NCBI RefSeq assembly: GCF_006345805.1
Contig: NC_042998.1
Coordinates: 127,472,001-127,536,000, forward strand
Direction: 5' to 3'
Length of the DNA: 64,000 nucleotides
DNA from: Octopus sinensis
Taxonomy: Eukaryota
The notes under the pieces are model-generated. The model was not told the DNA's origin, searched no databases, and saw only the letters and a program-made list of their open reading frames with translations. Position 1 is the first letter of the stretch, and every line of letters starts with the position of its first letter. The position numbers and the translations under genes are program-made. Positions 1-64,000 of this stretch are shown here, piece after piece.

Positions 1-2914
1 AACTTACTGTAAGCAGAGAATTCTAACAACGCAATAAGTTAATCATATTGTAAATCAGTAACTTTGTATGTCGACTGGATAATAACAACAAAATATTTCA
101 CAAGAAAATTTAAGACATGGAAATTATTTGCTGCATCGCTTCACACGTGATAAAGAACAGAAAAACAGCGAATGAAAGAAGAACAAAGAGAAAGTTTGTG
201 GAAACGTTCTGTGCTAGTAGGATACACCGTGTTAGAGACAGATTGTGCGGGAAAGCACTAGGCATGCATAGTTTGAGTTAATGTAGTTAATAGATATAAA
301 GTTTTTGATATAGAGATGTCAGTGTTTTACGGACCTTTCATATCATTCAAAACTGATGTTGATATTATTCAATGTAAATCGATAACGACGCAGATAAAAT
401 AAAGTTGAATAAATGGAGTTGTAATATATTTAATCGCAGAATAATCCTTAATATTACTTGTCGATGCCTGGCAATGTTTTCGTCAATAAAATAAAAGTAC
501 TCATTTTCAGGAAACTGTATTTGGCATGAATGACATAAGACGCATTACTATATGATTCAAGGCTATAAGGAAGATAGGATATTTGTAAATATCTTATTGA
601 CGATGAAAAGATTTACTCATATTAAAATATGCATGAGAGTTGAGAATTTAGTGCAAACCAGCAATGATGAAAAAATTAATAATGGAAATATTCAGGGGTA
701 TAAGATATATATATTAAAATACTTTTCATCAGGAGGTATAGAATTTCTTTGCACCGAATTACAGCTACATATTTACTTATTACAATGTCAATACATACTT
801 TATTTGAAAATTAAGCAGACTGTGATGTAAGAAATGGGTATCGTATATCAAATCATTTTGTCTTGCTATATATCATATGCACTAAATCCACCAAACAGGA
901 ATGGCATAGATGTTGTATTTAGAAAAGGGAAGTAGGAACTTACCTTCATAGATATACTTCATAATATATAAGCCGTATGAAATACAAAGGAAACAAATAC
1001 ACTTCATCGGTTCTGCCATAATAAATTATAAAATATAATGCTAAGTACAAATTACATTTAAACAAGGTGATTACTAATTAAAATTTCAGTCAACAAAAGC
1101 AATCAGGAAACAGAGGAAATGACAATAGCATTTTTTTAGGGTTGATATAATCAAATGTACCTTCCCACAACAAGCTTGTCTATGTAGTTAAACACTAATA
1201 TTATTGCATGTTATTTTCTGATGCTCTACTTACAATAATGGAAATAGTACAAACAACAATACTATCAGCAGAACGAACAACTGCAATAGGACAATTGTAT
1301 CATCTTTTCACAGGATACCATATAGCTAAACCCTGCATTAATAATAATAATAATCTTGAAAAGTACAATCATTAAAAATGTTTCTCGTATTCATGTAGAA
1401 AAACTGCATGAATACACTGAGCTCAAATGGTATTTTATTTGGCAAGTGGAACACTGAAAGAGGTTTTCGTAAATTTAGACATAGCAAAAATCTTATTCTA
1501 CTGTTTAATGTGTATATGATCAGTTTCTTTACTTTTTTTCTTTTTAAAGAAACCTATGAAATTGTGCTATGTCTTATCTCAGGAAAAATGTTTCCAGAGC
1601 TATTGAAGTTCCACGTTTTAAATACATTTGAAATTATAAAATCTCAGATGAGAATGTCGGTGATAGGAGAAAACAGAACATTTTCATTTGTTATCAGGGA
1701 GTCATTTGCAAATTGCTTGTCTGCAAAGTCAACATAATCAACAAAAACCTACAATCAGAATTTTTTAAAAATCAAAAGATAGCAACAATAAAATATAGTC
1801 ATATAACATCAGCTATTGTTATTGACATTATAGAACGGTTCGTGAGCCATCGTGGTCAATTTTCCAATGAACGAAGAAAGTAAATAATCAAGTATTGCTA
1901 TTAGTTCTTCACATTTTCTTGACAATTTAGAGATTTGGATTGTTAAATAATTTGTACAGAAATTTGAAGAGCATGATAGTATACTGCCAGAATTGGAGCA
2001 CATGGATATTGTGTCAGCATACACGGACAGGATTACTTTAGAAGTAGAATAACTTTGAATTTCAAGGAATCTGAAAGGTATATATTTCCGGAGATATTTC
2101 GATTGAAGCATTCTAGCAATGCCCTAGTTAGATATAACTCATGAAATAGGTTGAAACATAAAGTGGCGAATTGTTACATTGTGGCTAATTATTGCAGTGT
2201 GGTGATATGCTGCAGAGGTGATGATATATTCCAAATGACTAATAGATATCTGCTCTGGGGAATATCTTAGTGAAGAAAGTGTCCAATTTTAATAATGAAC
2301 GTACGCACGGTTTCACGCTTTTCTCAAGAAATTATTTATATTTCGTGTTCGGTCATTCAAAGACGTGGTTTCTATTCTGATGAGTAACAACAAATGTAAA
2401 ACTCAAGCCGACCTATTCCTTGATTTCGGTTACTGAAAATGCTACCATATAAACATAAACTAATATATTCATATATACGTTCACGGGGATTCTAAATTCA
2501 TGCTTCTAAACATCTTGTGTGTGTGTTTCTCGAATATACTTTATATAACGAAAGCTGTGTTCATTCTTTTAATAATAATCTGCGAATCTACAAACTTGCA
2601 GCATGTCAAATTACATAGTAGTAGACTTTTACCTTTTCCATTAGTAAATTTATTATTGGTAATTTTGTCACTTCGAGAGCATAGTAAATTAACATATTAA
2701 GCATTCATAAATACAAAATACATATCGACCAATTCCTCACTGGCGACTACCAAAGATTTTGCGATTTTCCCGTAGAGTATATTTTCCCACTGACACTAGA
2801 TGTCTTTACGAAGCATATTGTATATGATATCTTTGCACACACACTCACACGTATTTATAGATACACAAACTCATACGCACACGAATATATTATATATGTT
2901 TGTATGCCTGACAC

Positions 2915-2963
<49 letters not shown>

Positions 2964-3694
2964 CATATATATATAGGTATGTATGTATATATTACATTTC
3001 TGTGTATGTATGTACGATTGTATATGTTTGTGAACAAATGCAGTGATCGTCTACATGTGTTTGTATATGTGTTTGTATATTTACGATTATATTTATTATT
3101 TTCGCTGCATTGGCTTTTAATAGATGCAACCCTAAGGATTAGATATTTCTGATATGACAAGAGCAGCCGAAAAAATACGTTGAAAAGGACATGAAACAAA
3201 CTGATAAAATTGAGATCCAAAAATATATAATACAATAACCTACTAAACAGTCATACAGAACACGAAGCACCACCATCAATAAGTCTAGCAACCATATAAG
3301 CAGTAGGAGAAGCTACAGCATTAGTAATATAAAGCAGTAATTACATACGAAATGGAATCGTTATTAGCTTTTTAGAAGCAGAATTGACATCACATAACTG
3401 AAAAAATACATAGAAAATGATATAAGGATAAAAAAAAAAGCCTACAATTAACTTCGAAGATGATAACGATTCAAAATGAATGTTGTTGTAGTTGTTGTTG
3501 TTCTTTTTCTTGCTAGAGCGGGGCTTGATAGAGAAGCACGATATATTTTGAAAAAAATATATAAAACAAGACATTAAAAAATGACACAGAATAAACATGT
3601 AATTACGAAAGCTTTTCTAAACAAATCCTCCTCTGATTCCAAACAAAGAACAATTTCGCATTTCGTGAATACAGCCACAGACACGTATATATTA

Positions 3695-3771
<77 letters not shown>

Positions 3772-3795
3772 GTATGTATAAATATATATACACGC

Positions 3796-3827
<32 letters not shown>

Positions 3828-4384
3828 ATTTTAGAGAGAGAGAGAGGGATTTGTGAAGCTGTATGGGTGAGTTGCTGGTTGTGTGGTTTGTAAAGACAGA
3901 TGTATATATTATATATGTAGGTATTATATGCATATGTATGCAGACATATACGTACACGTCTGCCATTTAAATGTCTGAAGTTTTCAAGTGCTTCCTGTTA
4001 GTTCCCTTTTTCTGCTAAAGATCGGTAAGACAGGTTCTCACAGACTGGTGGTTAATGAAAAACTGTTATCCAGTCATATCTAATAAGTTAAGCACCAGGA
4101 AGCTTTCCTTATTTTGAGCGATAGCCATTCAAAAAGCTTCAGATTGATCGTTAAGAACCTTCCAGAAACAGCCAAGTCTTCTTTAAAGCACATAAAGAGA
4201 CTTAACAAAAGAATGTGCATGGAACAATGAAGTGCTATCTAGGTAAATATAAAAACAGAATGCTGAAACGAATCAGAACCCAAGTGCGCATCATCAGAAT
4301 GGATTTGGTGCAAAAAATAACATTCTTGACATTTATTATGTGTTGATAAGAGAAATACAGAAATTTGGCAAGTGAGGAACATTT

Positions 4385-4520
4385 GGTAATATCAGCCCCC
4401 GGGATTTTACAGATTACTTCAGAGATACCCTATCAATCCTCAAAAGGTAATGATGACCGCAGCGGGATTTGAACTTAAAGAATTAGCATATGTACCACAA
4501 GGTATTTTGTCCGATGCTTC
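4385..4520 (-). mobile_element. Diverged SINE family B copy (same family as 12429-12663)
   Basis: Reverse complement resembles the family B core (..gttcaaatcccgctgcggtc..ccttttgagg..); heavily diverged, ends approximate. Confidence 0.5.
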
Positions 4521-4561
4521 AAATGAACAGCAGCTTCCATTTGATTATCATTCCGTGTGTG

Positions 4562-4800
4562 AAGACACATGGCCTAGTGGCTAGGGTGTTGCACACACTA
4601 TCGCAAAATGTTTCTTTCAATTTCTGGACCGTGTGATATGTTGGGTTATTGAGCAAAGCTCTTCATCGCATGTTGCTCCGCGATCACTTCCACCCCTGAC
4701 TTGTTTTACACCATGCATTACTTCAAGGAAAATCGATTTGTTAGCGGGAATGTACAGTACAAACATTTGATTACTGAAAACAAATTATTTGTCTGAGTTT
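4562..4800 (+). mobile_element. Diverged tRNA-derived SINE (third family)
   Basis: A-box-like tggcctagtggctagg, decayed B box, followed by ttattgagcaaagctcttcat..tgttgctcc central domain. Confidence 0.45.
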
Positions 4801-5653
4801 ATCAGCAAGAAACGGCAGGACAGTATTTGCCGGACTACAAAAGACTACCATACATGAATCATTTTGTGTGTATGTTCGTATATCTAAAATTGTCTATTAT
4901 TTCACACGTTAATTCTACTCTTATTACCCAATACAGCAGTGAAAGACTTTTGAAAATAGTCTCCCCTATGTTTATTCTAATTTTTCACAATTTGTGCACA
5001 AAAGTCGTATGTTGTGTAATTTTGTGACCAAAATATGAGTATACTGAATGCTTGTGTAAATGTAAACTGGAAATCTTGTGAAGGGAATTTCAGTACATGA
5101 TGCTTGTCATAGCTAATAAAACTGAACTGAAAATCTTTTAATGAGGGCTTGATGAAACCCCCACCGACACTTGCACGAAAATTATTTTAAAGGAAGCATA
5201 TCGAAATTGAATTTAGAAATTTCTATAAAATAAATATATTGAAACTACTCTAGGCTTATAGATGTTTAGGAATGCTTTAAAAAAGAAAAATCATATTAAA
5301 TTTTTATACATTTTTATTAAAACAAAATTCAAAATGCTTATAAAAATTCAATGTTTTTCTTTATTTAAAATTCCTTATAATATTTTATGTTTCATTTTTA
5401 ATGAAACAAATGCTCAAAAGCGGGTATTTTGTCGGAAGGGGTGCTGATGTGAGGCTTTTGCCGCTCTTTGCCTTTTAATTTTATACAGCATTATGATTCT
5501 ATAAAGTAACGTGTTTAGTTGAGTTTTATTCTATACTTTAAACTACTTTGTTCAGTTTGTTGTGTCATTAAATAAAACATCAATGGTTATTTCTTATTTT
5601 ATGTGATGCAATGTGGAAATAAATCATTAACAATAACATTCATCAATTCATAG

Positions 5654-5655
5654 GC

Positions 5656-5724
<69 letters not shown>

Positions 5725-5730
5725 TATTAC
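5654..5730. repeat. (TTA)n microsatellite
   Basis: Direct reading. Confidence 0.95.
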
Positions 5731-6209
5731 TGTTGGAAATGGTTACAGCAAAACTCATTTAATTACAAAGCAGTTTGAAAAACCTACCCACATGCTTAAT
5801 GTGAATATCTTCATCAATAGTATAGCTTATGTTGATTTACAAAATTTTGGCATAACACTCCACAGAATAACATACATATTTCAGTCAATTATTCTAATTT
5901 CTCTCCTCCTTTCATTGGCATTTATCCAACTCTCTCACGACTAATAACACGTCTATCCAATTCATAGATTCTGATTAGCATATCGAAATGACATTCATCG
6001 ACTTGTTTTCTGGGTGGATTCATTTGCCTAAATTTTCGCTACATGTCCGCACCTAACATAAAACAAGTTCCCCTACAGGCCATTTTGTTTACTAAAACGC
6101 CAAACTAATTTGGGCAAAGTTTGAAATCATTTTGAATTTCAGGGGTCCTTTTTTTTTTCTTTATGACCCAGAAAATTTTAAGCCATTTAACTAGCTAATT
6201 ATTGTAGTA

Positions 6210-7480
6210 TTTTCAGCTAATAAATGATTATTTTATATATATGAAATTCGCCAGAAAGTTCGAAGTCACAATCTGCAATTGAGGATAAATCAAATGTTGA
6301 CCAGTCTTGTGGCATCTGTTCTGAAAGATTTTCGACATAGCTACAAATGCAGATTTTGTTTTATTTTGTTCTTATTAGTATCGTAGCAAGGCTTTAACTT
6401 CATCACGTTATGGAACATAGTCTCCTAGATACGGTTTATTTGTTCTGTTAATTTTTGCTTCCCGCAAAAATGAAGCGATTCAATCGTTGTTAAACCACTT
6501 CTTTTTCTATAATATTGAATAGCACAATTAGTCCTTTAAAGGGATCAATTAGATCTTTAAATCTACTTTGTATATAATGTCATGAATTTTCTGCGACAGT
6601 ATCTAAATACATGAGCATGACATGTCTTCAAAGTATGTGATGCATGCCTTATATCTTTTTACTGCAATACCTTGCAATGCAAGGTATGATTTCATTAAGT
6701 GGGAAAAAGTCAGAAGTTACATCGTAGAGTACTAAGCGATTTCTTTATATCTGTGTCTTTTGACTAATATCGAGAATACTTAGTACAGATTGTTTTCATA
6801 ACAGTGTCAAAACTTTTGTTGTTTCTTAGTTATATTTGTTTCTGTTCATCACAAATCCCCTTTAGTAATGTGTTGCTCAACTAAATGTAGAGTATCTTGA
6901 TTCAGTCCATAAATTCTACCCATTATTACTGTTGCATCATCTGATGTAAATATCAAACTTTTATGGTGAAGAGCCTGAGTTTTCACATTACAAAACTGAT
7001 GATCGCTAAAACAATCGAAAATCATGTACACTCGCTACTGAACTATACCAATAAAAATATCTTTCATACTCAGAACAGAATAAGACACGTGTTGGCTGAG
7101 ATGCCCGAACTTTCATCAACTGTTTGCTTTTAAAAATCTGCTAAACCTTTTCTTTTCTTCAAACAATATAGTTTCTTGAAGCTCAAATATAATTTCTGTT
7201 CATCTGCTGCAGCTAATGAAACATTTTCTTACACGAGCCTTTGTGCATTCTCGTTATACGAATGTTATGCCAAATGACACATAAAAACGTCAAAGTTTAG
7301 AATATCATTGCACTTCTTTCAACTTGCCTCGTCCAAATTAATTCACTGCAAACATATAAGTCCTGGTTCTGAATCATACATAAATATTCCTCGTACCGCA
7401 AGATTTTATAACTTCAGGAGCTTTTGGTGAAGCCGTTTCCTTGTTTAAAAACATTTTCGTTTATTTTAAACTTCGAATTT
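6210..7480 (-). pseudogene. Decayed hAT-superfamily (ZNF862/ZBED-like) transposase relic
   Basis: Minus-strand fragments VDESSGISANTCLIL (first catalytic Asp motif) and FTSDDATVIMG...HLVEQH (resembles SDGASVM.G...HC; ORF 6849-7031); many stops and frameshifts, ends approximate. Confidence 0.55.
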
Positions 7481-8030
7481 CTCAGAGCAAATCGATAGTT
7501 TTCAAACAAATATTTTTAAAATGAAAAACGAAAAAGAAAGAGGATTCAGAGGATATCATCCAAATTTGAAACAGATCTCCATAAATGACATTGTACGAAC
7601 ACTGGCCTTTAAATGTATGTGCAGCCTTGTTGTTGATGCACAAACCGAAGCAAGAGGGATGGGAGAATATAAATCATTGATGCGCAAGTGATGTGTTATT
7701 TGATTAAAAGTAAACCCCAACTATCTGATTGATAGAAGCATTTAGCTAAAAGATTATTTTAAAATACCTAAAACTATGAATTACCACGGCATTTTAAATG
7801 ACTAACCTGTCTGCACACAGAAGGTTAGATTTATTTCTTCTGTACGTCTCTTACAAAATATGTGTTGGAAGTATTTGTGCGGATAGTTGGGAGAAACTGC
7901 CGTGCAATCATGTATACAAGTAAGGTATCATTTCAGTTAGAGCAATACATCGAGGGTAGTAAAGTGACTGAAGGTATCTACTAAACCAGAGTTAAAAATC
8001 ATCTCCGATGCTACTAGTGATGAATCACAA

Positions 8031-8086
8031 CGTGACATGAGCTATAGAGCCTGCATCACGTGACAAAAGCTATAGAACCTGCATCA
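8031..8086. repeat. 28-bp tandem duplication
   Basis: cgtgacatgagctatagagcctgcatca followed by cgtgacaaaagctatagaacctgcatca. Confidence 0.85.
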
Positions 8087-8402
8087 CACTTGTCACAAAA
8101 CTTATATCACAAAAGTTATATAAGTAACAAAAACAAAGTACATAGGTATTTTACTATATTTTATACATGAAATTCACATTAAAACTTCATTACAATTTAA
8201 TCTGTATTCAAGGTTATAAAATACAAATTCAAAGGAGAAAAATCGATAATCAATATAATGTATGCATATCAGTCGCATGCATTCGGGATGCAGGTATACT
8301 GCTCTACACAACATGGTCTGGAGGACGTGTGAATACAAGATGTGTATATATATATATATATATATATGGATGTATATATATATATTATATATATATATAT
8401 AT

Positions 8403-8457
<55 letters not shown>

Positions 8458-8511
8458 GTGTGTGTGTGTGTTGATATATGTACATGTATGTGTGTGTATA
8501 TATGTATACTC

Positions 8512-8740
8512 CTTTACTCTTTTACCTGTTTCTGTCATTTCACGGTGGCCATGATGGATCATCGCCTTTAGTCGAGCAAATCAACCCCAGGACTTATTCT
8601 TTGTAAGCCTAGTATTTATTCTATCGGCCTCTTGCCGAAACGCTAAGTTACGGGGACGTAAAGTCACTAGCATCGGTTGTCAAGCGATGTTGGGGGGGAC
8701 AAACACAGACACACAAACATACACACACACACACACAGAC

Positions 8741-8815
<75 letters not shown>

Positions 8816-8978
8816 TACGACGGGCTTCTTTCAGTTTCCGTCTAACAAATCAACTCACAAGGCTTTGGTCGGCCCGAGGCTATAGTACAAGACACATGCC
8901 CGAGGTACCACGTAGTGGGACTGAATCCGGAACCATGTTGTTCGTAAGCAAACTATTTATCACAGAGCCACTCCTACG
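8512..8978 (-). mobile_element. SINE family A, full length (tRNA head, CORE-like domain, internal TA/CA microsatellite, LINE-derived tail)
   Basis: Minus strand aggagtggctctgtgat..ggattcagtcccact..cctcgggcatgtgtcttgtactatagcctcggg..gaaactgaaagaagcccgtcg, (TA)n(TG)n, then ..cgtaacttagcg..gactaaaggcgatg..; about 11 homologous copies in the window. Confidence 0.9.
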
Positions 8979-9281
8979 TCTATGTTAACGTTCTTAAAAT
9001 ATTATCAGGCACACGCACATATAGATAAATGAATGTTGATATGCTGAGTCTGTTGATGATCACCCGATCAATTAAAATGTGATTCCTTTTATGTCGATTT
9101 CTCACCCTCTAGAAATATTTAACTCGGTATTTTCAAAATGCAATTGTAATTTATTAATTTGTAATTTGAATGAGTTGGGTATTGAAACAATTGTAGATAA
9201 TGGAGAATTGACAATATATTAATAAACCGATGTTTATCTGTTTAGACTGTCCGTTTTCTTTTTATCATGTATATATATATA

Positions 9282-9327
<46 letters not shown>

Positions 9328-10480
9328 GGAGTGTATGAGTGTGTGTGTGTGTAGATATGTATATATACATATGTATATTTGGATATATATGTATGTATAT
9401 ATGTATATATATATGTATGTATGTGTGTATGTATATGTCTAAATATATATATATATCAGTGTGTTACGGAATTGCTTCCGGAAGGTCACTCAGGGAAACC
9501 CGAAAGGCTCCATGGCAGAAGACACCTTTCAGCTCTGTAACTGTCCATGCGTATCCTGCATCATTATAACATTCGTGGTAGTTGTTGCAACCGAGCGAGA
9601 ACAGGAGAGCAAGTCTGCCCGCTCAGATCATTCTTACTATGATAATAAACTCCTGCTACTTTGGAATTAATTTGCCGAGAGGTTTCAAACGGGTGCTTCG
9701 GTAAACACTTACAAAAACTATGGAGGTTAGGATCCTAAGACACACATGCACATTTATAATTAACCAATATCTGGTATTGCTTGCAGCTCCATAGATGAAG
9801 TTAACCTACTGATTTTAGCTTCCGCTCTGGTGTATCCTTTGATGGAGAGGTGCTAAGTGTACTTGGGACAAGGCACCTATTTAAGCTAATAGCTCTACAA
9901 TACCTCCGAGCAACGAGAAACGCGCTAGCTCTGCGCGCGCGTGCGGATGTCACTGTGTGTTTTACGTGTGTAGACCTGAAATATTTGCTACATAAATAAA
10001 TCTACACCTATTTGATTTCCAAGCATTAGATTTTACATGATGTTGAAACATGCTATTGTCCTTTTAAGTAAACGGAACAATAATTGCAAATCTTCTTACA
10101 AATCTGCTTCTGAGCAATTATTGCCCATCAACCTTATATTTCGAGTACAAAACACGTAGTAATTTTAATCGCTTTACATCACACATGGCTCATCACCATA
10201 TAAAATCAATTAGTCGCCCACGTAATTAAGTAGAATATTTATACAGACCACATGAAAATGTGTAATAAAGGTAAATCTACATTTATTTATTTGAAGACCA
10301 TTTTCAAGACAAACTTTGGCTGTTGATCAAACACCATATGCAACCTGTTTCAATTTCCATACTTATTATTTGATTTTAGCGCATATATAATGAATATTTT
10401 AATGAATATTTTTGTGAATAATGTTTATTATTGATTTTGATATATTTACATTAGAGTGTTTTATATTTTATAAATTAATA

Positions 10481-10700
10481 TGGCAGCGAGCTTGCATAAT
10501 CATAAGTACGCTGGACAAAATGTTTCGCGGCATTTCTTCCGGCTTTACGTTTTAAGTTCAAATTCCGCTGAGGTCGACCTTGCCTTCCATTCCTTTCAGG
10601 ATAAAACAAATAAGTTCCAGTTGGACCCAAGGGTCGTTGTAATCGATCTTCCCACTCCCCAACATATATCAGGCCTTTTGCCTATAGTAAAAATAAATTT
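10481..10700 (+). mobile_element. SINE family B copy
   Basis: gcgagcttgcataatc..gttcaaattccgctgaggtcgaccttgccttccatt.. homologous to 12429-12663. Confidence 0.8.
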
Positions 10701-10854
10701 CATGGATTAATAAGCAGCGGAGAAGTAGTGCCAGTACTATTCTGGAACTAGTGAGGACAACATGACCCCAAAAGTTCATATCAAATGTTTATAAAAATTT
10801 AGAATCTGTTAAAGCTTAAGGGAAAGGCTGTAGTGTTAAAAAATATTTTCTAAC

Positions 10855-11355
10855 TAGAAAGGGTATGGCCTGGTCAGCCTGTAAGGATATGCATAAGATC
10901 TGGTCATCAAATCTAAGTAGAGATTTCAAACTCAAAATCTTCAAAGCCAGTCGAACCAATTCTACTATATGGCTCAGAAAACTGGACGTTATCAAAGAAG
11001 CTTGAGAGGCGGTTGGATGGAACTTACACTAGCCTCCTTATGAGAGCTCAAAATCTCTCGTGGAAGCGTCATCCAACCAAAGTACAAATATATGGGAAAT
11101 TACCACCTGTATCATCTCTTGTGAAAGGTAGAAGAGTCCAATTTGCCGGACATAGTTGTAGAGCTGAAAACGAGGTAATTTATAGCTCTTCTCCTGTGGA
11201 AGCCATCTGCTCGCACACTCTCCTACCCTGATGTAATCTCCAGGGATACAGGCATCCAGCAACAGGATCTCCGTAATACTATGATGGACCGTGAAGTCTG
11301 GCGTAACATAGTAAATACCATTGTCTCGACCACGGTCGAACAATGATGATGATGT
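10855..11355 (+). mobile_element. 5'-truncated RTE-clade LINE, 3' end
   Basis: Frameshifted translation RKGMAWSACKDMHKIWSSNLSRDFKLKIFKA/EPILLYGSE/WTLSKKLERRLDGTYTSLLMRAQNLSWKRHPT...RRVQFAGH; ends in a (TGA)n tail at about 11343-11354. Confidence 0.85.
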
Positions 11356-11561
11356 GTTAAAACAGGTGAGAGATCTAGTCTGCAGTTCAAATGTATGCAT
11401 TTTGGGTCTAATGGATTTTTTGCCACGAATGAAATTTAAACAATGAAAAAGAAGTATGTGAGAGATAAAAAAACAGGCACAACTGAAGTCCACATCTCAA
11501 AATTTAGACATCAAATGTGGGTCCAAGCCTCATCTGACATTGACTAATGTTTTTCCTTAAG

Positions 11562-12036
11562 ACACAGGCTTGGCTGTCTCGTAAGTGGTTTATTTCCCAA
11601 CCACACGGTTCCGGTTTCAGTCCCACTGTGTGACACCCGGATAAATGTCTTCTACTATAGGTTCGGCCCGTCCAAATACTTGTGAGTATATTTGGTAGAC
11701 GGAAACTAAAAGAAGCCCGTTGTATAGTCACACACACATGTATGTATGCATGTGTGTATAAGAGTGTGTGTGTGTGTGTATAAGCGTGTGTGTGTGTATG
11801 CGTGTGTGTATGTGAGTGTTTTTGCGTCTCTGTTTGAACCCCCACCACCGCTTCACAATCAGTAGAGTTGTTTACGTCCACATAAATTAGCGGTTCGACG
11901 AAAAGAGAACCGATAGCATAAGTATCACACTTAAAAATATGTACTGAGGTCGATACATTTAACTAAGAACTCTGCAAGACTGTTGCCCGGCATGGCTGCA
12001 GTCTAGTGACTGACTCAAGTAAAAGATAAAAGATAT
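11562..12036 (+). mobile_element. SINE family A copy
   Basis: Head ggtttcagtcccactgtgtgac, gaaactaaaagaagcccg, internal (TG)n, tail catggctgcagtctagtgactg..aagtaaaagataaaagata. Confidence 0.85.
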
Positions 12037-12428
12037 CTTCGTATCTAATGCCTATATTTAAATTCAACGTGTAAGAAGCCATCTTAGTTTTTTTGCTACA
12101 TGGTATTAAAACATTGAAATATAAATAAGAGACAAAAGGGTAATTACCTTTTCAGAAATTTAAACTGAATCAAACCTGAGCTTTTATGACGAAACATCTA
12201 CGGCGTGTACAAGGAAAGTAGTCATTTTAGTATGAGGTTGCGTTTCCTTGATTAGTGTCCAAAATGTCACGAATATAAAACATGCTATATCATATGCATA
12301 CTCGTAACTGCCACTTAAAAAAACATTGATCTTCTGATGGTCTTTCTTCCGGTACAAGAATTACAAAGTTAACAATCTATGAAAGACTTTGGTGCCAGCA
12401 TCAAAGCACGCCTATATCAGTCAGGTAG

Positions 12429-12663
12429 CGAGCTGGCAGAATCGTTAGCACGCCGGGCGAAATGCTTAGCTGTATTTCGTCTGTTGTTACGTTCTGGGTT
12501 CAAACTCCGCCGAGGTCGACTTTTGCCTTTCATCCTTTCAGGGTCGATTAAATAAGTACTAGTTACGCAGTGGGGTCGGTGTAATCGATTTAAACCATTT
12601 GTTCGTCCCCTATATGTTTAGCCCCCTGTAGGCAATAAAGAAATATATATATATATATATATA
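12429..12663 (+). mobile_element. SINE family B, intact, with 16-bp target-site duplication
   Basis: cgagctggcagaatcgttagc (A box), gggttcaaactcc (B box), ..aataaagaaa(TA)n; flanked by tatatcagtcaggtag at 12413-12428 and 12664-12679. Confidence 0.92.
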
Positions 12664-13242
12664 TATATCAGTCAGGTAGATCAAGATACAAATCCTTAAT
12701 ACATGAACCACTGTAAGTATAGTACAATTCATCGCCTTGCCTCACACATTAATTTTATAAGCTCACTTTCTTCATAACTGGCCCTTCTCCATAAACTGAT
12801 AGATGTCTCTGGTCATGAGAGGTCGCTGCCCTTATTAATTTAGCGAGATTTTCAATTGCTCTCTACCCACTTTCATCAAGACCGTATGATCTGCATTTTA
12901 TCTTTACGTACATCTTCACTGTGACATATTCACTGATTTTATTTCATCTTTATTATTTGTTCCTTCCTTCTTAATTATATTATATATTATTAAGGTCTAT
13001 GATACGAATATATACGAGATGTATTTTTAAAAAGTGTTAACAGACACTACTCGATAATTGCAATGATTTTTTTATTATAAGGTACTTATTGTCTGAGTTT
13101 AGTTTTGTTCGTGTCCCAGTTTAGATTCAATTCTAAATAGTTCAGTCCTAGGGAATAATAAATTTATATTGAAGTTGTAGTACTTAATGATATTATTTTT
13201 CTGCTTTTTGGATGACTTCGTTGCTTTCTTCTTCTTTCTCAC

Positions 13243-13379
<137 letters not shown>

Positions 13380-13699
13380 TTAAGTCAGCACATTTTACGT
13401 ACAAGGCATGATCAAACTTGATACAGTTCAATAAAATTCAATTGATTACCATTGTAAACAACGAATATAATAGATAACAAATGACAATAATATTTAGGAC
13501 AAAATATTGTGCTTATAAAGACGAGGGAAAATAGGATGCAGTGACATTCTTCCTGTTTCCAAGGGTTGTCTCTGCGCAAGCTAAGTGAGCTAACCACAAC
13601 AACACGCACATGCACGTCAGTGCGAGCCATACAAGGAATGTAAACTATTCATCGTAATGTAAACGACATTCTTTCTTTCACTAGCATATTGATATCCAA

Positions 13700-13870
13700 C
13701 ATAAGCTCAAGGCCACACATTCAGGGAGTGTACAATCAATTATATCGACCACAAAACTTGACTGGTACATATTTTATCGACCTCGATATGATGAAAAGCA
13801 AATCAACACCAACAAGTTTTGAAGTCAGAAGATTTGAAATATGACAAGATATTTTGCTCGTCAGCCTAGT
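13700..13870 (-). mobile_element. Diverged SINE family B copy
   Basis: Reverse complement matches the family B body and tail (gtcgataaaatatgtaccagtc..gtcgatataattgattg). Confidence 0.6.
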
Positions 13871-14142
13871 GTATCTTCGATACATCGTTGTTTTGTTTTT
13901 AACCTTTTTTACACTAACGTACTGGTTTCTCATATAGGTGCAAGGAATACATATTCTGGGAGTATATATTTAACTTCTCCAAGATCGTTACTCGACAGAA
14001 ATTATTTTATGGATTACAAAGAGTTACAAAGGGATAAAATGTAAAAGCTCACCTTGACAGAAGTTGAACATCGAATGTACAAGGAAACACCTAAATACTG
14101 CAAGTATTCTATTCATACACTACCGTTCTCTCGAGCCATATG

Positions 14143-14197
<55 letters not shown>

Positions 14198-14557
14198 TAT
14201 ATATGATTGTGTGCATGTGTGTGTGTGTTTGTGCGTGTGTGTGTGTGTGCGCGCTGATATATGTGCATGTATATATATATGTATAAAGTTATAAATGTAC
14301 TTGTGCATAAGCAATAATATATATATAGAAACCTGTATTTCTATAAATATACGTATATGTGTGCGTGTGTGTGCATGTGTGTGCCTGTGTCTAGCTGTAT
14401 GTATGTATATATAATATATATATATGTGTGTGTGTGTGTGCATGTATATTTATATGTATGTACCTATAATAATACACACACGCACATAAATACAAACGCA
14501 TAGACAGACACATGCTCATATATATGAGTATATATCCCTCTCTTTCTCTCTGTATGA

Positions 14558-14591
<34 letters not shown>

Positions 14592-14756
14592 TTATATATA
14601 TATATATAATATATATATATATATACATATATATACATATATCATATAATATGTATATATATATATGTAAATATATATGCATATATATATATATGAATAC
14701 ATATACATATTTCTTTGAATAGTTGTACATATATATATAGGTGTATATATATATAT

Positions 14757-14792
<36 letters not shown>

Positions 14793-14808
14793 TCTTATAT
14801 ATATATAG

Positions 14809-14877
<69 letters not shown>

Positions 14878-15420
14878 CTTCGTCCTCATTTTTACCGCAT
14901 CTTAAATTTATGTTCCACCAATCAACAAGATACAAAATTTACCAATATCATTTCTTTTTCTCTCTTTGTAATTCTACTCGTGTCTACCTCCGTACTCTGC
15001 TGATTTCTTCTTCACTCACTTATTTTCTCTACCACCCTCTACTATCTTTTCATTCCCTTTCTCCTCTTGTTCTGTCTGTCTGTCTGTCTACGTCTCTCTC
15101 TCTTTCATTTAGTCTGATTTTTGGTATCAATATGTTCTTTTTAGATTCACTACAGCTTTTTGAACGGTTTTCTGTCCGATGTTCTTCAGATTTTCTTTGA
15201 CCGAAGGTATTTTCTTAGACTGAGAAAGGAAAATCTGTCTCTCATGTTCATCTCTTATCATACACTCACACACACAAAGCAGAAACATATCGATACATAT
15301 ATACATATATATATATATATACATGCAAATACACATATATATATATAAATGTATATATATATACATGCACACACACAAACGCACACACACTCACACACAC
15401 CACACACACCACACACACAC

Positions 15421-15480
<60 letters not shown>

Positions 15481-15654
15481 ATGTATATTTTATATATATA
15501 CGTGTATCTTGGAAGTTACGTAAGTGCACCCAGGCATAGTAACACGGGCAGTAGAAACACGTTTCAGTCATTTCAACTAAGTAAGCTTTATATTTACAGT
15601 TGAATTAAAACAAAACATTGAAGCTGTACCAGTTCCGTATTCGTCATACACACA

Positions 15655-15695
<41 letters not shown>

Positions 15696-17181
15696 GTATT
15701 CAAATTATGTGTTAGAAGCAGCTAAATAATGTAAACTGTATCAATATTACATATTTGACACTTATGTATTGTCAAATGCCTGGAGTAGCACTTTTACATT
15801 TGTGAAAGGATCTTTTGAAGACTTGTAGTTTTAAAAAACTACAGCATGATTTAGAGCTAGACAAACTATATTTGCACCAAATGCGGACGTGATCGGCAGA
15901 TACCAGTATTTCGCAGTATCTTTCCGCTTTAAAGTGTTGCGTATTCACTTTGCTTCCAAAACAAAATCGATACCGTTAGCCTCAAGTATATACATGTTAA
16001 ATACATACATACATGCATACATACATACATACACACACATATACATACATATGAGAACGAAAATGGGCCCCAACAATACGAACCGTTTCGTTGGCTACGG
16101 TGAGACACAAAGGTGTTATATGCAAAATTTATATTTTTATATGATATATTTATTTATTTATATATTTAAATTTTTAAACGTCGGGCTTTATAGATATAAA
16201 TGAATATAGGAATATTGTTGTATTTCGGAATGATCATTTTGCCACTTTAGCCAATAAAAGCACACGCACTATATATTTGGTGTTACTTTGCTTCAGTGTT
16301 ATTTATTTTTTTTACATTAATCTTAATCTTATTTCGGCCAGAGTTCTTTCGTTACACTCCTGTGACCGCATCAGTGGTCCTTTGCTTTCTTCTTTCTTAT
16401 TTATGTGTCTCTCCTTACTAACCGTCAGCCATTTTGTATTTCTATTGTATGTGTCTTCATTTGCGCATGTGTATATCTCTATGTGCATCTATGTTTAGTT
16501 AGTGTGTATGTGTGTGTGTGGGGGGAATGCCTGTAATATTTGTATCTTCTGTTTATATACGTCGGTGTAAATTGTTTTTGTTTATTCTTATTTTTTTATT
16601 ATTTTGTTCATGTTTACATCCACTTATTATTATTATTATTATCATTATTATTATTATTACGTATGCTTGTATGTATGTATGTATGTATAACGATAATACT
16701 AGTAATAACAATAATAATAATAATAAAACATTAAAAAAAAATTTTTTATCTTTTAAATTTAAAAAAAAACCTATATACTTATTTATTTCTATTTGTTTAT
16801 TTATCGGTGTATTTTATTTATTATGTTTTTGGTTTTGTTTATATTGTAACCAGTTTATGGGGATCCTCTTCCGTCATATGGTGTGTGCTAGTGTTCCATT
16901 CCAGTTTCCTATTCAGGCTAGGTTTATCTTCTATTACGTGTGTAGCTTCTGTAACTTGTCTAAACTGGCAAAATGACTATTCCGAAATACAACAATGTCT
17001 GTTTCAACACCCGACTTCACATAAAAAATCTTGCACAACAAATATATAAACGTAATATATGAATATATGTATGTGTTTGATCTTTCTGTGCATTTTGAAA
17101 TGTTCCTTTAGTTGTTGCTCGCATTGCCCCCCCTCGAATAAGAAAAGTATGTGTACATATATATGTATGTATATATATATA

Positions 17182-17220
<39 letters not shown>

Positions 17221-17354
17221 TAATATATATATATGCATATATATATATGCATATATATATATTATATATATACATACATACATACATACATACATACATA
17301 CATACATACATACATACATACATACATGCATGTATATATATATATAAGGTGATG

Positions 17355-17540
17355 GTCTGTGTGTCTATGTCTCCGTGCATCCCACCACTTGCTATCTGGT
17401 GTTGGTATGTTCATGTCCCCTCGGCAAAAGAGACCGTTAGAAGAAGCATCATGCTTAGAAAAGACAAGTACGATGGCTGATTCATTCGACTGATAGCCTT
17501 AAAGGCGGTGCCCCAGGATAATGACTGAAACGAAGAGAGA
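17355..17540 (+). mobile_element. SINE family A, 3' half
   Basis: tcggcaaaagagaccgttagaag..aaaggcggtgccccagg..atgactgaaac. Confidence 0.75.
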
Positions 17541-17612
17541 AATAGTGTTACATATATATATATATATATATATTATAATTATATTTCTCTATGTATATAT
17601 ATGTATATATGA

Positions 17613-17646
<34 letters not shown>

Positions 17647-17653
17647 TATATAT

Positions 17654-17687
<34 letters not shown>

Positions 17688-17689
17688 CA

Positions 17690-18038
17690 GGGAATCTTAC
17701 ATTGCTTATAAATTCTATATTTGGATGGACACATTTTAAACTCTGTTGGACTCTTGGACTTTACGCATAGGATATTGGAATATTGCATATATACCATTAT
17801 GCCTAAAAAATGGATTTACAACTTCAATGCCCATATATATCTTGCATCTATTTTCTTTCCTCCACCTCACTCTCTATTTTCTATCACATCTAAACTAACT
17901 ATGACTTAACTATCCTCTCACACCGTCTCCGATGAAGCGATTTAATTAATAAATATCCTAGAAACAGCTGTAAGAACGTCTATCTATAAATGCTCTAATA
18001 TCTACACAGTCTTGGTTTTTTATCTTATAATACAAAAA

Positions 18039-18041
<3 letters not shown>
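17690..18041 (+). mobile_element. Penelope-type terminal repeat fragment with degenerate hammerhead, between (TA)n tracts
   Basis: cgtct-CCGATGA-...-GAAAC-AGCT-GTA-agaacg at 17924-17978; related motif on the minus strand at 45615-45665. Confidence 0.5.
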
Positions 18042-18089
<48 letters not shown>

Positions 18090-18123
18090 ATAATTATATA
18101 TGCGCGTAAATTCATATATATAG

Positions 18124-18158
<35 letters not shown>

Positions 18159-18260
18159 TATGTGTATATATATGTATATATATATATAATATATATATAT
18201 ATGTACATATATATACATACACACAACATATATATCACATATATGAATTGTACAAGCATA

Positions 18261-18311
<51 letters not shown>

Positions 18312-18985
18312 TGAATAAGGAACACATATACCGTTATATTTATGATACATATATACATATATACACACACAGACGTACACGTACACACGAACGCACGCAC
18401 ACAAACACAGATAAAATGTTTAGAGGACCTGACATGCATATCTGCGTTATGTTACGCGTGCGTGCCAATCTGTATCTGTATTATACGTTCAATAAATGTA
18501 TAGCGTATGTGTACGTTTGAAAGCATGTATTTCATTATAGAAGCTTACTATGAACATAATTCTTATTTATAATCCTTGTATCTTTACCTAATTTTCTTTT
18601 AATCTACTTATGTCTACTGTTACCAAATATTGAGAACAACAAATCAAATTTGTACAAACCCAGTTATAAACACATATTCTTCTTGGAAGAATAATAGATT
18701 TGAACAGAGTTGTTAGATTATGACCAAACATTTGACAGGTTCTTTGTTAATGGTAGAAGTATCATCGACAAATTATACACGCTAACACATGCTCAGCTCG
18801 CACATGCAGTGGACACGAGTATACGCGAACACAGAGATAAATAGATAAATAGATAGATAAACAGATAGATCAATAAATATATGCAGGTGGGTGTGTCTGC
18901 ATATCACATATCGATATGACATGGTTATCTATCTATCCTCTCAATCTCTCCTCCTTACTTACTCTCCCCACCCTCTCTATCCCTT

Positions 18986-19049
<64 letters not shown>

Positions 19050-19951
19050 AAGTGCATACACACATATTAGTACAGGTGATATGAATTATATTCATCCAAA
19101 CAGAGACAAATGGCACACCAAACGTGGCGTTCGAATTTTGCAACGAAGGTCACAGATTCCGTAGTCGATTTCTTTATTAGACGTAAGTACACAAGCACAC
19201 TTGCGTGCACACAGATGTGCGTACACACATACAAACACACATACACACACATATGTACGTATGTGTCTATGTATATATGAGTTACTCTGTCTTGCGAGTG
19301 AGTCAATGGGCGTTTAGATATAGATGTGTAGACGTAAATGCGTAAATATATATCCCCTCCCACTTTCTCTCTCCCGCTTTCTATCTGTGTGTAAAATGTT
19401 ATAATGCTTAAAGTGTTGCCAAAGATATTTAATAAAAGAATTAGTCTTGTAAACGCGTATATTGATCTGATCAAAAATTTAAATGGCGGCTAGCAACTGT
19501 TTGCTTACAATAGCTGTAAAGCGGGGATTTAAACAGAAGTGACATGATCCTAAGCCGAATATTATTACTAAGACAGCAATATTTCCTAAGAACTTTCAAA
19601 ACCATATAAATGTGTTGACTCGGGGAATTTTCTGAACCGTATAGCAGAGTTTGAAGGAAGAGGTTTTGTATTTTTTCATTATATTATTTCTAATTTTCAG
19701 TTATGAACTCAAAATAATAAGTACCTAAGATGCGGTGCAATACATTTACTACTGCCAAATGTATACACTACAGCTCAACACGCACAAACATGCATGCACA
19801 TACACAGGCATATATAGATAAATACTTAGATACAAGGATAACATATATATGCGTGCGTGTGTATGTGTGTATATATATATATATATATCGATCGTCAATG
19901 TATCATATATCCATTAAAGAAGCTCACCTTAAAAAGCATAGGGCACTAACG

Positions 19952-19986
<35 letters not shown>

Positions 19987-19987
19987 T

Positions 19988-20320
19988 CTTTTATTCTCTT
20001 ACTTGTTTCTGTGATTAATCCTAGGATTTATTTTTTTTAGCCTAGAACTTATTGTATCGGTTCCTTTTGCCGAACGGCTAAGTTATGGAGACGTAAACAC
20101 GCCAACACCGGTTGTCAAACAGTGATGGGGTAGGATGAAAAATACAAGTACACACACACACACACAAATATATAAATGACAGGCATCTTTCAGTTTTCGT
20201 CTACCAAATCCACTCACAAGGTTTTGGTCGGTTGAGGCTATAGTAGAAGACACTTGCTCAAGGTGCCACGCAGTGGGACTAAACCCGGAACCATGTGGTT
20301 GGGAAGCAAGCTTCTTATTG
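19988..20320 (-). mobile_element. SINE family A copy
   Basis: Homologous to 8512-8978 (ttcagttttcgtctaccaaatccactcacaagg..caaggtgccacgcagtgggactaaacccggaacc). Confidence 0.85.
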
Positions 20321-20529
20321 CACATGTACATATTATATAACAAAAATACGCATAGAGAAAGTCACCTATTTAATTGTAAAATTAACTTCACAAAGCCGAG
20401 AGTTGGTTCTGTTCTATTAAAATATTTACATAAAGAATCTACCATTGAAAATACATGTTAACACAACGTTTTCAAACCGATCCAAAATTACTTAAATTTT
20501 GTGCACATTATATATACTTCTTTTACATG

Positions 20530-21285
20530 TAGGAACTGCGATGTACACGAACTGCGATGCTTCAATGTTGTGAAATGCGTTCGACGTCTCAGTCTTGCAT
20601 AATAGTGAGACGTGGGCTCTGAATACGTCGGACATGTAAAGGCTGAGCAGGAACGAAGCTGACATACTCCGCTTGGTGTGCGATATCAATATGCATGTGC
20701 GACAGAGCATTGGTGCATTGAGAAAGAAATTGAGCATAAGAGGAATTAGATACAGTGTGAAAGAGAGCAGAATGATCATGTGATGTGGATGGATCAGAAC
20801 AGTTGCATAAAAAATTGCTGAACACTTATAGTGGAGGAGTACTGTGGAAGAGGGAGACCCGGGAAGAAATAGGACAAAGTACTTAAGGCCGATCTAAAAA
20901 AGCTGAACCTTATGAAGGAGATGACAGAATACTGAGGTATGTGGCTCATTGCAGTCCACGAGATGACTTACTCACTACGACAGAAATTAGATCCTAAAAT
21001 CATGGTGCCATGTAAAATGCGTTGCGACAGGTGCTGGTGCCATGTAAAAAGCACTGGTGCTGGTACCACGTAAAAAGCACTGGTAATGATGCAACGTAAA
21101 AAGCAGCCAGTACTCCCTGTGGAATGGCTGACGTCGTTAAGAAGGGTATCCAGCTGTAGTAACCAATCCAAAACATGCTATAAAAGCTGATGGGGGCCTC
21201 TGGGCCTGCCAGTTGCTGTCATGCTGTCCAACTCATACCAGCATGAAAAAGAGAATGTTAAATGGTGGTGATGATGATGATGATA
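20530..21285 (+). mobile_element. Decayed RTE/BovB-type LINE 3' end with repeated ggtgccaygtaaaaagcac motifs and (TGA)n tail
   Basis: Translation LHNSETWALNTSDM*RLSRNEADILRLVCDI..LRKKLSIRGIRYSVKESR..CGRGRPGK; tail ends gttaaatggtggtgatgatgatg. Confidence 0.75.
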
Positions 21286-21382
21286 TGCTTATATACGGAT
21301 ATGTTCATAATATATGTATAGTTCTATAATACACATATTATACAAATGCATGTATATACATTCATATATATATGCATACATA

Positions 21383-21464
<82 letters not shown>

Positions 21465-21841
21465 GCAGTGTAATTATAGGTCCCAATTCTGTAACGTATG
21501 TCTATATGTTTCTTCTTAACTAAGACTGGGGAACCAGAGAAAATGCGATTATGGTTTGTTTCCAATCACCACTTATTCAGTAGTTACTTCTGGTAGTTTT
21601 TTTTTTATTATCTGTTTTGGGCGGTTTTTGGCCTTGTGCTGCAATTACAAGCCTCTCTGCTTTGAATCCTCAGCTTCTGAACCAATATTGATATATACTT
21701 TATCTATTTCTTTCTTGTTCAGCTTTCCCATATTTCCCCTGTAGGGGTTTTTTTTTTTTTGCAATCGCTTTAGCTCAGGCTCTACTAATTTTTGTTTGTT
21801 ATTTTTCCGCATAGTTATCCTGTATTATTACCTTTCTCTTG

Positions 21842-21844
<3 letters not shown>

Positions 21845-21911
<67 letters not shown>

Positions 21912-22077
21912 AAAGTGGTGAGCTCGGAGAATGGTTGGCGAACCGGGGAAAATAGTCATCAGCATTTCGTCCGTCTTTGCGTATTTTATCGGGATCGAAA
22001 AAATTAGTGCCAGTTGAGTAACATCATCATCATCATTATCATCATCATCATCATCATTATTATTATTATTATTATTA

Positions 22078-22135
<58 letters not shown>

Positions 22136-22137
22136 TT
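21845..22137. repeat. (TTA)n/(TCA)n microsatellites flanking a short SINE B head fragment (about 21915-21985)
   Basis: Direct reading; gtggtgagctcggagaatggttggcg..catttcgtccgtctttgcgt. Confidence 0.8.
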
Positions 22138-22601
22138 GGTATAGGGATTACATTTTAGTCAATAGTATTCCAGTTACTGCAAGTTTCAAACACTGCAGAT
22201 GTTCTTCAATCGAAGCTGTTGGCTATTAGGACTTCTTCGATAAATTTGATCTTTGTTTATATTGTATTATACAGTATAATGGTTTGTTTCATTCGGATTC
22301 ATTTTTTGTTCGTAATGATGACTTATACGCTTCCGGTTTGTTTGATATATGTATATGTGTGTGTGTATAAATACATTGATACATATATAATCACAGATAC
22401 GTATACACATGAACGCAAGTCTCACATATCCTTGTACGCATTGATGTGTATAAATACAATGAAACGTATTTACATACATCAATAGAACGTACACAAATGT
22501 ATGCATATTTACAGAGTAATACAACGTTATTTGGCCTTCCATGCATATATATATATATATATACATATACAAACCCAAAGACCCGCAAGCACATACATGT
22601 A

Positions 22602-22667
<66 letters not shown>

Positions 22668-22749
22668 GTTAACGTTTGGTTTTATGTTCAGTTATAATAA
22701 AAAGAATTTTCCATTAATCTGATGGGTTACTCTATATTTGAAGAGTACA

Positions 22750-25560
22750 ATCTTATCAATCTTTAGCAAGAATATCATTGACAGTGTCTTCGAAGTCTCA
22801 CCCAGCTAAGCTATCATCGGACTGCAATGCATTGAGTTAATCTTGGCTTCATATAGTTTCTGTTGAGTTAAAAATGTTCTTCGGTTTTATGGAGTTAAGT
22901 GGAGTGGGAATTAGATTGTAGAGTGGGTTCTTATAGAGAGGTGTTTTGGTGAACTTTTTATTGGTTAAATTTGTGCTTATGTTATTGGTTAGAATTTATT
23001 CATCTACGTAGAACTTTGCAAACAGGTGGGATATTTAGGTGTGCCATTTTTGGTGGGTAGATATAAATGTGTACGTAGTTGTAGTTATTTTCCTTTGACA
23101 ATGTAAGAGTCAAAGGCTCAAAGTTGAGTTGAATATTTAAAACTTTTTATAATGCATCTTTTTTTTTGGGGGGGGGGGGTCATAAAAGAATGTAAGTAGG
23201 TGGTATATTTCAGTTGGTCAGTTTCTTTACTTATTGTTGTAATTTAAGGTACTTGCTATATTGTTTTGAAATTTACGTTTTATTAGTTGGGCATGTCATG
23301 ACGTTCTAATATAGAAAATTTTTAATTTGTGCTTTGATGCTCCCAATAGGACGCGGGTAGTTGTAAAGGCTGTTTGTCTGTATGTTTCTCTTTAGGGGTT
23401 CAATGTTCCATAAGCAATTTGATTAATATGTAGAAATTTAAACCTTCAGTTTTATGGCGGTAATTACCACTCCACTCAAACCTACATAAGCAAGGAAGAT
23501 TTTAACGCAACACAGACTATATAAAGTCAAGATTGATTGTAATGCATCGTAGTCCGACGATGACTTAACCGGCTGAAACTTCAAACTTGCTATCCATAGT
23601 TTTCTTGTGTAATAATAATGAATGCATATATCCATATATATATTTGTACCATTGTGTGTTTGTGTGAGTGTCCATTTATATATAGCACTGTGTGCACCTA
23701 AGTTCAAAACAATGCAGAACAAATAGTCCTCGAATACCAAAGGTTGATAAAACATGCTGCTTTATTGAAACTTTAAAAGTTCACAAACTATGAGTGTTTA
23801 TCATGTGTTTGTACTTGGAAATTCTTCAGTAAATATCGATAGAAGTGTTTTCCCCCAATTCACGAATTTCGATCTCTGAAAAGGCTGTAAGGGAATATTA
23901 TCCTTTCCCGAAAGACAAGTGTCACACCTGTGGCAATTAATTTGAGAAGGTGAATGTTCTATAATTGACCAAATGAGTTCATGATTGTTATTCATATCAT
24001 CCTTTGAATTCCAGATATATTTCGAGAGTGAAGTTATGAATCAGCTTTCTGTCCATTTGAATATATACATAAGTTCCGAGAATAATTTCGAATGGATTTT
24101 CAGTAAGGCCTATCTTTCATTTTAGTTATTTACATCAGCGTTCTTACAACGATAATTTAATACTTTAGGCTAAGACACGCCGTTGAGATAGCAAATAGTA
24201 GGGTTGTTGATATTACAAAGAGGAATAGAAATTTGCGTGCGCACCAGAAAATTTACTTCCACATACCAGAGATAAAAAAAGCAATATTTTTGTTGTAACT
24301 TTAATACAAATGCCCTGCATTAACGATGTTTCTAGCAAAAATATTATGGCTCTGGTGTACTTGAAATGTTGCCAGATATTTAAAAGCAATAACCTTCGGT
24401 TACACATGAACACAAAAACTTCATCAGAAATAAATAATACGTCACAAGTAGAGAATGAGCTCTCAGTTAAAAGCTAAACAGTTTTGTTGGGAATCCAGTA
24501 AAATATAATCTTGAATGATTGTGTGTACAAATGTGTATATGGGCGTAAGATCATTGAGAATTGATTTATAATTATAAACACATACGTGCCAGCATATATA
24601 TATATTTATATACTGGACATACTAACGTATGCGCACTCATCAATATGCTATTCTATTTAGACTAGTGAAGCGTGTGTACTTGATAAGGTTCTATGCTTTG
24701 TAGTGTTACAGATGTTGTGCTTATAAAGTTTTCCTGAATGGTTTTACCGAGAGTTTGAAGAATTAATTAATTTTTCTGGAAGGTTTTAAAATATCTTCTT
24801 TGTGTGTTTAGTTAGAAATTTGTTGATTTGTTAACGATGAAATATTATGAAACTTTAGTATGGCTACAGTAATGTAATGGGATGGAAATGCCGCTGAAAT
24901 GACTTACTAATATTATGAGCATTAAATGTCGTCTGCAGTTTCATACTTTTGAGCTGTTTATTTTCCTTTGTACCAAAATGTAAATTTAGGATTTAAATAC
25001 TTACAAATGAAGCTGACCTCACATTCTCTGATGCATGTTTTGGAGACATCTATTTCGCCTCTATCTTGCTTAAATTTTGTCAGGAAGAAAATTCCTTATG
25101 CTAGAAGTTGCAGTTATCTAGACAGGATAGACGATGGAAGCCATTGGCAATATGTGATTCATATTCAGACTAAATATTTAATTTAAACAGAAGGAATTAT
25201 AGTGACTGTTTCAGTTACACTAGCTGGAGGCGATTAAGCTTTGTCGATAAATTTAATCTGTTCTCGAAACATTCTTTTCGCACGCGCTTTGTTGCTGTAA
25301 TATTCAGCTCTTGCAAATATCTTTTTCTTGAAGAGGCAAAAGAGAATCTTGTACAAATGCTGCTGATGGGTTTATTAAAAACTTGTGAAAGATGTATATT
25401 TTTAGCTCAGAGATGAGTTTCATCTTTTTTCTTCCAGTTTGGTTTATATTTACATCTGTAGTGATCTAAGGATAGGTCTAAAAAGACAATTAATTGTTAT
25501 TACCAGTGGTGTTTTCCAATTTATTTAATGCTTTGTTTCTCCTTATTCTATTTAGTTGTA
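22750..25560 (-). mobile_element. Highly decayed Penelope-like element remains
   Basis: About 23790-24210 minus: NNPTICYLNG..KVLNYRC..IGLTENPF..TSLSKYIWNSKDD..ELIWSII..CDTCLS (GIY-YIG region of Penelope-group PLEs); flanks less certain. Confidence 0.55.
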
Positions 25561-27020
25561 TGAGTTTACGTTGTTAGAAATTGTCAGAGTATCGTGTGTG
25601 TACAACTCTCTGGTTACTTTGTGATAGCTTGATTTATATTTCATCAAAACTTAATCTAATCAGATTGCAATTCACAGCTCCGTTGTTGCTAAAAATTCTG
25701 ACATCAAATGAATCGGTAGTATCGTAAATACACACACACACACACATACACACATACACACACAAGCACACATACACACACGTACACAAACACACGTACA
25801 CACTCGCAGGCACACACACAGACACAAACAAATACACACGCGCGCGCGCGCACAAATATGTCTGTATATATGTGTATGTTTGTCTGTACACCACAGCGAA
25901 AGATCCACCGAACATATGTGATTCATTAATAATATACATAATCAGCATAGCCATGATGTCTTTATTTCAAAGTTCAAATTTATATGAAATCAACTTTGGT
26001 AAATATGCTTTTCTCAGAACTACCAAAATCGAACCATATCCTTTTTTTTTTCACCTCAAAAGTAAGGTGCACTGCATGCTGTATATCTTTGCTTCCCAAA
26101 ACTGAGATTACCAATTATTATTAGAATTATATACAATGCTTGATTATTTTACGTAGCTCATTTTCGCTTCATTTATTTCAATTAACTAGACCTTAGCTAT
26201 ATACTCTCTCTAATGTATATGCTTAAATGTCACATTGTCAAGTCTCGTTAACTTTTTGTTGAAGCAATTATCTCCCTTCCCCACTCGGAGTTAATGCTAG
26301 TTGTCAGCAAGCAATCGTTTCAGCGTCTGTGATATGCAATGTAGTGTTCGCTTGTTGATAGGACAAGTAAAATTGTGTTCAATTCCTCAAGAGTATGTAC
26401 GTGTGCATGTATGCATGCATGTATGTATGTATGAATGTACGGATGTAGAAGTGTACGCATGTGTGATGTATGTGCTATGACTGCACGTATGTTTGAGTTA
26501 AGTGAAAATGCACCCTTAACATCTTTTAAAGAGTTGTCTTGTTCACCAAATTTTGTTAATTCTTATTTTATTTTCTTCTTTTACTCTTTTAGTTCTTTCA
26601 CTTTCATTTTACGTTTATCTTCCTTCAAATATTCCTCCTCTCATATTTCAATCTTCCTCAAACTCTGTCTACAATATGCTATTTATAAATATCTAGCCTG
26701 CCAACACTTCATTATCTATGGTAACATTCTCGTCTATAAAAACATCAGATAAACTCTGCAACAGCTCGCTTTTTATATCTTATTGTTTATATTGTTAATT
26801 ACTTTTAAAATGTGTCTTAAATTCTGAGAAATTAAAGATCCTATGCTATAATCTTCTCACTTTCTTCCCAACTATAAACGACATGACACTTTCTTTAGTG
26901 CAATAATTTCAGCACTGAAATGACAAATGTAACATAACAAGAATATAGTTCTATATTTGAGAGATGAGGAATTATGTACATTATTTACATTATTTACATT
27001 TGACGGATATTTGTCCTCAT

Positions 27021-27085
27021 ATGGCTTAGTAGTTAAGAACGTGGGCTACTAACTCCAAGATTCCGAGTTCGATTCCAAGCAGTGA

Positions 27086-27090
<5 letters not shown>
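27021..27090 (+). mobile_element. tRNA-like SINE head followed by (TAA)n
   Basis: A box tggcttagtagtt, B box gagttcgattcc, anticodon-arm-like gggct-act-aactc; no acceptor stem, so not a tRNA gene. Confidence 0.65.
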
Positions 27091-27131
<41 letters not shown>

Positions 27132-27135
27132 CATG

Positions 27136-27180
<45 letters not shown>

Positions 27181-27235
27181 TAATAATAATAATAATAATA
27201 TTAATGGTGATAATGATAATAATAATAAAATAATA

Positions 27236-27286
<51 letters not shown>

Positions 27287-27290
<4 letters not shown>

Positions 27291-27473
27291 CAGGAAACTC
27301 CAAAATGGCAGAAATTCAAAAGATAGTGCTCATAGGAACTGCTCAGATCCTACGCAAAATACTTTCTATGTAATCTCAAGTTTTAAAACAAACATAATTT
27401 TCTTATGGTTTCTTAAACATTCACTAGTACAACACTAAGTACAAAACCAAATATATGGCACCCTAGGCATAAC
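27287..27473 (+). mobile_element. Dong/R4 element 3' fragment in (TAA)n
   Basis: IPGNSKMAEIQKIVLIGTAQILRKILSM* plus 3' UTR near-identical to 53380-53560; C-terminus homologous to ORF 58562-59728. Confidence 0.85.
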
Positions 27474-27808
27474 TAATAATAATAATAATAATAACAACAG
27501 TAACAATAATAATGGTTTTAAACTTGTACACAGAGCCATCAATGTCGGGGTATATTGATTACATTGAACAAGTAGTTAACTGGTACATAATGGTTTCAAT
27601 TTATGGCAGAGAGTCAGCTGTTTTTGAGGGTATGCGAAATCTAGGATATCGACCTCAATATATGACTGGTACTTATTCCATCGACCCCGAAAGGAAATAA
27701 TAATGACTCCCAATTTTGGCACAAGGCCATGAATTTCGGGGCAATTAATACGTAACTGGCATCAGGTTTTGAAAACTAAGATAGAGCCTATTTAACAAGG
27801 ATCTATTT

Positions 27809-27873
27809 CAGTGGTTCCCAACCTGTTGTCTACAAAGGGCGTGCTGGGTATCTGCGAAATGAATTCAAAAATT

Positions 27874-27952
<79 letters not shown>

Positions 27953-28037
27953 CACACACATAAGGATAAGCATATTGGAAGAGGTCGTGGGATTAAATGG
28001 AAGGGGTCCTTGGCAGTGAAAAGGTTGGAAACCACTG
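27809..28037. mobile_element. hAT (Charlie-like) MITE
   Basis: 16-bp TIRs cagtggttcccaacct / aggttggaaaccactg (1 mismatch); 8-bp TSD atctattt (27801-27808) / atctatta (28038-28045); internal (TA)n. Confidence 0.85.
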
Positions 28038-28250
28038 ATCTATTAATGACTTACTTTGATAGAATTTAAGCCTTGATTTTGTTTTAAGCTGCCAATTTTC
28101 ATTTACTTAAAGATAACCAACAATTAATGCTACATGCATATGTATGAATGTGTGATTTGTGTGTGTGTGTGTGTGTGTTTGTGTGTGCCTCTGTGTGGGA
28201 ATGTGCGCATGTACAGGTATACACACATACATACACGCACATATTTATAT

Positions 28251-28445
28251 AGCGAGCTTGTAGAATCGTCATCACATCGGACAAAACGCTTAGTTTCTTC
28301 CGGTTCGTTACGTTCTGAGTTCAAATGCCATCGAGGTTAGCTCTCTCTTTGATCCCATTTGCTGACGATAAAAGAAAGAACAACTTAAGTATTAAGGTTG
28401 ATGTAATCAACTTGTTCCATCCCCTTAAAAATGTAAGCCTTGAAC
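28251..28445 (+). mobile_element. SINE family B copy
   Basis: gcgagcttgtagaatcgtc..gttctgagttcaaatgccatcgagg..gatgtaatcaac. Confidence 0.75.
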
Positions 28446-30480
28446 CCTGTATGGGACCGGCGTTTCATTTAGGAGATTGTTGTAATCCTAGACATTTACA
28501 CGACACCTGGTAACCGTCTTTATGAAACCATGACTCAAGGAAGATAAATTGTACATACACACACACAAACACATACATACATACACATATACAAATGCAT
28601 ACATAGACAGACAGTCAGACAGACAGAGTTATACCCACATGTATACCCACATACCCACCTGAATACCGACATACAAATATATACATATGTGTGTGTGTGT
28701 GTTCGTGTGTGTGTCTGTGTGTGTGTGTTTGTGTGTGTGTATGTGTTTGTGTGTGTGCGTGTGTGAGTGTGTGTATGTGTGTGTGTTATTTCGAGTTATA
28801 GTAGCAGTATGAAATTCAACACACAATTGAGAAACATGTAAAGAAGCGATTTAAAAGTAACATGTTTTGGAGATAAATTTGTATGCCTGCACGAGGGAAA
28901 AATAAAACCGAGAAACAGTCACTTATAAAACATAATTTTCTTTACAAGCAATCAGATGCTATGCATTACCCTTGTAAAGTCAAAATATTTAAAACAAATA
29001 AGACATGTAAAAAGAAACAAATCTACGTTTATAAGGATTCATTTAAAACTCTATAGAGAAACAGCAATATGCTATTATAATAAGAAGCCTAATCTACAAC
29101 ATTAATTATTTAAAGCTGGTTCTTCATCATTTCAAATACCATAACCACCACATCGCATTAAATACACACTGAAAAAATAACTAGCGTGCTTTATAAATAA
29201 TTAAAACGGTATTAATCGTGACAATAACTTCAATTTAAAAAATACAGCAAATTATAAAAGGAAAATGTTGCCAACCTCATTAGAGGTGTCAAGAGTCTTA
29301 GCACGTAGTTTATGAATGGTAATACAAATATCGGAAATTTGCTTTTAATTTTCTGACAGAGATTTCGCTTGGACTTAAAAATAAATAGTAAAATAGAAAA
29401 GTGAAACCACTGCAAACAATGGTAATTCGAAAAATAACCACATCAATGAGATGTGTAAACTTCAGTAGAATAAATATATTGATATGACTCACAAAGAAAT
29501 AACAGCCTACATAGCGCTGCAAATACACAGCGTATACATTTTTTTTCCTCGGTAAGGCTCAATGCCAATTTGCATAAGAAAGGGATATCGCTGCTTTCCA
29601 GTACACGAAAATATCACTGGTACTTAATTGTTCGCCCAACGGAGGCATCAGACTCATAGGATATGTATTTATTTTCATTTTCATATGAAAATTAGATTTA
29701 TTCACACCTGTTTTCACCGATATCTTCCTGAGTATCATTGGAGATTTATTTGAACGAACAGTTCTTGCAAATGAAGCTATTCCGAATTAATGATATATTG
29801 TGTTTGCTTGTCTTTATAATTAACGCTCGAATAGCAGATAGATTTCGTTTAAAATTTGTTTTACAAGAAAGGCATCAGTTTGCTTTGGTATAATATGTTT
29901 CAATTGTCCATCACCTTACGGAGAATATGCTAATTAACCCAACGCTAGCGAACACTACACATGAGAAAAAGAGAGAGAAAGGGAGACAGAGAGAGAGAGA
30001 GAAAAGGCGAGACGCAGAGAGAAACAGACAGACAGACAGAAAGAAAGAGATAGACAGACAGTGACAGAATAAGAGAGAGGAGAGACAGAGAGACAGACAG
30101 AGTTAGTGATCTAGAGCTTATGTTTAGGCACGCTGAAATTTATGTGTGTATGTATGATGCACATGTTTTGTATTATATTATTGTTACTGTATTTATTATT
30201 CTCAGGGAATTTGTGAAAATAGTTAGGGTGAATTAGCATATTCCATGCATGCGCCTGGAGAATACTACTTAGACGAAGGTTGATGCTTCGTGACTCGAGT
30301 AATCCTGGATGTATGGGGCTCATTGACTGACACTAATTGGAAGTTCTATATCAGGAGGACTATGTCATTCATGCGTTAACATTATACATATTATCTATCT
30401 CGTTTCGCCATCTTTTCCCTTTCTTTCTCTTCTTTCATACAAACTCCAAATTCTCAGCCCCTAATCTATTTGCATTAGTG

Positions 30481-30544
<64 letters not shown>

Positions 30545-30549
30545 GATTA

Positions 30550-30745
30550 CGGTTGTGGATTGGTAGAATCGTTATCGCGTGGGTACACTTTCGACTAAAT
30601 TTTCTGATTCTAAATCTTGCCGAGGTCGACTTAACCTTGAATCCCTTTCGGGGCTGTAAAAGCAATACTACTTGACCAATGGGGTCAAAGTAATCGACTT
30701 AACCACGCCCTTGAAATTCCTGACATTGTGCCAAAATTTGTAGTC
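30550..30745 (+). mobile_element. SINE family B copy next to (TTA)n
   Basis: ggtagaatcgttatc..gccgaggtcgacttaaccttgaatccctttcgggg..gtaatcgactt..gtgccaaaatttg. Confidence 0.75.
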
Positions 30746-30764
30746 ATCTTTATCATTATCATTA

Positions 30765-31450
30765 TGTTGAAACTCCTAGAGTTTTGCATGCGTAGCGAGT
30801 TGCTACCTGTGGCCTATGGTATCATGCTATTCTTTTCATCTATCTAATTTCCCAGCTATTTTCGCCGTGCACAAGAGGCGAAACTTTTGTAACAGTTATA
30901 CTGGACATTCTATTCCGATTTCCGTCATAATTATATACCTTTTACAATTACCATCGCCAGGCTATTTCCTGGCCGTGCACAGGAGGCGAACCTTTTGTAA
31001 CAGTTATACTGGGCATTCTAATCCGATTTCCGTCATATTTATATACCTTCTACATTTATCATATCCAGGCTATTTCCTGGCTGTGCACAGGAGGCGAACC
31101 TTTTGTAACAGTTGAACTGGGCATTCAATTCCGATTTCCTCCATACTCCTTTTGATGCCGGCATTATCTGCACCTCCTTCACTTACCATAACTGGGTTAT
31201 TTCCTACTTACGAGGTCTGTATACATCCCTTTTTTTGCCTTCCTTCTTGACTATTCGTTGGTCAAAGGGGCACGCAATATCAACTATATAGCACATATGA
31301 TACTGTTTGGATTGGGAAATCACACAATGATTTCCAGGTTTCCGATCCCGCCATTCTGTGTGTTATTGTGCTCATACTACGTCTTGCATTCCAACTTCTT
31401 TTGTTACAAATTGTCGAAAAACTATGAAACTCCAAAGTGCATAATACTGC
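30765..31450 (-). mobile_element. Dong/R4-type relic whose last 108 bp are triplicated in tandem
   Basis: Minus-strand ESETWKSLCDFPIQT-like..CYIVDIACPFDQRIVKKE..EITQLW*VKEVQIMP..MEEIGIECPVQLLQKVRLLCTARK; cttttgtaacagtt at 30884, 30992 and 31100. Confidence 0.75.
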
Positions 31451-32732
31451 AATACATATTTGCACCAAGAATAACATTCAATTCAATAAAGACATAATTT
31501 TGCAGGAACATGATCCCAATTATGTCTTTGTGAGAACCATGAGAGATGTTTGGGTAAGTTATTTATTAAACAAGAAATATCGCAATTATAATCACTGCGT
31601 ATGTTTCAATATTATTTTAATTTATTTTCAAACCAAGGAACTTTATTTCTCGTTGTTCAGTACAGCGCAATTGATCCAATCGGTCCTTGGCTAACTGTAT
31701 CTAAATATGTTCTGCCTGTGATTCATTATATAAAATTAAACAGGAATAATATATCGTCAAACTGAGTTGCAGGACATTAAAATAATCATATCACTTTACA
31801 CAATCACTAGTGCATACTGAGATCTAAGATTTGTCTACTGTACAAATGCGATTTAATATGTTAAAGCAAAATAAAATTTCCTAATGTCAGGGCAGAATGC
31901 TGGTTGTTCTCTATTGGAGAATATTAAAATATATTAGATAAATCACCAAATGTTGTCGTTGATATTAAGATATAGTAAGTGTTTTTAAACGTTCATATAA
32001 AGCGATCAGCTCTTAATATACGTATCAGACCTCTGATTTGTAAACCTTGCAGCATGAAATGTGTTTCCTAGAGAACATGAAAGGTCAGCTCTGAGTAATA
32101 TAATGTGGTTAAATGTATGATTGTATAGGGGGAACTGAAACGGAGTTACTGAAATTAACTGCGGAAGCAGACAATCGATTTAGATTCTTCCTACAGTGCT
32201 GTATTCACTTAAGTAAGTTATTGCATTTATACGTTCTCAACATAATTCGGAGTGAATAATTTAATTAGGATGTTGTAACATCCCTGTGGACCTAAAGGGA
32301 AGGAAGAATCATTTAAATCTTTTAATAATTACATGTAGTCAGTAAATTAATATTCGATCCACGAAATATGTAATTCAGCTACATGTAACATGAAACAATA
32401 TTTCACAGCAGAAATCCAATACACATTTGAAACATCATAACGCCGTCAGAGAATATTGCCATAAACTTAGTTAAAAGTCTTTAAAACTGTCGACTTAACA
32501 GTTCAACATATCTTAAGAGCCATTCTTAGGCCGGATATATATATATACATGTATTTATCTATATCTATCTACCGATCTGTCAATCTATCGTACCTACATA
32601 CACCATACACACACACACACACATTTATATGTGTGTGTAGAAAATTCGTAGTCGCTCGCAACATTATTTTTTTCCAAGAACAATATACTTGTACTCTACA
32701 AGCGTATATAGTAATCGATCGGATTATTGTAA

Positions 32733-32797
32733 AACTGAATATACAAACAAATATATAACTGAATATACAAACAAATATATAACTGAATATACAAACA
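32733..32797. repeat. 24-bp tandem repeat, about 2.7 copies
   Basis: aactgaatatacaaacaaatatat repeated. Confidence 0.85.
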
Positions 32798-33456
32798 TTG
32801 ATGTGTGTTTGTGTGTGTTTGTATGTGTGTGTGTGTGCGCGCGCGCGTGTGTTTTTGTGTGTATGTATGCGTGTTTGTATATATTAGGTGTGTGAACACG
32901 TAAAGAGCAGTAAAAATATTTCTGATTGATAATGAACAAAGTTGGAGTTGCGAGATCAAATAGAGAGTAAGTCCGTGTAATCTTTACGCATATGGTATAA
33001 AAGCAATAAGTAAAAGTTTTTGAGAAAAAGAGTAACAATGAATGAACAAAATTTGACAAACATCGTATCAGATTTCCACTTCGGAGGAATTAGAGGGCGT
33101 CTTTACCTTTCACAAGTTAGTCCATCAGAATTAACAGAAAAAATGTGAAGCATAGAAAATATGAGACAACATGAAAAGTAGTGAGTTCATTACTTGTCTT
33201 TTTTAAAATTACCCAATGTATTGTTTTCTTTAAACACTCCCATATTTCTTTTTGCTGTCCTCTTTGAAAGCAATAATGTCTGTAATACTAAAACATTGTT
33301 TTTCTTTTTCCGTGTCTGAATCATTAAACTGATACCATATTTATCAAATTCGGTCTTCTGCTCTTCTTGTGAATATTTATTGCTTTTGCATGTGTGTCTG
33401 TGCGTGTATCCTGTTTGTATATATGTACATACATACAAACATACACACACATACAA

Positions 33457-33489
<33 letters not shown>

Positions 33490-33524
33490 AATATATATAA
33501 ATACGTGCATATATACATACATAT

Positions 33525-33572
<48 letters not shown>

Positions 33573-33574
33573 GT

Positions 33575-34460
33575 AGGTGAGAGAGTTGGTATGTGAAAGT
33601 ACGTGGTTGGGTGTATAAAAAAATTAAGAAAGTGAAAAAATTACAGAAGGCTTGTGTTATATGGTTAAAGAATATATTTAAGTCGTTATGTTAGAAAAAT
33701 GTTATAAAATTTTGTGTATAGTGTCATAGTTTTTGGAGAAAAAACCGCTTTCGTATTTTCTTTTCAAATTTCTCAAATTTCTTTACCAACATCGTGTCAT
33801 GTCTTCGCTATGTTGGGAAATATGGAGTTCCAGGCAGGGGAAGGTAATCAGGGAATTTTTTCCGGTATAAGGGAGATAATCAAACATGTTGGGAATGACT
33901 AATTAAACACTATTTAACTTAGAAGGAATAGAATGTGGTTGGGTTTTGCTTTATATTTTTTCAATGAAGTGAGTTTCCTTATTTAAAAATGTTACAAATG
34001 GTTACGTTTTGGCTTATATATTTCAATGAAGAAGGTTTCCCTGTTTAATCTAACTTGTGTTGGCGTTCCAATAGCTCATTAATAAAATGGAAAGATTATA
34101 AGTTGTGGTAGTAGTTGCTTTGCGCATTTCTCAATATGTTCACTAAAGAGTATCATTCTGTATTCTGGGAATGCAATCTGTTGTCAATGCAGAGTGCATA
34201 TGCGTCTGAGCGACAATCTTGTGGGCCCTATGTAGTTTTGGTGGAAGCCCGAGCATCTTATGACATAAATTAGGTTTTCTGAAGCACAAGTAAAACTAGA
34301 TTTTATTTTGAATTTTTGTCCCCCATTGATCCTTCTAGAAGGTTTGGACATGTTGCGCAATTTGGTCTGCCACATTTTTTTACTTTTGCATCCGTTATTT
34401 CAGAAAATGATTTTGCCTTTGTGAGGATCGTCTTTAGTGATTTCGGTTGTTTGTAGCTTT
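33575..34460 (-). mobile_element. Penelope-like element (Neptune-type) 3' fragment with GIY-YIG remnant
   Basis: ORF 34184-34375 KFKIKSSFTCASENLIYVIRCSGFHQNYIGPTRLSLRRICTLH (LIY...YIG motif), then *QQIAFPEYRMILFSEHIEKCAK. Confidence 0.75.
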
Positions 34461-34518
34461 ATATATATATGTGTGTGTGTGTATATATATATATGTATAT
34501 ATGTATATATTATGTATG

Positions 34519-34578
<60 letters not shown>

Positions 34579-34808
34579 TATATATTATATATATATATTA
34601 TGTGAAATAGAAAGATGAATAATCTTGTTGTAGATTAATCAAAAGTTAACCGATACCTTAGTAGCAAAAATCACAGCAGTAAACAGCACGGTTGGAGGTA
34701 CAACCATCTGGCGTTGCAACCGTGCGTTGGTGCGGATAATTGAAATTAAAACATTATTGGTGAATTGAGGAAATGGAGCTGAACGCAGATTGAACAGAAA
34801 TCGTTTTA

Positions 34809-34897
34809 TTTCATTCTACACGTGTTTCGAAAGGCACAAATTACCAAAATCCGATTGAATAATGGGACCATATTGTGTCTTTCTCTTCAGGAAGAAA
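34809..34897 (-). ncRNA. Minimal type I hammerhead ribozyme (left arm)
   Basis: Reverse complement of 39090-39178. Confidence 0.8.
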
Positions 34898-35481
34898 AAA
34901 GGAAATCCGTTAGAGAAACAAAAACAGAACAGAGGCGGAGCAAAAACCAAATCGAACTATGCTCCTAAGAGCCCATGGCGAAACTGTTTATCAGTGTTTG
35001 CTGAGAACCGGTGGCTGAAGAATTCTACAGGTCAGGCATCGGTCAATCATGTGGGTGAGGGTGTATAGATGTTCTTAGTGACCGAGAATAAAGTTCTGAC
35101 TATTTAAGGAATATTGGATGTTTTATAAGGGGCGAGAAAAAATCTACTTAGAGACGTGTGTGTGTGTGTATACTGTTCTATATATGTGTGTGTTGGCGTA
35201 GGGGTAGAGAACACTTTTTGTGTACGTGTGTGCGTTTGATCGTTCGGCTGTCAGTGGCTACTGCCGTGATAACCGTTGGGTGGCAGAAAGAAAAAAATAT
35301 ATATATATATTATGTTTTATGTGTATGTGTGTTCATCTGAGCCTGCCTTGTCAAGGAAACCCCCCGCTGTGAAAAAACCAAGCCCCGTTTGTCTTACAGG
35401 AGTAATTCCCCTTGCAGTGGATAATCGTAGATATCTAAAGGCTATTTCAGAATTTGTTACCAAGGGCTATGGGTGCCGGTA

Positions 35482-36995
35482 TTATTTATAAACGCTATTT
35501 AAAAGCCAGATAAGTGTAACGCCGCCAATGGGGCATCGAAAAGCCGACTGTAAGAGCCCGTTTACCATCCGGCCTCTGGCAAACAAAATATGGAAGAGTT
35601 CGGAGACACAAAGGTTACACTGTCTTCTGCCCCTATCAAATGGGAGGGCCACCGACAAAATTGACCATTCCAGCCTGTAGCTTAAGTTCGTATCCTTCAG
35701 TCGCCATATTAGCTTACTGAGTCCCGTGGTCTGGCGCTTGTTCACGTCCCGAAAAGTTGCGTAATGATTGGAGACACGCAAAGACAATCTTGAGGATGAT
35801 GCCCCTACATAAGTGAAGACATCTGAGTCCGTGTAAACCTTGCATTGGTAGACGGCGTTTTTGATCTTGGAGTTCGCCGACGTAAATCTTAATCTGCTAG
35901 GATTAGTTTCTGAAATTAGAACTGCGTTCCTGTCACTATATTCGTTCCGAGACCTGCAGCCGCTTACTACTCTATTTTCCACTACGTCACTATTAACTAT
36001 AGGAATAACCCCTGATTCTCCACTATCTATCAGAGTACTGTCATTGCTAGTGCCCGTGGTGCTGCTATTGCGGGAAATGATGCTGGGGTTGCTATTGGGG
36101 CTCTCTACCCTACTCCCATTGTTACCGTCAACCACAACACCCCTATTTATAACTATACCCCTAGTGGGTACTCCCTGGCTGGAGCTGAGATTATGTGTCA
36201 CTGTACTGGCTCTCATATCATTATTACTACTATAATTATTCCTACTGAGCATTAAACCGGGAGCGGAAGAGGCTGTGCCTCCGGAAAAAGGTGATAGGGT
36301 CTTAGTAAGTAGCCTATTATTATGGGAGGCGATTATCTGGGCGAGGTTTTTAGTGTTGGAGAAAGCTATCCTAACTTTATGTGAGTTAACCGTGGAGTAA
36401 TATTTGGAATTTCTGGGGAAGTTATTGGCGATGGCTTGTCTAAACAAGAGGGGGAGGTTAGTTCTAATCTGCTTACCAAAGGGGATTACAAACCATATAT
36501 GCTTATTCCTATCAGTGTGATGGGTCGGGACGCTAGCTCTCGCACTCTGGTGGGTGATTCTCGGATAAATAACGGGTCTTGGGTTAGTGTAAGACCTCCC
36601 GGACCGATAATTATCCTTGTTCGCTAAATTAAATGCTGGAGCGACTACCCCGGCATCCGCCGCGCTCCCGTCCTTACTTAAAATGTTAATGTTATTATAT
36701 ACGGCCCTATCCTGATGACCGAATGATGCATCGGAAGGGCCGGATCAATATAAATTACCTTCTGCCTATAACCGGCCTTGGACAGTGCGGCGTTATAAAA
36801 TTCCGCTTTCTGCATAAAAATATCGGCACTGGCGGACAAGCCAGACAATCTTAGAGAGATGTTTTTAACCAAATTGTCTGTTACGGTTTTGGCATGATTT
36901 GAGAAGACACTGACATACTTCAAATTAGTGGAAGGCTTATGGTAAGGGCAGTATGAGTCGCTATTAAGGTTAAGTGTAACGTCTAGGAAATTAGC
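35482..36995 (-). pseudogene. PLE RT-thumb plus GIY-YIG endonuclease coding region, left arm (5'-truncated, 2 frameshifts)
   Basis: ORFs 36678-36923 and 35482-36447. Confidence 0.88.
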
Positions 36996-36997
36996 CT

Positions 36998-38492
36998 TTC
37001 CTAGACGTTACACTTAACCTTAATAGCGACTCATACTGCCCTTACCATAAGCCTTCCACTAATTTGAAGTATGTCAGTGTCTTCTCAAATCATGCCAAAA
37101 CCGTAACAGACAATTTGGTTAAAAACATCTCTCTAAGATTGTCTGGCTTGTCCGCCAGTGCCGATATTTTTATGCAGAAAGCGGAATTTTATAACGCCGC
37201 ACTGTCCAAGGCCGGTTATAGGCAGAAGGTAATTTATATTGATCCGGCCCTTCCGATGCCATCATTCGGTCATCAGGATAGGGCCGTATATAATAACATT
37301 AACATTTTAAGTAAGGACGGAGCGCGGCGGATGCCGGGGTAGTCGCTCCCGCATTTAATTTAGCGAACAAGGATAATTATCGGTCCGGGAGGTCTTACAC
37401 TAACCCAAGACCCGTTATTTATCCGAGAATCACCCACCAGAGTGCGAGAGCTAGCGTCCCGACCCATCACACTGATAGGAATAAGCATATATGGTTTGTA
37501 ATCCCCTTTGGTAAGCAGATTAGAACTAACCTCCCCCTCTTGTTTAGACAAGCCATCGCCAATAACTTCCCCAGAAATTCCAAATATTACTCCACGGTTA
37601 ACTCACATAAAGTTAGGATAGCTTTCTCCAACACTAAAAACCTCGCCCAGATAATCGCCTCCCATAATAATAGGCTACTTACTAAGACCCTATCACCTTT
37701 TTCCGGAGGCACAGCCTCTTCCGCTCCCGGTTTAATGCTCAGTAGGAATAATTATAGTAGTAATAATGATATGAGAGCCAGTACAGTGACACATAATCTC
37801 AGCTCCAGCCAGGGAGTACCCACTAGGGGTATAGTTATAAATAGGGGTGTTGTGGTTGACGGTAACAATGGGAGTAGGGTAGAGAGCCCCAATAGCAACC
37901 CCAGCATCATTTCCCGCAATAGCAGCACCACGGGCACTAGCAATGACAGTACTCTGATAGATAGTGGAGAATCAGGGGTTATCCTATAGTTAATAGTGAC
38001 GTAGTGGAAAATAGAGTAGTTAGCGGCTGCAGGTCTCGGAACGAATATAGTGACAGGAACGCAGTTCTAATTTCAGAAACTAATCCTAGCAGATTAAGAT
38101 TTACGTCGGCGAACTCCAAGATCAAAAACGCCGTCTACCAATGCAAGGTTTACACGGACTCAGATGTCTTCACTTATGTAGGGGCATCATCCTCAAGATT
38201 GTCTTTGCGTGTCTCCAATCATTACGCAACTTTTCGGGACGTGAACAAGCGCCAGACCACGGGACTCAGTAAGCTAATATGGCGACTGAAGGATACGAAC
38301 TTAAGCTACAGGCTGGAATGGTCAATTTTGTCGGTGGCCCTCCCATTTGATAGGGGCAGAAGACAGTGTAACCTTTGTGTCTCCGAACTCTTCCATATTT
38401 TGTTTGCCAGAGGCCGGATGGTAAACGGGCTCTTACAGTCGGCTTTTCGATGCCCCCATTGGCGGCGTTACACTTATCTGGCTTTTAAATAG
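36998..38492 (+). pseudogene. PLE RT-thumb plus GIY-YIG endonuclease coding region, right arm (5'-truncated, 2 frameshifts)
   Basis: FLDVTLNLN.. in frame with ORF 37064-37342, then ORFs 37540-37989 and 38004-38492. Confidence 0.88.
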
Positions 38493-39089
38493 CGTTTATA
38501 AATAATACCGGCACCCATAGCCCTTGGTAACAAATTCTGAAATAGCCTTTAGATATCTACGATTATCCACTGCAAGGGGAATTACTCCTGTAAGACAAAC
38601 GGGGCTTGGTTTTTTCACAGCGGGGGGTTTCCTTGACAAGGCAGGCTCAGATGAACACACACACACATAAAACATAATATATATATATATTTTTTTCTTT
38701 CTGCCACCCAACGGTTATCACGGCAGTAGCCACTGACAGCCGAACGATCAAACGCACACACGTACACAAAAAGTGTTTTCTACCCCTACGCCAACACACA
38801 CATATATAGAACAGTATACACACACACACACGTCTCTAAGTAGATTTTTTCTCGCCCCTTATAAAACATCCAATATTCCTTAAATAGTCAGAACTTTATT
38901 CTCGGTCACTAAGAACATCTATACACCCTCACCCACATGATTGACCGATGCCTGACCTGTAGAATTCTTCAGCCACCGGTTCTCAGCAAACACTGATAAA
39001 CAGTTTCGCCATGGGCTCTTAGGAGCATAGTTCGATTTGGTTTTTGCTCCGCCTCTGTTCTGTTTTTGTTTCTCTAACGGATTTCCTTT

Positions 39090-39178
39090 TTTCTTCCTGA
39101 AGAGAAAGACACAATATGGTCCCATTATTCAATCGGATTTTGGTAATTTGTGCCTTTCGAAACACGTGTAGAATGAAA
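39090..39178 (+). ncRNA. Minimal type I hammerhead ribozyme (right arm)
   Basis: Stem I tttcttc, core CTGAAGA (39097-39103), stem II gaaagacacaa/ttgtgcctttc, GAAA (39159-39162), C-ACGT-G palindromic mini stem III, GTA cleavage triplet (39168-39170), stem I' gaatgaaa. Confidence 0.82.
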
Positions 39179-39235
39179 TAAAACGATTTCTGTTCAATCT
39201 GCGTTCAGCTCCATTTCCTCAATTCACCAATAATG

Positions 39236-39270
<35 letters not shown>

Positions 39271-39379
39271 TGAACTTCACAGAAGTTCCTGCCACTAATG
39301 GTTATATTTACATACCGTAATCTACCAGTAAATAATTGTTGGGTTTTTTTGAAAAACCATCGAAGAAATTATTTACTCT

Positions 39380-39464
<85 letters not shown>

Positions 39465-39607
39465 TAAATTCCAGGGTACCAAAAAGTTATTTCGAAATAT
39501 TTTGCTACTAGTGGTCTAGCGTGAAGAACAAAACTAGTCAATAGGCTTTATCCTATTCATATAAATACAGTTCACATTTAAACGCATAAGAGATGGTCAT
39601 AATAGAA

Positions 39608-40662
39608 CACTGCTATTCATAGTGGCCCTTTCAGACATGCCCTCAGTTGCTAAGATGGACACCCTTGCTAGCTATGCAGATGACACAAAAGTCTCCCACA
39701 CAATACAAAACCCTGGAAATATTTCACATCTTCAACGGCAGTTGGATACAATATACAGGTGGGCTGAGAACAACAACATGCAGTTTAATGCAGGGACGTT
39801 CCAGACCCTGCATGTCGTTTACAAAGGTAAACGACAGGCAGACCGGATTCACTGGCCCGGGAAGAATTGTAATTCCTGAGTCAAAATCAGTGCGTGTCCT
39901 GGGCATTGACATGAGCAATGATGCATCTTTCCAAGTGCATATTGCCAATTTGGTAATAAAATGCAGACGGCTAGCTGTATGGATTCTCCGAACTTTCAGA
40001 GGAGGAGAGAAGGAGACACTGATGGTCCTTTGGAAAACATTCGTCCTCAGCCACTTGGACTACTGCTCCCAACTATGGTCACCACACATTATAAAGTTAA
40101 CAGCAGAACTCGAAGCAATTCAACGAAGCTACACTAATAAGATAGACTCAATGCAACATTTCAGCTACTGGGGAAGACTGAAAGTATTAAAACTCTTCTC
40201 CCTGGAGCGAAGGCGAGAGAGATATGCAGTGATATACATTTGGAAAATCTTGGAAGGTCTTGTCCCAAACTTTGGCATTCAAACTTACCCCAACAGCAGA
40301 ACGGAGCCCCACTGCATGGTGCCAAAGATCCCAACATCACCATCAAAATACAGGACCAGATACTGCAGCAGCTTGGGTTTCAGAGGACCACAGCTCTTTA
40401 ATATCCTTCCTAAATCCCTGAGAGATCTGCATGGTGTGGATGTGGGTTTCTTTAAAACTAAACTGGATCCCTTCTTGTCAGGGCTCCTAGATGAACCTAC
40501 CTGTCGGCAGGAAACACAGATGCGGGCAGCGGCATCGAACTCTCTTGTTAATCACATGCCACGTATCAGAGGTGGTTTCACATACTAGTGTAACTCATTC
40601 AACCGTAGTGCCCCAGCATGGCCGCAGCCTTCGGGCTGAAACATTTTAAGGAATTAAGGATT
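39608..40662 (+). mobile_element. 5'-truncated CR1/L2-group LINE (RT C-terminal half plus 3' tail)
   Basis: LLFIVALSDMP..SYADDTK..WAENNNMQFN (ORF 39622-39879), frameshift near 39830 to ..LGIDMSNDASF..HLDYCSQLWSPH..LEAIQR..SLERRRERY (ORF 39647-40588); short 3' UTR with stem-loop and ttaagga repeats. Confidence 0.9.
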
Positions 40663-40683
40663 ATATATACATGAACAAGTGTC

Positions 40684-40765
<82 letters not shown>

Positions 40766-43002
40766 CGTATATTTATATGTGTGTATGCGTATAATTGTTT
40801 GTGCGTGCGTGTGTGTGTATGTATGCGTGCGTATGTATCTATGTATGAAGTCTAAGTGTGACAACGCCGGCTTCTCTCATTGCTATGCATATCTATCAAT
40901 GCTTCATAATTGTGAGTAATTGGGTAATTTAATCACATCCTGGAGCATATCCAACCGAGAAGCTATTGTTAGTGTAACTATGTCATCAAATCAGCGGACG
41001 CCTTGATGCCGGCTGGTTTAGTACGATTCGATAATATCCAAGTGTAGTTAATCATCTCATTCGTATTGATATCACCATCGCACAAGTATTATCTTGCTCG
41101 AAAACAAATGAAACACACCCGAGAATAACTTGTTAAGTTTATTAGCTGTGAAGATTTGTCGACAAATTAATCTAATCACTGATTCCAGTGCTGACCTATT
41201 GGTTTAGTCAGGGGTCAGCAAACAGTTGCTTGGAATCCTTTTAGTATATAACAATGATTGATGTGTTTTGGCTTTCCGGCAATTTTATTCTCGTGCAATA
41301 AATTATAAATGATAGAAGAGTATAATAGATATATATATATATAAATATCTACACGTTTAAGCATTTTATATTGAACTGAATTTCTTCCTGATGCATGAAC
41401 TTGTCTGTTTGATAAAAACTATCTCATAAGTGTAATTATAGATAGTTTTGTGATGTATTAAATCGTCACTTTAATCAAAATAGTACTCAAGATTAAAGGC
41501 ATTTTCAATCGTTCATTCCTGTTTCTATGAGTAATCTATGCTGTAGATTACTCAAGAAACTAATATGTCGTCATATAGTTCAAATCATATATAACTTTAC
41601 AAGAATAATTCCCAGAAAAGTTTACACTCTCACGGAAACTGTCATGTTAATGATTTTGATGAAACTTAGCTTTGTATAGTTATTTCCACATGTAATTTAT
41701 TAGTTTAACCTAGAAACTGTAAATAGATATATTGTGCTACTATAATGAGTAGATAAATATAATGCACAAGCTAGCTCATTAGAACTAATTTTATTACTCC
41801 ATATCAAATATTCTGATATTATAACTCAACGTATCCGTTTGCTACCAATGATATATATTCTACGTACAAAACTTTGAGCTTCAAATGTTATTCCAGTAGG
41901 TTAATATATGTGATACTCTGTGATCAAAACAACGTCCTGTATGCTAGCGCATGATTTACGTAAAATTTTACTTATTTCTGTATAGTATTCTCAGAATAGA
42001 TTCTTGCTACTCTCTCTAAAGAGGAACAAATATTGAAAATAGGATTTCGCATCACTTTTCAAAACTAAATACATAATTATCGAAAGTAAACTTGCAAAAC
42101 CGCACAAACATTGCAAATATTTGAAAGTGATGTTATGCCTTTTGAATACAAGCGATATTGCTAATGCCACCGATATTATAATTTCTGAATGTGAAAGATG
42201 GGTTATATTGGAAGCGGCATTATATACGTCCTTTTCAATTTTTAACAGTTACTTTCGCTTTAATTATTTTTAATATGCCCGCTGACTTTTAGCAACACCA
42301 ATGACAGATTGGGCTCTGTGATTCTATGCACATCGCTAGGGAAACGGTTACTCGTACTTACATCGCTATGTACATCGCAAGCAGTCGGTATCTACCACTG
42401 ACAAGGCCAAAGAAGCCCGAAAGCACATAATCTGCCAGTCCTGGCAGCGGAAGTGGCGGTGATTGTCTCACTCAAGTGACGTAAACAAGTAGAGCTTATA
42501 TGCCCCAGAAAAACATGAAAAATTCTCTCGTGATATTTATAGCAGTATTAGTGAGTTCGTTTAAGTTGTGATAACTTCTACCTTATAGCATTAATACTGC
42601 TTCTGTGGTTTTATATCTTCAGTAAACAAAAATGGGTTTTAAACATTTTACACATAGATATAAGGTTTCTAAACCATTTACTGAGCTATAACTTATTTTT
42701 CTTCTTTAAGGAAGTATCAATTCTTATAGACTATATGATGAATATATTATATACTAGATTTTAAAGTTATATATTACATGAAGTTCTGTGAGCTGGGTGT
42801 AAATTCTTAGATACCGATATTTTAATTTTCTCCTGCTGTTACTAAACTCATGGCCTTATCAAACTGCATTCTCACTTTTAAAGCAATAAGTAATTCAAGA
42901 TAAACTCCTTTGCTCTATTAAAGCATGAACTCTATGTAAAGTTTATGCCTTTCTGCTTTTATGATAAACATACAAAATACATACGTAATATATACGTAAT
43001 AA

Positions 43003-43382
43003 GCACAAGAGTGGCTGTATGGATAGGCGCAAGAGTGGCTGTGTGGTAAGTAGCTTACTTACCAATTATACGGTTTCAGCTTCAGTCGCACTGCGTGACA
43101 ACTTGAGCAAGTGCCTTCTACTATAGCCCCGGGCCAACCAAAGCCTTCTGAGTGGATCTGGTAGACGTAAACTGAAAGAAGCCAGTCGTATATATATATA
43201 ATGTGTGTGTGTGGTGTGTGTTTGTCCCTACCCACCATCGCTTCACAACCGATATTGGTGTGATCACGTCTCCGTAACTTAGAGGTTCGGTAGAAGAACC
43301 GATAGAATAAGTACTAGGCTTACAAAGAATAAGTTGTGGGGTCGATTTCAGTCAACTGAAACAAATAAAAAATAAAATAGAA
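43003..43382 (+). mobile_element. SINE family A copy with duplicated 5' head (caagagtggctgt x2)
   Basis: Homology to other family A copies. Confidence 0.85.
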
Positions 43383-43487
43383 TAATATATGTATAGTTTT
43401 ATATGAGTTTCAGGCTTTGTAATTTTGTATCTAATTGTCTGTGTGTATGTATGTGTGTATGATTGTATATATGTACGATGTACATGC

Positions 43488-43700
43488 CTGGCTGTATGGT
43501 TCGGTGTTCAGTCCCACTGCGTGGCACCTTGGCTAAGTGTATTGTTGGCCTCGAACCAACCAGTTTTGTGAGTGAAATTGGTAGACGGAAACTGGAAGGC
43601 CTGTCATGTGTGTGTGTGTGTGTATTTGTGTCTGCATTTGTTGTGCGCCAACTAACTCTTGACAGCTAGTGTTGGTGTGTTTATAACTCCGTAACTTAGA
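43488..43700 (+). mobile_element. SINE family A, internally deleted copy
   Basis: gttcagtcccactgcgtggcaccttgg..gtagacggaaactgg..ccgtaacttag. Confidence 0.8.
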
Positions 43701-43820
43701 CAAAGATATATATATATAGAGAGAGTTAATCCAAACCTGAACAAAGAGAAGACACAACGCGAGGACGTGGAACAAGTATAGTGTTATTGGACGCTCAGGA
43801 AAGGATATATACATATATAT

Positions 43821-43858
<38 letters not shown>

Positions 43859-44334
43859 GATAGATAGATAGATAGCTAGAGAGAGAGTGAGAGAGATAGA
43901 GAGAGATACATATATATCTTTATATATATGAGTTTATATATACACACACACTCATTTATGAGGAACTACTCAAAGAGATGAAAGCGTTGAATGAATAATT
44001 TTTCTCCAAATCCTCACTACCTCATTTTCTTAATATATAAAACTGTCCACCGCTTCCAACAATCTATACATACGTATATACATACCTATGTGTGCGTGTG
44101 TGAGTGTATGTGTGTGTGTGTGTGTGTGTGTGCATGTGTGTGTGTGTCTACGTACATATGTATTCATAGATACATACTTACGCGCACGCTCAGATACACA
44201 TTTATATGTACTTTAAAGTTTATAAGCGAGATATAAAGTACAAAATACGAAGTGGCAAAATGTAGATTTGTATTTATTGCTCAGGTCATGTCACTCTCTT
44301 TTACCACTCAAACTTTTCGTTGCATATATTTTTA

Positions 44335-44738
44335 TCTGTAATCTTTTACTTGTTTCAATTATTAGACAGTGGCCATGCTGTCGATTGAATCGTTCCCAGT
44401 AATTAGATTTTCTAAAGCCTGCTAATTATTCTATCGATTTCTTTTACCGAACCGCTAATTTATGTGACGTAAACGCATAATATCCGATTGTCAAACGATA
44501 TTGGTGACAATCACATACACAAAGATACACACACACACATACACATACACACACATACGCACATCTATATATAAACACACACGGTGGGTTTCTTTTCAAT
44601 TTCCGTCTACCACTTGGAATGCTCATATATCCACTCACAAGGCTAGGTTCTAGTCGCCAGAGGTGTCCAGAATGGGACTAAACCTGGGACAATGCGGTTG
44701 AAAAGCAAACCTCTTACTACACTACCACACCTGCGCTT
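44335..44738 (-). mobile_element. SINE family A copy (diverged)
   Basis: cttttacttgtttc..ggccatgctg..ttccgtctacca..tgggactaaacc. Confidence 0.8.
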
Positions 44739-45094
44739 ATATATACCCATGATCGCAGTTTCAATCATAGGTTTGAGATACAAGTGATATTTAGGGTTGA
44801 AATAATCATTCGCGGTCAGCTATCAAATAGTAAATGCGTCAAATTGGCAGACAATAAAACAAATTACTAAGTTTACAATACACATAGTTGTGCAGTGTAA
44901 ACATTCGCTTCTCATCCACATGGTTTCAGGTTCGATAATACACAAGTAAATTCATATATACATCGTACTTACATATATACGTTAATATATACATATCATA
45001 GACATCTTACCACCGTTCACATGTATCCTTACATACAGACAGGCAAAGAGAAACACATATACTCAGTGATAATTAAACCCGTGTTGTGTGTTTG

Positions 45095-45174
<80 letters not shown>

Positions 45175-45430
45175 CAGTTTTCCAGAGGTATGACGCAATC
45201 CTTATTCACATATTTACTAACCGTTCCTGTAAAAGTTTTTCTAACATTTCCTGTAAAAATTTAGTGTTAATCCTTGTGGTGTTGGAGTAATTTTGACTCC
45301 TATTTTTAACAAAATTGGTGGTTCTTAATGCCGTTTTTATATATTCTAATAATTTTGCCTACACGGTTTGAAGCTTGCGGCCACTAACATTGTTATCTCT
45401 CATAAGTAATAATGTTCCTTATATATATAC

Positions 45431-45524
<94 letters not shown>

Positions 45525-45549
45525 GATGTGTGTGTGTGTATGTGTGTAT

Positions 45550-45905
45550 GTTAAATAAGATGAGACAACAAAGCCAGGGCTGAGTGGAATTTATGACCTT
45601 TATAAAGAGAAAGGTAGTCTTACAGCTGTTTCTGTGATATTAGGAATATTCCTTCAGCAGAGCACGATATGAGAAAGTAACCTAGAAGGAAATAGTAGAG
45701 TTCAATATAAGGAGTTATTTTGGAAAAGGATGGTATATAGGAAGTTTAAAGGGGAATAAGAGAATAAAGATAAAAGTTAAAATATATATGTAGGATGTTA
45801 CAGTTGCAGTTCCACTATCCAAAGAAAGTGCTAGAATGGGTATAAATGCATTTTGTCCATGGTATGTAGATTCCGATAGGAGTTCATATTTTATTATTAC
45901 AAATC
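45550..45905 (-). mobile_element. Penelope-type terminal repeat fragment with degenerate hammerhead
   Basis: Minus strand gtgct-CTGCTGA-aggaatattcctaatatcaca-GAAAC-AGCT-GTA-agac at 45615-45665. Confidence 0.45.
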
Positions 45906-45912
45906 GATAGTT

Positions 45913-46290
45913 TATGAATGGATTTGCTCGAAGGAAACTGAAAGAAGCCCGTTGTGTATATATAAATATGTGTGTGTATTCATGGGTTTGTGTGTGAGTG
46001 AGTGTGTGTGTGTGTGTGTGTGGTGTGTGTGTGGATGTGTGTGTGTGTGTGTGTGCGCGTGTGTCTGTGCTTCGGTGCCTGTGTTTGTTCTCACCACCGC
46101 TTGATAACCAGCGTTACTGTGTTTGCGTCTCCGTAATTTACCAGCTCGGTAAAAGATACCGATAGAATGAGTACCAGGCTTTAAAAAAATGAAGTACTTG
46201 GGTCGATTTGCTCAGCTAAAGTACCTTAAGGCGAAGCCCCAACGTGGTTGCTGTCTAATGACTGAGACAAGTAAAAGATACAAGATATAA
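45913..46290 (+). mobile_element. SINE family A copy lacking head
   Basis: ggaaactgaaagaagcccg, (TG)n, ..gatagaatgagtaccaggc..aatgactgagacaagtaaaaga. Confidence 0.8.
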
Positions 46291-46417
46291 ATATACATAT
46301 ACTCAGACATATATTCATGCACATACGTACGTACATGTATGCAGACATGATCATTTGATTTTCACCCTTATATTTTATTCTTCATTGACTTTGTAGGCAA
46401 AGAAAAAGAAACGGGGA

Positions 46418-46666
46418 TAGATACCGCAATATGTGAAAATGGTAGATAGATCAATAGTGAACATGACAGATGCTTTTCCAGACAGGTAGCTAAAGTATAT
46501 CTTCCATATGTACTTGCATGTATGTTTGTGTCTTTCAGTGAATCATCTGTTTGCACTTGTACCAATATATATAAGTACAAATTATATAAATGTACACACG
46601 TATGTTTATATATATATGTATTATATATATATATATATCTACCATTTTCACATATTGCGGTATCTA
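46418..46666. repeat. Perfect 31-bp inverted repeat (46418-46448 / 46636-46666)
   Basis: tagataccgcaatatgtgaaaatggtagata / tatctaccattttcacatattgcggtatcta. Confidence 0.9.
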
Positions 46667-46675
46667 ATAATATTT

Positions 46676-46706
<31 letters not shown>

Positions 46707-46752
46707 TATATATATATTATATATATATATATATGTATGTATATATATATTC

Positions 46753-46798
<46 letters not shown>

Positions 46799-47834
46799 TT
46801 ATATATATATATATATGTATGTATGTATGTATATATGCATGTATATGCATATATATTTTAAAATTTATATGTATATACGTATATTATATGGTATACCTAT
46901 ATATATATGTGTGTGTGTGTATACATATATAGATGTATGTATGTATATGAGTGTGTGTGCGTGTGTGCGTGTGTGAGTATGTGTGTGTGTGTTTATATAG
47001 ATAGGCACACAGACGATTTGCTTTTAAATATATCAAGTGGAGGGTGTAGTTGATTATAAATCTTATAAATCTACAGGAAATTTAGATATTAAACCAAATC
47101 TGAGAAACTATCTCACTGGTCTAATTGTCGATAATCATCATATATAGAAGATTCTCACATGAACCACAATTATTTATAGCAGACAATCAAGAGACACTTC
47201 AATTGAGAGCAATATTCTTCTATATGAAATTGGTTTCCAGGCGAAATAATACAAGGATCGGTGCCAAACATTTGTTTCATTGTTCTACGAACGTAGTGAA
47301 TGTCTACACATTGCTCATACAAATTGCTACACGCATAGTCTCTCTTTTTTCTTTCCCTCACTAGCTATTTATCTCATTTCTGTCTAACTCCGTCTTTCTT
47401 TATGTTTCTCTGTGTCGGTCGCTTTCTCTCTCTCTCTCTCTCACTCTCTTGCTCGTTCGTTTACTCATTGTTTTTGTCTTTTAAACACTACACGTAAATC
47501 ACATTGCCTTGGTTGTGTTATTTGAGGCTATTGTTCGATTTGTAGTTCCTTTAAATACTATTTGTGCTTTTGTAGATAGTTTTAAGTGTGTCTATGTCTG
47601 CGTGTGCATACATACATACATACATATCTATCTCTCTATTTATCTGCCCGGCTGCCTTCCTGCATGTCTATCTGTCTGGCTATGTATATACATACAAACG
47701 TTTATGCACTTGTCTTCATATATGCACAGGTATAAGAAGACGCATATACAAATATAATGTAATATAATACAATATATATATATATATTATATATATATAT
47801 ATGTATATATACATATACATGTGTGTATAAATAT

Positions 47835-47917
<83 letters not shown>

Positions 47918-47920
<3 letters not shown>

Positions 47921-48187
47921 CAGTAAAACAATATGTGACAATTATTCAATAGCCAAGATAAAACTCCTCGGATGCCGAAGTAGAAAACCACAACACCATC
48001 TCTTCGGTTATCTGGCCGTATAACCGAAGAGATGGTGTTGTGGTTTTCTACTTCGGCGTCCGGAACTCAGAGTTTTATCTTGGCTATTGAATAATTGTCA
48101 CATATTATTTTACAGATAAATTTCCTCTATTTACATAATATTGAGGTCTCTTTCTTTCTTTCTTTTGTTATCTTACCGTTTTTACCA

Positions 48188-48222
<35 letters not shown>

Positions 48223-48492
48223 GTATATCAGTAAAACAATATGTGACAATTATTCAATAGCCAAGATAAAACTCCTCGGATGCCGAAGTAGAAAACCACA
48301 ACACCATCTCTTCGGTTATCTGGCCGTATAACCGAAGAGATGGTGTTGTGGTTTTCTACTTCGGCGTCCGGAACTCAGAGTTTTATCTTGGCTATTGAAT
48401 AATTGTCACATATTATTTTACAGATAAATTTCCTCTATTTACATAATATTGAGGTCTCTTTCTTTCTTTCTTTTGTTATCTTACCGTTTTTA

Positions 48493-48496
<4 letters not shown>
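47918..48496. repeat. Two tandem 308-bp units, each a ~95-bp-arm hairpin (8-nt loop ctggccgt) plus a 70-bp one-sided tail, within (TA)n
   Basis: Hairpins 47918-48118 and 48226-48426; tails end at 48188 and 48496. Confidence 0.92.
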
Positions 48497-48554
<58 letters not shown>

Positions 48555-48558
<4 letters not shown>

Positions 48559-48752
48559 TGTTTATGCTTGTGTCTTTGTGTCTGTCCCCCCACCTTCACT
48601 TGACAACCGATGTTGGTGAGCTTACCAAACTAGCTGTTCGGCGAAGGAGTATGATAGAATAAGTACTAGGCTTACAAAGAATAAATTCTTGGGTCATTTT
48701 GCTCGACTAAAGAGGTACTCCAGAATGGCCGCAGAAAAAGAATAAAAGAATA
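48555..48752 (+). mobile_element. SINE family A, 3' half
   Basis: ttgacaaccgatgttgg..gatagaataagtactaggcttacaaagaat..ccagaatggccgcag. Confidence 0.8.
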
Positions 48753-49017
48753 TGTACATATTCTTGACCCCCAGACAGAAGATAAGCTGGTTTTACTTCA
48801 TTTTTTTTAATGAATTTTTACTGATATTTGATAAGATGAGATACATCGAAGCTGGTAATATTTTCTTTATATAGATTTTCAATAATTTTTTAATCAAATT
48901 CCTTCTTAAATTGAAATGCCTTAGATTTACTTTTGTGTTATTTCCACATCCATCTTTTACATATAAAAATTTGATTTTTATTGATCTCTATTATTTTTTC
49001 AACTATATAGATACATA

Positions 49018-49171
49018 TGTGCAGGAGTGGCTGTATGGTAAGTAACTTCGTTACCAACCACAGGGTTCAGTCCCACTGCGTGATACCTTGGGCAAGCGTC
49101 TTCTACTATAGCCTCGGGCCCCCCAAAGACTTGTGAGTGGATTTGGTAGACAGAAACTGAAAGTAACCCGT

Positions 49172-49202
<31 letters not shown>

Positions 49203-49410
49203 CTGTGTCTGTGTTTACCTCCACTATTGATTGACAACCGATGATGGTGTGTTACGTCCCCGTAACTTAGCGGTTCGGCAAAAGAGACTGATAGGATATG
49301 TACTAGGCTTACAAAGAATAATTCCTGGGGTCAATTTATTCGAGTAAAAAGGCGGTGCTCCAGCAGGGCCACAGTCAAATGGCTGAAACAAATTAAAGAA
49401 TAAAAGAATA
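49018..49410 (+). mobile_element. SINE family A, full length
   Basis: gcaggagtggctgtatggtaag..gggttcagtcccactgcgtgataccttgggcaag..ggcggtgctccagcagggccacagtcaaatggctgaaac. Confidence 0.9.
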
Positions 49411-49877
49411 TATATATGTAAATTTTTATAAAAGTTTGAGAGCCACTGTGAAGTCTTTGTCTACTAATCAGGTGATCTATAGAGGTAGAAAGCTAGACGT
49501 ATGTGTGTGTGTGTGCATATATGTGTGTGTGTGTGTGTGTGGTGTGTGTGTGTGTGAGCGCGTCTGTGTCTGTGTTTACCTCCACTATTGATTGACAACC
49601 GATGATGGTGTGTTACGTCCCCGTAACTTAGCGGTTCGGCAAAAGAGACTGATAGGATATGTACTAGGCTTACAAAGAATAATTCCTGGGGTCAATTTAT
49701 TCGAGTAAAAAGGCGGTGCTCCAGCAGGGCCACAGTCAAATGGCTGAAACAAATTAAAGAATAAAAGAATATATATATGTAAATTTTTATAAAAGTTTGA
49801 GAGCCACTGTGAAGTCTTTGTCTACTAATCAGGTGATCTATAGAGGTAGAAAGCTAGACGTATGTGTGTGTGTGTGC

Positions 49878-49918
<41 letters not shown>
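49197..49918. repeat. 361-bp tandem duplication (SINE 3' half plus flank) bounded by (TG)n
   Basis: 49201 onward is identical to 49562 onward outside the microsatellites. Confidence 0.92.
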
Positions 49919-50044
49919 AAAAAGTTGTCAAAATATTGGGAAAAAAATATTTTTATTTCTTCATTATTATTATCGCTTTCGTTCGTTTCTCGAACTTGTA
50001 TGTATGTAAGTATGTGTCTGTTCTATATTTTTTAACAAAGATAT

Positions 50045-51220
50045 AAGGCTCCATCTTTGAGATTTTGTTAGCACAAACAAATTCACATCTGGAACTTGAG
50101 AAAAGTCTTCCATATTTTTACTGTTCCACTCAGAGACTTTACTTGTAATGAACGAATTAGCCGGTCGATTTCTCTTTCTGAAAATCCCAGTTAATCCAGA
50201 TTCTCATTTAAGCATTTACTAACAAAACCTAGTGCTCCAATTATTATTGGTCTGAATATGAATTCATAGTTTGGATATAGAAGCTGGAGGTTTTGAGGCA
50301 GTTGTCCATAAATATCTCTTTCTCTTTGATTTTCAACGAGATATTTATAACTGCAGGGCAGATGACCTCTATGCTGGTACATACATACCTTTGCCCCACT
50401 TTCACAAACATCAGTATGTGGCCTGTTATGTTTACATATGACAGAAGTTATGATGTGAATATTCCACCAATATTCTTTGAGTTGGTGTTTATGAATGCAT
50501 TCCATAACAAAGGGGTATTCTAAGTTTATCTCAGGACAGACTTTTTTGCGTATCGCATTGTAAATTGTTTTACCGACAATATCATGACGCATAAGGAGAT
50601 AGTACCGTGACATTTTAGGACCGCTGCTAATCACATACGTGATGTCTTCCACAGAAACATGACATATCCTACACATGCGGTTGTATCTTGGGGTTACAAG
50701 AGCATCACTGTCTCTCTTGTTGACCAGGTACTTTGTGCCAACCTCTTGTTCCTGGATTGCAAACGCATAGCCTTGAAAATATGATGTGAGGTAGTGGTCT
50801 TGTGTCCAAGAGAGGCTGCGCTTCGTGTCAGTTCTACTGTCTTATTCAAGCTTCCGGGCAATATTCCCATGCAAAGTCTTTTTTTTTTGTATGCTGAGTG
50901 CTTTCCATCTAGGTCTTCTCTGAGGTAAGAGAGCCCAGCTGTATAGGAGATCATCAGGAAGAGAGTGCTTCTTGAGGAGCTCACTACCAGCTCGTACAAT
51001 GTTGCTCACTTCACTTTTCAGCACTTCATTTATATAATTACTTTTGCTGTGGTTGTTCAGCAGATGCTACCTGAGTGATACCATACTGTATTCGAAGGCC
51101 GTCTGCATTGATCTCAGGTTCCTACCACCTTCATTTCTTCTTAGGCAGAGACTCCCAACATCACTGTTTCTGCGGACGTTCACACTTGTTGTCAGGATTT
51201 TGTAGTTTTTGATATCTATG
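50045..51220 (-). mobile_element. Decayed Dong/R4-clade (RLE) retrotransposon 3' portion
   Basis: CRICHVSVEDITYVISSG..RHD..YWWN..CKHNRP..IIIGALG..SLSGTVKIWKTFLKFQM*. Confidence 0.8.
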
Positions 51221-51259
51221 GAGTGGATTTTCTAATAGACCAATCAAGTATCTCAAATG

Positions 51260-51740
51260 TTGGGAACACCTATGTTGAACTATTGAGAAATCTGCAGTTA
51301 CTCTATCCATATTACAAGTTCAGGTTTATACCTATAATCATTGGGGCCCTAAGATACGTAACACACTGCCTAAATACCAATCTTGAGAAATTAGGCATCT
51401 CAAAAACCAGAAAGGAGAAAGCTAATTCGAAGACTATAGACCCAATCCATCACTGGAACTGTAAAAACCTGTAAAAAGTTCCAGAAGTTTACCATTTAAA
51501 TATATATGAGCATGTCTAAATAAGCAACTAAATGCATGAGAATACATACGTAAAAAATACAAATCTGCACATACATAAATACATACATACATACATACAT
51601 ACATACATACATACATACATACATACATACATACATACCCTGTTGTTGATGTTGAAATTCAAATGAAGGAGCCTTGAATCTAGATTAGAAACCGGTTCTT
51701 TCTCTATTGGCAATAATTCTTGAAATAAACTGAATAATGA
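51260..51740 (+). mobile_element. Related Dong/R4-clade 3' fragment in opposite orientation, with (CATA)n in its 3' UTR
   Basis: YVELLRNLQLLYPYYKFRFIPIIIGAL..CLNTNLEKLG (ORF 51223-51474). Confidence 0.75.
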
Positions 51741-52469
51741 CATACATATAAATGCATACGTGTGTGTAGGTCGGTGTATTAGTATCAATTTTATCTTTAT
51801 TTAGTTTTCTGAAATGTACGTTTGGCGTATAGGCTACTCGTTATTTCGTATTCCAGGTGCCTAGAGTTTTTATTTGTAAGTCTACAAATATTTTTGCGAG
51901 AAATATCTTTTATAATACTTTATAATGCTTCAATTAAAGATCTTTGTTCGTCCGTTGAACCTTCCACAGAATTATGTGGAGACTATCTTTACACCTAGTA
52001 TATTGTATGTTTTAATAATATTCAGTGTCATGTACAACGTAATTTGTGAATTTGATTTTCTTTACGTATTTGTACATAGCTGGGTTTGTATCTATCGACT
52101 CCATATATACGTAGATATAGAGAGTGTAAATAGATATAAACACATATCTACAAACTCGAAAAGAAATGCGGTATCTCTACATATATATATGTGTGTGTGT
52201 CCACACACACATATATATCTAATTGAATGATACCTTACTCAATGTACTCGCTTTTGAGCTGAGCGAAGTCGGATAATCGGACAAAAATACGTTTTAGAGT
52301 ATACTTCTAATCCACGTAACTAACATTAAGCTGAAGTCTTGTACGCTAACATTTTTCAGAAATAAATAACAGAAAGATTGATGAGGTGTATATAGGCATT
52401 TTAATATTTTTGATGGTACTGACCCAGAACTGAAGCTTTCAGACGAATAAAAGAATATACATACACATA

Positions 52470-52730
52470 CTCTTTACTCTTTTACTTGTTTCAGTCATTT
52501 GACTGCGGCCATGCTGGAGCACCGCCTTTAGTCGAGCAAATCGACCCCGGGGACTTATTCTTTGTAAGCTCAGTACTTATTCTATCGGTCTCTTTTGCCG
52601 AACCGCTAATGTCGGGGACGTAAACACACCAGCATCGGTTGTGAAGCAATGCTAGGGGGACAAACACAGACACACAAACATATACACACACACTTATATA
52701 TATATACATATATACGACAGGCTTCTTTCT
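52470..52730 (-). mobile_element. SINE family A, 3' half, well preserved
   Basis: Minus strand ggcggtgctccagcatggccgcagtcaaatgactgaaacaagtaaaagagtaaaga. Confidence 0.9.
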
Positions 52731-53181
52731 CCATTCCGTTAAAATTAGCATGGTATATTCATACGCTATTATCTATTTGGGGCTTTTACTGATTCAAGTT
52801 TCGCCGTTCCCTTAGGTATGTATATGTATATATGTGCGCGCGCGGTGTGTGTGTGTGTGTGTGTGTGTGTGGTGTGCGTGTGTGTGGTGTGTGCGTGTGT
52901 ATGTATGTATATATATATATATACATACACATATAGTTATTATTATATATACATACATATATGCATTTATACGTATATAAAATCATATATATCTATATAT
53001 GTACACACACACATATATGTGTATATATAAATATATATATATGTATGTATGTATATGTATGCATGTATGTATGAATATATGTGTACATATATATGTTTGC
53101 TATTATTGTGCATGTATTGTTATACTTAAAATTTGAAGTGTTATACAAAAGAATTAGAACATATTAAAATTGTGTATGTTG

Positions 53182-53241
<60 letters not shown>

Positions 53242-53249
53242 TTAATAAA

Positions 53250-53657
53250 CTAACTAAGCAAATATAAAGATCTTGAAATAGAAATTAGCAAATGTGGAAC
53301 CTGAAGACTAAAACAATAGCTGTTGTCATAGGTGCCCTAGAATGATAGCAAAAGAGGCTGATTGCTACCTAGCTCAGATACCAGGAAACCCTTAAATGGC
53401 AGAAATTCAAAAGATAGTGTTCATGGGAGCTCTTCATATCCTATGTAAAATACTTTGTATGTAATCTCAAGTTTTAAAACAAACATAATGTTCTTATGGT
53501 TTCTTAGACATTCTATAGAAATACACTATGTACAAAACCAAATATATGGCACTCTAGGCATAACACCAACATGAACTTCCAGCTTGTTGTCTCTTGGGGT
53601 CTCTGGGTGAGACTTGGAGCCAACTTGTACAAATGTAAAGCAAAAGTCCAACATAGA
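53250..53657 (+). mobile_element. Dong/R4 3' fragment flanked on both sides by (TAA)n
   Basis: LSKYKDLEIEIS/MWNLKTKTIAVVIGAL..QIPGNP*MAEIQKIV.. plus complete 3' UTR, then (TAA)n(TAG)n. Confidence 0.87.
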
Positions 53658-53682
53658 ATAATAATAATAATAATAATAATAA

Positions 53683-53741
<59 letters not shown>

Positions 53742-54011
53742 ATAATAAACGATATACATTTACGATATGAAACAAAGTTATATATTACTTGGGGTTAAAC
53801 AGGAATACGTTACTTGTAAACAGTTTTTGTAGACCCATTGAAGTGATACATCTCTCTCTAGAATCGATAAGAAGCTATTTATAAATTTAGAAAAAAAATA
53901 TGTTATGGAAGCAGCAATAACAGTAGCTATTATTATATTCAAAATATAAAAAAGCAAAGAAAAAGCAACTCATTTAGAGCAATATTAATAATTACTGTTG
54001 TTTTTGTGAAC

Positions 54012-54110
54012 GATGACGATAATGATGATGATGATGATGATTATGATGATGATGATGATGATGATGATGTTGAGGAAGATGATGACGATGATGGTGATGA
54101 TGATAGCGGT
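54012..54110. repeat. (GAT)n microsatellite
   Basis: Direct reading. Confidence 0.9.
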
Positions 54111-54558
54111 GACGGTCATGGCAGTGATGGCGACTGTTATATAACATCCCACCATTGTTATCTATGTGAAATTCAATGAACGGATGAGGCCGTGTAAAAC
54201 TAAAGCATTATTTTTGTATTTCAGTTGACTTCAATATAATGGACAGTATTCGAGTGGCCTACAATAAAAAGGAACAAAAATAAATATATAAATAAACAAG
54301 GAAATAAATAGATTAAAAAAGTGGTAGGGTGTCTGAGTACAGAATCAACCTTCCATTTTTAAATATTGTTAGATCAATTGAAAGACCGTTATACTTGAAA
54401 AATGTGTGTATATATATATTTATATATAAAGTCAATAGAGATTATCGATCAATTACTATTGATCATATATTTGTATATATAAGATATTATATTCATACTT
54501 ATACATATATATATATGCATATATAAGTATGAATATGTTTATACACACAAACACACAC

Positions 54559-54589
<31 letters not shown>

Positions 54590-55658
54590 CATACACACAC
54601 ATATATACGTATGTATGCGTGTGCTTTTGTGTGTGTTCACACACACACACATACTCATTATTTCACCCACAATTATGAGCGTGTTTATGTTTATATGTAT
54701 ATATATAATATATATGAGAGACAGCGGGGTGGGGAGAGAGAAATGAAACATAGTGAAGTAAAAGAGTGATAGAATTATCTATATATTTCATGTGCCAGCG
54801 CAGACTAATTGTGTATGTGTGTACATGTGTACGATCTGATGCACATTTGTGTGTGTGTGTGTGTGTGTGTATGTGTGTACCTTATTGTCCATCGTCAAAG
54901 CCATTTCCAATGATGATATACGCTGTTATTGCAGAGATGGTTATTGAAAACTTCATTGATTGACAAAGATGAGATTTTTGCCTCGTTTCCTATCCCATAT
55001 AATTTTGAGCTTCAGTCTACCTGGTTTGGGCTCTTCAGTTTTCAATAGTTTATTATCTACGCACATTAAAGTAAATTAATAAAGACTTACATTTTAGGAG
55101 TAGAGTAACCTGAAGAGTTTGTCATACGTTGATTGATGAAAATATTATAAAACATCAGAGTATAAAAGAGTCACCAAATATCCGCAGTGCCCTAGATTAT
55201 GATCTCTTTCTATCTTCTTGTAGCTAACAAAGTTTTTTTGTAGTTGCATATAAATCAATATAAAACTAGTTTTTTTTTTAATATAACAATGGCTATATGT
55301 ATACAAAAAGTTATTTTCCCAACATGATAAGAGCGAAACAAATAATAAAAATAGGGGAGAGAGAGAGAGAGAGACAGAGAGAGAGAGAGAGAATGGGAGA
55401 GAGAGAGAAAAGGAGAGACAGAAAGAGACATAGATAGACAGACATAAACGAACACAAACAAATACGGGTAAAGATATTTAGATACTTAATATATTCAATG
55501 ATTGTTGGACAGACAGATCGATTAATAGATAGATGAATACATAAATAGATAGACAAATAACTAGATAAGTATATAAAGAGATAGACGAAAAGCTTGGTAG
55601 CTAACTCGATTGACAAACAGATAGACAAACCGATACTTAGGTAGATACTTAGGTAAAT

Positions 55659-55811
<153 letters not shown>

Positions 55812-58338
55812 ACAACGAAAGATCATAGTACATATGCCATGGCAGTAATATAAGTAAAGTTATTATAATTCATATACTTGAATGTATCATAAGTTCAATG
55901 TGTCATAAGCGATAAAAACGCGAAGTCTAAAACTAATCAGATATTCAGCTATTTTCTTAATTAAAATACTGATATTTATTACCGCTTTATTTGTTATAAC
56001 CAACGAAATAAATTAGTCTATTACCTAATTTCTTTCATCGTTCTGCCTTCTTTGGCATAGAATTGGACTTAAAGATATTCAAGTAGACGCGAGATATATG
56101 TATATCTTTGCAAGAACTACTTAGTTATATCCAATGAAGCGTTTTAGCTATAATGAGCTTCGTAATCAATTCCATCAAATCATTTTACTATCACACACAC
56201 ACACACGCCCACACATACACATATACAAACACACATACACACACAACACACACACAAATAAGAAATATAACATTCTTCTAATTTATTAACTGAATCATCT
56301 AAAGCATGAAAAAGACAAAAATAAATTATTATTCTCCAGTTGATAAACATTGCGTTAAGTAGCAACAATCGTGGTTCATTAATTATGTTTTCTTTGTATA
56401 AACTAATTGGCTTATTACTTCCGGTCATTTAGTTTTGCTTTAGTAAGTTGGTTAAATAATTTTTCATTACTTTAATTACCGCCAATGTTTGAATGTTTTT
56501 TCCGAATTACTAAATTCATTGTGTCCCTTTTAGCAATTCTAACGATTATAGGGTTACAAACACGATATGTTCAGGCCAATAATCGGCGAAGAAAAAGAAG
56601 ATTTAGTGTATCACGTCAGCAATATATATCCCTGCTATATTTATTTCTTCACTTCAACTGCCAAGAAGAGTGGCACTAAGCAATTACTTGCATATGTGAT
56701 CCCAGAAAATGACTGCTCGCCAATATTGTTATGAACTTTCATTTTTATTATCTGTTTATTCTAAGCAAAGACTGCTTGATGTTGAACTTTAGTTGCCCAA
56801 GTTTCACTGAGAGATTCCGAGACACACTTTTGGATAATTAACAAAAATGAGTTACTGGGAAATAATTCAAGTTGACTACTGGCATTTTAATTATGCAAAT
56901 TACAGCTGGCTCAGAAACTTCAAACTTCGCTTCTCTGTGTGAAAATGTCTGTCGATTTATCAAGTAGGCTCAAATTTTAAAAAAGCCTGGTCTGACGAAA
57001 TCCAATGAAAGCGAAACATCTATAACTATCACTATGACTAATACCATGTACATTAATTTTGCAAAATCCTTTCTTAATATCTTGAAATTATCATACCTTT
57101 CTCTCAGAGAAGCTAACAATAGGTTCTAGTTCTTTTGTTTTGTTTTTTCTTTAGTAAACAGTGTGTTTAATTGAAGTATAATATTGTGCATATGTTAATA
57201 AGTACATCGCCCTTTACCCGATTTATTAGAACAAAATTCATTCTTTAGCTACATAAGCTGACAAAAGGGGAAATAAAGCCTTTGGTGCAAATTTTGTTTA
57301 TCATCAGCTCAACACTGACTCATCAGACATATACAATGGTATATCATTCAGACTATCCATTCTGTTTCTTCGTGTGCACTAATGAATGCATCAGTTTTAA
57401 AACTTTGGGTTCTGGCTTCAGGAAGATTATCCTCCGCTTTCTAGTTACCTCTCTCCCTGGATCATTTTAACTCCTCTTCTCTGTATATGTACACAATGGT
57501 TGAGTGCATCATATGCAAGTTTCTTACAGCTAGAGTTGCCAAATTACGTTCAAGTAAATGCGCTGATATACACATTGGGAAATGCCATAACATTTTCAAG
57601 CCTAATGACTGCGACGGAAAGACTGAAAGATTTGTGCAGTGGTAGGATGACAAGCTTACTGAAAATGACGTGAGATTTATGGATTTACAGTATTGAAATC
57701 TGAACATCCTAGTCGAATGAATGACTTACCCTTCCCAAGTGCAAATACAGCTAGCTGTTCTTCCAGTTTGATGTGTCTGTATCAGTTAAATGGCTGGCGG
57801 AACACAGGATTAGGTCGATATTAAAAATGAACCATGACATTAATTCAAGTAATTAGTAATTTAAATTTTAGAGAAATCTCAATAGTATTGATTCACCAAG
57901 TTGAATAGTTGATTTTCAATGAGCATAGACTTTAAATTAGAAGACGCTAAATGTCAAAATGAACATTTGGATATTATCAACTTCGTGATGAATGTTATTG
58001 CTGGCTTATTCGAAATCAATCTAGATCATATACAACACTGGAATAGTAGTATTCAGGAGAGTTGTATTTCCAATGAATTTTTTTATGGAAATTATGTATA
58101 AAAAAATTATATAATTACAACGCCATTTCCGATCCGTACAGCACCAACATGAAAATAGAATGTGAAACTATTAAACCAAGATAATGGTCAATAAAGGAAT
58201 ATTTTAAATTATCATTATCATTTTTTGTGGCTGTTATTATTATTATTATCATTATTATTGAGTGAGAGAGCAGTTCATGCCATCAAAGTGACACTGGGGT
58301 AAAATATACGAAGCCCAATATACCCATCATTATTATTA

Positions 58339-58389
<51 letters not shown>

Positions 58390-58390
<1 letters not shown>

Positions 58391-61300
58391 TTTTTTTTTC
58401 TTCTTTCAAATTTGCTTCCATTTCTTGCCGAGTGTCTTCCCGACTCCTAGGGCAAAGAAACTCATAGTATACATTGGTAGGCCATTAAACCAAACTCAAT
58501 CGTTCGTTCATTTTTTTTTTTTTTTTTAAGTTAAATTAAAATACATGAGCAGCAACAATTCTCACATCGACAATGCTCTTCTCAATACGTGTGATGTACC
58601 AGTTAAGACAATCTTTTGCACTTCTTGCAGGGATGGTAAGCCAGGGATCATTCTCATATAATTTTCGGTTCCCTTCTTGATCATTCCTAGTGCTCCTACG
58701 ATCACTGGTATTGTAACCGCCTTGAGATGCCACATTTTCTCAATTTCAATTAGTAGGTCTTTATATTTTCTGAGCTTGTCAAACTCTTTCGCTGAGATAT
58801 TATGATCACAGGGGATGCTCATGTCGATCAATAAGCAAACTTTATTGTTTTGGTCTTTCACAACAATATCTGGTTTATTGGCCTTGATGGTTCGGTCTGT
58901 ATGTACTGGAAAGTCCCACAGAATGGTTACATTTTCTCCTTCAGTTACAGCCTCAGGGTGGTGATTATACCACTTGTCGGCAGTTTTGATATTGTAATGC
59001 CGACTTATTAGCCAGTGTAGATATTGGCCAACTCTGTCATGTCTTAATTTATACTCCACTGGAGCTAAGACTTTACATCCAGAGATTAGGTGGTCCACTG
59101 TTTCAATCATGTCGTTGCAGAATCGGCATTTTGGGTCTGCTCCATTTTTCATCACATTGGCCTGGTAGTTCCGGGTTAATAGGCTTTGATCTTGAGCAGC
59201 CAGGATGAAACCTTCACTCTCTGCTTTTAGCCCTGAGCTCCGTAGCCACTGATGGGTTTGCTTCTGGTCAACATCAGCTTGTTTGCTGCGGGTCACATAT
59301 TCGCCGTGCAGAGGTTTCTCCTCCCACCTATCAGCCAATTGCTCGTGCGCTTTTTTCGTTACCATTATTTTCACCTTCTTTGCAACAATAATTGCCGTAC
59401 TTCCCTCGGGTTGTTCTGTTTGGGTATCCTGCACGAGATCAATAGCAAATTTTTTGCTTTCCTTTATAATAGAATGAAGCTTCTTTCGTCTCTCGGGATT
59501 TTCCACGAGCTTTAGCATCCAGTCATTCGATATTTCGAGATATTTGGCCAGTCCAATTGTGGTTGTTTTGTAAGCTAGTTCAAATTGGATCAGGCCTCGA
59601 CCTCCTTGGGCTCTGGGAAGGTAAAGGCGATCTACGTCTGCCTTTGGGTGGTGCATCCTATTACAACTCAGCAGCTTGCGTATTTTCCTATCTATATTCT
59701 TTACTTCACTCATATTCCAGTTCAACACATTGTAGCTATAAGTAACAACTGGAACTTCTTAGGAATTTATATCTAACACCTTGTTACGTGCATTTTGTTC
59801 AGATTTCAGGACTGCACGAACTCTCCTATAACATTCCTTCCTGATCTTCTCTTTCATGCTTGCATGCTGAATACCAGAGCCTTCATTTATCCCTAAATAT
59901 TTGTATGTTTGTTCTTGCTCAAGCTCTCTTATGACTGTGTCAACATCTAACACGACTGAATTTGTGGTCTTCACTTTCCCTTTCTAGAAAGTGGCCTTGG
60001 CACACTTCTCAAGTCCAAACTCCATCCCGATGTCATCGCTGAATGCTTTCACAGTGCACAATAGGCCTTCAAGTTCATTATTGTCTTTACCATAAAGTTT
60101 TAAGTCATCCATATAAAATAGATGGCTTATTTTTTTATTGGCAATTTTATACCCATACCCTGTTCTGTTTAATTCACTTGTAAGGGGTATTAGGGCTATG
60201 CAGAATATTAAAGGTGAAAGTGAGTCACCTTGAAAAATTCCACAGTTGATGTTTATATTTTCTGAGGCAAGTACTCCATTAGAGTGGTATAATTGGAGAT
60301 TCGTATTCCACAACGACATATTGTGCTTCAGGAAGTTTGAAATCACAGGGGAAATTTTGAAGATGTCCAGCGATCTCAAGATCCATGGATGCGGTATACT
60401 GTCGAAGGCCTTTTTATAGTCAATCCATGCGGTGCTGAGATTTCTGCGCTTGTTGTGACAGTTCTCAAGGATCATACGATTGATTAGCAGTTGATCTTTG
60501 CATCCGTAAGAGCCTCGGCGGCACCCTTTTTGTTCAATGGGGAAAATATCGTTCTTCTCCATGAATGCATATGTTTTCTCCGCCAGGATAGATGTTAGGA
60601 TTTTATACGTGGTGGATAGACAGGTTATAGGCCGATAGTTTTTTGGAAGGTTGGTTTCGTTATTCTTTGGGAGTAGGTAAGTAATGCCACTTGCTAACCA
60701 TTCAGGTGTTTTCTTTGGGTCTCTCATAATTCCATTGAGCAGCTGAACTAGCTTACCGTGTGCGCATGGGAGCGATGCGAGCCAGAAATTCGACACCCTA
60801 TCTTTACCGGGGGATTTCCAATTATGGGCCTTCGTGAGTGCCTTTCTTAGGTCTGTTATTGTGATGTCTTCCCATGCTTGTTGTTGTAAATTTTGGTAGG
60901 ATCCTTCAGTTTGTATAATCCAGTCTGCATTTATGTTGTACGTCTTCTTGTCACTCCAAATACTTTTCCAAAAGTTTTGAACTTCTTCCATGGGAGGGGG
61001 GTCTTTAACGGTTACTTTCTCCTTCCCTATTTCTCTGTAGAATTTTTTGGCATTGGATGTGAACAGCTTATTTTGCTTGTAAAACTTGTTTCTCTTCTCA
61101 AATCTTCGTATTCTTTGGGCTTTTGCTTGGACTTTTTGTTTCAGCGTTTCTTTTATTGATATCAGTTCTTCTCTTGGTGAGGATCCAAATTTTCTCTTCA
61201 TCTTTCTTCCTGTTCTGGATCTTACATCATTTCCACATATTAGTTCATTTAATATTGATATTTCCCCTCTCATAAATTCAATCTCTTTTTCAATTTTACT

Positions 61301-62365
61301 TCTCCAGGTTTGATTTCTTCCCAGGTTTGGTTTTCTTTGTTTTTTCGGGGGCATACAGCTGGTTTCAATTGCCCTAGCAGAAGCGTAAATAATTTCATTT
61401 AACTCAGTAAAATCAGGTTTTAATTCTCGTATTATTTCATTTGTTACATAGTTGCCAATTTGGATTTGTTTTTTTTATTTTGGTTTGTATTTGAGAGTTT
61501 ATGAAGTGGTTCTCTATCATTCATACCTGTATGTCTTACAACTTCAAGTGTATTCAGGATTTTCTGCCTCATTTCTGCCATAGACTCTCTGTGTTCTTCA
61601 GCAGATGCGAGATCTTCAGTTACTGTTGTTTCTTCGTTTTCCTGGCTATCTTTAACAGGTACAATAGAATTTCTTGTATCTTCAGGCCTTTGCGTACTTT
61701 GGTCAGATGGCAGTCTTTCAATTAAGCCTCGTGGCGGGCTATACGGTTCATCTGATTCTTCATTTCCTTTGTGTCTTATATTTATGTCATTTTCCGTTGC
61801 GTGCTTGATCGCGCTTATTTCACTGTCTGTGAGTCTGTTATTTCTAAGGATATCCCTCCTCACATTTGCTAATTTGTTCTCGTCCAAATAGGGCCTACTG
61901 TCTTGATTCCGTGTTCTCCATATACTGTAAGAGTTTGCGGTGTGTCTCTCTTGAGATGGCCTACCTAATGCATAGTAATAAGCGCATATTACTTCTTTAT
62001 ACTCTTCTCGGGTCCATTTGTTCCGCTTACATTTTTCTTTCTGTGGTGGTTGTGGTGGTGAACTTGGAGGGCTCGAGTTGGGGGATTTCCCGTTCAAGTG
62101 ACCATCCATGTCCGTTTTCGGAGAAGCGTTTGTGCCAGTTGATGACTTTTCGGTCCCAGGCTGGCTCTTCCCTGGGGGACGCGCTTCCAGATTAACCATA
62201 GGACAAGCGATTTGGTATACTGATTTAGTTTTCCTTTTAGTTTCCAAAAACATTTTGGTGCTACGATAATGTTATCATTTTTTAGCTTTGGTTGGCTCGT
62301 GGGGAGACGGCCATCATTGCTGTTACAATTATAATCGTACCATTATAGCAGCCGTAGTCGGCTTA
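58390..62365 (-). mobile_element. Near full-length Dong/R4-clade non-LTR retrotransposon
   Basis: Single long broken ORF, short 3' UTR ending in an A-run then (TAA)n; 5' end next to a TAA/TGA repeat. Confidence 0.93.
58562..62253 (-). pseudogene. R4/Dong polyprotein: N-terminal KWTREE motif, reverse transcriptase, CCHC knuckle, restriction-like endonuclease
   Basis: KSPGKD, YRPITCL, WIDYKKAFDS, GIFQGDSLSP, FYMDDLK, CRFC..HLISGC, RHD, KPDIV..LID..KLRKYKDL; frameshift in a T-run near 61470, in-frame stops at 59984 and 59759. Confidence 0.92.
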
Positions 62366-63256
62366 TTATTGTTATTATCATCACCATTATTATCACTATC
62401 ATCATTATCACCACCATTACCATCATCATTATCATCATCACCATCACCATCACCACCATCATCATCAATGATATTGTTTTATGTGTAGTCACAGCAGTAT
62501 CTTATTATTGTTATTTTTGTTTTTTTATCCTTATCACCATCACAGTAGTGTCTGTCTGTCTCGATGGCTGGCTTGGTGGTTAGCTGGCTGACTGTCTTCA
62601 ATGCCAGAGTTCTTGCCTGTCAAATAATACTTTCATATTTGGTTAACAATAGAGGTGAGGTTTGTGTTGGTTGAACTCTTTGAGTGTGTGTGTGTGTGTG
62701 TGTAGATAGATAGATTATCAGCACTATTACTATTATTATTATCATCTCACCATCATCACCATCACCACCAGTGATATTTTTTTTCTTTTTTTTTTTTTTA
62801 GGTGGGGTCAAAAAAAGTTCAGATGTTTACTACTATTAGCCTTAAGAAAAATTAAGGAAGGGCTGTTCTGTATTGTTTGTGAATAGAGAAGTTGTGTTCG
62901 ACCAGAGAGAATCTTAGCATCATCATTTTTTTTTCCATGTGCGTTTGTGTTATTGCAATAAAAAGTGTTTGTATATTTCGTGCAAGGTAATATTGTGGAG
63001 GTTGAAGTTGACCCCTCTAGAGATGTTTGTATGTCCAGTTAGAAGAACAGGTGTGTTTTTGCAATAAAAAGTATATGTTTACATTTATATTTGAATATTC
63101 TGGGAGGAAGCAAAGAAAAGTCAGATTTTCATAGAAAGTTTTAGGGTTTTGCAAGTCCACAAAAAGAAAAGCGTGATGTTTTTAGAGAGAAGAAGAAAAA
63201 AAAAAGGGTGCTTACAGAGGCAGTTGTGGGTATTAAAGTTTTTAAAGCCGATCGGA

Positions 63257-63354
63257 TGTATGTTTGAAAGCTGCAGATATGTAAATTTGTAAATTTCTTC
63301 TTCTTATTATTATTTGTATGTTTGAAAGCTGCAGATATGTAAATTTGTAAATTT
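63257..63354. repeat. 40-bp direct repeat (63257-63296 / 63315-63354)
   Basis: tgtatgtttgaaagctgcagatatgtaaatttgtaaattt twice, 18-nt TTC/TTA spacer. Confidence 0.9.
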
Positions 63355-63410
63355 ATTATTATTATTATTATATTATTATTATTATTATTATATTATTATT
63401 ATTATTATTT

Positions 63411-64000
63411 TCAGTAGTCTTATATTTATCACTTCACTACCGATCGCAGCTATGTGTGCCTTGGGTATGTGCTGTGGTTTGTTGTGCTGCTCTTATTTTT
63501 ACTGTATTGAAGGTGTTTTAAGTAGAATATGCGTGATGCCTAGTAGTATGTTATATATACTTGTTAGTCCTAGTGTTTTTGTTATATAATTTTCCGAATA
63601 TTTTTTTAATCAAACCTAACGCGCCTACTATTATAGGAATTTTCTATTTTTAGACTCCACATTCGAGTTACCTCTATTTCCACCTCTTTGTATTTTGAAA
63701 GTTTCTTTTAGAGAAACGTTGTCATCTGTTGGTATTAATACATCGATTAGAAAGCACTTTTTCTTGATCTCTGACAACAATATCTGGCTTATTGGCCTTA
63801 ATTTCCCTAACTGTTTGTAATGGCATAGCCAATAATATGGCTACTTTCTCAGTTTCTGTGACCTTTACTGGCGTGTGCCTATTACATCTTTTTTCTGTTG
63901 TTATTCCCTGGTTTTGGCATAGCTTCCAGTGTATATAGGTCCCAACTCTGTCGTGCCTGTGAATATATTCCTTCTTAGATATTAATGGGCAACCAGAGAC
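63411..64000 (-). mobile_element. Decayed Dong/R4 3' portion running off the window, ending at (TAA)n
   Basis: Minus strand SKKEYIHRHDRVGTYIHWKLCQ..IKANKPDIVVRDQEKKCFLIDV..PIIVGALG. Confidence 0.82.

What the first reader, a model, noticed from the sequence alone, without database searches (positions are those of the whole stretch)
34600..39269. 4.5-kb snap-back Penelope palindrome that records a fold-back reverse-transcription event
Seen: two 2243-bp inverted arms joined head-to-head by ttagcc, with (TA)n on both sides. The loop is itself element sequence, since on the minus strand it continues the RT frame as A-N-F-L-D-V. Only the left copy has the last 148 nt (34600-34747). Established: PLEs encode a telomerase-related RT and a GIY-YIG endonuclease and can carry inverted terminal repeats. 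Inference: cDNA was primed in the left TA tract, ran ~2.4 kb, snapped back on a gaaa/tttc microhomology, copied itself for 2.24 kb and joined the right TA tract. A whole-element palindrome with essentially no spacer is extreme, and would be a cruciform/fragile site and a template for a 2.2-kb RNA hairpin.
Basis: partly seen in the sequence, partly recalled or inferred. Interest (0 to 1): 0.82.

Follow-up and report, generated by a model that had tools for sequence, protein, structure and literature searches.

The report
Head-to-head Penelope-like retroelement palindrome
A truncated Penelope-like jumping gene sits in a TA microsatellite as two near-identical 2.2-kb copies joined head to head by six bases, likely made when its fresh DNA copy folded back and copied itself; this layout is already described for such elements, so it is a large, tidy example of a known pattern.

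Summary
The palindrome is in the sequence as described: 2243-bp arms (4 substitutions, 4 one-base indels), a ttagcc loop, (TA)n flanks and a 148-nt one-sided tail. It is not a whole element. It is the 3' part of a high-copy, likely octopus, Penelope-like element closest to the Hydra clade: RT motif 7, thumb, N/S-rich linker, GIY-YIG and a hammerhead motif, with about 390 N-terminal residues missing. Head-to-head inverted copies, junction palindromes, one-sided tails, (TA)n targets and self-priming are published for PLEs. Two small palindromes of the same build lie 9 kb away. 4 of 77 Hydra-like metagenome loci carry an inverted copy at the 5' break. The scan noted 3-kb and 8-kb cases on other DNA (unchecked). 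The proposed gaaa/tttc microhomology is not supported: a family contig stops matching at 36998 and an 84% relative has Thr before KANFLDV, which allows 2-3 nt. cDNA snap-back remains the best mechanism (0.6). No read or contig across the turn was seen, so an assembly artefact is not excluded (0.13). One small oddity: this lineage lacks the Hydra zinc-finger linker yet sits in (TA)n.

The parts
34460..34598 (.). Left compound (TA)n/(TG)n tract; likely half of the target site
   Evidence: Tandem Repeats Finder, 71.5 copies of TA, 87% matches
34600..34747 (-). 148-nt one-sided 3' extension (tail) of the element
   Evidence: No mirror on the right; covered at high depth in 4 of 4 runs
34748..36990 (-). 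Left arm: 5'-truncated Penelope-like copy, sense on the minus strand
   Evidence: Arm alignment; ORF remnants
34817..34890 (-). Type I hammerhead ribozyme motif (CUGAAGA core, 9-bp stem II, GAAA, palindromic stem III, GUA site); activity untested
   Evidence: One of only 2 core hits with a stem II of 4 bp or more in 64 kb, the other being its mirror; same layout as the Hydra motifs in PMC8557442 File S2; no hammerhead family among the 13 Rfam matches up to E 5
35495..35859 (-). GIY-YIG endonuclease remnant with CxxC and CxH motifs (the CxH is in frame in the right arm only)
   Evidence: Aligns with the C-terminal domain of long relatives; atlas hits named GIY-YIG at 0.96-0.97; no Pfam hit
35860..36306 (-). 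149-aa N/S-rich linker (32% N+S, one Cys) in place of the CxCX5C zinc finger
   Evidence: 82 of 98 relatives tested have a CxC...C motif there
36307..36998 (-). RT motif 7 and thumb remnant beginning K-A-N-F-L-D-V; one frameshift per arm in this stretch
   Evidence: 84% identical to P0001 over the right-arm frame
36991..36996 (.). 6-nt loop ttagcc; element sequence, and the next two bases (36997-36998) still match the family
   Evidence: (X1 record 8 ends at 36998)
36997..39239 (+). Right arm: inverted copy, sense on the plus strand, without the tail
39097..39170 (+). Mirror copy of the hammerhead motif
39240..39269 (.). Right (TA)15 tract; likely the other half of the target site

Best explanation
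This is a 5'-truncated, Hydra-related Penelope-like element present as two inverted 2243-bp arms around a 6-nt loop inside a (TA)n tract, likely one real insertion in which the first-strand cDNA folded back on 2-3 bases and primed its own second strand. Shown: the anatomy, the family, the high copy number and that both arms come from one template. Inferred steps: (1) the GIY-YIG endonuclease of an intact family member nicked the TA tract and reverse transcription began at the distal 3' start site (34600); (2) the cDNA stopped after about 2.4 kb, at 36998 or a base later; (3) its 3' end paired with aa(a) six bases back and was extended for 2243 nt on the cDNA; (4) the new strand was joined to the right target end at the tail boundary (34748), either by end joining or, more speculatively, by annealing to a short second cDNA primed from the right end at the proximal start site; (5) host synthesis of the opposite strand opened the hairpin into a palindrome. 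The copy lacks the RT catalytic motifs and cannot move by itself.
For: Loop and two more bases are element sequence. Two independent truncations would fall within 8 nt of each other about 0.4-0.7% of the time on a uniform model. Both arms share 14 of 15 minority letters checked; five of them (35214, 35339, 35617, 36534, 36783) also differ from the closest contig, X1 record 8. The family makes head-to-head joints elsewhere: 2 opposite-strand joints among 26 X1 contigs laid, one (34684/34801) with 1 nt of shared sequence. 4 of 77 Hydra-like loci have an inverted copy at the 5' break, with spacers of about 0, 890, 1730 and 1850 nt. The same build with an 8-nt loop occurs at 47915-48495. The mirror stops at an element-internal boundary and the flanks are unrelated (one 27-nt hit in 5.4 kb against 5.4 kb). 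Literature: self-priming inferred for PLE head-to-head joints (PMC3846280); cDNA snap-back observed in R2 insertions (PMC11371274); two RT start sites bounding the tail, and nicking and extension of both strands, shown in vitro for an anole PLE (PMC11167929).
Against: No read or contig crossing the turn or either flank junction was seen (contigs only, tables cut). The native bases upstream of 36998 were never displayed; the short homology rests on where one contig's match ends and on one relative's residue. All four indels are one-base losses in homopolymer runs (chance about 0.06), which looks like long-read consensus error and shows the region is imperfectly polished. Yeast data say a 6-bp spacer is nearly as fragile as none (PMC8053094), so persistence is somewhat unexpected. 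The tail (148 nt) is longer than the 30-40 nt usually reported.
Confidence: 0.6

Rival explanations
1. Dual-end priming: both target ends primed reverse transcription on two RNAs from one source locus (one from each start site), and the two cDNA 3' ends were joined head to head.
For: An anole PLE protein nicks and extends both strands, is predicted to dimerise and starts at two sites that bound the tail (PMC11167929); this explains the one-sided tail directly. Long-spacer joints in the family and its relatives fit it as well. Shared rare letters are expected if both RNAs came from one locus.
Against: Both cDNAs must stop within 8 nt after more than 2.2 kb (0.4-0.7% if independent); short or zero loops recur.
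Confidence: 0.15
2. Assembly artefact: a fold-back long read, or a join through the repeat, doubled a single truncated copy.
For: No spanning read seen. Indels look like long-read errors. Fold-back reads make up about 0.55-0.6% of nanopore genomic reads (PMC12870357). Two other tandem duplications at 99% identity lie in the window.
Against: The mirror ends at the tail boundary and passes into a TA tract and an unrelated flank instead of copying the left flank. The layout is the one published for PLEs. A diverged small palindrome of the same build lies nearby. Fold-backs were virtually absent from the HiFi data in PMC12870357; the sequencing method of this window is not known.
Confidence: 0.13
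3. DNA-level event after insertion: an older single or long-spacer inverted insertion was turned into a tight palindrome by break repair, central deletion or arm-to-arm conversion.
For: Inverted repeats are fragile (PMC8053094); L1-made ends can form fold-backs through hairpins (PMC11702581); conversion would also give shared rare letters.
Against: A hairpin-capped break would mirror the flank too; deletion tends to lengthen, not shorten, spacers (general knowledge, recalled); the right end is an element-to-TA junction.
Confidence: 0.07
4. Self-priming on an antisense RNA template, as proposed for Adineta Penelope elements.
For: PMC3846280 argues that head-to-head polarity needs an antisense template.
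Against: First-strand cDNA is itself antisense, so no antisense transcript is needed; the outer ends look like ordinary target-primed junctions; no antisense RNA was shown here.
Confidence: 0.05

Closest known systems
Hydra clade of C-terminal EN+ Penelope-like elements (PMC8557442; Hydra-1_Obim from Octopus bimaculoides; Penelope-13_HM)
   Same: C-terminal GIY-YIG with CxxC and CxH, (TA)n target, hammerhead motif near the 3' end, relatives with RWK and DKT; Penelope-13_HM is listed with a 966-nt 5'-truncated inverted copy at its 5' end.
   Different: No CxCX5C linker (149-aa N/S-rich stretch instead); longer 3' region; hammerhead flanks and stem II differ from Hydra-1_Obim by eye; no hit for two of its protein motifs in that paper's supplement; inverted arm 2243 nt with a 6-nt loop.
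Inverted pLTR / head-to-head insertions of Adineta vaga Penelope families (PMC3846280)
   Same: Head-to-head inverted repeats, palindromes at the junction, a tail at one end, N-rich inserts between RT and EN, self-priming proposed.
   Different: Arms given there are mostly pLTR-sized (about 180-300 bp in the passages read) and palindromes 18-38 bp; tail 31 bp; here the whole truncated copy is mirrored.
cDNA snap-back 5' junctions of R2-mediated insertion (PMC11371274)
   Same: The cDNA 3' end primes synthesis on the cDNA before joining the other target end.
   Different: A non-LTR R2 protein at rDNA in human cells; lengths of the copied strand were not seen in the passages read.
Poseidon of Anolis carolinensis, PAc (PMC11167929)
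   Same: AT-rich target, hammerhead, tail between two RT start sites.
   Different: Penelope/Poseidon clade; inverted products are not treated in the parts read; tail 30-40 nt against 148 nt here.

Membership tests
EN+ Penelope-like element | RT fused to a C-terminal GIY-YIG endonuclease in one ORF | tested here: met
   RT motif 7, thumb and GIY-YIG in one frame apart from one-base indels; long relatives hold all RT motifs. Pfam found nothing in this copy and no RT or GIY-YIG family in 15 relatives.
EN+ Penelope-like element | Hammerhead motif in the terminal repeat | tested here: met
   Core and stems found by pattern in both arms; 38 of 77 related loci have a core hit; Rfam gave no hammerhead match; cleavage not tested.
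EN+ Penelope-like element | 5' truncation, adjacent inverted copy, tail at one end | tested here: met
   described in PMC8557442.
Hydra clade | RWK and DKT motifs | tested here: inconclusive
   They lie in the part missing from this copy. Relatives have them: DKT 15 and DKG 0 of 150 proteins, most being fragments; 13 of 16 proteins of 600 aa or more have DKT.
Hydra clade | CxxC and CxH around the conserved E and N of the endonuclease; no CCHH | tested here: met
   CNLC and CPH in the right-arm frame; absence of CCHH judged by eye.
Hydra clade | CxCX5C linker before the endonuclease | tested here: not met
   One Cys in 149 aa; also absent in P0002, P0003 and P0004; present in 82 of 98 relatives tested. 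So it is filed as Hydra-related, not as a plain member.
Hydra clade | Insertion into (TA)n | tested here: met
   (one site only).
Hydra clade | Placement in the clade on an RT tree with named references | not tested
   Named reference sequences were seen only in a paper supplement and were not brought into the tools.
Penelope/Poseidon clade in the strict sense | DKG motif and CCHH finger in the endonuclease | tested here: not met
   No CCHH by eye; DKG in 0 of 150 related proteins and 1 of 77 loci, DKT/S in 48 of 77 (these loci were found with Hydra-like patterns).
Snap-back junction | Inverted microhomology in the native sequence at the turn | tested here: inconclusive
   2 nt shown, 3 possible, 4 unlikely; native letters not displayed.

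The most novel reading that the evidence does not exclude
An undescribed, very abundant octopus lineage of Hydra-related PLEs has swapped its zinc-finger linker for an N/S-rich tract yet still targets (TA)n. It routinely finishes insertion by snap-back on only two bases, copies kilobases of second strand, and captures the other target end through a second cDNA started at the tail boundary. It would leave many multi-kilobase, near-zero-spacer palindromes that persist in the germ line and supply long double-stranded RNA for editing and silencing.
Probability: 0.15. Interest if true: 0.55.

Novelty: new member of a known kind. Interest (0 to 1): 0.27.

Why it matters
How PLEs make their inverted repeats is still open: PMC8557442 names it as a task for in vitro work. 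A 2.2-kb arm with a 6-nt loop is a clean case that favours snap-back over two independent cDNAs, and a high-copy family would allow loop lengths and microhomologies to be counted genome-wide. The loss of the linker finger with the (TA)n target kept is a small counter-example to the suggested link between the two. As one locus it changes nothing: the layout and the self-priming idea are in print.

Tried and rejected
Whole genome: none held, so no genome-wide count and no full-length family DNA. Runs: 20 of 24 listed hold the element, in 8 studies; no RNA holder listed on record, so nothing is said about expression. Laying four runs used 34599-37030 only and returned contigs; it could not test the flanks, showed no joint at the turn, and hid 306 loose ends, 15 substitution rows and 14370 pieces. 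I first read X1 record 8 as a second insertion broken at the same base; rejected as the less likely reading because a direct join would share 2 letters and the tool reported 0, while it reported the expected 1 for the other joint. Depth steps at the tail boundary (higher without tail in X14 and X4, flat in X2) were not used. Last-bin depth puts the end of the family match at about 36998, 37003, 36994 and 36998 in the four runs: rough agreement only. Protein searches for a full-length family ORF found none (only P0001). Cluster look-up could not be made. Metagenome scan with the family's own peptides: 0 of 284 candidates; viral contigs 0 of 10. PDB profile search: 0 hits. Rfam hits at the turn are generic hairpin matches below their thresholds. 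Folding of the tail region was not significant (z -1.64). The bacterial promoter/terminator scan is not relevant to an animal. Of 14 of 77 loci with any inverted pair, 10 were dropped before the count of 4 because the pair was not at the element's 5' break. No earlier notes on this genome or sequence.
Full report
Observation. The region 34600-39269 holds two inverted arms, 34748-36990 and 36997-39239, each 2243 bp, around ttagcc. The arms differ by 4 substitutions and 4 one-base indels. TA tracts flank the unit. The 148 nt at 34600-34747 have no mirror, and the element has no other copy in the window. The left and right flanks share nothing beyond one 27-nt hit. A scan for non-simple hairpins (perfect arm 18 bp or more, loop 30 nt or less) found 3 in 64 kb and none in three shuffles.

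What the element is. The left arm reads on the minus strand K-A-N-F-L-D-V-T-L-N-L, a thumb region, a 149-aa N/S-rich linker and a GIY-YIG domain. Pfam gave nothing for these frames. A search of 1.84 billion representatives gave 2510 relatives at E 0.001 or better. The long ones are single-ORF RT plus C-terminal GIY-YIG proteins with RWK, DKT, CxC...CP, CxxC and CxH motifs. These are the marks of the Hydra clade in PMC8557442 (section 11 read whole), whose File S1 lists an octopus member and (TA)n targets. The nearest protein, P0001, is 84% identical and is named from Octopus sinensis, so the host is likely an octopus. This copy and P0002-P0004 lack the CxCX5C linker that 82 of 98 tested relatives have, so I call it Hydra-related rather than a plain member. 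About 390 N-terminal residues, with the RT catalytic motifs, are missing. Each arm has a hammerhead motif (34890-34817 minus, 39097-39170 plus) with a small palindromic stem III like those described in PMC4209133 (passages). The family is abundant: 20 of 24 listed runs hold it and 8408, 2618, 3230 and 26 contigs were laid from four runs. PMC13282606 gives Penelope-like elements 6.83% of the O. vulgaris genome (passages and supplement search).

The two arms against the family. At 14 of 15 sites checked (sites where over 90% of run X4's depth has another letter) both arms carry the same minority letter; the 15th, 36637, is private to the left arm. Both arms therefore come from one template. At the indels the family sides with the right arm at 35529 and 36727 and shows no change from the left arm at 36004 and 36667. 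In each case the deviant arm has lost one base from a homopolymer run and its frame, which looks like long-read consensus error (chance about 0.06). If the 4 substitutions are real, the pair is about 0.25 million years old (0.07-0.64) on the calibration quoted in PMC13282606; errors or conversion would shift that.

The turn. X1 record 8, a 2918-nt contig of the same subfamily (8 other letters in 1920), matches down from 36998 and no further. P0001 reads D-N-E-L-T-K-A-N-F-L-D-V; a Thr codon before the Lys codon (36998-36996) allows aa or aaa but not gaaa. So the complement is 2 or 3 nt. Such a stem is unstable by itself (+2.4 and +1.3 kcal/mol). Caveat: the native letters were not displayed, P0001 is a different subfamily, and record 8 also has an opposite-strand joint to 49 nt of the tail end. 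I read that as a short inverted copy placed further upstream, because a direct join would share two letters and the tool reported none, but a second insertion broken at the same base is not excluded. No contig across the hairpin itself was visible, and k-mer contigs cannot cross the TA tracts, so the locus is unverified.

How common the layout is. Run X1 has a second opposite-strand joint (34684/34801), a head-to-head pair with a 117-nt spacer of element sequence. Short-read contigs collapse long palindromes, so this is likely a floor. In this window an unrelated 273-bp unit with 95-bp arms, an 8-nt loop, a one-sided extension and TA flanks occurs twice at 47915-48495. In print: PMC3846280 (passages, sections 7 and 11) reports abundant head-to-head inverted structures with junction palindromes, explains them by self-priming, and describes N-rich inserts between RT and EN. 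PMC8557442 (passages; supplement searches and part 2 of 59) describes the adjacent inverted 5'-truncated copy and one-sided tail, and lists a 966-nt inverted copy for Penelope-13_HM. Figures of these papers were not seen, and the rest of the supplements may hold more cases. Five searches found no paper on this family or on multi-kilobase PLE palindromes in cephalopods; subscription papers are mostly not covered. Earlier notes of this scan report 3-kb and 8.1-kb PLE palindromes on other genomes; these are unchecked and not independent support.

Mechanism. Best reading (0.6): target-primed reverse transcription from the left TA end, a stop near 36998, snap-back on 2-3 bases, 2243 nt of self-templated second strand, joining to the right TA end at the tail boundary, and host synthesis of the other strand. 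The tiny loop is the main argument, since two independent stops within 8 nt have a chance of 0.4-0.7%. Snap-back of cDNA is observed for R2 (PMC11371274, passages). The anole PLE nicks and extends both strands and starts at two sites that bound the tail (PMC11167929, parts 1-2 of 4), which suggests, as inference only, that the right junction is a second short priming event whose cDNA annealed to the snapped-back strand. Rivals: dual-end priming (0.15), assembly artefact (0.13; PMC12870357, passages), later DNA-level rearrangement (0.07; PMC11702581, passages) and antisense-RNA self-priming (0.05). The link to RNA editing in cephalopods in the novel case is recalled, not from a call.

Verdict. 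A likely real, young, large example of a known PLE insertion layout, from a family that seems undescribed. New member of a known kind; interest 0.27.

Noticed in passing
window 47915-48187 and 48223-48495: Two tandem copies (308-bp period, 99% alike) of a 273-bp mini-palindrome: about 95-bp arms, 8-nt loop, about 70-nt one-sided extension, in (TA)n, with a hammerhead-like motif that has two core changes by eye. Unrelated in sequence to the large element; likely a stub of another PLE family.
   Followed up: partly
window 33950-34460, minus strand: The left flank is a decayed second PLE endonuclease with a CxxC..CxxC-type finger and an NLIYVIRC...YIG core (Neptune/Nematis-like by eye), cut by the TA tract that holds the palindrome.
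   Followed up: partly
window 23870-24250, minus strand: Decayed Hydra-type endonuclease fragment of another family.
   Followed up: no
window 49172-49918: 360-bp tandem duplication at 99% identity between microsatellites; recent duplication or assembly doubling.
   Followed up: no
window 58562-62271, minus strand: Non-LTR retrotransposon with long frames: RVT_1 E 1.7e-27 and a weak zf-RVT hit; R4/Dong-like by eye (recalled label). A related fragment lies at 50191-50841.
   Followed up: no
window 39623-40588, plus strand: 321-aa frame that looks like the 3' part of a CR1/L2-type LINE (by eye, recalled label; no Pfam hit).
   Followed up: no
window 35860-36306 (and P0001-P0004): The lineage has replaced the Hydra CxCX5C linker by an N/S-rich tract yet this copy sits in (TA)n, against the suggested link between the finger and (TA)n targeting.
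   Followed up: partly
P0001: A database protein named 'myb-like protein I' is a fragment of this retroelement family, so the name is a mis-annotation.
   Followed up: yes
L064 511-556: Zero-spacer 23-bp palindrome at an internal 5' truncation point of a Hydra-like element, with no microhomology against the intact copy on the same contig; a simple snap-back needs a loop, so it may come from an opened hairpin or an end fusion.
   Followed up: partly
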